The notes under the pieces: generated by a model
The model's input: the letters and a program-made list of their open reading frames with translations, nothing else
The model's database searches: none
Told to the model about the DNA's origin: nothing
Made by a program: the position numbers and the translations under genes
Assembly: GCA_963837545.1 (NCBI GenBank)
Contig: CAWINQ010000005.1
Span: 49,525 to 113,524 of the forward strand
Reading direction: 5' to 3'
Length of the DNA stretch: 64,000 nucleotides
From: an uncultured Actinomycetota bacterium
Lineage (GTDB): Bacteria; Actinomycetota; Actinomycetes; Mycobacteriales; QHCD01
Shown here: positions 1 through 64,000 of the stretch, piece by piece
How the letters are laid out: every line of letters begins with the position of its first letter
Position numbering within the stretch: the first letter of the stretch is position 1

Positions 1-167
1 TTGAGCCCCATGAGTTCGGCGAGCCGCTCCGACTCGGACCCACGGAGGACCGCGACCGGGTCGGGCCGCGAGCCGGCCGGCGTCCAGTCTCCGTGCGACG
101 AGCGCGGTACGTCGGCCCGGATCGCCCGGCCGGCCGTTCGCCGATCGGCTGCACTCAGTGGGCTCAT
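1..167 (-). CDS. Possible 5' end of a gene running off the left edge (N-terminus MSPLSAADRRTAGRAIRADVPRSSHGDWTPAGSRPDPVAVLRGSESERLAELMGL...). Function unknown.
   Basis: Minus-strand ATG (reverse complement of 165-167) opens a frame that reads through to position 1 with protein-like composition. It is too short to classify. Confidence 0.25.
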   Translation of the reverse strand, partial: MSPLSAADRRTAGRAIRADVPRSSHGDWTPAGSRPDPVAVLRGSESERLAELMGL

Positions 168-307
168 CCTTGACCACCACGCCTCGGTCTACCGCTGATC
201 ATCCCCGGCTCACGGCACGAAGCCAATGATCGCAACCCGGGGGCCGTCGTTCACGAGGTTTCGGCCGACCGGTCGGACGTCCGGCGGGCGGCCGCGGTCC
301 GCACCCC

Positions 308-372
308 GGCATCATCGTGCGCCCTACTCGCACATCCGGGCCGATCATGCGAGTACACGACACGATGTCGAC
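308..372. repeat. Palindromic intergenic repeat, A-type unit, copy 1.
   Basis: ggCATCATCGTGCGCCCTACTCGCA-(loop catccgggccgatca)-TGCGAGTACACGACACGATGtcgac. Inverted arms about 20 bp. Related copies at 1688, 19481, 29016, 37422 and 52165. Confidence 0.8.
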
Positions 373-453
373 CCACCCGGGCACCTGGCGGCCGACTCCG
401 GCATCATCAGGACGCCGCACCTGAGTGTTCGACCACGCGACGAGGAGGGATCG

Positions 454-1551
454 GTGAGCTCGATCGAGGGACACCGGCTGGCGTCGGTCCATGCCTTCGA
501 GATCGTCAGCCGTTACCCGCGGACGGTCGGGCGCAACGCGCGTCTCGGAGCGCACGGCGACGGCCCGACGAGCACAGCGGTGTCCGTGACGACCGCAGCC
601 GGCGCGGTGGGATGGGGCCTCGCGACCGGCCCGGTCGAGCCGACCCGGTCACTCGTCGGCAGACCGGTCACCGAGCTGATCGACCCGTCGATCGGCGTCG
701 TCGAGCCGGCTGCCCTGCCGTTGGACTATGCGCTGCACGACCTCCTCGGCGTCGTCCTCGGCCGGCCCGTGCACGAACTGCTGGGCGGAGCCGGCGAGCA
801 GACCCTCGACTGCTACGACGGGGCGATCTACCTCGACGACCTCGACGTGTCTCCCGACCGGGCCATCGACACGGTCCTGACGAACTGCGCGACGGACCAC
901 GCCGCCGGATTCCGTGCCTTCAAGCTGAAGATCGGTCGCGGCCACCGGTGGATGGCTGCGGCCGAAGGACTGGCCCGCGACATCGAGGTGACCCGGGCGG
1001 TGCGCAAGCACTACCCGGACGCCGACATCCTCGTCGATGCCAACGACGGGTTCACCGTCGCCGACGCGCTGCACTATCTCGACGCGGTCCAGGACTGCGG
1101 ATTGTTCTGGCTCGAGGAGCCCTTCGCCGATGATCGCGACGACCTGACCCGGCTCCGCCGGTATCTGCGCGACACGGCGTCGCCGACATTGGTCGCCGAC
1201 GGCGAGTTCCGGCCGGACGTCCCGTCGCTGCTCTCCCTGGCTGCCGACGGGCTTGTCGACGTGCTGCTGATGGATGTCGTCACGTACGGGCTGACCGCGT
1301 GGCGGAAGGTGATGCCCGAGGTCCGCCGGGCCGGAGTCGCGGCGTCGCCGCACGCGTGGGGCGACCCGCTCAAGACGCTCTACGCGGCGCAGATCGGGGC
1401 CGGGCTGGGCAACGTCCGCACGGTCGAGGGCGTGCCCGGGACGATCGTGGGCGTCGACACCACCGGCTACCGGCTCGACGCGGGACGGCTGAGCGTGCCC
1501 ACGACCGCCGGCTTCGGGATCCCGGTACCGGACGGCGTCCTGGCGCGCTGA
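454..1551 (+). CDS. Enolase-superfamily enzyme (mandelate racemase / muconate lactonizing enzyme-like).
   Basis: ORF 226..1551 in frame. GTG at 454 is preceded by GAGGAGGGA. Mg-binding barrel motifs are present (KLKIGRG, DANDGFT, EEP, DVLLMD). Confidence 0.7.
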   Translation: MSSIEGHRLASVHAFEIVSRYPRTVGRNARLGAHGDGPTSTAVSVTTAAGAVGWGLATGPVEPTRSLVGRPVTELIDPSIGVVEPAALPLDYALHDLLGVVLGRPVHELLGGAGEQTLDCYDGAIYLDDLDVSPDRAIDTVLTNCATDHAAGFRAFKLKIGRGHRWMAAAEGLARDIEVTRAVRKHYPDADILVDANDGFTVADALHYLDAVQDCGLFWLEEPFADDRDDLTRLRRYLRDTASPTLVADGEFRPDVPSLLSLAADGLVDVLLMDVVTYGLTAWRKVMPEVRRAGVAASPHAWGDPLKTLYAAQIGAGLGNVRTVEGVPGTIVGVDTTGYRLDAGRLSVPTTAGFGIPVPDGVLAR

Positions 1552-1607
1552 CCGGCGCCCGGATCACCCGGCTCGCCGACCGCGCTCCTTTCCCTAGCGG
1601 GCCCGTC

Positions 1608-1752
1608 GCCATCATTGGACGCCGTACTCGCAAATAGGACCAAGAAATGCGAGTAGCGCGTCCAATGTCGCCGCGCCGAACCCTCCCGGCATCGTCGTGC
1701 GCCGTACCCGCATCTCCCGACCGAATGTGCGAGTAGCGCGCACGATGTCGCG
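1608..1752. repeat. Composite palindromic repeat: B-type unit (1611-1672) plus A-type unit (1688-1752).
   Basis: B unit: GGACGCCGTACTCGCAaataggaccaagaaaTGCGAGTAGCGCGTCC. A unit: CATCGTCGTGCGCCGTACCCGCA...TGTGCGAGTAGCGCGCACGATG. Confidence 0.8.
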
Positions 1753-1842
1753 GCCGCCCTCCCCCGGGCCGCCGCCCGGCAGGCGACAAATACGGAACAA
1801 GACCACAAAACACCGTAGCGGTGCGTCGCCATCTGTAAGTAG

Positions 1843-1873
1843 TTGACGTTGATTAGTCGATTCTGACTATAGT
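1843..1873 (+). promoter_or_regulatory. Candidate sigma70-like promoter (TTGACG-19 nt-TATAGT) in an AT-rich island upstream of ORF 1915.
   Basis: A local AT-rich patch (gtaagtagttgacgttgattagtcgattctgactatagtg) sits in an otherwise >70% GC sequence. The spacer is 19 nt, which is longer than ideal. Confidence 0.3.
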
Positions 1874-1914
1874 GCGGACATCGAGAACTGCTCTCCTCCG
1901 AGGAAGGAACAGCG

Positions 1915-2268
1915 ATGGAGACGACATCCGACGTCGATGCACCGGTCCGGATCCCGGCCGGCGAGATCCACATCGAGGTCGACCTCGATCACGGCGTACT
2001 CACGCTGCTCGTCGCGGACGACGCGGTCGTCGACGGCTGGGCCCTGCACCGCCTCGGCCGCGGGCGGGTCAAGGACGCGACCGGCTCGACGGCCGCCGCA
2101 GGCCGCCGCATCGTGCTCACCGGCCAGGTCCGCAGCGCTGAGGTCCGGGTCAAGCGGGGCATCGCCGTGCTGTCGGCCATGTGCTCCCGCGACTATGTCG
2201 CCGACCTGCGGCGTGCGCACCGGGAGGGCGGCGTACCCACCGTCGACGACCCGACCCGCGCCACCTGA
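1915..2268 (+). CDS. Hypothetical protein (117 aa).
   Basis: ATG with GGAAGGAAC RBS. Protein-like composition. No family recognised. Confidence 0.5.
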   Translation: METTSDVDAPVRIPAGEIHIEVDLDHGVLTLLVADDAVVDGWALHRLGRGRVKDATGSTAAAGRRIVLTGQVRSAEVRVKRGIAVLSAMCSRDYVADLRRAHREGGVPTVDDPTRAT

Positions 2269-2313
2269 CCACCGCCCCACCGTCCACCTCACACGGAAAC
2301 GAAAGGCAGCGTC

Positions 2314-3537
2314 ATGACCGACACACGCACCGCCCTGATCATCGGCGGTGGCATCGCCGGACCGGTCGCCGCGATGGCGTTACAGAAGGCGGGAATCGAG
2401 GCCAGGGTCTTCGAGGCCTACGGCGACACCGCCGGCGGCATCGGCGGCGGCCTGAGCGTCGCACCCAACGGCCTGAACGCACTCGGAGTCGTCGGGGTCG
2501 ACGACGCCATCCGACGGATCGGCGAGCCGATCACGACGATGGTCATCGAAAGCTGGACCGGCAAGCGGCTCGGCGAGTTCCGCGGAGCGCCAGGCCTGCC
2601 GGCGCAACAGTTCGTCTACCGCGCGGACCTCTACCGGGCGCTCTACGACGAGGCGGCCGGCCGCGGGATCCGCACCGAGCACGGCAAGCGGCTGGTCGAC
2701 GTCACCGACACCCGCGAGGGAGTGACCGCGCACTTCGCGGACGGCACGGAGGCCGGCGCCGACATCCTGATCGGGGCGGACGGCATCCGCTCGACGATCC
2801 GGTCGCTGATCGACCCGTCGGCCCCGCAACCCCGGTACGCCGGGCTGCTCAACTTCGCCGGGCGGATCGACGACACGGGTCTGGCCTCGACCGACGGCCG
2901 GATGCACATGGTCTTCGGCAAGCGGGCGTTCTTCGGCTACCAGATACTCGACGACGGGAGTGGCGGATGGTTCGTCAACCTCCCGCGCGAGGTGGCGATG
3001 ACCCGCGCCGAGGCCCAGGAAATCGGCCTCGAGCAATGGCGGCAGCTGCTCTGCGACGCCTTCAGCGACGACCGCTGCCCGGCGATCGATCTGATCCGGC
3101 GTACCCCTGCCGACGAGCTCCTGGTCATCGGCCCGATGGAGGACATCCCCACCGTGCCGACCTGGAGCAACGGCCGGTTGGTGCTCATCGGCGATGCCGC
3201 GCACGCGACCTCGCCGAGCTCCGGGCAGGGCGCGTCGCTGGCGGCCGAGAGCGCGGTTCAGCTGGCTCGCTGCCTGCGTGATCTCCCGCACACACAGGCC
3301 TTCACGGCGTACGAGGACATGCGCCGGGCCCGCGTCGAGAAGGTGATCGCCATGGCTGCCCGGACCAACAGCAACAAGGCGGCCGGACCGCTCGCCCGCA
3401 TCTTCCGTGACCTGGTGATGCCGATTGCGCTGAAGGTGGTCGCCAAACCGGAGCGACTGGCCTGGCAGTACGACTACCGCATCGACTGGGACGCTCCGGT
3501 CACGGGGGCGTCGCCGCGGGTGGCGGCCGCCGCCTGA
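2314..3537 (+). CDS. FAD-dependent monooxygenase (salicylate / aromatic hydroxylase-like, FAD_binding_3).
   Basis: N-terminal IIGGGIAGPVAAMAL Rossmann motif. Late motif LIGDAAHATSPSSGQGASLAAESA. RBS GAAAGGCAG. Confidence 0.8.
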   Translation: MTDTRTALIIGGGIAGPVAAMALQKAGIEARVFEAYGDTAGGIGGGLSVAPNGLNALGVVGVDDAIRRIGEPITTMVIESWTGKRLGEFRGAPGLPAQQFVYRADLYRALYDEAAGRGIRTEHGKRLVDVTDTREGVTAHFADGTEAGADILIGADGIRSTIRSLIDPSAPQPRYAGLLNFAGRIDDTGLASTDGRMHMVFGKRAFFGYQILDDGSGGWFVNLPREVAMTRAEAQEIGLEQWRQLLCDAFSDDRCPAIDLIRRTPADELLVIGPMEDIPTVPTWSNGRLVLIGDAAHATSPSSGQGASLAAESAVQLARCLRDLPHTQAFTAYEDMRRARVEKVIAMAARTNSNKAAGPLARIFRDLVMPIALKVVAKPERLAWQYDYRIDWDAPVTGASPRVAAAA

Positions 3538-4741
3538 GACGGCGGGTGTAGAGCCGGATTCCCGGTCGGGCGGTCAGGCCATGGGCGATGACGCTCAGCA
3601 GGATCGTGAGGGTAACGGCGTCGATCACCGTGTCGGACGTCGAGCCGGTGAAGGCGTCGAAGGCGATCAGGCCGAAGACGACCGAGGCGAGGCCACGCGG
3701 GCCGAACCAGCCGATGAACAGCACACTCGGACGGCCGAGGCGCGTCCCGAGCAGTCCGACCGCGACCGGCACCATGCGCATCACCGTCAGGGCGAGTATG
3801 GCGAACACGACCGTCTGCCAGGTCGCGCTCTCCAGGGCTTTGACGAGGATGGTTCCGAAGAAGAACCACACGAGAAGGGAGAGCAAATCGCCGGTCCGGG
3901 TGTCGAATTGCACGCTGGCCTTGCGGGCCGGACGGTGCACCACCGCGCCGAAGGCGAGTCCGCCGACGAAGGCCGAGATGAATCCGTTGCCGCCGAGCTC
4001 GACGGCGGCGGCATAGGTGACCAGAGCCAGACCGAGTACGGCGATCGCCCGGTAGGCCGGCGCGGCCCAGCCGCGCCGGCCGCCGAGCGCGAGCAGGAAT
4101 CCCCCGAGGAGGCCGATTCCGACACCGATGCCGGCTCCGATCACCATGTCCAGGACGGCGGCGCCGGGTCCGGCCTCGGTTCCGAACACGCTCTCACCGG
4201 CTGCGGCGGCGATGAAGAAGGTGACGAACGGCGTCGCGATTCCGTCGTTGAGCCCGCTCTCGACGGTGAGGATGCGGCGGATGCGGGGCGGCACCGCCCG
4301 GTCGTTGGTCACCGCTTCGCCGAGCGCCGCATCCGTCGGCGCCACCGCCGCGGCGATGACCGCGGCCGCCCAGGGGTTGAGGCCCGGGAAGAGGAGGATC
4401 GCCAGACCCGCGCCGAGCGCGACGGACAGCGGCAGGCCGACGAACAGGAGCCTGAGGGGCACACCGGCGTCCCGCTTCAGCTCGCGCAGGTTCACCAGGG
4501 CTGCGCCGGAGAAGAGCAGCAGGGCGAGGGTGATCTCGGCCAGGCTGCGCAGATCCACGTTGCGGATGGTGACGTGGAGAAGTGCGACAGGCTCGTTCTC
4601 GAAGATCACCCCGAGCGCGACGAACGCGATCGGCGCGCTGATGTCGAGCCGTTCCAGCCGCGCAGACAGCAGTCCCCACACGACCAGGCAGGCCGACAGG
4701 ATCAGGAGGAGCTCGGTGTCCAGGCCCTGTTCCATCCGCAC
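3500..4741 (-). CDS. Cation:proton antiporter (CPA1 / NhaP-type Na+(K+)/H+ exchanger).
   Basis: Polytopic membrane protein of 413 aa with the ESGLNDG exchanger motif. Confidence 0.7.
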   Translation of the reverse strand: MRMEQGLDTELLLILSACLVVWGLLSARLERLDISAPIAFVALGVIFENEPVALLHVTIRNVDLRSLAEITLALLLFSGAALVNLRELKRDAGVPLRLLFVGLPLSVALGAGLAILLFPGLNPWAAAVIAAAVAPTDAALGEAVTNDRAVPPRIRRILTVESGLNDGIATPFVTFFIAAAAGESVFGTEAGPGAAVLDMVIGAGIGVGIGLLGGFLLALGGRRGWAAPAYRAIAVLGLALVTYAAAVELGGNGFISAFVGGLAFGAVVHRPARKASVQFDTRTGDLLSLLVWFFFGTILVKALESATWQTVVFAILALTVMRMVPVAVGLLGTRLGRPSVLFIGWFGPRGLASVVFGLIAFDAFTGSTSDTVIDAVTLTILLSVIAHGLTARPGIRLYTRRLRRRPPPAATPP

Positions 4742-4830
4742 ACCCCAGCGGCCACCGTCGCAGTCCCGCCGGCCCGCTGCGTCACCCGATCAGGGTGATC
4801 CCGCGGGTGGATCCCCCGTGTCCGCCCGGC

Positions 4831-5328
4831 TCAGCCGATCTCGTCCAGCCTGCCGGTGGCGACGTCGAAGACGAAGCCGCGGACGGAGTCCTTCTTCGGC
4901 AGGAACGGGCTGGCCATGATCCGCGCGATGGACTGGCGGACGTCGCCGGGGCCGTCCGCGAACGCCTCGGCCGCCCAGTCCGGCTTGATCCCGACGTCGT
5001 CCTGGATCGACTGCTTGAACTCGTCGTCGCGGAAGGTGAGCATCCCGCATTCCGTGTGATGGATGAGGATGATCTCCTCCGTCCCGAGCAGACGCTGGCT
5101 GATCGTGAGGGAGCGGATCGTGTCACCGGTCACGACACCGCCGGCGTTGCGGATGACGTGCGCCTCGCCCTCGCGCAGACCGAGGATCCGGTAGACGTCC
5201 AGGCGGGCGTCCATGCAGGCGACGACCGCGACCTTCTTCGCCGGCGGCGACGGAAGCGAGCCGGAGAACGTCTTGGCGAATTCGCCGTTGTTCGAGAGCA
5301 GTTCGTCGGTGGCCGTCATGGCGTGCAA
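4831..5328 (-). CDS. Beta-class carbonic anhydrase.
   Basis: CMDAR...HTECG zinc-ligand motifs (VVACMDARLD, IILIHHTECGM). Confidence 0.8.
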   Translation of the reverse strand: MHAMTATDELLSNNGEFAKTFSGSLPSPPAKKVAVVACMDARLDVYRILGLREGEAHVIRNAGGVVTGDTIRSLTISQRLLGTEEIILIHHTECGMLTFRDDEFKQSIQDDVGIKPDWAAEAFADGPGDVRQSIARIMASPFLPKKDSVRGFVFDVATGRLDEIG

Positions 5329-5388
5329 CCCCAGTCGGTTAGGTGGGAAACAGTATGCCCGTCAACTCGAGAAGTGGGTGACCGGCCG

Positions 5389-6129
5389 CTAGCGCGGCAC
5401 GCCGTCCACGATGGTGTCGACCTTCTCGTCGTAGAACGCGACAAGGCCCGCGATGGGCAGCAGCTGACGGGTCGGGAAGGCGTAGGACCACGCCAGGTCC
5501 GGATGGACGGTGTCACCGACCCGGACCGACCAGTAGTCGCTCGTCGTTCCCTTGTACGGGCACTCGGTGACCGTGTCGGTCGCGACGAGGACCCCGAAGT
5601 CGATGTCGGTCCGGTCGACGTAGTGGCGGGTCGGCAACCCCGTCTCGAACACCATGACCGGCGAGTTCGACTCGGCCAGCACGGTGCCTTCCAGTTCGAT
5701 CCGGACGGATCTGGTCGACCGCAGGGCGTCGACCCGGGTGTAGGGGTTACGCGGGTGCACGAAGACCTGTTCGTCCTCCTCGTACCAGCTGTCCAGCGCT
5801 CGCCATTCGAACCGCACCGTGCCCGTCAGCCCGTCGATGTCGGAGTCGACGAGGAGTCTCGCGGCGTCCGGGCGCAGTGTGTCGCCTACCCGGAGATCGT
5901 GCAGTTGCACCGGACCGCGTCGGGTCTGCTGTGTTCGCTGCCGGGCGACGAGCAGGTCGGTGCGCACGTCGTCGACAGGAACGTAGTACTGCGGATAAGC
6001 CTGCGATTCCCAGACGTAGCGGGCACGGGTCGTATCCAGAACTTTCCGGCCGGACAGGAACGCCCGGATCCGGCGCGGGACCGGCTCGACGTGGTTGACC
6101 GGGACGATGACCTGCGGATAGCCGCCCAT
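5389..6129 (-). CDS. DUF427 domain protein (two tandem DUF427 repeats).
   Basis: YYVP / CPYKG-type motifs occur twice (QYYVPVDDV ... ECPYKGTTSDYW). Confidence 0.6.
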   Translation of the reverse strand: MGGYPQVIVPVNHVEPVPRRIRAFLSGRKVLDTTRARYVWESQAYPQYYVPVDDVRTDLLVARQRTQQTRRGPVQLHDLRVGDTLRPDAARLLVDSDIDGLTGTVRFEWRALDSWYEEDEQVFVHPRNPYTRVDALRSTRSVRIELEGTVLAESNSPVMVFETGLPTRHYVDRTDIDFGVLVATDTVTECPYKGTTSDYWSVRVGDTVHPDLAWSYAFPTRQLLPIAGLVAFYDEKVDTIVDGVPR

Positions 6130-6204
6130 GGGAATCAGCCTATCCGGGCGCGTCGACCGATAGCCTGCACAGGAGCAGCCGGTTGGCGGGAGGGGGTTGC
6201 CGAC

Positions 6205-6816
6205 GTGTCATTCGTGTCTCGTGGTTTCACCGGGCGTCGACGCGCGGGAGAAGGCCCGCCCGGTAGGTTACCGCCAGGGCAGTACGACGTGGGCGACGGT
6301 TTCCCCGTGCTGTCCGCCGGCCCGACCCCGCACACGTCGACGGACCGCTGGGATTTGCGCGTGCAGGGCCAGATCGACGACGTACGCCGATGGAGTTGGG
6401 ACGAGTTCCGTGCGCTGCCGCGGGAGTCGATGACGGTCGACATCCACTGCGTGACGAGCTGGTCGAAGTTCGGCACCCGCTGGGAAGGGGTGTCGGTCGA
6501 CGCCCTGCTCGGCGACGTGGAGACGGCCGCCGAATTCGTCACCGCCTTCAGCGATGGCGGCTACACGACCAACCTGCCGCTCGCCGACCTGACCGACGGC
6601 CAGGCATGGGTGGTCGACACCTACGACGGTGCGCCGCTGCCGCCCGAGCACGGCGGGCCGGCCCGGCTCCTCGTGCCACACCTCTATTTCTGGAAGTCCG
6701 CCAAGTGGATACGCGGCCTCGCCCTCACGCTGACCGACGAGCCGGGCTTCTGGGAGACCTTCGGCTACCACAACTACGGTGACCCGTGGCAGGAACAGCG
6801 GTACGCCGGCGACTGA
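6205..6816 (+). CDS. Sulfite-oxidase-family molybdopterin-binding oxidoreductase, Moco domain only (YuiH-like).
   Basis: GTG at 6205 preceded by AGGGGG. It is in frame with the 3' third of artefactual ORF 4795..6816. Motifs: DVHCVTSWSK, EHGGPARLLVPHLYFWKSAKW. Confidence 0.7.
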   Translation: MSFVSRGFTGRRRAGEGPPGRLPPGQYDVGDGFPVLSAGPTPHTSTDRWDLRVQGQIDDVRRWSWDEFRALPRESMTVDIHCVTSWSKFGTRWEGVSVDALLGDVETAAEFVTAFSDGGYTTNLPLADLTDGQAWVVDTYDGAPLPPEHGGPARLLVPHLYFWKSAKWIRGLALTLTDEPGFWETFGYHNYGDPWQEQRYAGD

Positions 6817-7532
6817 GCTGGCAGCGCGCCGAGGTGCTCGGCGTACGACGCGAGACCCCGCGCGCCTGCCGGCTCAGCCTGCGACCCCCGGACTGGCACG
6901 GGCACCGGCCCGGCCAGCACGTCGACGTACGCCTGACCGCCCCCGACGGATACACGGCACAGCGCAGCTACTCCATCGCCTCCCCGCCGGAGGCGTCCGG
7001 GATCGACCTGGTCGTCGAACGACTGGACGACGGCGAGGTGTCGCCGTACCTCACCGACGAGCTGCGCGACGGCGACCTCCTCGAGCTCCGGGGACCGATC
7101 GGCGGCTTCTTCGTCTGGCCGGCCGACCCCGACGGCCCGGTGCAGCTGATCGCCGGCGGCTCCGGTGTGGTGCCCTTCCTCGCGATGCTCGGCCACCATC
7201 GCGCGTCGGCGAGCACGGTGCCGGTGCGCCTGCTCTACTCGGCGCGCACCGACGACGACATCATCGGTCGCGCGGAGCTCGAGGACCCGGGAGGCGCCGC
7301 CGAAGTGAGCGTGACGCTGACCCGCGACGCTCCCGACGGCTGGACCGGGCCGACCGGGCGGGTCGACGCGGGGCTCCTGGCCGAACGCACCGTCACGGCG
7401 GCGCAGCGACCGCAGGTGTTGGTGTGCGGCCCGACCGGCTTCGTCGAGAGCGTGGCCCGCGGGCTCGTCGAGCTCGGCCACGATCCCGGCCGGATCAAGA
7501 CCGAACGCTTCGGAGCGACGGGAGGACCGTGA
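6786..7532 (+). CDS. FNR-like FAD/NAD(P)-binding oxidoreductase (ferredoxin-reductase-type flavoprotein, no Fe-S domain).
   Basis: RSYSIAS FAD motif and GGSGVVPF NAD motif. Overlaps the upstream gene by about 31 nt. The start could instead be GTG at about 6827. Confidence 0.7.
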   Translation: MAGTAVRRRLSWQRAEVLGVRRETPRACRLSLRPPDWHGHRPGQHVDVRLTAPDGYTAQRSYSIASPPEASGIDLVVERLDDGEVSPYLTDELRDGDLLELRGPIGGFFVWPADPDGPVQLIAGGSGVVPFLAMLGHHRASASTVPVRLLYSARTDDDIIGRAELEDPGGAAEVSVTLTRDAPDGWTGPTGRVDAGLLAERTVTAAQRPQVLVCGPTGFVESVARGLVELGHDPGRIKTERFGATGGP

Positions 7533-7825
7533 TGACCGACCCCGACGGACCGGACGACCGGAGACTGGACGCCAACGCGGCGGCCGGGCCGCTCGCCGAG
7601 CTGTTCACGGTGGATCTGACGGTCGCGGTCGCGACCTGCGCCAGCTGTGGCAGCAGCGGCCCGCTGGCCGCCCACGACCTCTACGCCGACGCTCCGGCAC
7701 TCGTCGTACGCTGCCCGCACTGCTCTGGCGTCGTACTCCGTTACGCCAGTACCGACGGCACGATCCGGCTCGACCTGACCGGGACCCGGCTGCTCACCGT
7801 CACCGTTCCGACCGACACCCCCTAG
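7532..7825 (+). CDS. Small Cys-rich protein with rubredoxin-like CxxCG...CPxCSG knuckles (DUF6510-like).
   Basis: ATG overlaps the upstream TGA (gtgATGAcc). Motifs CASCGSSG and CPHCSG. Confidence 0.6.
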   Translation: MTDPDGPDDRRLDANAAAGPLAELFTVDLTVAVATCASCGSSGPLAAHDLYADAPALVVRCPHCSGVVLRYASTDGTIRLDLTGTRLLTVTVPTDTP

Positions 7826-7834
7826 AGGACCGTC

Positions 7835-8128
7835 ATGCCCGAGATCTGCACGCACCTGCCTCCCGTGGACAACGTCGCGCCGAGCGGCAACGGCTGCGTC
7901 GAATGCCTGGCGACCGGCGGCCGGTGGGTCCATCTGCGTCGGTGCGTCGACTGCGGTCACATCGGCTGCTGCGACAGCTCCCCGAACCGGCACGCCACCG
8001 CGCACGTCCGCGCCGAGGACCACCCGCTGATCCAGTCCTTCGAGCCGCAGGAGGAGTGGTACTACTGCTATGCCGACGACCTGATGTTCACCCGGGAAGG
8101 GGCGGCACCCGGTCCGTCCCACACCTGA
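7835..8128 (+). CDS. UBP-type zinc-finger (zf-UBP) domain protein.
   Basis: 97 aa. C/H-rich motifs: CTHL, CVEC, RRCVDCGHIGCCDSSPNRHATAH. Starts 9 nt after the previous gene. Confidence 0.65.
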   Translation: MPEICTHLPPVDNVAPSGNGCVECLATGGRWVHLRRCVDCGHIGCCDSSPNRHATAHVRAEDHPLIQSFEPQEEWYYCYADDLMFTREGAAPGPSHT

Positions 8129-8150
8129 GATCAGCCGGCCCACACCGAGA

Positions 8151-9110
8151 TCACCAGCTCAGCAGGGCGGCCAGCTCGGCGTTGCGCTGTGCGAACGCCG
8201 TCCAGGCGGCCGGCGTCGTGGCCAGCCTCCGGCGCGCGGCGCGTTCGGAGCACGCCGCCTGCCGCCAGACGCAGAGTCGCCCGGCCCGGACCTCACAGTG
8301 CAGCAGCACCCCGTCGGCCCAGCCGTAGAGGTCGGCGTCCTCCGTTTCGGCCGTCGTCGCTCGCTGGACGCCCGAGATCCAGCCGACCGCCTCGATCTCG
8401 GCCTGCAGCCGGGCCGCGAGCTCGAAGGAGAGCGCCCCGGCGGCGGCGTCCCGCCGTCGTCCGAGCTCGGCCAGCAGGCCGGCCACGGCCTCGCCGTCCC
8501 GGTCGAATACCGCCGCGGCCCGCCGGACGAGGGTCTGCCGGCACCCGGCGTCGACGCCCCGGATCCGGGCCAGGTCGCGACCGGACCCGCGCACGTCCGC
8601 GCCGGCGTACCCCAGCGGGTGCACCCGCTCGACCGCGGACACGGCCAGCCGCGCCTTCTGCCCCCCGAGGTAGGGCCCGAAGACCCACGTCCCGGTCTCC
8701 GGTCGCGACTCGTGGACCACGGTCAGTCCCGGGGACCGCGGCCCGCCGTCGAGCCGGATGAAGACCGGCACCTCGGCACCACCGGCGGTGCGGTTCCACG
8801 GTGACAGCCGCCGTTCGAGCAGGTTGCGCTCGAGCCAGGCCGCCTCGTGTTCAGACGCGCATTCGATCGCCTCCAGCCGGGCGATCCGGGACACCATCCG
8901 GGACAGGTGTCCCCGGTCGCGCAGGTCGCCCCAGTAGGAGGCCACCCGCCGCCTGAGGTTCGTGGCGCGCCCGACGTAGAGGACATCGCCGCGCCCGTCG
9001 CGGAAGCGGTAGACGCCCGGCGCCAGGGGAAGCCGCGGGATGCTCGCCTGCGGCGCCGGGAACGGTCGACGGTCCTCCCGGAGGGGCATCGGTCCATGAT
9101 GGGCCCTCAC
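8151..9110 (-). CDS. GIY-YIG nuclease-domain protein (UvrC N-terminal / Cho-like).
   Basis: GVYRFRDGRGDVLYVGRATNLRRRVASY plus the conserved E/N of the GIY-YIG core (ASEHEAAWLERNLLERRLSPWNR). Confidence 0.7.
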   Translation of the reverse strand: MRAHHGPMPLREDRRPFPAPQASIPRLPLAPGVYRFRDGRGDVLYVGRATNLRRRVASYWGDLRDRGHLSRMVSRIARLEAIECASEHEAAWLERNLLERRLSPWNRTAGGAEVPVFIRLDGGPRSPGLTVVHESRPETGTWVFGPYLGGQKARLAVSAVERVHPLGYAGADVRGSGRDLARIRGVDAGCRQTLVRRAAAVFDRDGEAVAGLLAELGRRRDAAAGALSFELAARLQAEIEAVGWISGVQRATTAETEDADLYGWADGVLLHCEVRAGRLCVWRQAACSERAARRRLATTPAAWTAFAQRNAELAALLSW

Positions 9111-9517
9111 CGGAGCGCGGCGACAGCCTCGACCTCGACGAGTTGGTCCCGGTACCCCAGGGCCGCGACCCCGAGCAACGTGCTCGGGACGTCGTGACCG
9201 CCGAAGTGCCGGGCGACGACGTCCCAGGCGGCGACCAGATCGTCCTGGCTCGAGCTGGCGACGTAGACCGTGGTCTTCACCACGTCCGTCAGCCCGGCGC
9301 CGGCAGCGGCCAAGGCGGTATGCAGGTTGGCCATCACCTGCTCGGCCTGCCCGGCGACGTCGCCGACAGCGACGGTGTCCCCGGCGGTGTCGAGCGGACA
9401 GGCGCCCGCCGTGAACACCAGCCGGGTGACACCGTGCGCGACGGCGGCATACGCATACGGGGCACGGTCGGCAAGTTCGGCGGTCCGGATCAGTTGCACA
9501 GGGCTCGAGGCGCTCAC
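9107..9517 (-). CDS. RidA/YjgF family protein.
   Basis: YjgF-like core (AYAAVAHGVTRLVFTAGACPLD ... TTVYVASS). The start is uncertain: GTG at 9517, or the ORF may extend to 9613. Overlaps the GIY-YIG start by 4 nt. Confidence 0.6.
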   Translation of the reverse strand: MSASSPVQLIRTAELADRAPYAYAAVAHGVTRLVFTAGACPLDTAGDTVAVGDVAGQAEQVMANLHTALAAAGAGLTDVVKTTVYVASSSQDDLVAAWDVVARHFGGHDVPSTLLGVAALGYRDQLVEVEAVAALR

Positions 9518-9672
9518 GCCGACGAGCCTAGGGCTCGACCCGCGCGGCCACGGCTCCGGCGCCCCTTCTCTGGCCTCCCTTCCACTATGCGCAGCCGCGC
9601 GGTCTGAGATCAAGACTGTTTCTGCGTCCGGACAAGCCGCACAATTGGCTCGGGATTCGAGAGGACGGGTGC

Positions 9673-11775
9673 GTGACGGATCAGCCGGGGGAAGGGCAGC
9701 TGCATGCCGAAATCAGGCTCGAGCAGGAGCACGTCGACCGGGTGTACGCCCGCGTAGCGCAGGTGCGGGAGGAGGCACGGGCACTCGAGGCGGAGGGCCA
9801 TCGTCGTGCCCAGCTGGGAAAGTTCATCTACTCGGCGCTCTTCGAGCGCGACGCGATGGTCTACCAGGCCAGTCGCCGGGTTCGCGAACTCGATGTGGCG
9901 CACGAGGGCCTGGTCTTCGGCCGCCTCGACATGGACAGCGCGGAGGTCCGCTACATCGGGCGACTGGGCCTGCGCGACGAGGACTACGACACGATGGTGA
10001 TCGACTGGCGGGCGCCTGCGGCCGCGCCGTTCTACCGGGCCACGGCGAAGGACCGGCACGGCGTCGTACGGCGCCGGGTCATCAACTGCCGCCGGGAGAG
10101 GGTCGTGGGGATCGACGACGACCTGCTCGCCGCCGAGCTCGCGCCCCGCGGGATGCGGGTCATCGGGGACGGCGCGCTGCTCGCTTCCCTGTCCCGTGCG
10201 CGCAGTGGCGGGATGCGCGACATCATCGCGACGATCCAGGCCGAGCAGGACGAGATCATCCGTGCGCCGGCCGACGGCGCGACCCTGATCACCGGCGGTC
10301 CGGGCACCGGCAAGACCGCCGTCGCGCTGCACCGTGCGGCCTATCTGCTCTACCAGGATCGGCGGCGCTTCGAGCGCGGCGGGGTGTTGATCGTGGGGCC
10401 GTCGCCGGCGTTCATCCGGTTCATCGAGCGCGTCCTGCCGTCACTCGGCGAATCCGCGGCGACGCTGCGATCGGTCGGGGAACTCGTCGACGGGACCACC
10501 GGATCGGGTCACGACGAGGCGGGCGTCGGGACCGTGAAGGGCTCGTCGCTGATGGCGCAGGTGCTGCGCAGATCGGTCGCGCTCACCCCGCCCGGCGTGC
10601 CGGATCGACTCCGATTCCCCTATCGGGGCACCGTCCTCCAGCTCGATGCAGCCGCCCTCGCCACGGTGCGCCGCAGGACACTCGCCCGGGAGCGACGGCC
10701 CAACGTCGCGCGGACGCGCGCGGCCGCATTGCTCACCGGAGCGCTGTGGGACCGGCTTACCGCAAACGACCTGGGCCCGGCCGACCTGACCGAGGAGGAG
10801 TTCTCCGACGATCTCGCCGACCGCGGAGTGGTGCGGGAATTCGTCGACAGCTGGTGGCCCATCGTCGACGCGGCCACCGCGCTCACCTGGCTCGCCGACC
10901 CGGACCGGCTTGCCGGGTCGGCCGGCCGAATGCTGCCGGCCGACGACGTCCGCGCCGTCGCCGCCTCCCTCGAACGGGTGGCAAGAGGCGGCGTCCCGTC
11001 CGTCGCCGACGTCGCGTTGATGGACGAGCTCGATGATCTGCTGGGCCGACCCGTCCCTGCGCCGGACCCGTCGGCGGCGCCGGGGGTGGAGGACCCGGAG
11101 GAGGAATACGAGACCGAGTACGCGCACATCGTCGTCGACGAGGCGCAGGACCTGTCCCCGATGCAGTGGCGGGCACTCGGCCGGCGCGGCCGGCGCGCCA
11201 GCTGGACGATAGTCGGAGACCCCCTGCAGTCCTCCCGTCCGGACGACGACCTCGACGCCAGGACGGCGATGGACGACGCGACCGGACACGCCCCGCGGCG
11301 TGATTTCCACCTCGACGTCAACTACCGCAACCCCGAGGAGATCTTCGCGCTGGCCGCGCGCATCGCCCGGGCCGGTGCGCCCGGTGCGAGGCTGCCGAGG
11401 GCCGTGCGCTCTACGGGCCATCAGCCGCAGCACGTGCTGGCCAGTGCGGCCTCGCTGGGCGACGAGGTCCGGGCAGCGGTGGCCCGCACCCTCGAGCAGG
11501 TGGAGGGCGATGTCGGCGTCATCACCCCGATGTCGCTCCGGGCCGACACGCTGGCATGGATCGGGGCCGCGTTCGGGAGCCGCGTCCAGGTCATCGACGG
11601 GCTGGAGGCCAAGGGGCTGGAGTTCGACGGGGTGGTGCTGGTCGAGCCACCACGACTCGGCGGGCCGGCCGAGCACGGGGACCACCTGCGTTACGTCGCA
11701 CTCACCCGCGCGACCCAGCGACTGGTCACCGTCACGACGGATCCGCGCTGGCTCGATCTGGTGGCGGGCGGCTGA
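9673..11775 (+). CDS. helD: HelD-family (UvrD-like, helicase IV-like) RNA-polymerase-associated helicase.
   Basis: 700 aa. Walker A ITGGPGTGKT. Architecture typical of actinobacterial HelD. Confidence 0.8.
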   Translation: MTDQPGEGQLHAEIRLEQEHVDRVYARVAQVREEARALEAEGHRRAQLGKFIYSALFERDAMVYQASRRVRELDVAHEGLVFGRLDMDSAEVRYIGRLGLRDEDYDTMVIDWRAPAAAPFYRATAKDRHGVVRRRVINCRRERVVGIDDDLLAAELAPRGMRVIGDGALLASLSRARSGGMRDIIATIQAEQDEIIRAPADGATLITGGPGTGKTAVALHRAAYLLYQDRRRFERGGVLIVGPSPAFIRFIERVLPSLGESAATLRSVGELVDGTTGSGHDEAGVGTVKGSSLMAQVLRRSVALTPPGVPDRLRFPYRGTVLQLDAAALATVRRRTLARERRPNVARTRAAALLTGALWDRLTANDLGPADLTEEEFSDDLADRGVVREFVDSWWPIVDAATALTWLADPDRLAGSAGRMLPADDVRAVAASLERVARGGVPSVADVALMDELDDLLGRPVPAPDPSAAPGVEDPEEEYETEYAHIVVDEAQDLSPMQWRALGRRGRRASWTIVGDPLQSSRPDDDLDARTAMDDATGHAPRRDFHLDVNYRNPEEIFALAARIARAGAPGARLPRAVRSTGHQPQHVLASAASLGDEVRAAVARTLEQVEGDVGVITPMSLRADTLAWIGAAFGSRVQVIDGLEAKGLEFDGVVLVEPPRLGGPAEHGDHLRYVALTRATQRLVTVTTDPRWLDLVAGG

Positions 11776-11776
11776 A

Positions 11777-11789
11777 CCCCTTGCAGGGG
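11777..11789. terminator. Short stem-loop (CCCCT-TGC-AGGGG) between convergent genes.
   Basis: Perfect 5-bp stem immediately after the helD stop. No T-tract, as expected for high-GC actinomycetes. Confidence 0.35.
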
Positions 11790-11791
11790 GC

Positions 11792-12358
11792 CTAGTCCGA
11801 CGGCAGATGCCGCCGCCGGTGCAGCACTGGCTGAACCCACCACAGCCAGGCGATTCCGATCGCCAGAGCGCCGGCGAGCACGTTGCCCCAGCCGTCGACC
11901 ACGAAGGTCGCGGCGAGATCGACGCCACCGATGAGGGTGAGCAGCAGGAAGGCCAGTCCGATGGAGACCGACCGGTGTCCGGTCTCCACGAGATGGGACT
12001 TCAACCTGCGCCGGAAGACGATGCGGTGGTAGCTGACCGGCGCGATGAGAAACCCAGCGGCGAGGGCAGCGCTGGTCAACGTGACGAGATAGACCGCGTG
12101 CTGAGCGGCGTTGAGGTCGGCGAACCGAGGGGTGAAGACGAAGCCGAGCAGGAAGGCGAAGAGGATCTGCACGCCGGTCTGGGCGACCCGGACCTCTTGG
12201 AGCAACTCGATGAAGTTGCGGTCGACGCGCTGGACGTCGCTCTCGCCGCGATGTTCGCGGTTCCATTCGGCATGCTCGATCGAGCCGGCGGCGATCGCCT
12301 CCGCGTCCACCACGTCGTCGGCACCGACGACCTCGCGCAACGGACTGGTACTCACCCG
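11792..12358 (-). CDS. Small membrane protein (DUF6328-like, 3-4 TM).
   Basis: GTG start (VSTSPLREVV...). Hydrophobic segments ILFAFLLGFVF, VYLVTLTSAALAAGFLIA, IGLAFLLLTLIGGV. Confidence 0.55.
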   Translation of the reverse strand, partial: RVSTSPLREVVGADDVVDAEAIAAGSIEHAEWNREHRGESDVQRVDRNFIELLQEVRVAQTGVQILFAFLLGFVFTPRFADLNAAQHAVYLVTLTSAALAAGFLIAPVSYHRIVFRRRLKSHLVETGHRSVSIGLAFLLLTLIGGVDLAATFVVDGWGNVLAGALAIGIAWLWWVQPVLHRRRHLPSD

Positions 12359-12378
12359 TGCGCACCTCGTTTCCTCAC

Positions 12379-12423
12379 TGGGGATTTCGACACCGGGGAT
12401 TTCGACACTGGGAATTTCCGCAC
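12379..12423. repeat. 15-bp tandem direct repeat x3 (GGGGATTTCGACACC / GGGGATTTCGACACT / GGGAATTTCCGCACC).
   Basis: Directly visible. Located just upstream of the minus-strand membrane-protein start. Confidence 0.85.
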
Positions 12424-12527
12424 CCGGAATGCTCCACCTCCCCGTACCCACAGGCGCACGGTCGAATCGCGCCGCCGGCGGGTACGGCGGCTCCAGGCCC
12501 CAGGACAACATTCTCGGATCGGCTCGT

Positions 12528-12944
12528 CTATGCCAGTTTGGACGGAAAGGCGTGGGCTCGACCCGGATAAGGAGACTTTCCCGCCCCGCCCTGCATGACG
12601 GTGTCGTCGCCGAGACCGAGCAGCCGGCGGAGGGATCGGCTGGGATTCGTGAGCACGACCTCGCCATCGGCGGTGCCCACGGCGCGGCGCAGGACGGAGA
12701 GCAGCGCGTCCAGACCGGCGGCGTTGCACGCACTCACCCCGCCCAGGTCGACGGTGATCTGGCAGTGCCCCGCACACCGGAGCCAGTCCAACGCTTCGTG
12801 CAACCGATCGGCCGCGACGGGGGTCAGCTCGCCGGACACCGCGAGCCACGCCCGGGCGCCGGACGTCGTGACCGACCAGGACAGCAGCGGGCCGGGCTCG
12901 GGACGGCTCGGCAGGCGGAACGTGTGCGACCCGTGCGAAGCCAT
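12528..12944 (-). CDS. STAS-domain anti-sigma-factor antagonist.
   Basis: SpoIIAA-like motif ITVDLGGVSACNAAGLDALL. The start is placed at MASHGS. Confidence 0.65.
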   Translation of the reverse strand: MASHGSHTFRLPSRPEPGPLLSWSVTTSGARAWLAVSGELTPVAADRLHEALDWLRCAGHCQITVDLGGVSACNAAGLDALLSVLRRAVGTADGEVVLTNPSRSLRRLLGLGDDTVMQGGAGKSPYPGRAHAFPSKLA

Positions 12945-13299
12945 GCCGTGGTCCCCCAGGAGCGAGACGGTGGGCGACGACGCGACCGAGAATCTCCCCC
13001 GAGGCGGGTGGCCGCGTAGCGCTACCGAAGGTGGCCTGTGCGGCTGACTGCCCAACCTGGGGGAACTGTACGTCCGTGCCCGAACGGGCGCTAGAGCACG
13101 TTGACGTGAATACCGTTCGAACCCAGGACCTACCGGCCGTCACCTATCTGGCCCCTTTGCCTTACGGGCCAGTGGCACTAACGTTTCAATCCGGTTGGAC
13201 AGTCAGCCACTCGGGCCACGGGCCGAGGCTGACTCGGGCCCGCGTCGTGTCTCACCTCAGTCGGGCGTGTCCGGTCAGTCATCGGAAGGAGCTACCCCG

Positions 13300-13692
13300 G
13301 TGGGATCTCCCGATATCGCGGCCCGCAAGCCGACCGAGACGACACTTCTTGATCTCACGGTGTCGGCCGACGTCGATCGATGCGTCGTGCGGTTGGCCGG
13401 TGACCTCGACCTGTGCAGCGCCGGGTTGCTGGAGGAGAACCTCACCGCACTGCTCGACAGCGGCTGCCGTGACATCACCGTCGACCTCTCCCGGCTCGCC
13501 TTCTGCGACTGTGCCGGGCTGAGCGCCCTGATCGGCGCCCGCCTCGCCCTGGGGCGGGAAGGCGGCGACCTCACCCTCGCCGGGGCGACCGGCCAGGTCC
13601 GGCGGATCATCGAGCTTGCCGGGTTCCTGGAGACCTGCGACATCGACGGCGTCCCACCGAGCGCCGGGAGGGCCGCCACCGACGACACGTGA
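13300..13692 (+). CDS. STAS-domain anti-sigma-factor antagonist.
   Basis: GTG with GGAAGGAG RBS. Motif ITVDLSRLAFCDCAGLSALI. Confidence 0.65.
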   Translation: MGSPDIAARKPTETTLLDLTVSADVDRCVVRLAGDLDLCSAGLLEENLTALLDSGCRDITVDLSRLAFCDCAGLSALIGARLALGREGGDLTLAGATGQVRRIIELAGFLETCDIDGVPPSAGRAATDDT

Positions 13693-13761
13693 CCCTGACC
13701 GGCCTCCTCCGGCGATACCATGGGACCCTCAGCCACCGGCACCTTCCGGGAGGGTCCGCGC

Positions 13762-14562
13762 ATGCCCGTCACCGTCGCCGCCGCGCAGTTCTCCGCGGGC
13801 ACCGACAAGGATGCCAACCTGAAGCGGATGCGCGACCTGGCCCTGGCCGCCGTCGAGCACGGTGCGGCCCTGATGGTCGCCCCCGAGGACTCGATGTTCA
13901 CCTCACCGGACCCGGCGGCGGACCTCTCCCGCGACGCCGAGCCCCTCGACGGTGCGTTCGCGACCGAGGTCGCCGCCCTGGCCGCCGAGACCGGTCTGTG
14001 CATCGTCGCCGGGATGACCGAACGGCTGGCGGAGGAAGACCGGGTGTCCAACACGGTCATCGCGGTCAACGGGACCGGGCAGCGGATCGGCGTCTACCGC
14101 AAGCTGCACCTCTACGACGCGTTCGGATACCAGGAGTCCCTGCGGGTCCGCCATGCCGACCACGCCGACCCCCTCCTCGTCACCGTAGGAGAGCTCCGGT
14201 TCGGCGTCATGACCTGTTACGACCTGCGCTTTCCCGAGCAGGCCCGCTATCTCGTCGATGCCGGCGCCCAGGCGCTCCTGGTGCCCGCCGCATGGGCCAC
14301 CGGCCCGGCGAAGGAGGACCACTGGACGACGTTGCTGCGGGCTCGGGCGATCGAAAACACGGTCTACGTCCTCGGCGCCGGCCAGACGGCGCCGCGGTGC
14401 ACCGGGCACAGCATGATCGTCGACCCGATGGGCGTGCCGCTCGCCAACGCCGGTGAGGAGCCCGGTGTGGTCACGGCCCGGTTGAGCGCCGAGCGCCTCG
14501 ACACGGTGCGCGCCAAGCTGCCGAGCCTGACCCACCGCCGGTTCCGGGTGCTGCCCGGATAG
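13762..14562 (+). CDS. Carbon-nitrogen hydrolase family (nitrilase/amidase superfamily).
   Basis: Catalytic Glu, Lys and Cys motifs: VAPE, RKLHLYD, MTCYDLRFPE. Confidence 0.75.
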   Translation: MPVTVAAAQFSAGTDKDANLKRMRDLALAAVEHGAALMVAPEDSMFTSPDPAADLSRDAEPLDGAFATEVAALAAETGLCIVAGMTERLAEEDRVSNTVIAVNGTGQRIGVYRKLHLYDAFGYQESLRVRHADHADPLLVTVGELRFGVMTCYDLRFPEQARYLVDAGAQALLVPAAWATGPAKEDHWTTLLRARAIENTVYVLGAGQTAPRCTGHSMIVDPMGVPLANAGEEPGVVTARLSAERLDTVRAKLPSLTHRRFRVLPG

Positions 14563-14574
14563 GTCCCCGCCCGC

Positions 14575-14584
14575 CCGGGCGCAC
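14575..14584. terminator. Perfect 10-bp palindrome CGCCCGGGCG between convergent genes.
   Basis: Lies between the nitrilase-family stop and the zur stop. Confidence 0.25.
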
Positions 14585-14589
14585 CGTGC

Positions 14590-15045
14590 TCAGCGGCGGG
14601 TGCGGCCCCGGCGACGGCAGGTCGGGCAGATGCCGACGATCTCCAGGGTGTGGCTGACGTCGGTGAAGCCCTCCTGCGCGGCCAGCCGGTCCGCCCACCC
14701 CTCGATGTCCGGGCCGTCGATCTCGACCGTCCGGCCGCAGCTGCGGCACAGCAGGTGGTGGTGGTGCACGTCGGTGCTGCACCGCCGGTAGAGCGTCTCG
14801 CCGTCCTCGGCGCGCAGGACGTCGACCTCGCCGGAGTCGGCGAGCAGCCGGAGTTGGTTGTAGACGGTCGTGAGACCCACCCGCTCGCCCCGGGTGCGCA
14901 GCAGGGCATGCAGGTCCTGGGCGCTACGGAATCCGTCGACGTCGGCGAGCAACGCCGCGAGCGCCCGCTTCTGCCGGGTGGACCGCTCGCCCGCACCTCC
15001 CGGCGCGGCAGCGGGTGTCGCTGACGCGGTCGCCCGGCGTGGCAT
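14590..15045 (-). CDS. zur: Fur-family metalloregulator, likely zinc uptake regulator Zur.
   Basis: Motifs TRQKRALAALL, HHHHLLCRSCGRT, CPTC. Divergent from the znu operon. Confidence 0.75.
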   Translation of the reverse strand: MPRRATASATPAAAPGGAGERSTRQKRALAALLADVDGFRSAQDLHALLRTRGERVGLTTVYNQLRLLADSGEVDVLRAEDGETLYRRCSTDVHHHHLLCRSCGRTVEIDGPDIEGWADRLAAQEGFTDVSHTLEIVGICPTCRRRGRTRR

Positions 15046-15195
15046 CTCAGACACGTTAGCACCTGCCGACTCGGGGCCGGGCCGGCTGCGACGGCGCATC
15101 GGCGCGACCGGTGTACGACCCCTGCTTGAACTGGTAACCGTTGCAGTATAGCCTCTTGTCCGTAACGGTATCCATACCAATTAAGGACGCGGGAC

Positions 15196-16126
15196 GTGGT
15201 GCGGCGAGCACGATTTCTCCGAGCGTCGGGTGTCGCGCTGGTGGCGGCCGCGATCACGGTGTCCGGCTGCAGCACCGGGTCCCCGGTTGCCCGGGGCGCA
15301 GGTCCCGGACCGATCCAGGTGGTGGCCGCGGAGAACTTCTGGGGCAGCATCGCCGGCCAACTGGGAGGCAGAGCAGGTGGCGGTCACCAGCATCATCGAC
15401 AACCCCGACACCGATCCGCACGACTACGAACCGACCGCCGTCGATGCGCGCACGGTCGCTACCGCGGCGCTCGTCATCGTCAACGGAATCGGCTACGACC
15501 CGTGGGCCACGAGGCTCGTCCAGGCCAACCCGTCCCGCGACCAGAGGGTGCTCACGGTAGGCACGCTCGTCGACGTACCGGACGGCGGAAATCCGCACCG
15601 TTGGTATTCACCGCCGGACGTCGCCGCGGTCGTCGATGCGATCACCGCCGACTACAAGCGGATCGACCCGGCCCACGCGGCCTACTTCGACGCGCGCCGG
15701 CAGGCCTTCGACGGCAGCGCACTCGCCCGGTACCACCACCTGGTCTCGGCCATCAGGGCAAGGTACGGCGGCACCCGGATCGGCGCCTCGGAGAGCATCG
15801 TCGCGCCGCTGGCCAAGGCCCTCGGTCTGCGGCTGCTCACCCCACCGGCCTTCCTCCGGGCGATCAGCGAGGGAACCGATCCGACGGCCGGCGACAAGTC
15901 GACGATCGACCGGCAGATCACCGACCACGAGATCAAGGTCTACGTCTACAACTCGCAGAACGCCACCCCCGACGTCCGCAGCCAGATCGCCGCCGCGCGG
16001 GCCGCCGGGATCCCGGTGACGAGCGTGACCGAGACCCTCACGCCGGCCGGGGCGAGCTTCCAGGCCTGGCAGGTCCGCGAGTTCGAGCAGCTCGAGGCCG
16101 CACTGGCGAAGGGTAGCCGGCGATGA
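15196..16126 (+). pseudogene. znuA: ZnuA-like metal ABC substrate-binding lipoprotein, with an apparent +1 frameshift near 15370-15373.
   Basis: Lipobox VSGC and NFWGSIAGQLGG lie in frame 1. The rest (QVAVTSIIDNPDTDPHDYEP...) lies in frame 2. A 4-nt stretch 'agag' where 3 nt are expected links the two frames. Confidence 0.65.
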
Positions 16127-16956
16127 GCCCAGAGCCGGTGGTGTCCTGCCGGGACGCGGCCGTACGGGTCGGCAGCCGGATGCTCTGGCAACACGTGACA
16201 CTGACCATCGGCGCGGGCGAATTCGTCGCGGTACTCGGCCCCAACGGCGTCGGGAAGTCCACGTTCGTCAGGGCGATGCTCGGCCTGCAGCCGCTCACCG
16301 AGGGCGTCATCGACGTACTCGACCGGCCGGCGGGACAGGCCGCCGCGGGGATCGGCTACCTGCCGCAGCGCCGCAGCTTCGACGTGGGGGTGCGCATCCG
16401 GGGGCGCGACCTCGTCCGCATGGGCCTCGACGGCCACCGGTTCGGCCTGCCCGTGCGCCTCCCGGGCGGACGTGCGGCCAGGGCGGCCCGGGCCCGGGTC
16501 GACGAGGTGCTGGACCTGGTCGGCGCCGGCCATCTCGCCGACCGTCCCATCGGCCAGGTCTCGGGCGGTGAGCAGCAGCGGCTGCTGATCGCGCAGGCTC
16601 TGGTCAACCGGCCGCGGTTGCTGCTGCTCGACGAGCCGCTGGACTCGCTGGACCTGCCCAACCAGGCGTCGGTCGCCGCGCTGCTGCAGAGCGTCTGCCG
16701 GGCGCAGCAGGTGAGCGTGGTCATCGTCGCGCACGACGTCAACCCGATCCTGTCCTACCTCGACCGGGTCATCTATCTCGCCGCAGGCGGTGCCGTGTCC
16801 GGGCCGCCGGAGGAGGTGATCACCTCCGAGGTGCTCACCGGTCTCTACTCGGTACCGATCGAGGTGCTGCACACCGGTGACGGCCGGCTCGTGGTGGTCG
16901 GTAGCCCGGAGGCTCCTGCCGTGCACGGTCGGCACAGCGAGGAGTTGCTGCCATGA
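16123..16956 (+). CDS. znuC: Metal ABC transporter ATP-binding protein.
   Basis: Walker A GPNGVGKST, signature LSGGEQQRL, Walker B LLLLDEP. Confidence 0.8.
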   Translation: MSPEPVVSCRDAAVRVGSRMLWQHVTLTIGAGEFVAVLGPNGVGKSTFVRAMLGLQPLTEGVIDVLDRPAGQAAAGIGYLPQRRSFDVGVRIRGRDLVRMGLDGHRFGLPVRLPGGRAARAARARVDEVLDLVGAGHLADRPIGQVSGGEQQRLLIAQALVNRPRLLLLDEPLDSLDLPNQASVAALLQSVCRAQQVSVVIVAHDVNPILSYLDRVIYLAAGGAVSGPPEEVITSEVLTGLYSVPIEVLHTGDGRLVVVGSPEAPAVHGRHSEELLP

Positions 16957-17858
16957 CCTCGCCGGCCGCGGGTGCGGCTCCCTTCTCCTGGAACCTCATC
17001 GCCGACGTCCAGCAGATGTGGACGTACCCGTTCATGGTCAACGCGTTCCGGGCCGGGACGATCGTGGCCCTGGTGGCCGGTCTGATCGGGTGGTTCATGG
17101 TGTTGCGCCGACAGTCCTTCGCGGGGCACACGCTGTCCCTCGTTGCGTTTCCCGGGGCGTCGGCCGCCGTACTCCTCGGATTGAGCGCGACCGTCGGGTT
17201 CTTCGCGTTCGCGGTCGCGGCGGCGCTGGTGATCGCCGCCGCCCCGGGCGGTGCCGCCAGAAGCACCGGTCGATACAGCGAGGAGTCGGCGGTCATCGGC
17301 ACCGTGCAGGCCTGCGCGCTCGCCTGCGGATTTCTCTTCGTGGCGCTCTACAAGGGCTTTCTCACCGGCCTGAACTCCCTGCTGTTCGGCAGTTTCCTGG
17401 GTATCACCACCGACCAGATACTCACCCTGGCAGCCGCCGGCGGACTGGCGCTGGCCGTCCTCGCGGCCATCGGCCGCCCCTTGCTCTTCGCCTCCGTCGA
17501 CCCGGACGTCGCCGCGGCCCGCGGGCTTCCGGTGCGCGGCCTGGGCGCGGCGTTCCTGGTCCTGTTGGGGGTCGCGGCGGCCGAAGCCAGCCAGATCACC
17601 GGCTCGCTCCTGGTCTTCGCCCTGCTCGTGATGCCGGCGGCGGCGGCGCAGCGACTCACGCCGCGCCCGGTGCTCAGCCTGGCGCTGACCGCCGTGATCG
17701 GGATGGCGGCGACCTGGGCCGGCCTGACACTGGCCTACTTCACGCCCTACCCGGTGGGCTTCTACACCACGACGGTCGCGTTCGGGATCTATCTCGTCGC
17801 CACCGCCCTGGGTGGCAAGAAGGTGCGGCGACAGCACGCCCGGGCAGCGGTCGCATGA
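16953..17858 (+). CDS. znuB: ABC-3 family metal transporter permease.
   Basis: Polytopic ABC-3 permease. ATGA overlap with the flanking genes. Confidence 0.75.
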   Translation: MTSPAAGAAPFSWNLIADVQQMWTYPFMVNAFRAGTIVALVAGLIGWFMVLRRQSFAGHTLSLVAFPGASAAVLLGLSATVGFFAFAVAAALVIAAAPGGAARSTGRYSEESAVIGTVQACALACGFLFVALYKGFLTGLNSLLFGSFLGITTDQILTLAAAGGLALAVLAAIGRPLLFASVDPDVAAARGLPVRGLGAAFLVLLGVAAAEASQITGSLLVFALLVMPAAAAQRLTPRPVLSLALTAVIGMAATWAGLTLAYFTPYPVGFYTTTVAFGIYLVATALGGKKVRRQHARAAVA

Positions 17859-18721
17859 GCGGTTCCGGGGGGCTCACCGACCTCTTCACCCACCCGTTCA
17901 TCCGCGACGCCCTGCTGGCGGGGACTCCGATCGCCGCCGCGGCCGGGCTGGTCGGCTACTTCCTCGTCCTCCGCGGCCAGGTCTTCACCGGCGACGCGCT
18001 CGGGCACGTCGCCTACACCGGCGCGCTGGCGGCGCTCGCGTTCGGGATCGATCCGCGGCTGGGCCTCTTCGCCGCGACCATCGCCGCCGGCCTGCTGCTC
18101 GGCCGCCTGGGGCGGCGGGCCGGTGCCGACGACGTCATCATCGGCTGCCTCTTCGCGTGGGTGCTCGGCCTCGGGGTCTTCTTCCTCACCGTATACACGA
18201 CCCACCGCAGCGCCGGAAACGGCGCGGCCAGCGTCAACTTCCTGTTCGGTTCGATCTTCGGTCTCTCCGCAGGGGGGGCACGCCTCGCCGCCGTGATCGC
18301 CACGGCGGTCTGCCTGGTGGTGCTCCTCGTCGCCCGTCCGTTGCTGTTCGCCTCGATCGATGCCGCGGTCGCCGCCAGCCGAGGCGTCCCGGTCCGGACG
18401 CTCGGCCTCGCACTGTTGATGCTGGTCGCGGTGGTGGCCGCCGAGGCGACCCAGGCGGTGGGCGCGTTGCTGGTGCTGGGGCTCCTCGCCGCGCCGGCCG
18501 GAGCCGCCAGCCGGATCAGTGCCCGTCCCTACCGCGCACTCGGCCTGTCGGCGTCGTTCGGCGTCGCCGCGATGTGGATCGGACTGGTCGTCTCCTACCT
18601 CGCCTCGAGCATCCCGCCGAGCTTCTCGATCATGGCCGTCGCCGGGCTGTTCTACCTCGCCGCGGCACTGATCACGGCCCGGCGTTCCGGGAGGCGGGAG
18701 ATCCAGCCGAGCCGGGCATGA
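17855..18721 (+). CDS. Second ABC-3 family metal transporter permease (ZnuB paralogue).
   Basis: Paralogous to the previous permease. ATGA overlap. Confidence 0.7.
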   Translation: MSGSGGLTDLFTHPFIRDALLAGTPIAAAAGLVGYFLVLRGQVFTGDALGHVAYTGALAALAFGIDPRLGLFAATIAAGLLLGRLGRRAGADDVIIGCLFAWVLGLGVFFLTVYTTHRSAGNGAASVNFLFGSIFGLSAGGARLAAVIATAVCLVVLLVARPLLFASIDAAVAASRGVPVRTLGLALLMLVAVVAAEATQAVGALLVLGLLAAPAGAASRISARPYRALGLSASFGVAAMWIGLVVSYLASSIPPSFSIMAVAGLFYLAAALITARRSGRREIQPSRA

Positions 18722-18737
18722 CCCCGGTGGCCCGACG

Positions 18738-19122
18738 CTACATGGCCGCGATCTGGATGAGGTTGCCGCAGGTGTCGTCGAACACGGCCGTCGTGACGGG
18801 ACCCATCTGCGTGGGAGGCTGGGTGAAGGTCACACCGAGACCGTGAAGTCGCTCGTACTCGGCCTGAACGTCCTTGACGGAGAACGAGGTGAACGGGATT
18901 CCGTCGTCGACGAGCGCCTCCTTGAACGGGCCGACGGCCGGGTGGGCAGCCGGGCTCGAGCAACAGCTCGACACCGTCGGGATCCTCGGGCGAGACGACG
19001 GTCAGCCACCGCGCTTCGCCCATAGGCACGTCGTTCTTCTGCACGAAGCCGAGCACGTCGGTGTAGAACGCGAGAGCCTTGTCCTGGTCGTCGACCAGGA
19101 CGCTGGTGATGGTGATCCTCAT
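18738..19122 (-). pseudogene. VOC (glyoxalase / bleomycin-resistance) family protein, with an apparent 1-nt frameshift near 18950.
   Basis: N-terminal half (MRITITSVLVDDQDKALAFYTDVLGF...LLLEP) and C-terminal half (AAHPAVGPFKEAL...GVTFTQPP) are in different frames. One extra G in a CCCGG run separates them. Confidence 0.6.
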
Positions 19123-19412
19123 CTGTCCGGCTCCTTCGTCGGCCATCGCTCCGCGATCTCACGCAGGGGCGAGGTGTCGAGGTGATGAAACTTGTATCGA
19201 CCCGAGCGCTCGGTCCGGACGAGCCCGGCCGACTCGAGCACGTCAAGGTGCTGGGAGATGGCCTGCCTCGTGGCGCTTACGCCGTGGCGGGAGATGAGAC
19301 GCCCACAGATCTCGAACAGGGTCTGACCGTCGCGATCGGTCAGCTCGTCCAGGATCGCCCGCCGGGTCGGGTCGGACAGCGCTTTGAACAGGTCACCCAC
19401 TGCCGACACCAT
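19119..19412 (-). CDS. ArsR/SmtB-family HTH transcriptional regulator.
   Basis: LSDPTRRAILDEL wing-helix motif. Overlaps the VOC gene start by 4 nt. Confidence 0.75.
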   Translation of the reverse strand: MVSAVGDLFKALSDPTRRAILDELTDRDGQTLFEICGRLISRHGVSATRQAISQHLDVLESAGLVRTERSGRYKFHHLDTSPLREIAERWPTKEPDR

Positions 19413-19432
19413 AGGCAAGTAGCCACTTGCCT
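19413..19432. promoter_or_regulatory. Inverted repeat AGGCAAGT-AGCC-ACTTGCCT abutting the arsR-family start codon. Candidate autoregulatory operator.
   Basis: Perfect 8-4-8 palindrome immediately upstream of the ATG. A TTGACA hexamer lies just beyond it on the coding strand. Confidence 0.5.
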
Positions 19433-19480
19433 GTCAAGAAGACCTCCACCAACCCGGGCTTTCGCGGCGGCCGGTGGCGG

Positions 19481-19546
19481 GCATCATCGTGCGTCGTACT
19501 CGCCTATCCGGGCCGATCCTGCGAGTAGGGCGCACGATGATGATGC
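19481..19546. repeat. Palindromic intergenic repeat, A-type unit, copy 3.
   Basis: GCATCATCGTGCGTCGTACTCGC-ctatccgggccgatcc-TGCGAGTAGGGCGCACGATGATGATGC. Confidence 0.8.
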
Positions 19547-19652
19547 GGGGATGGCACCGCGGATTCGCAGCTACCGCACGGGTGATGATGCCGTCGCGCT
19601 CGCGGGCGGCGACCAGTCACCTCGTCTAGACTGCCGTGAAGGGCGCGCCGTC

Positions 19653-21002
19653 ATGAGCGAAGGAGTTGCGGTGAGCGGAGGCCACCCGACTCGGGATGAG
19701 CAGCCCCGCTCGGCCGCGACGGTCGAAGGCTCCGGGAGTCTGCTGCAGCTCGTGCGTCACGCGCCAGGCAGCACCATAGCGGAGCTGGCCGCACGGATGG
19801 GCTGGTCGCGATCGACCGTGATCCAGCGGCTCGAATTCCTCCAGCAGGACAAGCTCATAGCCTTCCAGACCGCGTCAACCGGATCTCGGGGACGACCGCC
19901 GGCGACGATCACGTTCAATCCGCAGGCCGGCATCGTGCTGGCCGGTCAGGTCGGCCTGTCCGGATGCCGGCTCGCCGCGACCGACCTGACCGGCGAGGTC
20001 CTGGCCGCGCGATTCGTCAGCACCGACATCTCCGCCGGTCCGGCGGCGCTGCTCGGCGAGCTGCAAAACACGTTCGACGCCATGGTGACTGAACTCGGAA
20101 CGGAGTCCTCGGCCGTAGCGGGCATCGGCGTGGGAATGCCGAGCACGGTCGAACTGCAGAATTACTCGCGGTCGCTGGGGCTGTCGGGTGCCGGATGGGA
20201 CGGCGACTGGTTTCGCCGCAAGCTCTGGGAGCACTACGACGCGCCAGTCTTCCTCGACCTGGACGTCAACCTGCTAGCGCTGGCCGAACGTCGAAAGTCG
20301 TGGCCCGACGCCGAGGTCTTCGTCTGCGTCAAGCTGGGAACCCTCATCGACGCGGCGATCGTCGTCAACGACACACCTGTCCGCGGCGCGAGCAATCTGG
20401 CCGGCGAGCTCGGCCACATCAAGATCGCCGGATCGACGGCGCCCTGCAGCTGTGGCAGCTTCGGGTGCCTCGACGCGGTGGCCAGTGGGAGCGCTCTCGT
20501 CAGGCAGCTCACCGAGGAGGGCGTCGCGGTGACCGACGTCTCGGATGTGGTCGCCCTTGCGCGGCACGGGCATCCCAGCGCTGTCCGGTGCGTGCGCGAT
20601 GCAGGCAAGATGATCGGCGACGCGCTCGCATCGGTCGTCAACTTGCTGAACCCTGCGGTGATCGTGACCTGGGGATACCTGACCGAGGCCCAGGCGCCGT
20701 TGTTCGCAGGCATCCGTGAAGGGCTCTATCAGAAGGCGTTGCCGGGCGCGAGCAAGCAACTGAACCTCGCGAGTGCCGCTCTCGGCGACCTCGCCGGTGT
20801 CCGAGGCGCATCGATGCTGGTCGTCGACGAGTTGCTCGAGCCCGCGGCTGTGGACCGAACGATCCTCACCCTGTCGTGGTCGGAGGCCTGGATCGGGATG
20901 CGCCCCACCCCGGCCGAGGCGGACGAACGCCGATCCGCAGGTGACGGCAACGACCCGAGCGATCTCAGCGCTTGGCGAGCCGCCGGTGTCAGCCTGTACT
21001 GA
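19653..21002 (+). CDS. ROK-family transcriptional regulator (NagC/XylR-like).
   Basis: N-terminal HTH plus ROK sugar-kinase-like fold with the CSCGSFGCLDAVASGSAL zinc motif. Confidence 0.75.
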   Translation: MSEGVAVSGGHPTRDEQPRSAATVEGSGSLLQLVRHAPGSTIAELAARMGWSRSTVIQRLEFLQQDKLIAFQTASTGSRGRPPATITFNPQAGIVLAGQVGLSGCRLAATDLTGEVLAARFVSTDISAGPAALLGELQNTFDAMVTELGTESSAVAGIGVGMPSTVELQNYSRSLGLSGAGWDGDWFRRKLWEHYDAPVFLDLDVNLLALAERRKSWPDAEVFVCVKLGTLIDAAIVVNDTPVRGASNLAGELGHIKIAGSTAPCSCGSFGCLDAVASGSALVRQLTEEGVAVTDVSDVVALARHGHPSAVRCVRDAGKMIGDALASVVNLLNPAVIVTWGYLTEAQAPLFAGIREGLYQKALPGASKQLNLASAALGDLAGVRGASMLVVDELLEPAAVDRTILTLSWSEAWIGMRPTPAEADERRSAGDGNDPSDLSAWRAAGVSLY

Positions 21003-22152
21003 CGGCGCTGGGCACCGCGTAGTCGGGCACGACGGTCTCTACCCCGCCGGCGAGAGCTGAACGGTGTGCGCAGATTCCCGGCGCGGTCCACGCCGCCGCG
21101 CGGCGGGCATCGATGCGTGGCGTGCGCCGTTCGACGATGCTGCGGACGAACTCGTGGACGAGGAAGGGGTGCGATCCCCCGTGATGCGCGCCGACCCTGA
21201 CCTTGTCCGTCATCCCGGGCAGCAGCACATCGGACTCCCGGGTGAACTGGCCGAGCTGCGCAGGCAGCAACTCAGAACGGTCCCTTGGGGTCAGATTCGT
21301 GGTCCTGACGACATTCCCACGATCACGTGCCGCCGGCGGAGACATCTCGAACAGTGCCAGATCACCGTCGTTGTCGGGCGGCCACTCGACACCTCGGTGC
21401 TCGCCGTAGAGGGAGAACCCCTCGATGTAACTGCGTGCCGTCTGGAAGAAGGACATGGTGATATCGGCGAGCACCTCGCTACCGTCGAGTGTGAACAGGC
21501 CGACCTCGGTGGGGAACGGGTTGTCGAAGCCACCGGTGGACCGGGCGGCGGTCAGCCGTCCGGCACCCCGGCACTGGACACTTTTCACCCTGGCCTCGAG
21601 CAGGGACAGCAGCGGCGACAGCGCATGGGTCACGTAGTGCATCGGCGGATAGCCCTGCCAGTACTGCGGAAAGCCGTCGAGATTCTGGATGTGGAAGCCG
21701 CGGTAGAGGGTCAGGTCGCCGAACTCGCCGCGGCGGTACATCTCGTCGATCGTCAGGTATTCGCGTCCGTAGACCGTGGTCTCCATCATCATGTAGTTCG
21801 CGCCGCTCGCCTCCTGTGCGGCGATGATGCGGTCGAGGTCGTCGAGCGTCGTCGCCATCGGGACGGCGCAGGCGCAGTGTTTGCCTGCCTCAAGCGTCGC
21901 GACGACCATGTCCGCGTGCAGATGGACGGGCGCGAGGATGTGCACGGCGTCTATACCGGGCTCGGTCAAGGCGTGAGCGAGGTCGGCGTGGCCCTCTCCG
22001 ATCCCGAACCGGGCGCCGATCTCCCGCCGCCGGACGTCATCCGGATCGACGAGGACTACGGACGAGATGTCGGGATGGCTCAGGTAGATGGGCACGAAAT
22101 CCGCGCCGAAGCCCAGGCCGACGACCGCGATCGTCAGACCCGACTCACTCAT
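20989..22152 (-). CDS. Gfo/Idh/MocA-family NAD(P)-dependent oxidoreductase.
   Basis: N-terminal IAVVGLGFGADFVP Rossmann motif. 387 aa. Confidence 0.75.
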   Translation of the reverse strand: MSESGLTIAVVGLGFGADFVPIYLSHPDISSVVLVDPDDVRRREIGARFGIGEGHADLAHALTEPGIDAVHILAPVHLHADMVVATLEAGKHCACAVPMATTLDDLDRIIAAQEASGANYMMMETTVYGREYLTIDEMYRRGEFGDLTLYRGFHIQNLDGFPQYWQGYPPMHYVTHALSPLLSLLEARVKSVQCRGAGRLTAARSTGGFDNPFPTEVGLFTLDGSEVLADITMSFFQTARSYIEGFSLYGEHRGVEWPPDNDGDLALFEMSPPAARDRGNVVRTTNLTPRDRSELLPAQLGQFTRESDVLLPGMTDKVRVGAHHGGSHPFLVHEFVRSIVERRTPRIDARRAAAWTAPGICAHRSALAGGVETVVPDYAVPSAVSTG

Positions 22153-22463
22153 GCGAGCGACACCTGCTCTTCGTCACCGGTCAGGAACTCCACCGTTCCC
22201 GTGACGAAGTTGGCCAGGTCGTCGCGCGCCGCGACACCCTCCGGGGAGGCCATGATCGACGCCATCGCCTCCGCCGAGTCGGCATAAAGCTCGGCGACCA
22301 GCAGGTAAGGGCCGGGGAGATCGCCGTCCTGGTCGATCCAGGAGAGGTTCCAGCCGGTCAGTCCGTTCATCTTCCGAGCGATCGGAATATGGGTCTCGAG
22401 GTAATAGCGCCGGAAGTGGTCCGGGTCCTTGGGCATGCCGTAGAGGATGGTCATCCGGTACAT
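22149..22463 (-). CDS. EthD-family small protein.
   Basis: 104 aa. Conserved pattern MASPEG...NF. Confidence 0.5.
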   Translation of the reverse strand: MYRMTILYGMPKDPDHFRRYYLETHIPIARKMNGLTGWNLSWIDQDGDLPGPYLLVAELYADSAEAMASIMASPEGVAARDDLANFVTGTVEFLTGDEEQVSLA

Positions 22464-22466
22464 CCG

Positions 22467-23315
22467 TCAAGCCTCCTGCTGCATACGCGGCGGCAGAATG
22501 ATCCGCGTGTAGGACGACATGTGGTCGACCATGGCGACCTCGGTGGGAAGGCGCTCCATACTGGAGGCCCCGAGAAATCCGTCCACCCCGGGCACGTCCG
22601 CGATCACCTCGGCGGCCTGCTCGGGACTGTGGATGGGACCGCCATGGCACACGATGAGCACGTCGGGGTTGACCGCCCGCGCGGCCCTGGCCAGCTCCGC
22701 CACCTTGGTCTTCGCCCCCTCGATCGTCATCGCGGTCTGGGCACCGATCATGCCCGACGTCGTCAGCCCCATGTGGGGGACGACGACATCCGCTCCCGCC
22801 TTCGCCATCGCGGCGGCCTCCTCCGGGCTGGCGACGTAGGTGCACGTGAACAGGTCGAGGTCGTGCGCCTCCCCGATCATCTCGGCCTCGCGGTAGAAGC
22901 CGAGCCCGGTCTCCTCGAGATTGGCGCGGATGATCCCATCGAAAAGGCAGATGGTCGGGTAGTTCTGGACCCCGGAGAAGCCGGCCTCGCGGACCTTGCG
23001 GAGAAACCGTGGCATCGACCGGAACGGGTCCGTCCCGCACACCCCAGCGACGACGGGCGTGTGCTCCACGACGGGAATGATCTCCTCCCCCATCTCCATC
23101 ACGATGGCGTTCGCGTCGCCGTACGGCATGAGACCGGCCATCGAGCTGCGGCCGGCCATGCGGTAGCGGCCGGAGTTGTAGACGACGATGAAGTCGAGGC
23201 CGGCCACCTCCGAGCACTTGGCGGAGAGTCCGGTTCCGGCACCCCCACCGATGATCGGATGGCCTGCCGCCACCTTGTCACGGAGGCGCTGGACGATCTC
23301 GGTTCGGCTGTTCAT
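22467..23315 (-). CDS. Phosphoenolpyruvate-hydrolase-like TIM-barrel protein (Tm-1 C-terminal-domain homologue).
   Basis: 282-aa TIM-barrel-like protein. Paired with the UPF0261 gene immediately upstream. Confidence 0.6.
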   Translation of the reverse strand: MNSRTEIVQRLRDKVAAGHPIIGGGAGTGLSAKCSEVAGLDFIVVYNSGRYRMAGRSSMAGLMPYGDANAIVMEMGEEIIPVVEHTPVVAGVCGTDPFRSMPRFLRKVREAGFSGVQNYPTICLFDGIIRANLEETGLGFYREAEMIGEAHDLDLFTCTYVASPEEAAAMAKAGADVVVPHMGLTTSGMIGAQTAMTIEGAKTKVAELARAARAVNPDVLIVCHGGPIHSPEQAAEVIADVPGVDGFLGASSMERLPTEVAMVDHMSSYTRIILPPRMQQEA

Positions 23316-24583
23316 GCTCTGCTACCTTCCGCGATGCTGAGCCCTCGGGCCAGCGCGTGGGTGACTTCCACGGCGAAGTCGGGGTCGTTGATGGCCATGT
23401 CGTGCACGTGCAGTGGAATCCTGGGGTCGAGACCCGCTCGGAGAGCCTCGATGAGCGCCGCGTCTGCGGCCGGATCGTGGAACGGGGCCCCGGGGACGGA
23501 GATCTGGGAGAATCCCCGGGCCGGCACGTGCACCTCGACGAAGGCCACTGACCTGTTGAGCTTTCCGGCGATGATCGACCCGAGTTCGGCGCACTCGGGC
23601 TCGGCCGTCCGCATCAGGGTGACGTTCGGGTTGTGCGCGTGGAATGTGCGTCCGGCAAATCGTTCCGGGACGGTGCCCGGCGCCCCGAAGTTCACCATGT
23701 CGAGCGCACCCACACTCACCACCTGCGGCACTCCGCAGATGGCGGCCGCCTCGAGCCGGTCTGGCCCGGCCGAGCAGACGCCGCCGAGGAGTTCGTCGGC
23801 AAGCTCGGTCGTGGTGATGTCCGCGACGGCCGCGAAGAATCCGGACCGGATCGTCGCCTCCAGGGTGTGCCCACCGATGCCGTTGGCGTGGAACACCTGC
23901 ACCTCACTGCCACCTGCCGCGAGCCGGTCGCGCACGGCGGTCACGCACGTCGTCGTGACGCCGAACATCGAGCAAGCGACGGATCCTCCGGCGGGCGGCT
24001 CGACGCGCGTTGTCGGAGCCCGCACCATGCCGGCACAGGCATCCGCGGCGCGGGTCAGGACGGCGGTGCTGATCGAGTTGAGGCCCGCGATGTCCACGAC
24101 CGGATACATCATCATCAGGTCGCTCGTGCCGACGTAAGGCCGGGTATCACCCGCGACGATCGTGGATACCAGAACCTTCGGGCACCCGATAGGGAGTGCA
24201 GCGGCGACCTGGCTCATCACGAAGCCGGCGTTCGAGCCGCCCAGGATCATGACCGCCGACATTCGGCCCTGGTCATAGAGAGCGCGAACGACGGATGCCG
24301 CGCCGCGGGCCATCGCCGCCATTGCGTCGTTGCGGTCCTGCGCCGCGGCGAGCGACGCGATGTCCGCGCCACCCGCCCGGGCCACGGTGGCGCGGTCGAT
24401 GTCGGCCGCGATGGACGGCGACCCCAGGACGCCGGTGTCGACGAGGATCGCGGGGACACCCGACGATGCGAGGCGGTCCCGGACGAAGCCGTATTCAGGC
24501 CCCTTCGTGTCCAACGCCCCTACAAGGACGACGCTGCCCGGACTCGTGCCTCCCATGTCGCGCATCCGGTTACTTGACCGCAC
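23312..24583 (-). CDS. UPF0261 family protein (Tm-1 N-terminal-domain homologue).
   Basis: 423 aa. VLVGALDTKG-type N-terminus. ATGA-style overlap with the downstream partner. Confidence 0.65.
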   Translation of the reverse strand: MRSSNRMRDMGGTSPGSVVLVGALDTKGPEYGFVRDRLASSGVPAILVDTGVLGSPSIAADIDRATVARAGGADIASLAAAQDRNDAMAAMARGAASVVRALYDQGRMSAVMILGGSNAGFVMSQVAAALPIGCPKVLVSTIVAGDTRPYVGTSDLMMMYPVVDIAGLNSISTAVLTRAADACAGMVRAPTTRVEPPAGGSVACSMFGVTTTCVTAVRDRLAAGGSEVQVFHANGIGGHTLEATIRSGFFAAVADITTTELADELLGGVCSAGPDRLEAAAICGVPQVVSVGALDMVNFGAPGTVPERFAGRTFHAHNPNVTLMRTAEPECAELGSIIAGKLNRSVAFVEVHVPARGFSQISVPGAPFHDPAADAALIEALRAGLDPRIPLHVHDMAINDPDFAVEVTHALARGLSIAEGSRA

Positions 24584-25397
24584 CGAGCGAGAGCCCGTTG
24601 ATAAGCCGCTTCTGGGAGATCACAAACACCACCAGGAGTGGGAGCGACGTGAGCACCGCCAGCGCCATCAGTCCGTTCCAGTTCGCCGCGTACGTCGTGT
24701 TCTGCTGTGCGAGCAGCCCGCTGACCGGCAGCACCGTCCCCGCGGGCAGGAAGTTGATCGCGTAGACGAACTCACCCCAGGCCGAGATGAACACCACGCT
24801 CATGACGGTGAAGATCCCATTGCTCAGCATCGGCACGGTGATCGATCGGAACGCCTGAAACGTGCTGGCGCCGTCGATCTCCGCCGCCTCGTAGAGCGCC
24901 GGCGAGATCGACAGGGCGAACGGACGGAGCAGCATGATCCCGAACGGAAGCAGGAGGGCGATGTCGGCCAGGATCAGGCCCGGCAGGGTGCCGAGAAGGT
25001 GCCACTTCGCCAGGACGCTGTAGAGCGGAATGACCGTCATCGGCTGCGGCACCATCTGCAGGACGAGCAGTGCGGCCAGGACCACCGCGATCACCCTGCC
25101 CCACACGGGCGTGATCCGGCGCGCGAGTGCAAATGCGGCCGGTACGCCGATGGCGAGCACAATTGCCGTGACGAACACACCGATCTCGAGAGAGGTGACG
25201 ATCGCACCGATGCCCGAGCCGATGACGGCCCGGTAGGTGGCGATGGTGGGGGTGAACACCACGCCGTTGGGGTTCCGCAGCACCTCCGCACTGCTCTTCA
25301 GCGACGTGAGGACGATCCAGACCAGCGGCAGCAGATACACCAGGGCGAGCAGGCCGCGTGCAGCCATGAACAGCGCGCGAGTCGGTGCGTTGATCAC
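24570..25397 (-). CDS. Carbohydrate ABC transporter permease (MalG-like).
   Basis: EAAEIDGAS...F EAA loop. GTG start overlaps the stop of the upstream permease (GTGA). Confidence 0.75.
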   Translation of the reverse strand: MINAPTRALFMAARGLLALVYLLPLVWIVLTSLKSSAEVLRNPNGVVFTPTIATYRAVIGSGIGAIVTSLEIGVFVTAIVLAIGVPAAFALARRITPVWGRVIAVVLAALLVLQMVPQPMTVIPLYSVLAKWHLLGTLPGLILADIALLLPFGIMLLRPFALSISPALYEAAEIDGASTFQAFRSITVPMLSNGIFTVMSVVFISAWGEFVYAINFLPAGTVLPVSGLLAQQNTTYAANWNGLMALAVLTSLPLLVVFVISQKRLINGLSLGAVK

Positions 25398-26338
25398 TCC
25401 GCCACCTCCACCCGGATGCTCCGCACGTAGGGAACGGCGACCAGTGCCACGATGAACATCGAAATCACGGCAACGGTGGCGCCGCTGCTCATCTCGAAGT
25501 TCGAGAAGGCGGCGTAGTAGGACTGGACCGGGAGCGTGTTGGTCGCGGTGCCCGGCCCACCCTGGGTGAGGACGTAGAAGAAGTCGAAGCTCTTGAACGC
25601 GTAGAGGACCGTGAGGATGCCAAGGATCCACATGGTCGGCCGCAGGAGCGGCAGCACGATCTGCAGCTGGGTGCGCCAGTAGCCGGCACCGTCGATGGCC
25701 GCTGCCTCGACAATCTCCGGTGAGACCGCGAGCAGGCCGCCACGGAGGATGAGCGCCGAGAAGGGCAGTGCTGCCCACGCGATCACCCCGGCGACGCTCC
25801 ACAGAGCCAGGCCCGGAGAGCTGAGCCAGGAGATCGGGCCGATGCCCACCAGACCAAGTATGCCGTTGACGGCGCCGGAGTCGTCGAGGAGGAACTTCCA
25901 CACGCTGCCGCTGACGAGTGGTGGGAGCGCCCAGACGAACACCATGATGCTGAGCACGGCACTCGTCATGCGGCCTTTGAACGAGAGGATCGAGGCCGCG
26001 ATGAACCCCAACACCAAGTTGGATGCCAGAAGGACGACGGCGACCTCCACCGTCCGCAGCATCGACTTCCACACCGCCGACGACCCCAGGATGCCGGTGT
26101 AGTTGGCAAGACCGACGAAGTGCCAAGTGCCGATGATGTTGGTCGGGCCCACGTCACTCAGGGACATCCTGATGAGCACGACGAGCGGATACGCGGCGAA
26201 GGCGACCAGGAGAACGACCGCCGGGAGGACGAACGGCACCGGTGCCCTACGGGAGAAGTGCCCGCGGCCGCCCGACTGGCGCTCGTGCCGGAGCTGCCCG
26301 ACCGGTGTTTCCTGGGTTCGGGACGCCGTCATTGGCAC
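25394..26338 (-). CDS. Carbohydrate ABC transporter permease (MalF-like).
   Basis: EAAAIDGAGYWRTQ EAA loop. Six TM segments. Confidence 0.75.
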   Translation of the reverse strand: MPMTASRTQETPVGQLRHERQSGGRGHFSRRAPVPFVLPAVVLLVAFAAYPLVVLIRMSLSDVGPTNIIGTWHFVGLANYTGILGSSAVWKSMLRTVEVAVVLLASNLVLGFIAASILSFKGRMTSAVLSIMVFVWALPPLVSGSVWKFLLDDSGAVNGILGLVGIGPISWLSSPGLALWSVAGVIAWAALPFSALILRGGLLAVSPEIVEAAAIDGAGYWRTQLQIVLPLLRPTMWILGILTVLYAFKSFDFFYVLTQGGPGTATNTLPVQSYYAAFSNFEMSSGATVAVISMFIVALVAVPYVRSIRVEVAE

Positions 26339-27639
26339 GTCGAGCCGCCGGCCGGATGGCCCTTCGCGGCGGCCGCCGCGATGTCGTGCATCGCAGATTG
26401 CGCCCCCTGCTCAGCCGTCTGCTGGCCGGAGATCACGGCACTCACCGCCTTGCCGAGCGCCGTCTGCATCTGGGCGGTGTTGGTGTTGTTCGGCCAGGTC
26501 CCCGCGTTGTGAGCCGCCGTGACGAACGGCTGCACGTACCGGTCGTTCTTGATCTGGGGGACGTCGGCGACGTCGGCGCGGTCCGGAATGGACCCGGCGT
26601 CCTGGAAGACGCTCAGGCCGCCCTGCTTGGACAGCACCATCTGCTGCAGGAACTTCCACGCCAGATCCGGGTGCTTGGACTTGGAGCCGATCGCGAAGCC
26701 CTCACCCCCGGGGAAGACGACACTCTTGCCTCCCGTCGGCGCCGGATACAGCGACGTGCCGTACTTGAAGGTCGCCGACTTGACGTTGCCCAACTGCCAG
26801 TTGCCGTTCAGGCCGAAGGCGAACTTTCCGGTCATGAACTGCTGCCACGCCGCCGTCTGGTCCCAGGTGGCCGCGGCGCCCGGGATGTAGCCCGCCTTCG
26901 ACCAGCTGGCCTCCCGCTGGAAGGCCGCGGCCACCTTGGGCCCGCCGAAGTTGCAGTAGTTGACGTCCACGCCGAGCAGTTGCGGAGCGAACAGCCAGGC
27001 ACCCTCGACGGTGGGGGCGCCGGAGAGGGCCAGACCCTTGTACTTGCCGCCGGCCTTGACCTTCGCGAGGTCGGCCTGGAGTTCGTCGAGGGTGCGGGGC
27101 GCAGCGGTGATGCCGTACTGGTTGAGGATGTCCTTGTTGTAGAACATGCCGAGCAGGTTGGTATAGGACATCAGGTTGTAGACCTTGCCGTTGGTCTTCC
27201 ACACGGCGGAACTCGGGAACTGACCCTTGTCCGCAAACTTGTCCCAGTACGGCGTGAGGTCCTTCATCACTCCCCCGGCGACGAGCGTCGGGTTGTCGAC
27301 CACGATGTTGTTGATGAAGAGATCAGGCGTGCTCCCGGTCGCCACCGACGCCAGCAGCTTCTGGTCCTGCTGACTGCCGACGACCTGCACCAACTGGACG
27401 GAGACATTGGGGTTCGCCTTCTCGAACCTCGCCACCTGACCCTTCAGCCATGTCAGCTGGGTGCCGGAGTAGTACTCCCAAAAGGTGAGGTTGGTCTTGC
27501 CTGCGGCGGATCCCGACCCCGAGCCGTTCGACGAGATGGTGCAGCCGGACGCAGCTATCAACCCGGCCGCGACCACGGCGGCGAGGCGGATGCTTCGCGA
27601 TCGAATCCTCATGGCGTCCCTCGCTCGTTGGGGTCGCAC
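26329..27639 (-). CDS. Extracellular solute-binding protein, family 1 (sugar ABC transporter lipoprotein).
   Basis: Signal peptide plus lipobox LIAASGC. Aromatic-rich sugar-binding-protein composition. Confidence 0.75.
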   Translation of the reverse strand: MRPQRARDAMRIRSRSIRLAAVVAAGLIAASGCTISSNGSGSGSAAGKTNLTFWEYYSGTQLTWLKGQVARFEKANPNVSVQLVQVVGSQQDQKLLASVATGSTPDLFINNIVVDNPTLVAGGVMKDLTPYWDKFADKGQFPSSAVWKTNGKVYNLMSYTNLLGMFYNKDILNQYGITAAPRTLDELQADLAKVKAGGKYKGLALSGAPTVEGAWLFAPQLLGVDVNYCNFGGPKVAAAFQREASWSKAGYIPGAAATWDQTAAWQQFMTGKFAFGLNGNWQLGNVKSATFKYGTSLYPAPTGGKSVVFPGGEGFAIGSKSKHPDLAWKFLQQMVLSKQGGLSVFQDAGSIPDRADVADVPQIKNDRYVQPFVTAAHNAGTWPNNTNTAQMQTALGKAVSAVISGQQTAEQGAQSAMHDIAAAAAKGHPAGGSTCQ

Positions 27640-27804
27640 GCGCGACGCGGCAGACCGGACGGCGGGAGCGTATGGCTATTTATGGCGACGGTCAACATTA
27701 ATCGCGCCCAGGTCGAAAAAATTATCGCTGGGCCAGATGTCCTCTTGCACCGCGTCATCGACCACTGCAGTCTGCCGGGTACCCCGAACCGAGGAGCCCG
27801 CCCG
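27640..27804. promoter_or_regulatory. AT-rich divergent promoter region between the sugar-binding-protein gene and the BNR glycosidase. Contains inverted repeat GCCCAG-N18-CTGGGC and direct repeats ATTAATCG / AATTATCG.
   Basis: ggtcaacattaatcgcgcccaggtcgaaaaaattatcgctgggcc. Candidate operator for the ROK regulator. Confidence 0.3.
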
Positions 27805-28977
27805 ATGCCACTCCCGTCCCGACGCCCCGTCATCGCCGTGGTCCTGGCCGTGCTGGCCGTCTCCCTCGGGCTCGTGCTGGCGCCGGGCACCGCTCACGCG
27901 GCGACCGGTCAGCTGCTGAGCCCGAACGTCGCGATGTACCCGCGGGCGATCCGGCTGAGCCACTCCGGCGAGGCCGACGGCCGCATCATCGCCGACGCCA
28001 CGTCGTTCCCCGCGCAGGGCCCGGTCGGCGCGATCTTCGAGAGCACCGACAACGGCGGCTCCTTCCGCCAGGTGGGTGCGGTCGCCGATCCGCTCGCCGC
28101 CGGCGGGCTGTGTTGCACGACGCTGTTCGAGCTGCCGCGCCGGATCGGCGCGATGCCGGCCGGCACCCTGCTCTGGGCAGGCACCATCGGCCAGGCGGTA
28201 CCGACCGACCGACGGATGTCGCTGCGGATCTGGCGCAGCAACGATCTGGGCCGACACTGGTCCGCCCTCTCGACCTGCGCCCAGGCGTCCAACGACGGCG
28301 GGCTGTGGGAGCCGGAACTGTCCGTCGACGCCTACGGCCGGCTGGTCTGTCACTTCTCCGACGAGACCCACCAACCGACCTACAGCCAGCTGCTCGCCCG
28401 TACCGTCTCCACCGACGGCGTGCACTGGAGCGACGAGCGGTTCACGGTGGCCGGCACGGATCCGCACCAGCGCCCGGGGATGGCCAACGTCCGACGGCTG
28501 CCCGGCGGAAGCTACCTCATGACCTACGAGGTCTGCGGCACCGGCGACCAGTACGACTGCGCCGTGCACTACCGCACCTCACGGGACGGGTGGAAGTGGG
28601 GCGACCCCCGCGACATCGGACCGATGATCCACACCCGCAGCGGGCAGTACTTCACCCACACCCCGACCATCAGCATCGCTCCCGGCGGCCGCGTAATCCT
28701 GGTCGGACAGATCTTGAACAACGCCGACGGCAGCATCGCGCCCGGGAACGGCGGAACCGTCTTCGAGACCGGCCCTGGCGGGCGCGTGGGCTGGTCGGCC
28801 CGGGCCGCTCCGGTGTCCGTGCCGGACGCCCGTAACGACGTCTGCCCCAACTACAGCTCGACCCTGGTGCCGCTCGGCGGAAGCGTGCTGGAGATCGCCA
28901 CCGACTACGGCGCGGACAACGTGTGCCGGGCGTATTTCGCCACCGGGAGCGCCCGACCAGCGGCGACCGGCTCGTAG
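27805..28977 (+). CDS. Secreted BNR/Asp-box repeat glycoside hydrolase (sialidase / GH93-like fold).
   Basis: GAGGAG RBS and ATG. Signal peptide ...APGTAHAA. Asp-boxes STDNGGSF, SNDLGRHW, STDGVHW, SRDGWKW. Confidence 0.7.
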   Translation: MPLPSRRPVIAVVLAVLAVSLGLVLAPGTAHAATGQLLSPNVAMYPRAIRLSHSGEADGRIIADATSFPAQGPVGAIFESTDNGGSFRQVGAVADPLAAGGLCCTTLFELPRRIGAMPAGTLLWAGTIGQAVPTDRRMSLRIWRSNDLGRHWSALSTCAQASNDGGLWEPELSVDAYGRLVCHFSDETHQPTYSQLLARTVSTDGVHWSDERFTVAGTDPHQRPGMANVRRLPGGSYLMTYEVCGTGDQYDCAVHYRTSRDGWKWGDPRDIGPMIHTRSGQYFTHTPTISIAPGGRVILVGQILNNADGSIAPGNGGTVFETGPGGRVGWSARAAPVSVPDARNDVCPNYSSTLVPLGGSVLEIATDYGADNVCRAYFATGSARPAATGS

Positions 28978-29015
28978 TCTGGCCGCGGCTGCTCCGGCGC
29001 CGTTCGGCGAAGGGT

Positions 29016-29078
29016 CGACATCGTGCGCCCCACTCGCACGATCGACCCGGATATGCGAGTACGACGCACGATGATGCC
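29016..29078. repeat. Palindromic intergenic repeat, A-type unit, copy 4.
   Basis: gaCATCGTGCGCCCCACTCGCA-cgatcgacccggata-TGCGAGTACGACGCACGATGatgcc. Confidence 0.8.
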
Positions 29079-29107
29079 GCGGTCTCGGAGGTGATCTACT
29101 TCCCGGC

Positions 29108-29791
29108 GTGGAACCCGAACCGATAGAGGCGGTCAAAGACGGCGGGTGGCGGCAGATCGCCGCCGTCGATGCGGCGCTGGACCGCGGTGAGATCGACGAG
29201 GCGGGCTGGCATGCCGCGATGCGGGCGCTGGTGGTCCCGGCGTACCTTGCCGCCGACACACCGTGGGGTCAGTCCGGCAAGAGCGGCACGGCCGAGGACT
29301 GGGAGCGTGGCCGGCGGCTCGTGATGGATGCCGTCGACGCCGACGGAAGCTTCCTCGACGTCGGCTGCGCGAGCGGCTACCTGATGGAGTCCGTACGGCG
29401 GTGGGGCCACGAGCAGGGCCTGACCGTCGAGCCCTACGGCCTGGACATCGCCCCCGAGCTCGCCGAGCTCGCCCGGTCGCGGCTTCCCGAGTGGTCGGAC
29501 CGCATCTGGGTCGGCAATGCCCTGCACTGGCGCGCACCGGGTGACCGGCGGTTCGACGTCGTGCGCACCGGGCTGGAATATGTTCCCCGGCGGCGGCACC
29601 TCGACCTCGTCGCCCACCTGCTCGACGCGGTGGTCGGCCGCCGGCTCGTGATCGGCGTCTTCACCGAGGAGAGCGCCGAACGGTCCGCCGAGCGGGTGCT
29701 CACCGAGGCCGGGTTTCCGATCACCGGGCGGAGCGAGATCCCGCACCCCGACCCCCGGGTGATGCGCCGCCTACTGTGGATCGACCGGTGA
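29108..29791 (+). CDS. Class I SAM-dependent methyltransferase.
   Basis: Motif I, LDVGCASGYL. Confidence 0.7.
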   Translation: MEPEPIEAVKDGGWRQIAAVDAALDRGEIDEAGWHAAMRALVVPAYLAADTPWGQSGKSGTAEDWERGRRLVMDAVDADGSFLDVGCASGYLMESVRRWGHEQGLTVEPYGLDIAPELAELARSRLPEWSDRIWVGNALHWRAPGDRRFDVVRTGLEYVPRRRHLDLVAHLLDAVVGRRLVIGVFTEESAERSAERVLTEAGFPITGRSEIPHPDPRVMRRLLWIDR

Positions 29792-29872
29792 GCGCACGAG
29801 CTACCGTGGAGTCACAGCGGTAGCCGCCGGATGGGAGTGAAATCGTGCCCCCTCCGCCGGCGACCGGGTGAG

Positions 29873-30526
29873 ATGGCCGAGCAGACGGCGGTACGCCGGC
29901 CCTGGCCGCTGGTGGTCGCCGACTGGGTGCGCACCGCCCCCGCCACCTACGTCTGGCTGATGCTCCTCTCGGTGACGACGACGGTCCTGCTCCAGCTGCG
30001 GCCCCGGACGCAGCACCATCTGCTCGTCGCGTGGAGCACGAACCTGCACAACCTCACCCGGGATCCCTTGCAGGTGCTGCTCGCGAGTGCCCTGTGGACC
30101 GACACCGCGTCACTCGGCGTCTATGTCCTGCTGTTCACGGTCTTCCTCGCTCCGGCCGAGCACTGGCTCGGTACGGGCCGCTGGCTGGTGATCGCCCTCA
30201 TCGGTCATATCGGCGCGACGCTGATCAGCGTGGGCGACTTCGCAGCGGACCTCAGTGCCCACGCCGCCAACCCGGCGATCGCCGACGACATCGACGTCGG
30301 TGTCAGCTACGCCTTCGCCGCGCTGTGCGGAGTCCTCACCTACCGGATCGCCCGTCCCTGGCGATGGATCTACCTCGGCGCCGGTCTCGTCCTGGTGACC
30401 GTGCCGGTGATCGTGCACGGAACGGTGACCGACATCGGCCATCTCAGTGCGGTGCTGCTCGGTCTCCTGTGCTACCCGCTGGCGCGCGGGCGACTCGGCT
30501 CAGACGGGACGGGTCACTCGCCGTAG
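29873..30526 (+). CDS. Polytopic membrane protein, possibly rhomboid-family-like.
   Basis: Six hydrophobic segments. A GxSxA-like segment (VGVSYAFAAL) and a distal His (IGHLSAVLLGLL) are reminiscent of the rhomboid Ser/His pair. Weak. Confidence 0.4.
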   Translation: MAEQTAVRRPWPLVVADWVRTAPATYVWLMLLSVTTTVLLQLRPRTQHHLLVAWSTNLHNLTRDPLQVLLASALWTDTASLGVYVLLFTVFLAPAEHWLGTGRWLVIALIGHIGATLISVGDFAADLSAHAANPAIADDIDVGVSYAFAALCGVLTYRIARPWRWIYLGAGLVLVTVPVIVHGTVTDIGHLSAVLLGLLCYPLARGRLGSDGTGHSP

Positions 30527-31341
30527 ACCTCGGCGACCGCCGACTCGTAGTAGTCCAGCGCGCGCTCGACCGGTCCGAGCCCGGCGGAGGGCAGCCAGTG
30601 CACGACCCGGCGGAATCCCGCCGACTCGTAACGTTCGATGGCCTTGGCGTCTGCGGGAATACCCATCACCATCAGGTCGATGGGCCGGTCGGCCCGGGCG
30701 CGCAGTTCGGTGCCGCGCGCGATGACCTCCGGGGCGTGGTTGGGGAACCAGGCGTCGCCGAAGGCCAGCACCCGGTCGCCCACCGTGGGTCCGCTGCCCC
30801 CCACCAGGATCGGGGGATGCGGGCGCTGCGCCGGCTTGGGCCACGACCAGATCCGGTCGAACTCGACGTACCTGCCGCTGAAGCTCGCCTCGTCGTCGCG
30901 CCAGATCTCCTTCATGGCGCGGATGCGCTCGTCCAGAAGCGCCATCCGGGTACGCGGGTCGGTGCCGTGGTTGGCCATCTCCTCGCGGTTCCAGCCGGCG
31001 CCGACACCGAACTCCAGGCGGCCGCCGGAGAGCTGGTCGACGCTCGCGACCTCCTTCGCGGTGATGATCGGGTCGCGCTCGACCACGAGGCAGACGCCGC
31101 TCCCGACCCGCAGTTTCGTCGTGGCGACCGCAGCCGCGGTCAGGGTCACGAAGAGGTCGTAGGTGTGCGCGTACCTGCGGGGCAGCTCGGCGCCGGACTC
31201 GTGCGGCGTCTCCCGGCTGGCGGGGATGTGGGTGTGCTCGGCGAAGAACAGCGACTCGTGCCCGCGCTGCTCGACCAATCGGGCCAACGAGCCCGGGTCG
31301 ACGGCGTCATGCGTTGCGAAGAAACCCACACCGGTGTCCAT
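30514..31341 (-). CDS. LLM-class F420-dependent oxidoreductase (luciferase-like monooxygenase family).
   Basis: 275 aa. Luciferase-like TIM-barrel pattern (LVVERDPIITAKEVASVDQLSGGRLEFGVGAGW). Confidence 0.7.
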   Translation of the reverse strand: MDTGVGFFATHDAVDPGSLARLVEQRGHESLFFAEHTHIPASRETPHESGAELPRRYAHTYDLFVTLTAAAVATTKLRVGSGVCLVVERDPIITAKEVASVDQLSGGRLEFGVGAGWNREEMANHGTDPRTRMALLDERIRAMKEIWRDDEASFSGRYVEFDRIWSWPKPAQRPHPPILVGGSGPTVGDRVLAFGDAWFPNHAPEVIARGTELRARADRPIDLMVMGIPADAKAIERYESAGFRRVVHWLPSAGLGPVERALDYYESAVAEVYGE

Positions 31342-31418
31342 TCGGCGACCCTACGCCGGGGACGCTCGAGGGTTCTGACGTGTTCTCTCTGGGCGGAGCA
31401 GCAGGCTGGCTCGGACGA

Positions 31419-32584
31419 TCAGGCCACGTCGGACTCGTCGGCACGGCGTTGCGGTGAGGACTTGAGTTCATGCTGGGCCTGACCGACATCGGGATCGGCC
31501 GGCGGCTCGGCCATCCCCTTCTTTATCGAGTCGAGGATGGACATGCCCTGGCCGACCAGCCCGGAGGCGATCTCGCCGAGCCCGTCGGCGCCGTTGAGGA
31601 TGTTGACGTTGGCGCCGCTGAGCCCGTGCGCCGCCTCCTTGACGATCTGCGGCAGTTGGTCGATCAGCATCCGGTCGAGCGCGACCCGGTTGTTGGACGC
31701 CGCGGCCTCGGCCTGGATTCGCATCTTCTCCGCGTCGGCCTTGGCGAGCACCCGGACCCGCTCGGCCTCCGCGAGTGCGGGCTTGACCACCTCGGCGACC
31801 AGTTCCTGCTGGCGGAGTTCGGCCTCCCGCTGCGCCAATTCGGTCTGCGCCGCGATGACTTCCCGCTGCGTCTGGGCCTGGGTGAGCGGCCCCGCCTGTG
31901 CCGCCTCGGCCTGTGCGCGGTCGACCTCGGCCTTGTACTGTGCCTGCACGATCGCGGTCTTCCGGGCGTATTCGGCCTGTGCCCGCTGCGACTGCTGCTC
32001 TGCCTCCGCGGCGGCCTGATTCGCCTGTGCCTGGGCGATCTGCGCCTGCCGCTGGATCGCGGCGTTGTGCGGCGCGGCCATCGCCGCGATGTAGCCGAGC
32101 TTCATGTCGTCGATCGACTGGATCTGCAGCGCGTCGACGCTGAGCCCGATCTTGGCCATCTCCGCCTTCGAGCCGTCCAGGACCTCGGTGGCCAGCTTCT
32201 GCCGCTCGGTGACGATCTCCTCCACGGTCATCGACCCGACGATCGACCGCAGGTGACCGGAGAAGATCCGTCCGGTGAGCACCGACATCTGGTTCTGGTC
32301 GGAGAGGAAACGCTGCCCGGCGTTGACGATGCTCTCGTCGTCGTTGCCGACCTTGAAGGCGATGACCGCACGCACGTTGAGCGCGATCCCCTGCTTGGTG
32401 ACGCAGGCCTCGGCGACCTCGGCCTCGCACATCGCGAGCGTCAGGAAGCGGACCTTGCGGAAGAAGGGCAGCACGAAGGTGCCGTGGCCGGTGACGACGC
32501 GGAACGGCGTACCGCCCTCGGGATGTTGCCCACCGGAGATCAGCATCGCCTGGTCAGGCGCCGGAACGTGGTAGCCGAACATTG
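31419..32584 (-). CDS. SPFH / band-7 flotillin-like protein.
   Basis: AGGAGA RBS. SPFH domain, then a long Ala/Gln-rich coiled coil (AQAQANQAAAEAEQQ...). Confidence 0.75.
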
Positions 32585-32590
32585 GGTCTC

Positions 32591-32836
32591 CTAATCGGGA
32601 ACGTCGATCGACAGTCCGGGGACGTCGAACCATGGGGTGACGTCGACGGCGCGCGCACCGCGGGTTTCCACGACCAGGACGTTCGCCCCCTTCGGCAGCG
32701 GTTCGTCGGACCAGGCCAGGTAGGTTTCGGAGCCTCCGCGGATCTTGATCAACACCTCGCCGGGACCCGTGTCGCCACGCGTGGGGGCGGTGAGGACACC
32801 GATCCGGCCGATCGCAGACACGTCGCGGGCCATCAC
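32591..32836 (-). CDS. NfeD-family OB-fold protein (flotillin partner).
   Basis: 81 aa, immediately upstream of the SPFH gene. Beta-rich C-terminus (GEVLIKIRGGSETYLAWSDEPLPKGANVLVVE). Confidence 0.6.
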   Translation of the reverse strand: MMARDVSAIGRIGVLTAPTRGDTGPGEVLIKIRGGSETYLAWSDEPLPKGANVLVVETRGARAVDVTPWFDVPGLSIDVPD

Positions 32837-32988
32837 CTACCGACTTCCCCGGCCACGCTGCCGCGTCCCACGACGACTGCCATGCCTCCAACTTACGACG
32901 TTTCGCCCGCGTGGCGGATGGGCAGCCGTCGGCGAGGCTCCACCCGGAGGATTCCCCGACCCGGTGGTCCGTTCTCTAGGCTGAGGAC

Positions 32989-33822
32989 ATGACCGACCGT
33001 CCGCTGACCCTGATGGCTGTCCACGCTCACCCTGACGACGAGGCGACCGGGACCGGCGGGATCCTGGCGCGCTACGCCGCGGAGGGGATCCGCACGGTGC
33101 TCGTCGTCTGCACCGACGGCGCCTGCGGTGACGGGCCCGCCGGGATAAAGCCGGGAGAGTCAGGACACGACCGGGACGAGGTCGCCGCCCTGCGGCTGCG
33201 CGAGCTCGAGGCGAGCGCCGGGGTCCTCCAGATCGGCGACGTCGAGCTGCTCGGGTACGCCGACTCCGGGATGATGGGGTGGGACACCAACGACGCACCC
33301 GGCTCCTTCTGGACGACGCCGGTCGACGAGGCGGCGGCCCGGCTCGCCGAGCTGATGCGGCGCTACCAGCCCGATGTCGTGGTGACCTACGACGAGAACG
33401 GGTTCTACGGCCACCCCGATCACATCCAGGCCCACCGCGTGACCATGGCCGCGGTGGCCGCGACGGACGTCGCCGCCAAGGTCTACTGGACGACGGCGCC
33501 CCGGTCGAAGATGAAGGAGTTCGGCGACGTCATGCGCGAATTCGGCCTGGACTGGGACGAGCCGGACCCGGCGGCCGAGCAACCGCAGATGGAGATCGGG
33601 CTCCCCGACGAGGAGATCACGACCTGGGTGGACACCACCGCGTTCGGGGCGCAGAAGTTCGACGCGCTGGCCGCCCACGCCAGTCAGGGCGACAACATCT
33701 TCTTCCTGCGGATGGGCAAGGAGAGGTTCACCGAGATGATGGGCATCGAGACGTTCGTCCGCGTCCGGGACAAGACCGGCGCGCGCACCCCGGAGGACGA
33801 CCTGCTGGCCGGGCTGCGCTGA
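32989..33822 (+). CDS. PIG-L/LmbE-family deacetylase (mycothiol conjugate amidase Mca / MshB-like).
   Basis: LMAVHAHPDDE zinc-binding motif. YDENGFYGHPDHIQAH. Confidence 0.7.
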   Translation: MTDRPLTLMAVHAHPDDEATGTGGILARYAAEGIRTVLVVCTDGACGDGPAGIKPGESGHDRDEVAALRLRELEASAGVLQIGDVELLGYADSGMMGWDTNDAPGSFWTTPVDEAAARLAELMRRYQPDVVVTYDENGFYGHPDHIQAHRVTMAAVAATDVAAKVYWTTAPRSKMKEFGDVMREFGLDWDEPDPAAEQPQMEIGLPDEEITTWVDTTAFGAQKFDALAAHASQGDNIFFLRMGKERFTEMMGIETFVRVRDKTGARTPEDDLLAGLR

Positions 33823-33840
33823 CGCGGCGCCGGGCGGCGA

Positions 33841-34791
33841 TCAGAGGATCGCGATCGGGTTGACCGGCGATCCGGTCGCGTCCGGAAGCTGGAGCGGCGC
33901 GACCACGCAGAGGAACGACCAGTCCGCACGCTCCTCACATGCCTGCGCGAGCGAGTCGAGCTGCAGGTAGTCCAGCAGCTGGATTCCGAGCGCATTGATC
34001 GCCAGCACATGGATCGGGAAGTCGACCCCGGGCGTGCAGCTCGGCGCGGCGTCGCTGTTGGTGTCGCTGCCCATCAGCGCGATCTGCCGCTCGGCCAGCA
34101 GCGGCATCGCGCTGGGGTGCAGGCCGGCCCGGGTTCCGGCGACGTCCCACGAACCGAGCTCCTCCCGGCGGCGGCGGTGGCCGAGCCGGACGAAGAGGAG
34201 ATCTCCGGCGCTCACGGCGACGTGCTGCGCCCGCTCGGCCGCGACGAGGTCGTCGGCGTACACGTGGTCGCCGGGCTCGAGCCACGGCTCGCCGTGCAGC
34301 CGTGGAATGTCCAGCAGCACTCCCCGGCCGACGATCCCGTTCCGGTCCTCGCCGACGGCGAGCGCACCCGCGCCGGCGGCGGTGACCTCCGCGGCGGGTA
34401 CATCGTTGTAGAGGTGCTGCTGGTAGATGACGTGACACAGGGCGTCGAGGTGACTGTGCGCGTTGCCGTGCACGTTCATCTCGATGTGGTCGGTGGCGAA
34501 GTGCAGTCCCTGCGGATCGCCGGCCACGTCCCCGGTGCCGGTCATGGTGTGGACCGCGTGGTCGGGATCGTCCGCAGCGGGGCGGGTGCCGACGCGTGCG
34601 CTCATGCCGACGGTGCGGCCCGAGGTGACGCAGCCGACCGCCGCGAGCACCCGTTCCGGCGTGAGGTGGTTCAGCGCCCCACGGCGGTCATCGGCGCCCC
34701 ACGGGTTGCGGCTGCGCAGGTCGTCGTACAGCGCCTGGAAGTCAGCCGCGCTGACGGGACGACCGGCCCGGGTCAGAACCGCACCCGCCAC
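33841..34791 (-). CDS. Putative cyclase-family protein (kynurenine-formamidase-like fold).
   Basis: HxGTHxDAxxH-like metal motif (HGNAHSHLDALCH). Confidence 0.55.
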   Translation of the reverse strand: MAGAVLTRAGRPVSAADFQALYDDLRSRNPWGADDRRGALNHLTPERVLAAVGCVTSGRTVGMSARVGTRPAADDPDHAVHTMTGTGDVAGDPQGLHFATDHIEMNVHGNAHSHLDALCHVIYQQHLYNDVPAAEVTAAGAGALAVGEDRNGIVGRGVLLDIPRLHGEPWLEPGDHVYADDLVAAERAQHVAVSAGDLLFVRLGHRRRREELGSWDVAGTRAGLHPSAMPLLAERQIALMGSDTNSDAAPSCTPGVDFPIHVLAINALGIQLLDYLQLDSLAQACEERADWSFLCVVAPLQLPDATGSPVNPIAIL

Positions 34792-35946
34792 ACCTGACCG
34801 GGCGGCAGCGCGGGCGCTCCCGGCTGCGGCACCGCACCGTCGGCGTCGGAGAGACTGAACACCGAGACGAAGAGGTCGCCCTGCCGGTCGACCGCGAGCC
34901 CCGCCGGGAGCGGCGCCGCCATCGTGCTGCGGGTGCAGTCCGGAGCAATCTTGACGATGTCGCCCTGACCGTTCGCCCCACCCAGGAGCTCGCTGACGTA
35001 GAGGCTGCCGTCGGGACCGAACCGCACGCCGGTGACGGTCGTGAAGCCGGCCTGGTCACCGGGGCAGATCGTGCCGCCCTTGCCGTAGTAGCCGAGGATC
35101 CGGCCGGTGCTCGCCGACACCTTCCACACCCGCGCCTCGCCGGGCTCGAAGTGGGCGAGCTCGCCGACGTAGAGCGCTCGGTGCGGACCCCAGGCCAGCG
35201 ACGTGGGGACCGACTCCTGGTCGCAGTTCTCCGTGCGGTTCCCGCCGCAGCCGTGCAGCGGGAACACGGTGAACGGCCGCACCCTGCCGCGGTCGACGAG
35301 GACCAGGTCGTTGCCCGCCGCGTCCGCGCTGACGGAGCGGTGCGAGCCGAGGCTGAGTACGGCGTACGGGTCGGAGTCGATCTGCAGACCGTCCGGGTTG
35401 CGGGTCCGCTCGACCTTGCTGATGTCGGCGACGGAACTGAGCCGACCGTGCCGGAGGCTGAGCAACTTGCCGTTCTGCCAGGCCGGCAGGCCGCGCGGCA
35501 GGGTGATCGGCGCGTAGGTCTCCTGGATCAGGACTCTTTCGTGCTGCGCGGACACGCCGTCCGGGCCGGTGGCCGACCCGCCGTCGGGCGCCGCACCCGA
35601 CAGCAGACCGGTCACGATCCGGTGCGGTCGTGCGTCATGCGTGCGCACCGGATGCCGGATGAGGCTGATCGACCCGGTCGCCCCGACGCAGGTCTGACCC
35701 TCCGGGCCGCCGAAGCAGTTGCCCGAGCCGGGGTGCAGGGAGCCCCGCCCGGCCTCGGCGACCAGCAGACCCCAGGGGCTCCAGCCCAGCTGCCGCGGGT
35801 TGTTCAGCCCGCTCACCACGACCACGGGCCGGGCGCCGCCGCAGTCGAGTGCGCAGCCGTTGAAGACGTCGCCGCGGACGCGGGAGCGGCGATCGCGCCG
35901 ACTCCGAGAGCCACCGCACCGAGCCCCACCATGACACGTCGATTCA
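34773..35946 (-). pseudogene. ScyD/ScyE-family secreted beta-propeller protein, with an apparent frameshift near 35826 that separates the signal peptide from the mature domain.
   Basis: RBS plus ATG at 35946 encodes MNRRVMVGLGAVALGVGAIAAPASAA... and stops after 44 codons. The propeller domain (VVVSGLNNPRQLGW...) continues in another frame. Deleting one C in a CCC run would join them. Confidence 0.55.
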
Positions 35947-36111
35947 TGACATCCCCCCTGGGCCGCAGGCCTTTCGAACGACGAACCGCCTATGCCTCAG
36001 GCACAGTGGCGTGGACGTACCCGGCTGTCAATCGGTTCTTGAGAACACGCCGACCGATTCTTGGGGACACGCGGGCGGCGTTTCCGACGGTGGCAGGTCG
36101 GCCACGACGGG

Positions 36112-37344
36112 TTACTCCTTCGCGTGCTCGTCCTGCTCCTTCGCGTGCTCGTCGCTCCGGCGGCGCGTACGCCGGGAGGCGGCGCGCACGTGCGGCAGCC
36201 GCCATGGTCGGTTCGCCTGATGCTCGTGCCGCAGCGGGCCGGTGCGCAACGACAGGTAGGCGAGCGCGGAGGCCGGGATCGGCAGCCAGAAGTTCACCAG
36301 CCGATAGCTCACCACGCCGAGGATCGCGATGCCGCGCGGCGTACCGAACCCGACCAGGGTCGGGACGAGCACCCCCTCGACGATGCCGAGACCGCCGGGA
36401 GTGATGGGGAGTACGGCGACGACGTTGGCCAGGCCGAACGCCACCAGCAGCCCGCCCGGCCCGGCCCGGTGGCCGAAGGCCAGCACGAAGACCCACAGCG
36501 ACGCCGCATCGAGGAGCCAGTTGACCGCGGCCCAGCCGATCGCGGCGGCGAGCCGGTCGCGGTCGCTGCCCAGGATCCGTAGTTGCTCGGCGACCCGGCG
36601 CAGCGCCCGCTCCGCCATGTCCGGGGTGACGAACGGAAGATGCTGGGCGACGGCACGCACGGCGCGCACTGATCCCTCCCGCCCGAGGGTGAGCGCGAAG
36701 ACGGCGCCGGCCGCCGCCAGGAGGAGCAGGACGCCGAGCAGGGCGCCCAGCGCGTAGAGGGGGTTGGCGCCCCGAATGGCCACTGTCACGAGCAGCCCGA
36801 TGAGGAGCATGACGTTGAGCACGACCGCCGAACCGATCCCCTGGACGGTGATGCCGATCAGCGCGTCGGGCCCCCGGACCCCGGCGCTGATGAGCAACCG
36901 GAGCCGCAGCGCGGCCGCCGTCGCGGCACCGCCCGGGACGACGTGGCTGACCCCCAGCGAGGTCACGTCGATCCGCAGCAGCGTCCACCACGAGGGCCGG
37001 CCGGCCCGGGGAAGCACGACCCTGGTCAGTGCCGCGTAGGCACACAGGGACAGCACCTCGAGGACGACGGCGACGACGACGTAGAGGGGATGGACCCGAA
37101 CGAGCAGATGCAGCGCCTTGCGGACACCGGCGAGCTGCGGCAGGACCAGGTACTCCACGACGAGAGCGAAGATCACCAACCCCGCGCCACGGGTCAGCCA
37201 GACCGGCGGTTTGATCCTGCTCACCGATCCATCGTGCCGGGTCGGGCCTGCGTTCCTGCGGTCCGGGCACATATCGGGGCCGCGCGTCACATCCCGGGAA
37301 CCCACCGTGATCCGGCGTGCGGCGCTCTCGGCCGGCCGCATCAC
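36112..37344 (-). CDS. Flippase-like / lysylphosphatidylglycerol-synthase-TM-region family membrane protein (UPF0104).
   Basis: Eight or more TM segments. The start is uncertain (possibly about 37272). The C-terminus carries a 21-bp in-frame duplication (DEHAKEQ DEHAKE). Confidence 0.55.
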   Translation of the reverse strand: MMRPAESAARRITVGSRDVTRGPDMCPDRRNAGPTRHDGSVSRIKPPVWLTRGAGLVIFALVVEYLVLPQLAGVRKALHLLVRVHPLYVVVAVVLEVLSLCAYAALTRVVLPRAGRPSWWTLLRIDVTSLGVSHVVPGGAATAAALRLRLLISAGVRGPDALIGITVQGIGSAVVLNVMLLIGLLVTVAIRGANPLYALGALLGVLLLLAAAGAVFALTLGREGSVRAVRAVAQHLPFVTPDMAERALRRVAEQLRILGSDRDRLAAAIGWAAVNWLLDAASLWVFVLAFGHRAGPGGLLVAFGLANVVAVLPITPGGLGIVEGVLVPTLVGFGTPRGIAILGVVSYRLVNFWLPIPASALAYLSLRTGPLRHEHQANRPWRLPHVRAASRRTRRRSDEHAKEQDEHAKE

Positions 37345-37374
37345 GAACGCGGGACCCCCCCGACCGGCCCGGCA

Positions 37375-37412
37375 GCCCGGCCCGGACGCCCGGACGCCCG
37401 GACGCCCGGACC
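37375..37412. repeat. (GCCCGGAC)n microsatellite, about 4.5 units.
   Basis: cccggacgcccggacgcccggacgcccggacc, immediately 5' of repeat copy 5. Confidence 0.8.
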
Positions 37413-37421
37413 GGAACCGCG

Positions 37422-37486
37422 GGCATCATCGTGCGCCGTACTCGCATAACCGGGCCGATCGTGCGAGTAGAGCGCACGATGTCGAC
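37422..37486. repeat. Palindromic intergenic repeat, A-type unit, copy 5.
   Basis: GGCATCATCGTGCGCCGTACTCGCA-taaccgggccgatcg-TGCGAGTAGAGCGCACGATGTCGAC. Confidence 0.8.
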
Positions 37487-37528
37487 TGTTACCGGCAGCC
37501 GGCCCCGTTCACGGTCTTCTGAGCGGGG

Positions 37529-37978
37529 TCAGTCCCGGGAGAGCAGGCGGTAGGTGAGGCCGGTCGCCAGGGCGTAGACCGCGTGGTGGCCACCGTCGAT
37601 GGCGGCCTCAGTGGCCCCGTAGCGCCAGATCGGCCGGCCCACCTTCAGGCTGGGCAGGACCACCTGCTCGGAGCCCCAGACGGCGGCGAAGTGCACCAGC
37701 GTCGCGACCGGGCCGGACGCTCCCAGGCCGGCAATGGCGCCGCGTACCGCACCCCACCCGGTGCCGTAGCCCCAGTGCACCGCATTGTTGAACCGCATGC
37801 CGTCGCCTTCCACGGGCTCCACGCCGAGCACTTTGGCGGCCGCGTCGGCCGGTGCGGTGCTCGGCTGCCGGCCACGTACCCGGGCCTCCAGCGTCGACGA
37901 GACCGTCATGGCCGCCGTACCGACGAGGCCGGCAACCAGTCCTCGTCCCATGGCTCCGGCGATATCCCCGATCCGCAT
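37529..37978 (-). CDS. Small membrane protein (DUF1440-like).
   Basis: Start placed at MRIGDIAG. Gly/Ala-rich TM segments. Confidence 0.45.
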   Translation of the reverse strand: MRIGDIAGAMGRGLVAGLVGTAAMTVSSTLEARVRGRQPSTAPADAAAKVLGVEPVEGDGMRFNNAVHWGYGTGWGAVRGAIAGLGASGPVATLVHFAAVWGSEQVVLPSLKVGRPIWRYGATEAAIDGGHHAVYALATGLTYRLLSRD

Positions 37979-38168
37979 ACGGCATCCCCTCGTCGGACCG
38001 TCTCCCGCGGTGGCGGCCAGATCCGAGCGTACGACGCCGGCCCGCCGCCGGGGTGCTGCGCACACATCCTCGGCCAGCGGGCTGTCAGCGGCTGCCAGCC
38101 GAATGTGCGGGCCCTGACAGGCGGACTTGTCACGGTGTGGTCATGACCAAGGACCCAGGAGGGACGAC

Positions 38169-39128
38169 ATGACGTACGCCATCAGGGCGGAAGGACTCGT
38201 GAAGCGCTTCGGCGAGACGGTGGCGCTGGCCGGGGTCGACCTCGCCGTCCCGCAGGGCGCCGTGATGGGCGTCCTCGGGCCGAACGGGGCGGGCAAGACC
38301 ACGGCGGTCCGCATCCTCGCCACCCTGCTCCAGCCCGATGCGGGCCACGCCGCGGTGAGCGGGCTCGACGTCGTCCGCGACGCCGAGAAGGTACGGCGGG
38401 AGATCGGCCTGACCGGGCAGTACGCCTCGGTCGACGAGGATCTCACCGGTCGGGAGAACCTCGTCCTGATCGGTCGGCTGCTCGACCTGACCCGGTCCGA
38501 CGCCCGGGCCCGGGGGCGGCAGCTGCTCGCCGACTTCGGGCTCACCGACGCCGCGGACCGCCCGGTGAAGACCTACTCCGGCGGCATGCGCCGGCGCCTG
38601 GATCTCGCCGCCAGCCTGGTCGGCCGGCCCTCGGTGATCTACCTCGACGAGCCGACGACAGGCCTCGACCCGGGCAAGCGGGACGACGTCTGGCGCATCG
38701 TCCGCGACCTCGCCGACGACGGCGTGACGGTGCTGCTCACCACCCAGTACCTCGACGAGGCGGACGCGCTCGCCGACGAGATCTCGGTGATCGACCACGG
38801 CAGCGTCATCGCCCAGGGCACGCCGCACGAGCTGAAGCAGATCGTCGGAGGGCAGACCCTCCAGGTCCGGCCGGTCGACGCGACCCGGCTGGACGAGGTG
38901 GCGGCGATCCTGCTCGCGGTCACCGACCACGAGGTGGAGACACCGAGCCGGGGGGTGCTCAGTGTCGCGGTCGACGGGGATGCCGCACTGACCACCGTCG
39001 TCCGGCACCTGCACGAGTCCGGAATCGCGGTCACCGAACTGGCGCTGGGACTGCCCAGCCTCGATGAGGTCTTCTTCGCCCTCACCGGACGCCGTACCAC
39101 CGAAGACGACAAGGAGAACGCAGCATGA
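38169..39128 (+). CDS. ABC transporter ATP-binding protein (DrrA / daunorubicin-resistance-like, ABC-2 subfamily).
   Basis: AGGAGG RBS. Walker A GPNGAGKTT, signature YSGGMRRRL, Walker B IYLDEPTTGLD. Confidence 0.8.
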   Translation: MTYAIRAEGLVKRFGETVALAGVDLAVPQGAVMGVLGPNGAGKTTAVRILATLLQPDAGHAAVSGLDVVRDAEKVRREIGLTGQYASVDEDLTGRENLVLIGRLLDLTRSDARARGRQLLADFGLTDAADRPVKTYSGGMRRRLDLAASLVGRPSVIYLDEPTTGLDPGKRDDVWRIVRDLADDGVTVLLTTQYLDEADALADEISVIDHGSVIAQGTPHELKQIVGGQTLQVRPVDATRLDEVAAILLAVTDHEVETPSRGVLSVAVDGDAALTTVVRHLHESGIAVTELALGLPSLDEVFFALTGRRTTEDDKENAA

Positions 39129-39952
39129 GTGTCCTGACCGCGCCGACGGTCACCGAGCGGCCGCCGACCACGCCGACCCAGACCCCCGCGCGCCCGATGG
39201 CTCTGGTGCGCCACAGCCTCAGCCTCGCCCAGCGCAGCATCATCAAGATCAAGCGAACGCCCGAGCAGCTGATGGACGTGACCCTGCAGCCCATCATCTT
39301 CGTGCTGCTCTTCGTCTACATCTTCGGCGGCGCCGTCGCCGGATCGACCCACGACTACCTGCAGTACGTCCTGCCGGCGATCATGGTGCAGACCGTCGTC
39401 TTCTCCTCGGTGAGCATCGGCGTGAACCTCAACACCGACGTCGACAAGGGCGTCTTCGACCGGTTCCGCAGCCTGCCCATCCCGCGATCGGCCCCCCTGG
39501 TCGGGGCAGTGCTCGGCGACATGGTCCGGTACGCCGTGTCGGTCGTCGTCCTGATGGGTTTCGGCTCACTGCTCGGCTTCCGCGTGGCGACTGACCCGCT
39601 GTCGGCGCTGGCCGCCTGCCTGCTGGTCATCTTCTTCGCGCTCTGCCTGTGCTGGATCTCGGTCTACCTGGGAATGGTCTTCCGCCAGCCCGGCGCGGTG
39701 CAGGGCGTGGGATTCCTGGTGATGTTCCCGCTCACCTTCGGCAGCAACATGTTCGTGCAGGCCTCCAGCATGCCGGGCTGGCTGCAGGAGTGGGTGAAGA
39801 TCAACCCGATCACGCACCTCGTCGACGCTGCACGGCACCTGATGCTCGGCGGAGCGGTGGCGGTCCCGGTGCTCGAGGCGCTGGCGTGGGGGATCGGCAT
39901 CCTCGCCGTCTTCGCGCCGCTCGCGGTGCGGGCGTACCGCCGGAAAGCCTGA
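39125..39952 (+). CDS. ABC-2 type transporter permease (DrrB-like).
   Basis: Six TM segments. ATGA overlap with the ATPase gene. Confidence 0.75.
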   Translation: MSVLTAPTVTERPPTTPTQTPARPMALVRHSLSLAQRSIIKIKRTPEQLMDVTLQPIIFVLLFVYIFGGAVAGSTHDYLQYVLPAIMVQTVVFSSVSIGVNLNTDVDKGVFDRFRSLPIPRSAPLVGAVLGDMVRYAVSVVVLMGFGSLLGFRVATDPLSALAACLLVIFFALCLCWISVYLGMVFRQPGAVQGVGFLVMFPLTFGSNMFVQASSMPGWLQEWVKINPITHLVDAARHLMLGGAVAVPVLEALAWGIGILAVFAPLAVRAYRRKA

Positions 39953-39966
39953 CCCGGCAGGCCGAC

Positions 39967-42900
39967 TCAGCAGTCGACGCGCTCGCCCACTCCGCCCGGC
40001 CGGAGGAGGGCGAGCGCGTCGCCGCGTTGCAGCCGGGTGCCCCGCTGGTACGCCTCGTCGTAGCCGTCGGCACCGAGGAGGGCGCGTAGCCGCTGCGACA
40101 CCCGCGCCACATCCGGGTTGCCGACATCCTCCATGCCGCGCAGGGCCGTGGCCGCCCCTAGCTGCTCGGCCGCACGGACGGCGTCGCCGTCGGCGAGCAG
40201 CGTCCACTCGGCCGTGGCGATCGCCGCGACCGCCATGACGGGCATGTCATGGGTGAGCGTCGCCATCTCGATCGCCACCTGCAATCGGTCTCCGGCCGAC
40301 ACGAGCTCGCCGTCGGCCAGGTCGAGGCAGGCGAGCCCGGCAAGCATGACTGCCTTGGCCTGCGGCGGCCCGCCACCGAAGCGCTCGAACCGGGTCAACG
40401 CCTCTTCGGTCAGCCGTCGGCCGGTCGCGGTGTCGCCACGCAGTCGCTCGATCTCGGCGAGACCGTGCAGGGCGAGGGCGCCGAAGATCGCGCTGCCGGA
40501 CTCCGTGGCTGCATCCACGACCTGCCGGAGATCGGTCTGCGCCCGGTCGGTCTCGCCGCGCCGGGCCCGCACCATCGCCATCCGGATCTGCACGAAGTGC
40601 ATGTCGTCGGGAGCGTGGAGGGCTTTCATCAACTGCAGTGACCGCTCGAACTCCGCCAGCGCCGTGTCGAGCTCACCGACGGTCATGTGCAGCGCGCCGA
40701 GGGCGGACAGCGTGTTGGCCAGACCCCATCGCTCCCCGAGCTCGTCGAAAGCCCGCAGCGCCTCGGCCAGGTCGCCGCGCATGCTCGCGGCATCGCCCTC
40801 GTTCTCGGCGATGAGTCCCCGCAGCATGCGGAGCGTGGCCCGGGTCCACCTGTCCGGGCTGGACAGCCCACGCTCGATCGCGGCGTAGGCGCGGGGGATG
40901 TCCTCGGCGAGCATCGCCATTCCCGGCTCGACCAGACTGAGCACCGGGTGCCGTCCCCGCGGGTCGAGACCGCCGAACGTCTCCAGCATCCCGAGCGCGG
41001 TCTCCCGGCCCCGGCGATACTCCCCGATGGACATCGCGCTCATCGCCTGCACCGTCGTGGCGATCGCCCGCGGCTCGGCCGGCGCCTCTCCGGGCACCGC
41101 GAGGGCCAGCTCCAGCCAGCTGGCCGCCTCGGCACTACTTCCGCGCAGCGTCCAGAACCAGCTGAGCGCCGCGCCGGTCCGGACCGCGGTCGCCGCGTCC
41201 TGCGCGTCGACGGCGTAGCGCAACGCCGCCAGCAGGTTCTCCCGCTCGACATTGAGCCGGGATAGCCACGGCAGCTGCTCCGCGGTACGCAGGTAGGGGT
41301 CGGCGGTCTCGGCCAGGCCGCAGAAGTAGGCGGCGTGGCTGGCCTGCACGGCGGCGATCGCCCCCTCGTCGGCGAGACGCTCGGCGCCGTACTCCCGGAT
41401 CGTCTCGAGCATGCGGTAGCGCGGCGGGTCTCCATCGGCGAGGAGCAGCAACGACTTGTCGACCAGCGCCGCCAGCAGGTCGGGGACCTGCCCGGCCGGA
41501 ACGGCGCCGGCGCCGACCGCCTCGGCGCTCTCGACGGTGGCGCCGGCCGGGAAGACCGCGAGCCGGCCGGCCAACGCCCGCTCCTGATCGCTCAGCAGCT
41601 CCCAGCTCCACTCGACGACCGCCCGCAGCGTGCGGTGCCGGGGCACCGCCGTGCGGCTCCCGCCGGTGAGCAGCCGGAAGCGGTCGTCGAGGCGGTCCGC
41701 GACCTGCTGGACCGACATCGACCGCAGCCGCGCCGCGGCAAGCTCGATCGCGAGCGGGAGCCCGTCGAGCCGACGGCAGATCTGGATTACCGCCTCGACG
41801 TTGCCCAAGTCCACCGCGAACCCAGGAGCGACGGCCGCGGCCCGGTCCGAGAACAGCCGCACCGCGGGACTCGCCGCGGCGTCGGTCACCGACCCGTCGG
41901 CAGGCGGCCGGCCGAGCGGCGGGACGGGGAGCAGGGTCTCCCCGAGGATGCCGAGCGGCTCCCGGCTCGTGGCAAGGATGCGCAGGTCGGGGCAGCGGGC
42001 GAGCAGCTGGTCGGCCAGCCCGGCTGCGGCGTCGATCAGGTGCTCGCAGTTGTCGAGGATGAGCAGTGCCTGTTTGTCGACCAGGGTGTCGAGCAGCGTG
42101 CCCATCGTGTCCAGCGGCGCGCTCTGCCGGCGGATGTCGAGCAGTGTCGCCTCGCGGGGACCGAACGCGCCGAGGACCGCCTGCGGCAGGTCGTCCGGGT
42201 CGGTGACCGACGCGAGCTCGGCCAGCCAGACGCCGTGGCGCACCGACTCCGTCACCCGCGCCCCGGTCTCCGCAGCGAGCCGGGTTTTGCCGCCGCCGCC
42301 AGGTCCGACCAGGGTGATCAGCCGGCTCTCCTCGAGCTGCTTCCCGATTCGCGCGAGCTCCTCGTCGCGTCCGACGAAGCTCGTCAGCTGCGAGCGCAGA
42401 TTGCTCCTCGGCGACGCGGGCGCGGCAGGTTCTGCGGGTCGTGCGGCCGGTTCGCCCCGCAGCACGGCCAGGTGCGCAGCCTGCAGCTGCGGCCCGGGGT
42501 CGACTCCGAGTTCGTCGGCGAGCAGGCGGCGGGTCTGCTCGTACGTCGTGAGCGCGTCGGCCTGCCGTCCGACGGCGTACAGCGCGGTGACGAGCGCGGC
42601 CCGCAGCCGCTCCCGCAGCGGGTATTCGGCGGCCAGCGTCTCGAGCTCACCGACGACGGCGGCGTGCCGACCGAGCGCGAGGTCGGCGTCGATCCGGTCC
42701 TCCCGCGCCGCCAGCCGGAGCTCCTCCAGCCGCGCGGCCGCGGGGGCGGCGAACGGCGCGTCACCCGCGTCGGTCAGCGGCAGACCACGCCACAGCCGCA
42801 GCGCGGCATGCAGGGTCTCGCTCGCGGCGGGCAGCTCGCCTGCGTCGAGCTGCTGCCGGCCTCGACGGGCCAGGCGTTCGAACCGGATCGCGTCGACGTC

Positions 42901-43179
42901 GTCGGCCGCGACGTCGAGCCGGTACCCGCGGCCCGTCGAGGCGATCGCGGACTTGTCGGGGAGGATCCGGCGCAGCCGGGAGACCAGCGACTGCAGGGCG
43001 TTCGCCTCGTCCGCCGGCGGGATCTCACCCCACAGCGCGTCGACCAGGGACCGGGTGCCGACGACGCCGCCCGCGTCCAGCGCCAGCCGGATCAGCAGCG
43101 CGCGCAGCCGGACGCCGCCGACCTGGACCGGCCGGCTGTCCTCGGTCAGCTCGAGCGGACCCAGAATGGCCACCTGCAC
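39967..43179 (-). CDS. AfsR/SARP-family transcriptional regulator with BTAD, NB-ARC ATPase and TPR domains.
   Basis: N-terminal OmpR-like DNA-binding domain plus BTAD. P-loop LVGPGGGGKTRLA. Long TPR C-terminus. 1070 aa. Confidence 0.8.
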   Translation of the reverse strand: MQVAILGPLELTEDSRPVQVGGVRLRALLIRLALDAGGVVGTRSLVDALWGEIPPADEANALQSLVSRLRRILPDKSAIASTGRGYRLDVAADDVDAIRFERLARRGRQQLDAGELPAASETLHAALRLWRGLPLTDAGDAPFAAPAAARLEELRLAAREDRIDADLALGRHAAVVGELETLAAEYPLRERLRAALVTALYAVGRQADALTTYEQTRRLLADELGVDPGPQLQAAHLAVLRGEPAARPAEPAAPASPRSNLRSQLTSFVGRDEELARIGKQLEESRLITLVGPGGGGKTRLAAETGARVTESVRHGVWLAELASVTDPDDLPQAVLGAFGPREATLLDIRRQSAPLDTMGTLLDTLVDKQALLILDNCEHLIDAAAGLADQLLARCPDLRILATSREPLGILGETLLPVPPLGRPPADGSVTDAAASPAVRLFSDRAAAVAPGFAVDLGNVEAVIQICRRLDGLPLAIELAAARLRSMSVQQVADRLDDRFRLLTGGSRTAVPRHRTLRAVVEWSWELLSDQERALAGRLAVFPAGATVESAEAVGAGAVPAGQVPDLLAALVDKSLLLLADGDPPRYRMLETIREYGAERLADEGAIAAVQASHAAYFCGLAETADPYLRTAEQLPWLSRLNVERENLLAALRYAVDAQDAATAVRTGAALSWFWTLRGSSAEAASWLELALAVPGEAPAEPRAIATTVQAMSAMSIGEYRRGRETALGMLETFGGLDPRGRHPVLSLVEPGMAMLAEDIPRAYAAIERGLSSPDRWTRATLRMLRGLIAENEGDAASMRGDLAEALRAFDELGERWGLANTLSALGALHMTVGELDTALAEFERSLQLMKALHAPDDMHFVQIRMAMVRARRGETDRAQTDLRQVVDAATESGSAIFGALALHGLAEIERLRGDTATGRRLTEEALTRFERFGGGPPQAKAVMLAGLACLDLADGELVSAGDRLQVAIEMATLTHDMPVMAVAAIATAEWTLLADGDAVRAAEQLGAATALRGMEDVGNPDVARVSQRLRALLGADGYDEAYQRGTRLQRGDALALLRPGGVGERVDC

Positions 43180-43203
43180 CGGACCACTCTCTCAGGTCCG
43201 TCC

Positions 43204-44151
43204 TTACCTGGTCGGGATCCGTCCGTCGAAATAGGTCCCGACGGCCCGCAGGGCGCGTCGCTGTTCCAGATCCACCACGGTCCGGTTGCGGCCGGCGTCC
43301 TCGACGTCGCGAACCGCGAGGTACATCGCCTCCACGGCGGCCTGGGTGGACGGGAACGGTCCGTGGTCGCGGACGACGCCGCGCAGCCGGGCATCCACGA
43401 CGTCGAGCAGCGGAGTGGTGAAGACGATCTGCCGGACCCCGATCGGGAGGGCGAGGAACGGCGCGAGCGCGGCCCAGTTCACCCGCCAGAGCCGGACGAG
43501 TGCGGGGTAGCGCTGGCCGAACCTCGCGGCGAAGTCGTCGAGCGCCGCGGCGGCGGACATCTCGTCCGGCGCGGTGTAGACGGGGAGGAGCGCCGCGCTG
43601 ACCGCCGCCCAACTCCGGCGGGGCCCGTACTGCCGCGACGCCCGGATCAGGCCGAGCACCCGGGTCTGGCGGATCGCCCGCGGCCAGGTCACCCCGATCG
43701 CGTCCGGCAGCCCGGGCACCCCCTCACCGCTGACACCGTCACCGGCGACACCGTCACCGCCGACCCAGTCGCAGCTGACCAGGCACACGTCGGACATCCC
43801 GCGAGCAGTCACCCGTTCGAACAGGTCGAGCCAGAACGTCGAGGACTCCCCCGGGTCAGGGGCGGGCCACAGGCCGAGCACCTGCTCGACGCCGGCACAG
43901 TCCACCCCGCCGACGACGTAGATCGGGCGGGTGCGAGCGCTCGGATGGCCGATCCGGACCGACACCTCGTTGACGAACACCACTGGCCAGACGGCGTCGA
44001 GCGGCCGGCCCTGCCAGGCCGTCAGGGCCTCGACGACGGTGTCGGGCAGCTGCCCGATCAGGTGGGCCGACCCGTTGGTGCCACGGCGGGCCGTCCCGGT
44101 CCGCCCGGCGACCCGGGCTTCATCCGGTGCCTGATGCACGGTGTCGGTCAT
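43204..44151 (-). mobile_element. IS256 (mutator) family transposase remnant: N-terminally truncated and probably catalytically dead.
   Basis: The WQGRPLDAVWPVVFVNEVSV...YVVGGVDCAGVEQVLGLW...FWLDLFERVTARG...LPDAIGVTWPRAIRQTRVLGLIRAS block is homologous to IS256/IS1081 transposases. The first DDE Asp is Asn (VFVNEV). It lacks the N-terminal 130 aa or so. An internal 15-bp tandem repeat encodes GDGVAGDGVSGEGV. Confidence 0.7.
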
Positions 44152-44611
44152 TCGTCATCCCCCGAGTTGTTCTGGACAGCGCAGCGCCCGGCGCCGGTCA
44201 CGCCGTCATCGACGGAACATGCCAGCACCGCGCCCACGAGCACGGAGGACAGCCCGCGCTGCTGGGCCCAGGATCCGGGCGGAAGAGGCGATCTGCTTGC
44301 TGCCATGGACTTCCCGACGCGGGTGACGGCTGTTCGGACCGAGACCAGGCCTCCCCTCGCGCGGAAAGCGGTGGAGTCGACGAACGCACGGCACGCCGAA
44401 GCCACCGTGCGTCCCTACCGAACCGGCCGAAGCCCCCCAGCGGCCCGCCCCTGCGGGTTGTCGCTCTACTCGACCCAAGCCAGTCACCGCGCAGCGTATC
44501 TCAGCTTTCACACGAAGTGACCCGCACCGCAAAAATCCCGGGAGCCGTGCTCCTCCCCATCCGGCCCGTCGCGCCCCGGCCGCCCCGGCGGCACCGCCGA
44601 CCAATCTCCGT

Positions 44612-44674
44612 GGATCACGCGATATCTATCTGCGTCGATCCCGCGATCTCTATTTGCGTGGATCCCGCGATACC
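44612..44674. repeat. 24-bp direct repeats x2.6 (GATCaCGCGATaTCTATcTGCGTc / GATCcCGCGATcTCTATtTGCGTg / GATCCCGCGATACC).
   Basis: Directly visible in a 900-bp non-coding, lower-GC gap. Confidence 0.8.
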
Positions 44675-44723
44675 CCTTGCCCGTGGGGGCACCCGAGGCT
44701 CACCATGCTCCTAGTGCAACGAC

Positions 44724-44761
44724 GCATCTCAGTGCGCATCTCAGTGTGGGCATCTCGGCAG
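44724..44761. repeat. 12-14-bp direct repeats x3 (GCATCTCAGTGC / GCATCTCAGTGTGG / GCATCTCGGCAG).
   Basis: Directly visible. Followed by the imperfect palindrome CCGATCCGGGTATCGG. Confidence 0.75.
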
Positions 44762-44846
44762 GGCGGTGCCGATCCGGGTATCGGGGCTGTCGGCGCCATG
44801 GCATGACTCGATCACCGGGACGGGGAGAGGTGCGGTGATTCCGACG

Positions 44847-45047
44847 ATGGATACGTCGCTGGCTGACCGGCTGGAGATTCACAACGCCGGTTTCAGCGAA
44901 GACGCTGCCAGGGCCGGGCTGTGCGGAAGCCTGCACCTGCCGACCGGCCGGATCTGTCTGCACGGCGCCCGGCATGCCGGGCCGTGTGAATTCAGCACCC
45001 CGGCGAAGCTCACCGCACGGCTGCGGGCCGCGAAGTCTCGTCGCTGA
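44847..45047 (+). CDS. Possible small Cys-containing ORF (66 aa, MDTSLADRLEIHNAGFSEDAARAGLCGSLHLPTGRICLHGARHAGPCEF...).
   Basis: GGGGAGAGG RBS-like purine run 8-14 nt upstream. No family recognised. Confidence 0.2.
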   Translation: MDTSLADRLEIHNAGFSEDAARAGLCGSLHLPTGRICLHGARHAGPCEFSTPAKLTARLRAAKSRR

Positions 45048-45062
45048 TCTCCGGTCGGTCGA

Positions 45063-46580
45063 TCAGCGGGCGAGTGGCGACGCCGCCAGCGGCGAACAGC
45101 CCGGCGCGTCCTCCGTGCTCTCCGCCGCGTCGAGCAGGAAGCGCGGGAACCCTCCGGCGGCCGCCGCCACCCCCTTGTCGTACAGCTTCGCCACGACCGC
45201 GGGCTCCTTCTCGGCCAGATTGACCGACCACGGGTCGCCCACGCTCCCGTCGTTCCCCCCGCGGAGGGCGTGCAGGAACGCACCCCTGCCGTTCACCTTG
45301 CTGGTGAACCACCAGTCGTCGGTGATCACCGTGAACGCCGAACCCCACCCGACGACCACGTGATCCCGGGCCGGCCGGGCGTCGCCGAAGGTCGACGGCC
45401 AGCACGAGAGACCGTCGATCGGGTCCGGGGCCGGCACCTGGGCCGCGTCGAGGATGGTTGCGGCCAGGTCGTGGTGCTGCACCCAGTCGTCGACGGTGTG
45501 CCCGGCGCCGAGCCCGGCCGGATGGCGGATCAGCAGCGGTACCTCGAGCACTTCCGGTTCGGACGGGTAGCCCCGCTTGCCGACGTAGTGCCTGCGTTCG
45601 GCGAGGCTGTGCCCGTGGTCGGAGGCGACGACGACCACGGTGTCCTCCAGCCAGCCCTGCGCGGCCAGCGCGGACATCAGGTGACCGAACCAGCGGTCGG
45701 CCATGGTGACGAGCCCCGCGTAGTTGGCCCTGGTCCGGCGGAGCAGATCGGCCGGCAGGTCGGGAACCTCGGCGTACGGCGAGATGACCTGCTCCCGCCC
45801 GTCGGAGCGGTCGTAGCGACGCCGGTAGTGCTCCGGGACGAACCACGGCTCGTGCGGGTCGAAGGACTCGACGGTGAGGAACATCCGTTCGCCGGTCCGG
45901 CGTACGTCGAGGTTCTGCTCGAGCCACCGGGCGGCGGTCGTCATCACCCGGGCGTTGAACCACTGGTCCTCGGCCACCCGGTCGCGCATGTTGGCCAGGA
46001 TCCGGCTGGAGAACCAGTCCGCGCCGTCCTTGGCCCGCCGGCCGGACCCGGCCGGGTCACGGCGGCGAAGCTCCCGCAGCTCCTCCGGGATCCAGTGGGC
46101 GATCTCCTCCTCGGTGGGCGCCGGACCGGATCGGGCCGGGTCGGTCTCCTGGCCCCGGATGAAGTCCCACTCGTCGAAACCGCGCCAGAAGTTCTTGCTC
46201 GGCTTGAACTGGTGGTAGAGGTCGGAGACCAGGCCGGTGCGGAAGTCGGCGTCGCCGAGGATCTCGGCGAGGGTGTGCTGCTCCTCGGGGATGGGCCCCC
46301 AGCCCGGCGCGGGGATGAAGTCGCCCTTGAGCTTGAAGTCACCGTTGTGGAACGGATAGGTGCGCTGCCCGGTGTAGAGGGCGCGCCGGGCAGGCAGGGT
46401 CGGTAGCGACTCCGGGTAGGCCCGGGTGTAGCGCACCGACTCGGCGGCGAAGGCGTCGAGATTCGGCGTCGCGATCGGCGGGAAGTCCTCTCCCCACGGC
46501 GGAGTGAGCCCGTAACAGCCGAGGGCGTCCTTGCGCAGCGTGTCGAAGACGACGAGGACGACGTTGTATCGATCGCTCAC
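45063..46580 (-). CDS. Sulfatase-family (alkaline-phosphatase superfamily) hydrolase with Thr in place of the formylglycine Cys.
   Basis: The VVFDTLRKDALGCYG metal-site motif is present. The CxPxR position reads T-L-P-A-R (ESLPTLPARRALYTG). Confidence 0.65.
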   Translation of the reverse strand: MSDRYNVVLVVFDTLRKDALGCYGLTPPWGEDFPPIATPNLDAFAAESVRYTRAYPESLPTLPARRALYTGQRTYPFHNGDFKLKGDFIPAPGWGPIPEEQHTLAEILGDADFRTGLVSDLYHQFKPSKNFWRGFDEWDFIRGQETDPARSGPAPTEEEIAHWIPEELRELRRRDPAGSGRRAKDGADWFSSRILANMRDRVAEDQWFNARVMTTAARWLEQNLDVRRTGERMFLTVESFDPHEPWFVPEHYRRRYDRSDGREQVISPYAEVPDLPADLLRRTRANYAGLVTMADRWFGHLMSALAAQGWLEDTVVVVASDHGHSLAERRHYVGKRGYPSEPEVLEVPLLIRHPAGLGAGHTVDDWVQHHDLAATILDAAQVPAPDPIDGLSCWPSTFGDARPARDHVVVGWGSAFTVITDDWWFTSKVNGRGAFLHALRGGNDGSVGDPWSVNLAEKEPAVVAKLYDKGVAAAAGGFPRFLLDAAESTEDAPGCSPLAASPLAR

Positions 46581-46611
46581 GGTGCGACCTTAGCGGCGCC
46601 CACCCGATCGG

Positions 46612-49218
46612 TCAGTCCCGGCCGACCACCAGCGGGGCCCCGGGCGCGACGACGAGGTCGGGCTCGAAGAACAACCGTGTCTCGTCGCCGTCCATGCCGC
46701 GGCGGTGGTCGACCTTCTCCGTGCCGACCGTGACCGACGACGACGTCCAGTCGCCGGCGACCCGCAGTTCCCGCACTCCGACGGTGCCGTGCAGGCAGGT
46801 CAGCGTCAGGCCGTGCGCGTCCGCGGACGCCGTCCCCCACCCGGTGTCGGTGAGGACCGGCACCCGCCAGTCGGCCTCGGCGCCGATCGGGTGCAGCCGC
46901 AGGCTGCGCGCCACGGCGTTCCACCGCAGGCCGGTCAGCGACTCGAGCACGGACCACCCGGCCATCGCCCGGACGTAGTGGTCGCCGCACTCGATCTCGT
47001 TGTAGGGGTTGCGCCGGGTGCCGTCGTGGCGGGCCCACAGCCCGCGCAGGATCCGCATGCCCTCGTCTTGCAGGCCTTCGTCCAGGCAGTGCGCCGCGAC
47101 CTGATATTCGACACCGCTCCACACCTCGTCGGCGTAACGCGTCGGGATGTCCGGGCGCCCGCCGGTCGGCCAGGAACAGATCAGCAGCCCGCGGTCGTCG
47201 CCGTCGGCGTAGACCCGGTAGGGGTGGTCGAAGCCGCGGAACCCCTCGCGCAGGTTGTGCCGAACGATGGACCGCAACGCCGTCCGCACGTGGTCGACCG
47301 GCAGGATGTAGCCGAGCTCGAGCTGATGGGCCCACCACTGCCCCACGAGCTGGTCGGACAGACATCCCTCGCCCCACTGGTACGCCGTGGGTTCGGCGGG
47401 GTCGAGCAGTTGCCGGTAGTACTCACCGGTCCAGGTCAGCTCGTCGTACGCCGTGCTGCCGGCCCGGAAGAGCGAGTGGTAGCCGGCCGCGGCCTCGTCG
47501 TCGCCGAGCAGCCGGGCCATCTCCTCGGCCGCCCGCAGTGCGGCGAGCCAGTAGCTGCCCATGAAGGTGTTGACGCCGCACAGGTCGATGTCGTGCGTAC
47601 TCGGCTGGATGCCGCGCAGCACGCCGGTCCGATCGGGATCCCATGTGCCGCCGATGTGGTCGAGCAGCCGCATGATCCGCGGCCACATCCGCTCCAGCCA
47701 CGGCAGACCCGCTCCGGCCCGCACCTCGCGGTAGGTCTTGAGGACGGTGCCGAGCATCCCGTCCAGCGCGGGTCCGGTGGGGCCGCCGATCGGCACGTCC
47801 CACATCTGCCGGAGGTAGACCGGCGCCACCGCCCGGTGCGGGATGTAGCCCTCCGGCGCCTGCATGATCTCCAGCTCGGTCTCCCGCATGCTGCGTTCCA
47901 GCTCGGGGAAGAGCCGCGAGACCGCCTGGGCGTAGTTCCAGACGTGCGTGCAGTTGAGGGGGCAGGAGCCGCCGTAGTCGCCGTTCCACATCGCCGTCGA
48001 CGCGCCGAGGGTGCCCTCGAAGCCGAAGAAACGCCCGTCCGCGGTGTGGAAGCAGGTAGGGCTGCGGAGCAGGGACAACTGTGCCGCCATCCGCTCGACG
48101 ACATCGTCCGGCAGCGAACTTGCCGACAGGACGCCCATCCAATCGCGGGAGCGGTCACGCAGCCGATGCCAATCCGTGCGCACCGTCTCCGCGACGTCCT
48201 CGGCGTCGGCGAAGTGGGTCGCGTAGTCGTTGCCGAGCCACAACCTGCTCCGGGAATCGGCCTGCGCCGGCCCGAACTGATCGAAGTTGACGTAGCGGTT
48301 GGGGAAGTACCAGGAGAGCACGACACGTATGGCGACCGTCTCCCCCGGGCCGAGACGGAAGGGGATCCGCAGGCCGCCGTTCCAGGTGGCGCCGGGCGCG
48401 CTCGGCCCGACCGCGGGGCGCGGGCCGCTGCGGACCGAACCGCCCCGCAGGAAGGTGGCGAAGTCGGCCGCCGTCGACCACTGCGGATACACATCCGCGT
48501 CGGTGGTGTCGGCGGACAGCACCATCTGGCCGAACCCCGGGTCGTCGTCGGCCAACGACGGGTTATCCATGAGCAGCGACGTCCACCCGCCGCGACGGCG
48601 CGCGCGGTTGACGTTCCCGCCGTACGACGCGCACCGGTTGTCGACGATCGGCGTGATCCCGTCCCAGCCGACGGCGTTCTGCAGCGTCGCGCCGAGCGAC
48701 CCGTGCAGCTCGTGGGCATCGTCGTTGCGCAGCGTGAAGGTGAACAGCGCCGCGGGCAACGCACTGGCCGCGACATCGAGCGGGACGAGCGGCGTGAACG
48801 CCTCCATGGTCACGCTCACCGGCAGGTCGTCGTCGTGGAAGTCGACCTCGCCGAAGGGATACAGGCCGCGGAACGTGGTCCGGTCGACCGGCCGCAGGAT
48901 CTGCGTCAGCTTCGTGAGCTCGGCCGGCACGACGTGGTCGGACACCAGCGGCGCGGGACCGGGCACCGGATCGACCGGTGCGGACTGCAGGAGGCGCAGC
49001 TCGTCGAGCGGCGGCTCCGGGCGGGACACCCGCAGCGCGAAGAAGCTGCCCGGCAGATAGCCGAGGTGGTTGCCGATGTTGTGCAGCTGCCACTGCCGGA
49101 GGCTGCCGTCTCCGCAGATCGCGAGCTGCCCCGTGCCGATGCCGCCGAGCGGCATCGCGAGCGCCGCCCGGCGGTCCCCGTCGTACGCCATCGACCGGCC
49201 GGCATGTTCAGCAGTCAT
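46612..49218 (-). CDS. GH116-family glycoside hydrolase (GBA2-type beta-glucosidase / glucosylceramidase-like), N-terminal beta-sandwich plus (alpha/alpha)6 domain.
   Basis: About 868 aa. Start placed at MTAEHAG. Pattern LPLGGIGTG...GDYGGSCPLNCTHVWNY. Confidence 0.65.
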   Translation of the reverse strand: MTAEHAGRSMAYDGDRRAALAMPLGGIGTGQLAICGDGSLRQWQLHNIGNHLGYLPGSFFALRVSRPEPPLDELRLLQSAPVDPVPGPAPLVSDHVVPAELTKLTQILRPVDRTTFRGLYPFGEVDFHDDDLPVSVTMEAFTPLVPLDVAASALPAALFTFTLRNDDAHELHGSLGATLQNAVGWDGITPIVDNRCASYGGNVNRARRRGGWTSLLMDNPSLADDDPGFGQMVLSADTTDADVYPQWSTAADFATFLRGGSVRSGPRPAVGPSAPGATWNGGLRIPFRLGPGETVAIRVVLSWYFPNRYVNFDQFGPAQADSRSRLWLGNDYATHFADAEDVAETVRTDWHRLRDRSRDWMGVLSASSLPDDVVERMAAQLSLLRSPTCFHTADGRFFGFEGTLGASTAMWNGDYGGSCPLNCTHVWNYAQAVSRLFPELERSMRETELEIMQAPEGYIPHRAVAPVYLRQMWDVPIGGPTGPALDGMLGTVLKTYREVRAGAGLPWLERMWPRIMRLLDHIGGTWDPDRTGVLRGIQPSTHDIDLCGVNTFMGSYWLAALRAAEEMARLLGDDEAAAGYHSLFRAGSTAYDELTWTGEYYRQLLDPAEPTAYQWGEGCLSDQLVGQWWAHQLELGYILPVDHVRTALRSIVRHNLREGFRGFDHPYRVYADGDDRGLLICSWPTGGRPDIPTRYADEVWSGVEYQVAAHCLDEGLQDEGMRILRGLWARHDGTRRNPYNEIECGDHYVRAMAGWSVLESLTGLRWNAVARSLRLHPIGAEADWRVPVLTDTGWGTASADAHGLTLTCLHGTVGVRELRVAGDWTSSSVTVGTEKVDHRRGMDGDETRLFFEPDLVVAPGAPLVVGRD

Positions 49219-49775
49219 GTCGTCTCTCCCTCCGCGGCGTTGCGCTGAAAGGCCCGGTCGTCTCCGCGCGCGTTCCACGCATCCAGGACCGACGTCACCA
49301 CGGCCGGTGACACACCCGCGGTGGTGTCGACGTCGAGGTCGTACGGGCCGAAGGTGTGGATCAGATCGGTCTCCACGTGCGTCCGGCCCTCGCCGATGGC
49401 CCGGTCGCGCCGCGCCTTCTCCCGACGGTCGATCTCGTCCAGGTCACAGTGCACGCCGACGAGGAAGACGTCCAGGCCGGCGAGCAACTCGGCGAGGTGA
49501 TCCCGCCAGGCCGGGAACTCGATGATGTGTTCGACGATCAGGTCGTTGCGCGCCTGTGCGAGAGCCGGCAGGCACCGGTGGAATCCCTCGAAGAATCGCG
49601 GGCGGACCCGCTCCCACCAGTCGAACGGTCCGCCGTCGTTCCGCCGTTCCGGCAGCATGCCGCTGTCGACCAGGTGGTCGGACGAGACGTGCAGGAACGG
49701 TTCGGGCAACGCGCGCTGCAAGGCGGTGGCCAGGGTCGACTTCCCCGAACTGGAGGCGCCGTTGAGGAAGATCAT
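49215..49775 (-). CDS. Chloramphenicol-phosphotransferase-like (CPT) P-loop kinase family protein.
   Basis: Walker A FLNGASSSGKST. Start placed at MIFLNG. Confidence 0.6.
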   Translation of the reverse strand: MIFLNGASSSGKSTLATALQRALPEPFLHVSSDHLVDSGMLPERRNDGGPFDWWERVRPRFFEGFHRCLPALAQARNDLIVEHIIEFPAWRDHLAELLAGLDVFLVGVHCDLDEIDRREKARRDRAIGEGRTHVETDLIHTFGPYDLDVDTTAGVSPAVVTSVLDAWNARGDDRAFQRNAAEGETT

Positions 49776-49823
49776 CCGGCCGGGGCCGCGCTCCGGCGGT
49801 CGTGGCTCGCGTGGCGGCATGGC

Positions 49824-50758
49824 CTACCGGCGGTCGAGCGGCAGCGCAGCGCCGCGTACCGGCAGGAGGACGGCGTAGACCGAGGTCGTCGCACAGATGA
49901 ACAGCCGGTTGCGCTTGGGCCCCCCGAAGACGACGTTGGCGACCGTCTCGGGGATCCGGATCTTGCCGATCAGCGACCCGTCCGGGTCGTAGCAGTGCAC
50001 ACCGTCCTCGGCGCTGGTCCAGATCCGACCTTCGTCGTCCAGCCGGAACCCGTCGAAGAGACCGTTGGTGCAGGTGGCGAAGACCTTGCCGCCGGACAAC
50101 GTGCCGTCGGCATGCACGTCGAACAGGCGCATGTGGTGCGGGCCGTCGGCCTGGTGGGTGGCTCCGGTGTCGGAGATGTAGAGCTGACTCTCGTCGAGGG
50201 AGAAGGCCAGGCCGTTGGGGCGCACGAAGTCGTCCGCGACGATGCGGCACGCGCCGGTGTCGGCGTCGACGCGGTACACATGACAGGCTCCGATCTCGCT
50301 CTCCGCCTGCCACCCCTCGTAGTCGCTGTCGATGCCGTACGCCGGGTCAGTGAACCAGATCGAGCCGTCGGAATGGACGACGGCATCGTTCGGACTGTTG
50401 AACCGCTTGCCGTCGTACCGGTCGGCGATCACGGTCACCGAGCCGTCGAATTCGGTCCGGGTCACCCGCCGGTTGCCGTGTTCGCAGCTGATCAACCGGC
50501 CGACGGCGTCGATGGTGTGCCCGTTGGTGTAGCCGGCCGGTGTCCGGAAGACACCCACCTCGCCGTTCGTCTCGTCCCAGCGCATGATCCGGTCGTTGGG
50601 GATGTCGCTCCATACGAGGTAACGGCCGGCGGGGAAGTAGGCGGGACCTTCGGCCCAGCGGCATCCGTCGTACAGCTTCTCGATCCGCGCGCTGGTCTTG
50701 ATGCAGGTGCTGAACCGGTCGTCGAGAATCTCGAAGGTCGGCTCACCGGTCATGGACA
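49824..50758 (-). CDS. SMP-30 / gluconolactonase / LRE-family beta-propeller protein.
   Basis: GGAGGCAGG RBS and ATG. Repeated NDxxxDxxGxxW/F blades (FNSPNDAVVHSDGSIWFTD, RPNGLAFSLDESQLYISD). Confidence 0.7.
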
Positions 50759-50861
50759 TTCCTGCCTCCAGCCTCTGGTGATGGACGGGCCCGGCAAGCC
50801 TGGCACAGGGTCCGGCGTCGCGCGAAGCCACCGGTCGGCGGGGCGGACCCGCCCCTAGCCT

Positions 50862-52029
50862 GTGGCCATGGGTCCGGGAGCGAACGGCGGCGAGTGGGAC
50901 GTCGTGGTCGTCGGCGCGGGTCCGGCGGGCGCCTGCGCGGCGCGGTCGGCGGCCGAGGCCGGCGCCCGGACGCTGCTGATCGAACGAGCTCACCTGCCGC
51001 GCTACAAGACCTGCGGCGGCGGCCTGGTCGGGGCCAGCCTCGCGGCTCTGCCTCCCGGCGTCCGGCCGCCTACCCGCGAGCGGATCGCCGCGGTCACCTT
51101 CAGCCTCGGCGGAGGCTTGCGGCGTACCCATCAGGATCCGGCTCAGATGGTCGAGATGATCAACCGCGACGAGTTCGACGCGGCACTCACCAGCAGCGCG
51201 GTCTCGCAGGGAGTCACGCTGCTCCCGGGCACCGTGCTGCGCCAGATCGAGACCGCGGACGACCACGTCATGCTGACCACATCGGCCGGCGCGGTCACCG
51301 CGCGAGCCGTGGTGGTGCAGACGGGACCTCGGGGCGGACGGGTCGCCACGTCGGGGTGACCTGCGGACAGGTCGATCTGGGGCTCGAGGTCGAGGTCGCG
51401 GCCGACCCCGCGACCGCCGCGGCCTGGGCCGGGCGGATCCAGCTCGACTGGGGCCGCTGCCGGGCTCCTACGGGTGGGTCTTCCCCAAGGGCGATGCGCT
51501 GACGGTCGGGGTGATCTCGACCCGCGGCGATGGCGACGCGGTCCGCGACTACCTGCACCGGTTCGTGGGCCAGCTCGGGCTCGCGGACCACCGGGTGATC
51601 CGTTCATCGGGGCACCTGACCCGGTGCCGCGACGACCGCTCGCCGCTCGCACGGGGCCGGGTGCTGGTCGCCGGCGATGCGGCCGGACTGCTCGAGCCGT
51701 GGACCCGGGAGGGCATCTCTTTCGCGCTCCGGTCCGGGCGGATCGCGGGGGCCGCAGCCGCGCGCATCGCCCGAGCCGGGGACGAGCGGGTGGCCGAGCT
51801 GGGTACGACGTACGCCGCCGAGATCGACGGGAGCCTGGGCGCCGAGATGCGGGCCGGGCGCGCGATCATGGCGGCGTTCTCCCGGCGGCCCCGCGCGTTC
51901 CATGCCGCGATCGCGGCCGGCGGGCCGACGTGGCGGACGTTCATGCGGTTGACCCGCGGGGAGACCACCCTCCCGCGGGTGATGCGGCACCGCCCGGTCG
52001 CCGCGCTGGTCTCCGCCCTCGCCCGCTGA
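50862..52029 (+). pseudogene. Geranylgeranyl-reductase-family FAD-dependent oxidoreductase, disrupted by two frameshifts (about 51357 and about 51447).
   Basis: N-terminus (VVVVGAGPAGACAARSAAEAGARTLLIER...CGGGL) in frame 0. Middle (GLEVEVAADPATAAAWAGRIQLDWG) in frame 2. C-terminus (PGSYGWVFPKGDALTVGV...VLVAGDAAGLLEPWTREGI) in frame 1. Confidence 0.6.
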
Positions 52030-52073
52030 TCCCGGACCACCTCGTCGCGTGGCGTCATCGCTTCCCGCACCGC

Positions 52074-52330
52074 CGTCGGCGGCAACATCGGACGCCGTAC
52101 TCGCAAAACCGGCCGGGAAATGCGGGTAGCGGGTCCAACGTCGCCCCCGCCGGCCGGCACCCGCATCATCGTGCGCCCTACTCGCACAATCGGCCGGGAA
52201 ATGCGAGTAGCACGCACGATGTCGCCGGACTGCGGCCGCCCGACCCGTCGGCGGCAACATCGGACGCCGTATTCGCAAAACCGGCCGGGAAATGCGAGTA
52301 GCGGGTCCAACGTCGCCCCCGCCGGCCGGC
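52074..52330. repeat. Composite palindromic repeat array: B unit - A unit - B unit.
   Basis: B1 52083-52147, A 52165-52224, B2 52254-52320. The B units and their flanks (gtcggcggcaacatcggacgccgtaYtcgcaaaaccggccgggaaatgcgRgtagcgggtccaacgtcgcccccgccggccggc) are about 85-bp direct repeats. Confidence 0.85.
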
Positions 52331-52438
52331 TCCCCATTCCGCCCCTCCATTCCGCGTCAACGTGACGTTGATACGGCTAGAGCGCTTGAACGTGACGTTC
52401 ACGCGGAATGGGAGGGGCGGCGGCGGCTCGGCGGACGG

Positions 52439-54889
52439 TCAGAGGTCGACGGTGGCCGATAGCCGCAGGTCGGCGGCGGACCGGCCGATCCGTACGTCGT
52501 AGATTCCGGGCTCGACTTCCCAACCCGACCCGGGCACCCAATGCGCGAAGGCACGCCGGTCGATCCGCACGTCGACGCGGGCCTCCGCACCGGCCTCGGC
52601 GTCGACCACGGCGTAGCCGGCCAGCCACATCGGCGGTCGGCTGACCTGGGACTGCGGCCGGGACAGGTAGACCTGCACGACGTCGCGACCGGGCCGTACG
52701 CCGGTGTTGCGCACCCGCACCGAGGCGACCGGGTCGGTGCCGGAGGCGATATCGACACCGACGTAGTCCCATGTCGTGTAGCCCAGCCCGTGGCCGAACG
52801 GGTACGCCGGCGTGCGGCCGGACTCGAGCCATGCCCGGTACCCGATGCGGATCCCCTCGGTGTAGTCCAGCCGCCCGCCCTGCGGTACGGCGGAAAGCAC
52901 CGGCGAGTCGGTCTCCTCGGCCGGCCACGTCGTGGGCAGCCGGCCGCCGGGCTCGGCGCGGCCGACGACCACGTCGGCCAGGGCATCCCCGAACTCCTGC
53001 CCCGGGAACCACGACAGGATCACCGCCGCCACCTGCGCGCGCCACGGCATCAGCACCGGCGCCCCGGAGTTGACCACGACGATCGTCCGCGGGTTGGCCG
53101 CCGCGACCCGCCGTACCAGCTCGTCCTGCCGCCCCGGCAACGCCAGGGTGGTGCGGTCGAAGCCCTCGCTCTCGATCTCGTCGGTGGTGCCGACCACGAC
53201 GATCGCCGCATCGGCGTCGCCGGCCAGCGCGACGGCCCGCTCCAGGGCCTCCTCGTCGGTGGGCATCGGAGGCTCGGCCCCGAGAACGATGCTCATCACG
53301 GGGATCTCACCGGCCCGCTCGTGCCGCGCCCGCAGCCGCACCTCCTGAGCCGCGGCGAGGTCGACGACTGCAGAACGCTCGGGCGGGTCGAGGAACGCCG
53401 CGAACGCCTCACTCGCATCGACGGTGATGTCCTCGTCGAGGAGCTCCCGCCCGTCCACCTCGAGCCGGAAGCGGCCGACCCCGCGCACGCCGAAGCGGTA
53501 CGGGCCGGCGACGTCGGCGCGGAACACCGTCTCGATCTCGACCGCCGCGGCCCGGGCGAGGTCCTCGTCACCGATCCAGCGCAACGTCCCGGACAGCCGC
53601 CGCTCGTCGACGAGGACCTCGCCGGCCGCGTCGACCAGGTGCACCCGCAGCCCGGGCTCCCCCGACACCGGATCGCGGGTGGCCGCGATCGGCACCGCCT
53701 GCAGGGCGCGGGACGTACGCGCCCCGGCGGCGTAGGACACCTCGACATCGGAACCCAGCCCCGCGCGGAGACCGTCCAGCGGGGACACGAGCCGCTCGGG
53801 GCTCACCCACGCGCTGCCGCCGCCCTGGGTGCGGGCCGTCTCGGCGTTCGGCCCGAGCACCGCGACCCGGCGTACGGTGGCGCGATCGAGCGGGAGGGCG
53901 GCCTCCTCGTTGCGGACCAGCACCATCGCCCGGGCCGCGGTCTCGCGCAGCAGATCCGCCCGCTCCGCCCCCGGGGCCGCCGCCAGGGGCACCGCGGGCG
54001 GGATCCCGTCGAGTGCGCCGACGCGGGCGGCGAGCAGCAGGAGCCGGCGCAGCTTCTCGTCGATGTCGGTCTCGCTGACCGCACCGGCCCCGACCGCAGC
54101 GACCAGTCGCTCGCCCCAGGGTCCGGTCGGCCCCGGCATCACCAGATCGAGCGCCGCCCGGGCCGACTCCTCGGTGCTGGTGGTCGCCAGCCAGTCGGAC
54201 ACGACCACGCCGTCGAAGCCCCACACCGACTTGAGCGGATCGGCGAGCAGCCGGTTCTCGGTCATGGTCGCGCCGTTCACCCCGTTGTACGCCGCCATCA
54301 CCAGCCACGGCCGGGCGTCGCGGATGATCTCCTCGAACGGAGCCAGGTAGAGCTCCCGCAGCGTCCGCTCGTCGACCTGCACGTCGACGGTCATCCGCTC
54401 GGTCTCGGAGTCGTTCGCGACGTAGTGCTTCACCGTCGCCGCCACGCCGCCGGACTGCACACCGCGCACGTACGCCGTCCCGATGCGCGCCGTCAGCAGC
54501 GGATCCTCCGAGTAGCACTCGAAGTGACGGCCCCCGAGCGGGGTCCGGTGCAGGTTGACCGTCGGGGCGAGCAGGACGTCGACACCCTTGCGCCGCGCCT
54601 CCCCCGCGAGCAGGGCCCCGATCCGCTCCACCAGCGGCTCGTCCCAGGTGGCGGCGAGCGCGGTCGGGGACGGGACGTTGACCGAGGTCTCCCGCTCGTC
54701 CCAGGTCACGCCGCGGACTCCGGCCGGCCCGTCGGAGAGCACCATGGCGCGCAGGCCGACGAGCGGCTCGGGATAGGTGCCCCAAAACCCCGAGCCAGTC
54801 AGCAACCGGACCTTCTGCCCGAGATCCAGCCTGCCGAGGGCGCTCTCGATCCGTTCGGCGACGGCCGGGCTCTCTGGGGTCGGATGCAT
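52439..54889 (-). CDS. GH3-family beta-glucosidase (BglX-like).
   Basis: GFWGTYP...VLSDG and the catalytic-region pattern (VVSDWLAT). About 816 aa. Start placed at MHPTPES. Confidence 0.8.
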   Translation of the reverse strand: MHPTPESPAVAERIESALGRLDLGQKVRLLTGSGFWGTYPEPLVGLRAMVLSDGPAGVRGVTWDERETSVNVPSPTALAATWDEPLVERIGALLAGEARRKGVDVLLAPTVNLHRTPLGGRHFECYSEDPLLTARIGTAYVRGVQSGGVAATVKHYVANDSETERMTVDVQVDERTLRELYLAPFEEIIRDARPWLVMAAYNGVNGATMTENRLLADPLKSVWGFDGVVVSDWLATTSTEESARAALDLVMPGPTGPWGERLVAAVGAGAVSETDIDEKLRRLLLLAARVGALDGIPPAVPLAAAPGAERADLLRETAARAMVLVRNEEAALPLDRATVRRVAVLGPNAETARTQGGGSAWVSPERLVSPLDGLRAGLGSDVEVSYAAGARTSRALQAVPIAATRDPVSGEPGLRVHLVDAAGEVLVDERRLSGTLRWIGDEDLARAAAVEIETVFRADVAGPYRFGVRGVGRFRLEVDGRELLDEDITVDASEAFAAFLDPPERSAVVDLAAAQEVRLRARHERAGEIPVMSIVLGAEPPMPTDEEALERAVALAGDADAAIVVVGTTDEIESEGFDRTTLALPGRQDELVRRVAAANPRTIVVVNSGAPVLMPWRAQVAAVILSWFPGQEFGDALADVVVGRAEPGGRLPTTWPAEETDSPVLSAVPQGGRLDYTEGIRIGYRAWLESGRTPAYPFGHGLGYTTWDYVGVDIASGTDPVASVRVRNTGVRPGRDVVQVYLSRPQSQVSRPPMWLAGYAVVDAEAGAEARVDVRIDRRAFAHWVPGSGWEVEPGIYDVRIGRSAADLRLSATVDL

Positions 54890-55022
54890 CGGGGTCTCCC
54901 CACGTGTCGGGTCGGCAGGATCGTGGCACACCCCGCGGCACCGATCCACCGGTGCCGTCTCGGCCGGCCCAGGTCACCTGGTTAGGGTCAAGAAGGACCC
55001 GCCTCGACCCTCGGGAGATCAC

Positions 55023-56447
55023 ATGGCTGCCCAGTTCGGTGTCACCGGCCTCGCCGTCATGGGCCAGAACCTCGCGCGCAACGTCGCCCGGCACGGATTC
55101 CCGGTGGCGGTGCACAACCGCACCGCCAGCCGCACCCAGGCCCTGATCGAGCAGCACGGCAGCGAGGGCGAGTTCGTCCCTGCCGAGTCGCTGAAGGACT
55201 TCGTGGCCGCACTGGAGCGGCCCCGGCGCATCATGATCATGGTCAAGGCCGGACCTGGCACCGACGCCGTGCTCGACGAACTGGTGCCGCTCCTCGACCC
55301 CGGTGACGTCGTCGTCGACGGAGGCAACGCGCACTTCGCCGATACTCGTCGCCGGACCGAGGCGATCAACGCCACCGGCGTGCACTTCGTCGGCTCCGGG
55401 GTGTCCGGCGGCGAGGAGGGGGCGCTGCTCGGACCGAGCATCATGCCGGGGGGCAGCACCCAGGCCTATGACGCGCTCGCTCCGGTGCTCGAGAAGATCG
55501 CCGCCCAGGTCGACGGCACCCCCTGCTGCACGCTCGTGGGCCCGGACGGCGCCGGCCATTTCGTCAAGATGGTGCACAACGGCATCGAGTACGCCGACAT
55601 GCAGCTGATCGCCGAGGCCTACGACCTGCTGCGCAACGTCGGCGGACTGGGGGCCGCCGATCTGGCGGCCGTCTTCGACGACTGGAACACCGGCGACCTC
55701 GAGTCCTTCCTGATCGAGACCACCGCGACCGTCCTCGGGCAGGTGGACGCCCGCACCGGCCGGCCGTTCGTCGACGTCGTCCTCGACGAGGCGGAGCAGA
55801 AGGGCACCGGCCGCTGGACCGTGCAGATCGCGCTGGACCTGGGCGTGCCGGTGACCGGGATCGGCGAGGCCGTCTTCGCCCGGGTGGTGTCCTCGCTCAG
55901 TGACGAACGACGGATCGCCCGGGACCGGCTGACCGGCCCGCGGCCGTCCCCGCGCGCCGACGATCGGCTGGTCGACGACGTCCGCCAAGCGCTCTATGCC
56001 AGCAAGGTCGTCTCCTACGCCCAGGGGTTCGCCCAGATCGCCGCGGGCAGCGACGAGTACGACTGGGGCGTCGACCTGGGCGCCATGGCGACGATCTGGC
56101 GCGGCGGCTGCATCATCCGCGCGCGCTTCCTCGACCGGATCAAGCAGGCCTACGACGACCAGCCCGACCTGCGCAACCTGCTCTTCGCCGACTACTTCGC
56201 CGATGCCGTCGGGCAGGCGCAGGACGCGTGGCGGCGGGTCGTCGCCACCTCGGCCGAAGCCGGTGTCCCCGCCCCGGCCTTCTCCTCGAGCCTCGCCTAC
56301 TACGACCAGCTGCGCCGGGACCGTTCCTCGGCCGCCCTGATCCAGGGCCTGCGCGACTTCTTCGGTGCGCACACCTACCGGCGGACCGACGACGAAGGCG
56401 CGTTCCACACCCTCTGGTCCGACGACCGGAGCGAGGTCCGGGCCTGA
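55023..56447 (+). CDS. gnd: 6-phosphogluconate dehydrogenase (decarboxylating).
   Basis: GLAVMGQNLARN NADP motif. GxxGxGHFVKMVHNGIEYADMQLIAE. GGGAGA RBS. Confidence 0.85.
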   Translation: MAAQFGVTGLAVMGQNLARNVARHGFPVAVHNRTASRTQALIEQHGSEGEFVPAESLKDFVAALERPRRIMIMVKAGPGTDAVLDELVPLLDPGDVVVDGGNAHFADTRRRTEAINATGVHFVGSGVSGGEEGALLGPSIMPGGSTQAYDALAPVLEKIAAQVDGTPCCTLVGPDGAGHFVKMVHNGIEYADMQLIAEAYDLLRNVGGLGAADLAAVFDDWNTGDLESFLIETTATVLGQVDARTGRPFVDVVLDEAEQKGTGRWTVQIALDLGVPVTGIGEAVFARVVSSLSDERRIARDRLTGPRPSPRADDRLVDDVRQALYASKVVSYAQGFAQIAAGSDEYDWGVDLGAMATIWRGGCIIRARFLDRIKQAYDDQPDLRNLLFADYFADAVGQAQDAWRRVVATSAEAGVPAPAFSSSLAYYDQLRRDRSSAALIQGLRDFFGAHTYRRTDDEGAFHTLWSDDRSEVRA

Positions 56448-56459
56448 TCGGGCCGATCA
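56445..56459. terminator. Near-perfect 15-bp palindrome TGATCGGGCCGATCA overlapping the gnd stop codon.
   Basis: Directly visible. Shares the CGGGCCGATCA core with the loops of repeat copies 1, 3 and 5. Confidence 0.25.
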
Positions 56460-56615
56460 CGAACCGAAGACCTTCGCGCAGATGGTGGCCTGATCGTCGA
56501 CAACACGACTAGCCTGGACGGTGGTTGGGCCGTCAGCCTCCTGCATCAATCGCACAGGTGCTGCCGACCGGATCATGCTGCTCCGGTCGCGCCGCACCCG
56601 GTCCGAGGAGCGGCC

Positions 56616-56981
56616 GTGCGTGATCTCGAGAGTTCGACCCCGGACCCGGTCGCGACGTTCCCGGGGCGGCAGACGCTCAGGCTCACGACCAGCCACGACA
56701 GCAGCCACGGCTGGATCGAGATGTCCGGCGAGCTGGACATGTGCACGGCCCCGATGCTCGACGAGGCGATCGGCCGGCTCCGGCATGACGGTTTCGGGGC
56801 GACCGTGGTCCTCGACCTGCGCCAGGTGACCTTCATCGACTGTGCCGGGCTGGGGGTCCTGATCCGCCAGCACGGCGAACTGCGCGACGAAGCCGGCCGG
56901 CTCGTGCTCATGCACCCGTCGCGGGTGGTACGCCGCCTCCTGGCACTGGCCGGCATGGCCACCGAATTCCACATCCGGTGA
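56616..56981 (+). CDS. STAS-domain anti-sigma-factor antagonist.
   Basis: Motif VVLDLRQVTFIDCAGLGVLI. Confidence 0.6.
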   Translation: MRDLESSTPDPVATFPGRQTLRLTTSHDSSHGWIEMSGELDMCTAPMLDEAIGRLRHDGFGATVVLDLRQVTFIDCAGLGVLIRQHGELRDEAGRLVLMHPSRVVRRLLALAGMATEFHIR

Positions 56982-57121
56982 GGGGGCGCCGGGCCGCCGC
57001 CGGCGCCGTGTTGACAGTCCTCGTCGTTGACAGTCCTCGTCGTTGACAGTCCTCGCCGCAGTCGAGCAGACTCTCGGCACGCCATCCGATCGCCGAGCGT
57101 GTCGCCTGAATCGAGGCTGTC

Positions 57122-57586
57122 ATGGTCACCTCGACGTCGCGATCGGTCTGGGCGACCTTCGTGTTCGACCCGCTCGAAAGAGCCGGAACGACCTTCGTCC
57201 AGCAGTTCGTCAACTTCCTCCTCGCGGTCGGAGCGGGCGGCCTGCTGGTCACGCAGAACTGGGCCGGGGCCGCCGACACCGCGGGGTTCGCCGCAATCAT
57301 CAGTCTCATCCTGAGTGTGGCGACGTTCAAGGTGCCGCCGCTGGCGCCGGTGTGGGACCTCGTGATCCGGGTCGTGCGCACCTTTCTCTCGTCGATGGTC
57401 GCCACGCTCGTCGCCGGCACGGCGACGCACAGCGTGGTCCACGCGAGCTGGGAGGCGGCGGCCGCAGTCGCCATCCCGGTGGCGTTCACCGCCCTGCTCA
57501 AGGGCATCGCGGCGCTCGGATTGCACGACACCACAGGCGCTTCATTGATTCCGTCGTCGTGGCGCGACGACGCCGTACCCGGCTAA
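57122..57586 (+). CDS. Holin-like membrane protein (phage r1t-holin-like family) with an internal tandem duplication.
   Basis: Two repeats of the pattern W...ERA..TFVQ...(TM)...W......A.....(TM): residues 10-75 and 85-150. Confidence 0.4.
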   Translation: MVTSTSRSVWATFVFDPLERAGTTFVQQFVNFLLAVGAGGLLVTQNWAGAADTAGFAAIISLILSVATFKVPPLAPVWDLVIRVVRTFLSSMVATLVAGTATHSVVHASWEAAAAVAIPVAFTALLKGIAALGLHDTTGASLIPSSWRDDAVPG

Positions 57587-57613
57587 CAGAGAGGCCCCGC
57601 GGGTGTCGCCGAC

Positions 57614-59068
57614 TCAGACGTCGACGAACTCCAGGTCGAGGAGTTCGGCCACCGCCCGCAGGTCGGCGATGCGGTGCCCGGTGCCGAGTGCCCAGTGGTG
57701 CCCGACGCCGGACGCGCTCCACTCATCCGTCCACAACGCCGGGTCACGACCGAAGTCGACCCGCGAGGTGGTGTTCCCGATCTGGAGCACCGGGCCGGGT
57801 ACGACCTCACCCTGCGAGGCGATGAACCGCAGCCGCCCGTCGCGGGTCTGCCCGATCCCGAACGCCGTCACCGGACCGGGCCGGACGTCGAACTCGACCG
57901 ACACGCCCCAGCCGCGCTTGCCGTGGTAGACCCCGAGGCCGCGCAGCAGCGGTCGACGGGCACTGATCGCCAGGTGGGCCGGTCCGTCGTGCCCCATCTC
58001 GACGACGTCGTCGCGGAAGTTCAACGCCTGCAACTCGGTGAAGGACCCGCCGCCGCCGAGCCGGTCCATCACCAGCATGGCCAGCGACGTACGCAGTTCG
58101 TACTCCCCCGCCGCCGGAATCCCGCGCGCGGTCAGCAGCGAGGCGCCCAGGATCATGCCGGCGCCGAGCCGTTCGTGGATCTCGCCGTCGAGACCGCGGT
58201 GGTAGTAGGCCAGGCTGTCCAGCGAGAAGTCCTCGACCAGCCGGTCGAGTCCCACCGACACCCGCGCGGCCCACCGCAGGTCGTCCTCGGCGACCGACTC
58301 GTCGAGGTCGAAGAGGCTACGGGCGACCTGCACCCGGTCCTCGGTCTGGGGGTCGGTGACCTGTTCCGTGCGCACCCGCAGGTCGTCGAATTCCAGGACC
58401 TCGACGTGCCCGCCGAGCTGCGCCGAGACCATCGTGAGGTCGGTCGAGACGTCGAGCATCCCCGGGTAGAGATGCCCGAGCAGCCCGTGCCGGGTCTTGC
58501 GGAGCTCTCCGCGTACGCCGGCCGCGGTCACCCACCGGTCGATCCGGGCCCAGGCGCGCTCGTCCGCGAGGTAGCCGGACACCGAGCGGAAGGGGATCCC
58601 GGCCCGCTCGAAGGTGTTGGCGATCTCCGGGAGCGGGCAGGCACCGCAGTAGGCCAGCCACTGCCCGGTGTCGAACGTCGCGTGGTCCATCGCCTCGGTC
58701 GGCTGCAGGTTGATCAGCAGCACGGGTGCGCCGGACCGCTGCGCGACGGGCAGAAGCATCGAGGCGGTCAGGTAGGTCGTCAGGAACCCGACGATCAGGT
58801 CACAGTCGGCGACCCGCAACTCCTCCGCGGCGCGGGAGCCGTCGTGCGGGTCGGAGATGAAGCCGACGTCGACCACGTCGCAGCCCGAGGCCTGCAGGCG
58901 GCGGGCCACCGTCGCCGCCGACGCCTTCAGGGTCGGGAGCAGGTCGGGGAACTGGGGCCAGTAGGCGCCCAGCCCGCCGGAGACCAGGCCGACCCTGGTC
59001 GGGCGCCGGGCGTCCGGCCAGAGGTCCACCGCGATCGGGGTCGACTCGATCTCCTGTGCTGTGTCCAT
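57614..59068 (-). CDS. L-arabinose-isomerase-family (AraA-like) sugar isomerase.
   Basis: About 484 aa. Weak N-terminal resemblance to AraA (GLVSGGLGAYWPQFPDLL) and AraA-like size. Family assignment is tentative. Confidence 0.5.
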   Translation of the reverse strand: MDTAQEIESTPIAVDLWPDARRPTRVGLVSGGLGAYWPQFPDLLPTLKASAATVARRLQASGCDVVDVGFISDPHDGSRAAEELRVADCDLIVGFLTTYLTASMLLPVAQRSGAPVLLINLQPTEAMDHATFDTGQWLAYCGACPLPEIANTFERAGIPFRSVSGYLADERAWARIDRWVTAAGVRGELRKTRHGLLGHLYPGMLDVSTDLTMVSAQLGGHVEVLEFDDLRVRTEQVTDPQTEDRVQVARSLFDLDESVAEDDLRWAARVSVGLDRLVEDFSLDSLAYYHRGLDGEIHERLGAGMILGASLLTARGIPAAGEYELRTSLAMLVMDRLGGGGSFTELQALNFRDDVVEMGHDGPAHLAISARRPLLRGLGVYHGKRGWGVSVEFDVRPGPVTAFGIGQTRDGRLRFIASQGEVVPGPVLQIGNTTSRVDFGRDPALWTDEWSASGVGHHWALGTGHRIADLRAVAELLDLEFVDV

Positions 59069-59185
59069 GGCGGTACACATACCCGGTCGCCGCCGCCGCG
59101 TCCACGCGGGGGGCCGGAAACGGCGACTCGACCGGCGCCCGGAAACGGCGATGCGACGGCCCCGGCCGGACGCCATACTGCCCCG

Positions 59186-60184
59186 GTGCTGACCGAGCCC
59201 ACCGACGTCGACCGCACGGCCCTGGCCGCCCTGCTACGCCGCCACTGGTCGCTGCCGGTCACCGTCCTGGATCACCTGCCGGTCGGGTTCGGCAGCCACC
59301 ACTGGGTCGCGGCCGATGAGCAATCGCGGCGGTGGTTCGTCACCGTCGACGACCTCCGTAGCGCCCGCTGGACGGCGGCGGCCTACGACCAGCTGCGGCG
59401 GGCATTCGAGACCGCGGCGGCGCTACGGCGCGAGGCGGGCCTGGAATTCGTCCTCGCACCGACGCCGGACGGCACCGGAGCGGTCGTCCGTCGGCTGGAC
59501 CGGGACCATTCCGTGGCCGTCTTCCCGTTCCTCGACGCCACCAGCGCCGACTTCGGCGAGTTCGCCTCGGCCGACGACCGACGCGCGGTCCTCGGGCTGG
59601 TCGGGCGCCTGCACTCGGCGACCCGCCGGGTCCGGCCGGACCTGCCCCGCCGCGAAGACTTCGACCTGCCCGGCCGCCCGCATCTGCTCGCCGCGATGGC
59701 GCGGACCGGCGAGCCGTGGCGCGCCGGACCGTTCGCCGAGCCGACGCGTGAGCTGCTGCGATCGAATACGGCCGGACTGCAGGATCTGCTGCGCCGCTAC
59801 GACGCAATGGCCGCCGAGGTCGCGACGACGTCCGCGTCGTGGGTGATCACCCACGGCGAACCGCACGCCGCGAACGTCCTCACCGACCGGGAGGGCGCCC
59901 GCCTGCTGATCGACTGGGACACCACCGCCATCGGCCCGCGGGAACGTGATCTGTGGATGCTCACCGACGACGACGCACGGGACTGGGACGCCTACGCCGC
60001 GACCGCGGGCGACGTACCCCTGTCCACGACGGCCCTCGCCCTCTATCGGACCCGGTGGGCCCTCGAGGAGATCTGTGAATACGTCAGCTGGTTCCGGCAC
60101 GACCATGTGCGCAGCAAGGACACCGAGACCGGCTGGTCGGGACTGTCCGACTATCTCCCCGTCCCGGACGGGCTCCGGGGCTAG
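59186..60184 (+). CDS. Aminoglycoside-phosphotransferase-fold (APH/ChoK-like) kinase.
   Basis: Brenner motif HGEPHAANVL and the IDWD metal-binding motif. Confidence 0.65.
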   Translation: MLTEPTDVDRTALAALLRRHWSLPVTVLDHLPVGFGSHHWVAADEQSRRWFVTVDDLRSARWTAAAYDQLRRAFETAAALRREAGLEFVLAPTPDGTGAVVRRLDRDHSVAVFPFLDATSADFGEFASADDRRAVLGLVGRLHSATRRVRPDLPRREDFDLPGRPHLLAAMARTGEPWRAGPFAEPTRELLRSNTAGLQDLLRRYDAMAAEVATTSASWVITHGEPHAANVLTDREGARLLIDWDTTAIGPRERDLWMLTDDDARDWDAYAATAGDVPLSTTALALYRTRWALEEICEYVSWFRHDHVRSKDTETGWSGLSDYLPVPDGLRG

Positions 60185-60825
60185 CCGTCATCGGCAGCCG
60201 GGGTCGACGCGGCGGATCCGTCGGCCTCCCCGTTGGGCGCGGTGGACATGTCGATCCCGGTCCCCGTCCCGGTGACGGCGGCGCGGCGCTTCGCGACGAT
60301 CCCGCTCACCAGCCCGGCGAAGGTCGCGATGTAGAAGAGGTCGAACCCCATCTGCAGGGTGACCACGATCCGCGCGTTCTCACCGGTCGCATGGACGTCG
60401 CCGAACCCGACCGTCGTCAATGTCGCCACGGTCATGTAGAGGCCGTCGACCCGGTTGGTCAGCTCGGCGAACTGACCGGGGGTCTTCGCCATCACGTCGT
60501 AGATCAGGGCGAAGGTGATGACGACGAGGTAGAGCGAGGTCGCGAGCGCCTCGAACCGCACCTGGCGTTGGCCGTGGGTCTGGATGAAGACGCGGATCTG
60601 GCGGACGAGCACCACCAGGAACCACGACCCGACGACGGCGAAGACCGTGAGCCCGACCGGTCCGGGTATGTCGCCCGGCAGCGGCGTCGTGCCGTAGAGG
60701 ACGAGCGCCAGGATGAGGAGGAGGAGGCTGCGGCCGAGTGCCCGCGAGGTGCTGTTCCGCGCGGCCGACGACGTCTTCGGCAACCGGTGGCCGATCCGCT
60801 TCTTCGCCCCAGCATCCGCGGCCAT
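60181..60825 (-). CDS. Two-TM potassium channel (KcsA-like).
   Basis: Selectivity filter TTVGFGD between two TM helices. Confidence 0.75.
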   Translation of the reverse strand: MAADAGAKKRIGHRLPKTSSAARNSTSRALGRSLLLLILALVLYGTTPLPGDIPGPVGLTVFAVVGSWFLVVLVRQIRVFIQTHGQRQVRFEALATSLYLVVITFALIYDVMAKTPGQFAELTNRVDGLYMTVATLTTVGFGDVHATGENARIVVTLQMGFDLFYIATFAGLVSGIVAKRRAAVTGTGTGIDMSTAPNGEADGSAASTPAADDG

Positions 60826-61038
60826 GACCCCAGTCTGGGGAGGCCGACCATGCGGTGACTCACCCGGATGGGGTGAACCCGGCACAGGCGCCGGAATCGT
60901 CACGACGAGCACGCGCGGGCCGTCCGGTCCGACGGCGTCACGGTTACCCGCCCCGGGTGAGGCGCCGGACCCCGTTCCGGGCGCACGCTGAGAGTGTCGG
61001 GCGATTGGGCTCGATGATCATTCGGGGAGGAATCGGGA

Positions 61039-61488
61039 ATGTCACACGGAACGGTTGGGGAGCATGCCTCAGGCACTCCCACTGAGCGCACGGCCGGCGG
61101 CTACGTCGACACGAGCGAACAGGGCGTGATGTCGGGTTGGGTGGTCTTCGCCGGGACGTTCCTCGGCCTGGCCAGCCTGTTCAGTCTCTCGGCAGGCATC
61201 GCCGCACTGGTGAACCGCGCTTTCTTCAACAGCGGTGGCCTCTACTACCACAACTTCACGGCGGCGGCCTGGAGCTGGATCGGGATCGGCGCACTCCAGC
61301 TGCTGGCCGCGATGCTGATCTTCGGCGGCGTCGCCTTCGGCCGCTGGCTCGGCATCGCGCTGGCCTCCATCAGCGCTCTGGCCTGGATGCTCTCCATCGG
61401 CGTCTACCCGCTGTGGGGATTCATCGTGCTGGTGGCGGACGCACTGGTGATCTACGGGCTGGCCGCGCACGGCGGCCGCGACGGCTGA
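61039..61488 (+). CDS. Small 4-TM membrane protein of unknown function.
   Basis: GGGGAGGAA RBS. Four hydrophobic segments. Confidence 0.55.
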   Translation: MSHGTVGEHASGTPTERTAGGYVDTSEQGVMSGWVVFAGTFLGLASLFSLSAGIAALVNRAFFNSGGLYYHNFTAAAWSWIGIGALQLLAAMLIFGGVAFGRWLGIALASISALAWMLSIGVYPLWGFIVLVADALVIYGLAAHGGRDG

Positions 61489-61506
61489 GTCGGACCCGAG
61501 CCGACC

Positions 61507-61764
61507 GTGGGCTATGAATACGAGATCCGTGTCCGCGGTCGCCTCGGTCCGGCTCTGGCCGACGCGTTCACTCCGTTGACCGCCACCGCCACGCCGGTAG
61601 AGACGGTCCTGGTCGGCCCGGTGGCCGACCAGGCCGCTCTGCACGGACTACTGGCGCGTGTGCAGGCCCTCGGCCTCGAACTCGTCGAGATCCGCCGCCG
61701 GACCGAGGTGGCCGACGACCGGGCCGACCGCACCCCGACCCACGCTCACCGGGTCGAGAACTAG
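61507..61764 (+). CDS. Possible small hypothetical protein (MGYEYEIRVRGRLG...).
   Basis: Protein-like N-terminus, but it overlaps the 3' end of the convergent LuxR-family gene by about 116 nt. Confidence 0.3.
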   Translation: MGYEYEIRVRGRLGPALADAFTPLTATATPVETVLVGPVADQAALHGLLARVQALGLELVEIRRRTEVADDRADRTPTHAHRVEN

Positions 61765-64000
61765 CCGGTCGTCCCGGACGGGCGGTACGGCGCCGGATGC
61801 GCCGACCTCGGGAAGCAGACCCAACTCGCGGGCGCGCCGTACGGCGTCGCGCCGATTGCCGACCGCAAGCTTGCGGTACAGCGTCTTCAGGTGTGCCTTG
61901 ACCGTGTTCGGCGAGACGCACAGCTCCTGCGCGATCTCGCTGTTGCTGCGCATCGTCGGGAGGAACCGCAGCATCGTGAGTTCGCGGTCGGTCAGCGGAT
62001 CGGGCCACCGCGATGGCCGTCTGGCGATCCCGCCGCCCGGTGCGGTCCGCGTGCTGATGAGGCCGGCGACGAAGGCGTCGTGTCCCCCGCCGAGTTGGAC
62101 GTGCCGGGACAACAGCGGGCGCAGCCGCGCCCCCAGGATCTGGAACGGCAGCTGGATCCGCTCCTCGTCGGCCAGGGCGAGAGCACGGGAGAGAGCGTCG
62201 AGCGCGCGGCTGTCCTCCCGGAGCCGGTCCGCGATGAGCGCTTCGGTCAGCCAGGTGTGGATGAGGACCACGGCGTCGGCGTAGGGGGCGTCCCGCACCG
62301 GGAGCAGCGCCTCCTCGGCCTCCCGCGGCGACCCGAGAGCAAGGTGGGCCCGCGCGGTCAGGACGCGCTCGCGGTGGATCGGCGGCATCGACTCGGGGTG
62401 CTTCTCGAGACCGGTGAGCGCGGCCGCCGGGTCGCCCGCGGCGAGGTCGATCTCGGCATCGACGATCCGCCCCCAGCGGCGCAGCATCCCCGGTGCGGCC
62501 GCCCCGGCGTACTGCTGGCGGACCCGCTGGAGCTCCGCCCGGGCACGGTCGAAGTCCCCGGTCAGGGCCAGCATCCTGCTCCGGACCAGGCCCGTGCCAT
62601 GAGCCAGCGCCGGTTCGATGACCGGTTCGATCGCGACGAGTTCGCCCTCGAGGAGCCGGCGCGCGTCGTCGATCTCGAGCCGCTCGAGATGGACGATGAC
62701 GGCCGCGAGGTACGCCGCACCGATCTGCATCTCCGAGCGCCACCCCCGCGCGTCGGCGAAGTGCAGCGCGTGCCGCGCCAGCGCCGAGGCGGAGTCCAGC
62801 CGGCCGGCGATCGCGTGGACGAGGGCCAGGTAGCTCGAGGAATTGAGCTCGACGAGTTCCAGGCCGGCCAGGTGCGCCGCGGTGAGCGCGGCGTGCAGCG
62901 TCGCCTCGGCCCGCGCGCTGTGGCCGATCCACGTCTGCGCCACGCCCATGTTGGTCAGCGCTATCGCGCGGTATTGCTCGACCAGCCGCGGTTCGAGGTC
63001 GCGGTCGGCATCGACGAGGCGGAGCACGTCGTCGGCCGCGGCCGTCATCCCGCCGATGTCGCCCCGCAGCCGGGCCACGCCCAGTGCGAGCAGCCGGCGG
63101 GCGGCGACCAACGGCTCACGCTCGGCCGCCGGCAGGTCGTCGATCAGCCGCCCGGCCAGACCGATCTGGACGGCCAGCAGGTCGGTTTCGGGTTCACCGT
63201 CGTCGATCCGGGTGACCTTCTCGGACGCGGTGTGGGCGGGGAGTTGTTCGAGCATGCGCGCGAGGGTCTGCCGGTTGGTGGACAGCAGCAGGGGAACGCC
63301 GACCCGTCCGATGATCGTGCCGGCGAGGCGCCAGTCCTCGGCAGCCATGGCATGCCGGACCGCTTCGACCGGCTCGCCGTGCTCGGCGAACCACTCGGCG
63401 GCCGCGGAGTGCAGGGTGGGCACCTCGCCGGGTGACTCGACGGACAGCCGGTGGCGCAGCACCTCGACGAACATCGGGTGGTAGCGGTACCAGGCCTGCC
63501 GATCGCCGAGCCCGGCGACGAAGGCGTTGTCGTGCACGAGCCGCTCGAGCACCTGGGCCCCATCGTGGCCCCCGGTCATCGCATCGGCCAGGTCGCCGCA
63601 CAACCGGTCGGACAGGCAGGTGCGCAGTAGAAAGCGCTGGACCGGGCGGTCGAGCCGGCAGAGGACCTCCGCGATGAGGTACTCGGCGACCGTCCGGTCG
63701 TCACCGGCGTACCGGGCGACGCCCCGATCGACGTCGTCGCACCCGACCAGCGACATGGCGGCGAGCCGCAACCCCGCCGCCCAGCCCTCGGTCCGGCTCA
63801 GCAGGGTCTCGACCTGATCCTGGTCCAGTGGGAGGCCGTGCCCGGCGAACAGCTGCGACGCCTCCTCGGCACCGAACGCCAGGTCCGCGGCCCGGACCTC
63901 GGTGAGCTCACCGGCGAGCCGCAGGCGATGCAGCGGCAGCGGCGGGTCGGCCCGGGTGGCGAGGACAAGCCGCAGCGCGGCCGGAAGGTGCCGCACCAGC
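61648..64000 (-). CDS. LuxR-family (LAL / MalT-like) transcriptional regulator. C-terminal part; the N-terminus lies beyond the right edge.
   Basis: C-terminal LuxR HTH (LTDRELTMLRFLPTMRSNSEIAQELCVSPNTVKAHLKTLYRKL), preceded by TPR-like repeats. Confidence 0.8.
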   Translation of the reverse strand, partial: LVRHLPAALRLVLATRADPPLPLHRLRLAGELTEVRAADLAFGAEEASQLFAGHGLPLDQDQVETLLSRTEGWAAGLRLAAMSLVGCDDVDRGVARYAGDDRTVAEYLIAEVLCRLDRPVQRFLLRTCLSDRLCGDLADAMTGGHDGAQVLERLVHDNAFVAGLGDRQAWYRYHPMFVEVLRHRLSVESPGEVPTLHSAAAEWFAEHGEPVEAVRHAMAAEDWRLAGTIIGRVGVPLLLSTNRQTLARMLEQLPAHTASEKVTRIDDGEPETDLLAVQIGLAGRLIDDLPAAEREPLVAARRLLALGVARLRGDIGGMTAAADDVLRLVDADRDLEPRLVEQYRAIALTNMGVAQTWIGHSARAEATLHAALTAAHLAGLELVELNSSSYLALVHAIAGRLDSASALARHALHFADARGWRSEMQIGAAYLAAVIVHLERLEIDDARRLLEGELVAIEPVIEPALAHGTGLVRSRMLALTGDFDRARAELQRVRQQYAGAAAPGMLRRWGRIVDAEIDLAAGDPAAALTGLEKHPESMPPIHRERVLTARAHLALGSPREAEEALLPVRDAPYADAVVLIHTWLTEALIADRLREDSRALDALSRALALADEERIQLPFQILGARLRPLLSRHVQLGGGHDAFVAGLISTRTAPGGGIARRPSRWPDPLTDRELTMLRFLPTMRSNSEIAQELCVSPNTVKAHLKTLYRKLAVGNRRDAVRRARELGLLPEVGASGAVPPVRDDRLVLDPVSVGRGAVGPVVGHLGPAADLDEFEAEGLHTRQ

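What the first reader, a model, noticed from the sequence alone, without database searches (positions are those of the whole stretch)
52074..52330. B-A-B composite repeat with ~85-bp direct-repeat flanks between convergent genes.
At this locus an A unit (52165-52224) is bracketed by two B units (52083-52147 and 52254-52320). The B units and their flanking sequences (gtcggcggcaacatcggacgccgta...cgtcgcccccgccggccggc) form about 85-bp direct repeats with only 2-3 mismatches.

This looks like either nested insertion of an A element into a B element followed by duplication, or a transposition intermediate with duplicated flanks. It lies between a frameshifted geranylgeranyl-reductase-like gene and a GH3 glucosidase.
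Basis: seen in the sequence. Interest (0 to 1): 0.55.

Follow-up and report, generated by a model that had tools for sequence, protein, structure and literature searches.

The report
Cluster of hairpin repeats between genes
The B-A-B repeat is real: it is a local cluster of three copies of a dispersed, roughly 64-base hairpin-forming repeat that litters the spaces after genes in an uncultured actinobacterial lineage, much like the REP/BIME repeat clusters of E. coli, so it is an undescribed family of a familiar kind.

Summary
**Observation: confirmed.** Positions 52073-52162 and 52245-52334 are 90-nt direct repeats with 3 mismatches. They bracket a third, 68%-identical unit.

**What it is.** All three are members of one dispersed family of about 64-nt near-palindromes.
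- The window holds 9 copies. About 80 more lie in sampled 8-kb blocks of two related soil MAGs (uncultured Actinomycetota).
- The family has two discrete stem types. A has GTGC/GCAC and B has GGAC/GTCC, a fully compensatory double change.
- Of 36 neighbouring unit pairs in arrays of 2-5 units, 31 are A next to B. B was never seen alone.
- Arrays are intergenic, and 45 of 49 face a gene's 3' end.
- A second palindromic family ("C", 52335-52424) abuts the array, so the whole spacer is a mosaic B-A-B-C.

**History of the site.** One relative has no A or B unit at this site. Another has a single A unit.

**Verdict.** This is a REP/BIME-like mosaic cluster. The near-identity of B1 and B2 records a recent local copy event with a 172-nt period. 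It is not an A element nested inside B and not a transposition intermediate.
- No Rfam family matches.
- No mobilising enzyme could be tested.
- A multi-copy DUF222-HNH gene in the relatives is followed by A-B doublets. This is an untested lead.

Interest is modest: a new member of a known kind.

The parts
52073..52162 (.). B1: the first 90-nt copy. Hairpin core 52080-52143; B-type stems GGAC/GTCC; about 7 nt of 5' flank and about 19 nt of 3' flank are included in the duplicated stretch.
   Evidence: repeat limits and mismatches; nhmmer and covariance-model hits, 82.4 bits; fold
52157..52227 (.). A unit. Hairpin core 52163-52224; A-type stems GTGC/GCAC; 10-bp outer stem, 2x2 internal loop, 8-bp inner stem, 15-nt loop.
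   Evidence: DNA fold -20.1 kcal/mol, z -4.25; 83.7 bits; bulge signature CCC/GCA shared with L052 and L064
52245..52334 (.). B2: the second 90-nt copy of B1. Hairpin core 52252-52315. It differs from B1 at the positions matching 52100, 52125 and 52159.
52335..52424 (.). C element: a member of a second dispersed palindromic family. It contains two AACGTGACGTT sub-palindromes and sits directly after the GH3 stop codon.
   Evidence: 33 further copies in the MAG loci, one each in L001 and L002; conserved at this position in L001 and L002; DNA fold -33.7 kcal/mol, z -6.9
1603..1753 (.). Second B-A doublet of the same family (B-like 1607-1670, A 1687-1750). It is collinear with 52080-52224, spacer included.
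303..373 (.). Solitary A-type unit.
19475..19545 (.). Solitary A-type unit.
29013..29083 (.). Solitary A-type unit (best match on the - strand), 39 nt after the stop codon at 28977.
37417..37487 (.). Solitary A-type unit. An A unit sits at the corresponding place in the syntenic MAG locus L096 (4142-4205).
50862..52029 (+). Left flanking gene: geranylgeranyl-reductase family, split over three frames in the window (two frameshifts).
   Evidence: tblastn with the L052 orthologue; family assignment of the intact orthologue
52439..54949 (-). Right flanking gene: GH3 beta-glucosidase, convergent with the reductase gene. The database protein P0001 is 816 aa, so the true start probably lies inside this ORF.

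Best explanation
**What it is.** The locus is a mosaic cluster of dispersed extragenic palindromic repeats. It is the functional and architectural analogue of the REP/BIME clusters of proteobacteria.

**The unit.** Each unit is a near-palindrome of about 64 nt. It consists of a 10-bp outer stem, a variable 2x2 internal loop, an 8-bp inner stem (TACTCGCA/TGCGAGTA) and a loop of about 15 nt.

**Two types.** The family exists as two discrete stem types, A and B. They differ by two adjacent, fully compensated base-pair changes.

**How units are arranged.** Units sit singly (A only, in this A-selected sample) or in arrays spaced 80-107 nt apart in which A and B alternate. Most lie a few tens to a few hundred nt downstream of a stop codon.

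**History of this site (inferred).** An A unit was probably already present downstream of the reductase gene. The 90-nt B segment was then copied to give B-A-B, recently enough that only 2-3 substitutions separate the copies. The copying was by local duplication, recombination or gene conversion with a 172-nt period. An older C-family palindrome completes the spacer.

**Shown versus inferred.** Shown: the repeat anatomy, the family, the two compensatory types, the alternation, the gene-end bias, and the variable occupancy of the site in relatives. Inferred: that the palindromes act as hairpins or cruciforms in DNA or RNA; that they spread by a trans-acting enzyme and grow locally by recombination; and that any host effect is at the 3' ends of transcripts (mRNA 3'-end protection or protein binding, as for REPs) rather than canonical termination.
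For: **Family membership.**
- The window holds 9 copies.
- nhmmer and a covariance model find about 80 more. All are in the window and in loci of two MAGs, MFD01213.bin.1.215 and MFD00822.bin.2.25. None are in the roughly 60 loci from other organisms that matched the search pattern by chance.

**Hairpin structure.**
- 91.8% of pair cells form standard pairs, against 13-46% when the 3' partners are slid by 1-3 columns.
- The pairs at alignment columns 21/77 and 22/76 switch together, UA+GC in 112 rows and GC+AU in 37 rows, with one exception each.

**Array architecture.**
- There are 53 arrays: 29 single, 16 double, 5 triple, 2 quadruple and 1 quintuple.
- Of 36 adjacencies, 31 are A next to B, 2 are A-A and none is B-B. 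All 23 pure B units lie next to an A unit.

**Gene context.**
- 50 of 53 arrays are intergenic. By flanking-gene orientation they split 20 convergent, 26 tandem and 4 divergent (3 more have a called gene on one side only).
- 45 of 49 face a gene 3' end, at a median distance of 69 nt.

**Local copying.**
- Units two positions apart in an array are often more alike than same-type units at other loci: window 0.93, L061 0.91, L078 0.91, against a background mean of about 0.75.

**Occupancy of this site in relatives.**
- L001 has none, L052 has one A unit, and L002 has at least the start of a unit.

**Mosaic with a second family.**
- The C family also forms mosaics with A units elsewhere.

**Match to published REP properties.**
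- Extragenic palindromes, heterodimers, clusters and a bias towards convergent and unidirectional gene pairs are described in PMC3733652 and PMC2817692.
Against: - No mobilising enzyme was identified. RAYT-type Y1 transposases could not be searched for in the source genome.
- The conserved GTAG lies inside the hairpin, at the foot of the inner stem, not at an end of the palindrome as in GTAG-type REPs. The left arm mostly reads GTAC.
- The periodic stretch covers only about 1.5 periods, which a simple tandem duplication does not produce. The copying mechanism therefore remains open.
- The related loci were selected with an A-type pattern, so 'B is never alone' rests mainly on the window and on the remainder of A-selected 8-kb blocks.
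- Gene calls behind the context statistics came from a crude GC3-based caller.
- On the + strand the window's B units are no more stable than shuffled sequence as single-stranded DNA (z about 0). They are somewhat decayed palindromes.
Confidence: 0.72

Rival explanations
1. One reading: an A element inserted into a B element and the target was duplicated, or the locus is a transposition intermediate with duplicated flanks.
For: The architecture 'F - insert - F' is real here and recurs elsewhere. Three A-B doublets in the MAG loci are flanked by 19-30-nt direct repeats scoring 18-21, against a control maximum of 11. A simple tandem duplication would give two or more periods, not 1.5.
Against: - Both B copies are intact hairpins, so nothing is nested.
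- A 90-nt target duplication is far outside what known transposases produce.
- No transposase gene and no terminal repeats other than the hairpins themselves were found.
- The A unit is probably ancestral at this site, because it shares the rare CCC/GCA bulge with the single A unit in L052.
- Solitary units show no flanking duplications.
Confidence: 0.07
2. The hairpins are primarily RNA elements kept by selection: 3'-UTR hairpins that terminate transcription or protect mRNA 3' ends, comparable to the mycobacterial TRIT motif. On this view the array is simply a reinforced bidirectional 3'-end structure for the two convergent genes.
For: - 45 of 49 arrays face a gene 3' end, and few lie between divergent genes.
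- Being palindromic, the units work on either strand, as TRITs do (PMC3152330).
- On the GH3-sense (-) strand the B units fold better as RNA (-50.2 and -48.8 kcal/mol, z -2.4 and -2.6) because three A.C mismatches become G.U pairs.
Against: - No T/U-tract follows any unit, and the terminator scan finds 0 sites.
- Mycobacterial RNA polymerase does not terminate at hairpins that lack a U-tract (PMC3993855).
- For 35 units with an unambiguous sense strand, G.U pairs (11) do not exceed A.C mismatches (20) on that strand. There is therefore no strand-specific RNA signature.
- High sequence conservation of the stems, as opposed to conservation of pairing alone, points to recognition of the sequence.
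Confidence: 0.15
3. Assembly artefact: the second B copy, or the whole array, results from mis-assembly of a repeat in a metagenome-assembled genome.
For: - The neighbouring reductase gene carries two frameshifts relative to its orthologue, which suggests residual sequencing errors.
- Short-read contigs of relatives break at these repeats: L002 ends at the start of a unit.
Against: - The two B copies differ by substitutions, not indels, and sit in different flanking sequence.
- The same class of array is assembled independently at 22 loci in two other MAGs with megabase contigs.
- Each of the two substitutions inside the hairpin (52100, 52125) departs from the family consensus in only one copy, as expected of real divergence.
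Confidence: 0.03
4. The units are arrays of binding sites for a sequence-specific DNA-binding protein, such as a nucleoid-associated protein or a regulator. The two stem types would be two operator variants.
For: - Strong sequence conservation of both stems.
- Two discrete variants with no intermediates.
- Regular spacing of 80-107 nt.
- REPs and BIMEs are known protein-binding sites (PMC2817692).
Against: - The position after stop codons rather than in promoter regions.
- A very high copy number.
- Perfect compensatory change is expected for hairpins, not for duplex operators recognised as half-sites.
- No candidate protein was found.
Confidence: 0.08

Closest known systems
REP sequences and BIME clusters (bacterial interspersed mosaic elements) of Enterobacteriaceae, Pseudomonas, Xanthomonas and Stenotrophomonas; REPINs
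   Same: - High-copy extragenic imperfect palindromes.
- Occur singly, as dimers and in regularly spaced clusters.
- Dimers are built from two different stem variants (heterodimers; PMC3733652), as seen here with A and B.
- Mosaics with other repeat types.
- Located between convergent or unidirectional genes, close to 3' ends.
- If each arm is read as one REP, a unit here is a head-to-head dimer that forms one long hairpin, which is the REPIN idea (PMC3116915, PMC3337134; titles and abstracts).
   Different: - No sequence similarity to these families.
- The unit is a single 64-nt hairpin rather than a 20-40-nt REP.
- GTAG is internal, and the opposite arm reads GTAC.
- Successive units are in direct, not alternating, orientation as far as their slight asymmetry allows one to tell.
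- The host is an uncultured Actinomycetota lineage. Word searches of three key REP/RAYT papers found no mention of Actinobacteria.
- No RAYT gene has been shown.
TRIT (tuberculosis Rho-independent terminator motif) of Mycobacterium
   Same: An actinobacterial, sequence-conserved, palindromic and therefore bidirectional hairpin. It is present in about 150 copies and tied to gene ends (PMC3152330).
   Different: - TRITs overlap the stop codon (around position -8) and are reported only in Mycobacterium. The units here start a median of 69 nt after stop codons and form A/B arrays.
- The sequences could not be compared, because no TRIT model was available. Rfam gave no match.
MITEs (for example Correia/NEMIS elements; BOX modular elements of Streptococcus pneumoniae)
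   Same: Small non-coding dispersed elements with inverted ends. BOX elements are modular composites with a variable number of modules (from my own knowledge of that literature).
   Different: - No fixed short target-site duplication.
- No parent insertion sequence with matching ends in the DNA sampled.
- No isolated half-sites.
- The whole unit is one palindrome.
REP13E12 / DUF222-HNH repeat elements of Mycobacterium tuberculosis
   Same: The two related MAGs carry a multi-copy 1.45-1.6-kb gene with DUF222 (PF02720, E 9e-51) and HNH (PF01844) domains. This is the protein type of the REP13E12 repeat (PMC10589994). In 5 of 6 copies an A-B doublet with a conserved 45-nt spacer follows the stop codon.
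   Different: - The window has no such gene.
- The hairpins far outnumber the gene.
- The hairpins are on one side of the gene only.
- No link between 13E12-type proteins and hairpin repeats came up in the one literature search made.

Membership tests
REP/BIME-type extragenic palindromic repeats (as a kind) | Short imperfect palindromes, many copies per genome, extragenic | tested here: met
   9 units in 64 kb. 50 of 53 arrays lie outside called genes. 91.8% of cells pair, against 13-46% in slid controls.
REP/BIME-type extragenic palindromic repeats (as a kind) | Composite clusters of regularly spaced units, often of two stem variants, mixed with other motifs | tested here: met
   24 multi-unit arrays with 80-107 nt spacing. 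31 of 36 adjacencies are A next to B. Mosaics with the C family.
REP/BIME-type extragenic palindromic repeats (as a kind) | Bias to intergenic regions facing gene 3' ends (convergent or unidirectional pairs) | tested here: met
   20 convergent, 26 tandem, 4 divergent. 45 of 49 face a 3' end. Gene calls are crude.
RAYT-associated REP / REPIN system | Conserved GTAG (or CGTC) tetranucleotide at one end of the palindrome | tested here: inconclusive
   GTAG is near-invariant in the right arm (TGCGAGTAG), but it sits at the junction of the inner stem and the internal loop, not at an end. The left arm is mostly GTAC, less often CTAC. Under a reading in which each arm is one REP the heads face each other, but the arms are not palindromes on their own.
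RAYT-associated REP / REPIN system | A single-copy Y1 (HUH) transposase gene, RAYT, flanked by the REPs | not testable with these tools
   Only the 64-kb window and 8-kb blocks of the relatives are held. The source contig could not be fetched. No gene flanked on both sides by units was seen. The window's genes were not scanned for PF01797.
MITE | Fixed-length short target-site duplication and a related autonomous insertion sequence with the same terminal inverted repeats | tested here: not met
   Solitary units have no flanking direct repeats above control. Only three doublets have repeats, of 19-30 nt. No isolated arms next to a transposase gene were found in about 440 kb.
Canonical intrinsic terminator | GC-rich hairpin followed directly by a U-tract | tested here: not met
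   0 terminator-like sites in 51500-53000. Units are followed by GTCGCC.
TRIT (Mycobacterium) | Conserved hairpin overlapping the stop codon (about -8); genus Mycobacterium | tested here: not met
   Units start a median of 69 nt after stop codons. The host is a different lineage. Sequence identity to TRIT was not testable because no model was available.
CRISPR array | Identical short repeats separated by unique spacers of uniform length, in one or a few long arrays | tested here: not met
   Units are dispersed at many loci, mostly singly. Arrays have at most 5 units, and neighbouring units are of two different types.
Any Rfam family | Score at or above the family's gathering threshold | tested here: not met
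   No match in the window. In 51950-52480 only sub-threshold microRNA-like hairpin matches appeared, at E 0.12 or higher. Nothing was found at the arrays of 8 related loci.

The most novel reading that the evidence does not exclude
The A/B hairpin family may be the cis-acting partner of the multi-copy DUF222-HNH (13E12-type) endonuclease gene. In the relatives that gene carries an A-B doublet at its 3' end. This would be a REP/RAYT-like arrangement in Actinomycetota built on an HNH nuclease instead of a HUH Y1 transposase. It would account for the spread of the hairpins, for the long and variable flanking duplications, and for the long-unexplained 13E12 repeat elements.
Probability: 0.08. Interest if true: 0.7.

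Novelty: new member of a known kind. Interest (0 to 1): 0.3.

Why it matters
On its own the locus is ordinary: one of many repeat clusters in a genome rich in them.

**Practical value.**
- The family, together with the companion C family, explains most of the conspicuous intergenic repeats in this window.
- It marks places where short-read assemblies break (L002 ends at the start of a unit) and where synteny changes.
- It should be masked before intergenic structures in this lineage are interpreted as regulatory RNAs.

**Scientific value.**
- The REP, RAYT and repeat-element papers read or word-searched here deal with proteobacteria, cyanobacteria and a few other groups and do not mention Actinobacteria. 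They describe TRIT and REP13E12 as the known actinobacterial repeats.
- A family with two cleanly compensatory stem types that alternate in arrays is a good natural system for two questions: why heterodimers are favoured in such clusters, and which enzyme, if any, propagates them in Actinomycetota.

Tried and rejected
- **Fetching the source contig.** Exact protein look-up failed for three proteins.
- **Viral contigs.** A pattern scan gave 3 matches, none of them family members by nhmmer.
- **Metagenome contigs.** A scan with a B-type pattern returned 120 loci, all chance matches by nhmmer. It said nothing about solitary B units.
- **Rfam.** Nothing was found at gathering or permissive thresholds.
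- **RNA-strand signature.** G.U against A.C on the sense strand gave no support.
- **Loop 'flip-flop'.** I considered inversion of the loop relative to the arms, because the loops of this array resemble the reverse complement of the usual loop. Loops proved too variable to decide, so I dropped the idea.
- **The B-A doublet as an independently mobile module.** I first inferred this from conserved 45-nt spacers at six loci. I withdrew it when those loci turned out to be copies of one 1.6-kb DUF222-HNH repeat that carries the doublet.
- **Short target-site duplications.** None were seen at the outer edges of the 262-nt array. A 9-nt CCATTCCGC duplication lies at the junction of the array and the C element only.
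- **CRISPR, integron attC and riboswitch readings.** All were rejected on anatomy.
- **A wasted search.** One literature search was badly designed and gave nothing.

Full report
**1.

- Between the stop codon of a + strand gene at 52029 and the stop codon of a - strand gene at 52439 lie three in-register repeat copies: 52073-52162, 52154-52243 and 52245-52334.
- The first and third are 97% identical over 90 nt. Compared at an offset of 172 nt, the match runs unbroken from 52073 to 52162, with mismatches only at 52100, 52125 and 52159, and it ends abruptly on both sides.
- The middle copy is 68% identical to the outer ones.
- Tandem Repeats Finder sees the same stretch as 3.0 copies of an 81-nt period.
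- The shared 31-nt core occurs three times here and never in 100 shuffles of the window.
  - The right-hand gene is a GH3 beta-glucosidase.
  - The left-hand gene belongs to the geranylgeranyl-reductase family. Its intact 389-aa orthologue scores 232 bits against TIGR02032.
  - In the window that gene is split over three reading frames.

**2. The three units belong to a dispersed family**

- A repeat search over the whole window finds the same element at 305, 1605, 1685, 19477, 29011 and 37419 as well. That makes nine copies in 64 kb.
- The consensus is GGCATCATCGTGCGCCGTACTCGCA - about 15 nt - TGCGAGTAGCGCGCACGATGTCGCC.
- The element is a near-palindrome: a 10-bp outer stem, a variable 2x2 internal loop, an 8-bp inner stem and a loop.
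They differ in the outer stem: GTGC paired with GCAC in A, and GGAC paired with GTCC in B.
- No Rfam family matches, at curated or permissive thresholds.

**3. Relatives**

- The GH3 protein has an identical database entry on a 563-kb contig, then relatives at 84% and 81% identity on short metagenome contigs, then nothing above 65%. The lineage is therefore poorly sampled.
- A scan of one genome per species with an A-type arm pattern returned 106 stretches.
- A profile built from the window's copies shows that true family members lie only in two long-read MAGs labelled 'uncultured Actinomycetota', MFD01213.bin.1.215 and MFD00822.bin.2.25. Every other match to the pattern is a chance hit.
- One of these loci, L052, is orthologous to window 47404-52029 at 90.6% nucleotide identity. 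The window therefore comes from a third, related species.

**4. Structure and the two types**

- A covariance model built from the nine window copies recovered the units in the window and 47 MAG loci.
- On the resulting alignment 91.8% of pair cells form standard pairs, against 13-46% when the 3' partners are slid by 1-3 columns.
- Two adjacent pairs change together. They read U-A plus G-C in 112 rows and G-C plus A-U in 37 rows, with one exception each.
- A and B are thus two discrete, fully compensated versions of one hairpin. This is the clearest evidence that pairing of the two arms matters.
- It does not show whether pairing matters in DNA or in RNA.
  - For 35 units with an unambiguous sense strand, G.U pairs (11) do not outnumber A.C mismatches (20).
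  - There is therefore no strand-specific RNA signature.

**5. The B-A-B arrangement is one case of a general rule**

- In the window plus the MAG loci there are 53 arrays: 29 single units, 16 doublets, 5 triplets, 2 quadruplets and 1 quintuplet, with 80-107 nt between successive units.
- Of 36 neighbouring pairs, 31 are A next to B, 2 are A-A, 3 involve chimeric units and none is B-B.
- All 23 pure B units lie next to an A unit, and all 29 solitary units are A.
- The caveat is that the MAG loci were found with an A-type pattern. The unbiased sample is only the window: four solitary A units, one B-A doublet and one B-A-B triplet.
- The window's second doublet (1607-1750) is collinear with 52080-52224, spacer included.

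**6. Where the arrays sit**

- With a crude GC3-based gene caller, 50 of 53 arrays are intergenic.
- By the orientation of the flanking genes they split 20 convergent, 26 tandem and 4 divergent; the other three have a called gene on one side only.
- 45 of 49 face at least one gene 3' end, at a median distance of 69 nt.
- No T-run follows the hairpins, and the terminator scan finds nothing. Mycobacterial RNA polymerase does not terminate at such hairpins in vitro (PMC3993855).
- The distribution is the one described for REP elements (PMC3733652).

**7. A second family completes the spacer**

- The strong inverted repeat at 52342-52416 was not part of the finding. It is a member of another dispersed family, which I call C. 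It is about 70 nt long and contains two AACGTGACGTT sub-palindromes.
- There are 33 further copies in the MAG loci, plus one each in L001 and L002.
- C also comes in two compensatory subtypes, ATTCCGC...GCGGAAT and GTTCGGC...GCCGAAT.
- C elements often flank A units, as in C-A-C-C at L006, L047 and L076 and C-C-A-C-C at L044 and L102.
- The intergenic region here is therefore a mosaic B-A-B-C. This is the sense in which 'bacterial interspersed mosaic element' was coined (PMC2817692).

**8. History of this particular site**

- The C element sits directly after the GH3 stop codon in the window and in both metagenome relatives, L001 and L002.
- In L001 the C element is followed at once by the stop codon of a convergent gene. 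Its last 33 nt resemble the end of the reductase gene, with about 24 of 31 bases matching by eye. This is tentative, but on this reading there are no A or B units at the site.
- L002 ends, after C, in GGGCGACATC, which is the start of a unit.
- In L052 the intact reductase gene is followed, 18 nt after its stop codon, by a single A unit and then by a different neighbour, a PEP-utilising enzyme instead of GH3. Synteny therefore breaks at the hairpin.
- That A unit and the window's A unit share the internal-loop residues CCC/GCA, found in only 3 of 82 units.
- The simplest reading is that A is old at this site and the two B copies are recent.

**9. How the two B copies arose is not settled**

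- Units two positions apart in an array are often unusually alike, flanks included. Identities are 0.93 in the window, 0.91 in L061 and L078, and 0.87 in L069, against a background of about 0.75 for same-type units at other loci. Local copying with the period of a doublet is therefore recurrent.
- The periodic stretch spans only about 1.5 periods here.
- Three doublets elsewhere are flanked by direct repeats of 19-30 nt, which amounts to about 1.1 periods.
- A plain tandem duplication gives two periods.
- Three explanations remain possible: insertion with a long, variable target duplication; duplication followed by deletion; or gene conversion between two older B units. I could not discriminate among them.
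- What can be excluded is an A element nested inside a B element, because both B copies are complete.
- The two differences inside the hairpin are transitions in the inner stem. Each departs from the family consensus in one copy only. That fits real divergence after copying rather than an assembly artefact.

**10. A lead on mobility**

- Six MAG loci (L049, L057, L062, L063, L069, L092) share a 1.45-1.6-kb multi-copy gene. Copies are 95-96% identical within one MAG (L049 against L063 and L069) and about 78% identical between the two MAGs.
- The gene encodes DUF222 plus HNH domains. This is the protein type of the mycobacterial REP13E12 repeat (PMC10589994).
- A further locus, L078, appears to hold a remnant of the gene's 3' end next to its array.
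- In five of the six copies the stop codon is followed by an A unit, a conserved 45-nt spacer and a B unit.
- This made me withdraw an earlier inference that the long-spacer doublet is itself a mobile module. It travels with the gene.
- Whether the nuclease acts on the hairpins is untested. The window contains no such gene.
- Whether the genome encodes a RAYT-type transposase could not be tested either.

**11. Verdict**

- The finding is real and non-random, and its interpretation should change.
- It is a cluster of an undescribed REP/BIME-like hairpin family in an uncultured actinobacterial lineage, with a recent local copy of the B unit. It is not a nested insertion or a transposition intermediate.
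- The kind is well known in proteobacteria. The family, its two-type alternation and its host lineage appear to be new.
- I rate it a new member of a known kind, of modest interest.

Noticed in passing
window 52335-52424; L006 2876-3278, L044 1684-2092, L047 2991-3403, L076 5879-6232, L102 6045-6470: A second dispersed palindromic family ('C'), about 70 nt long, containing two AACGTGACGTT sub-palindromes. It has two compensatory subtypes (ATTCCGC/GCGGAAT and GTTCGGC/GCCGAAT) that alternate in arrays and often flank A units. It is conserved directly after the GH3 stop codon in the window and in L001 and L002.
   Followed up: partly
L049 642-2098, L063 2353-3715, L069 5793-7070, L057 450-1910, L092 739-2146, L062 2291-3661; apparent remnant at L078 295-527: A multi-copy DUF222 + HNH (13E12-type) gene in both related MAGs, 95-96% identical between L049 and the other two copies in one MAG. 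In 5 of 6 copies an A unit, a conserved 45-nt spacer and a B unit follow the stop codon. There is no copy in the window.
   Followed up: partly
window 50862-52029: The geranylgeranyl-reductase-family gene is split over three reading frames (amino acids 1-158, 152-198 and 198-389 of the orthologue). The orthologue in L052 (3370-4539, - strand) is intact. The cause is either a pseudogene or residual indel errors in the assembly.
   Followed up: partly
window 52029/52439 compared with L052 3203-3370: Synteny between the window and the 90%-identical MAG breaks exactly at the hairpin. The window has the GH3 gene beyond the array, whereas L052 has a PEP-utilising (PPDK_N) gene.
   Followed up: partly
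L072 6026-6235, L087 2242-2447, L038 3656-3861: Three A-B doublets are flanked by direct repeats of 24, 19 and 30 nt (scores 18-21 against a control maximum of 11). Solitary units have none. This is unexplained.
   Followed up: partly
L017 4163-4320 and 4677-4836: Two near-identical A-B doublets 514 nt apart, which points to a local duplication of about 0.5 kb that includes a doublet.
   Followed up: no
L078 589-666: The spacer between two units contains its own short tandem repeat (tcgccgttcggtcgtc, about 3 copies).
   Followed up: no
window 37417-37487 and L096 4139-4209: An A unit sits at the corresponding place in the window and in the syntenic MAG locus L096. The stems are kept, while the internal-loop and loop bases differ. 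Some units therefore persist across species.
   Followed up: partly
window 57010-57055, 44604-44672, 12376-12418: Short tandem repeats unrelated to the hairpin family: a 16-nt unit x 2.9 at 100% identity, a 24-nt unit x 2.9, and a 15-nt unit x 2.9.
   Followed up: no
L078 5912-6150: A cobalamin riboswitch (RF00174, 76 bits) in one of the related loci. It is unrelated to the finding.
   Followed up: no
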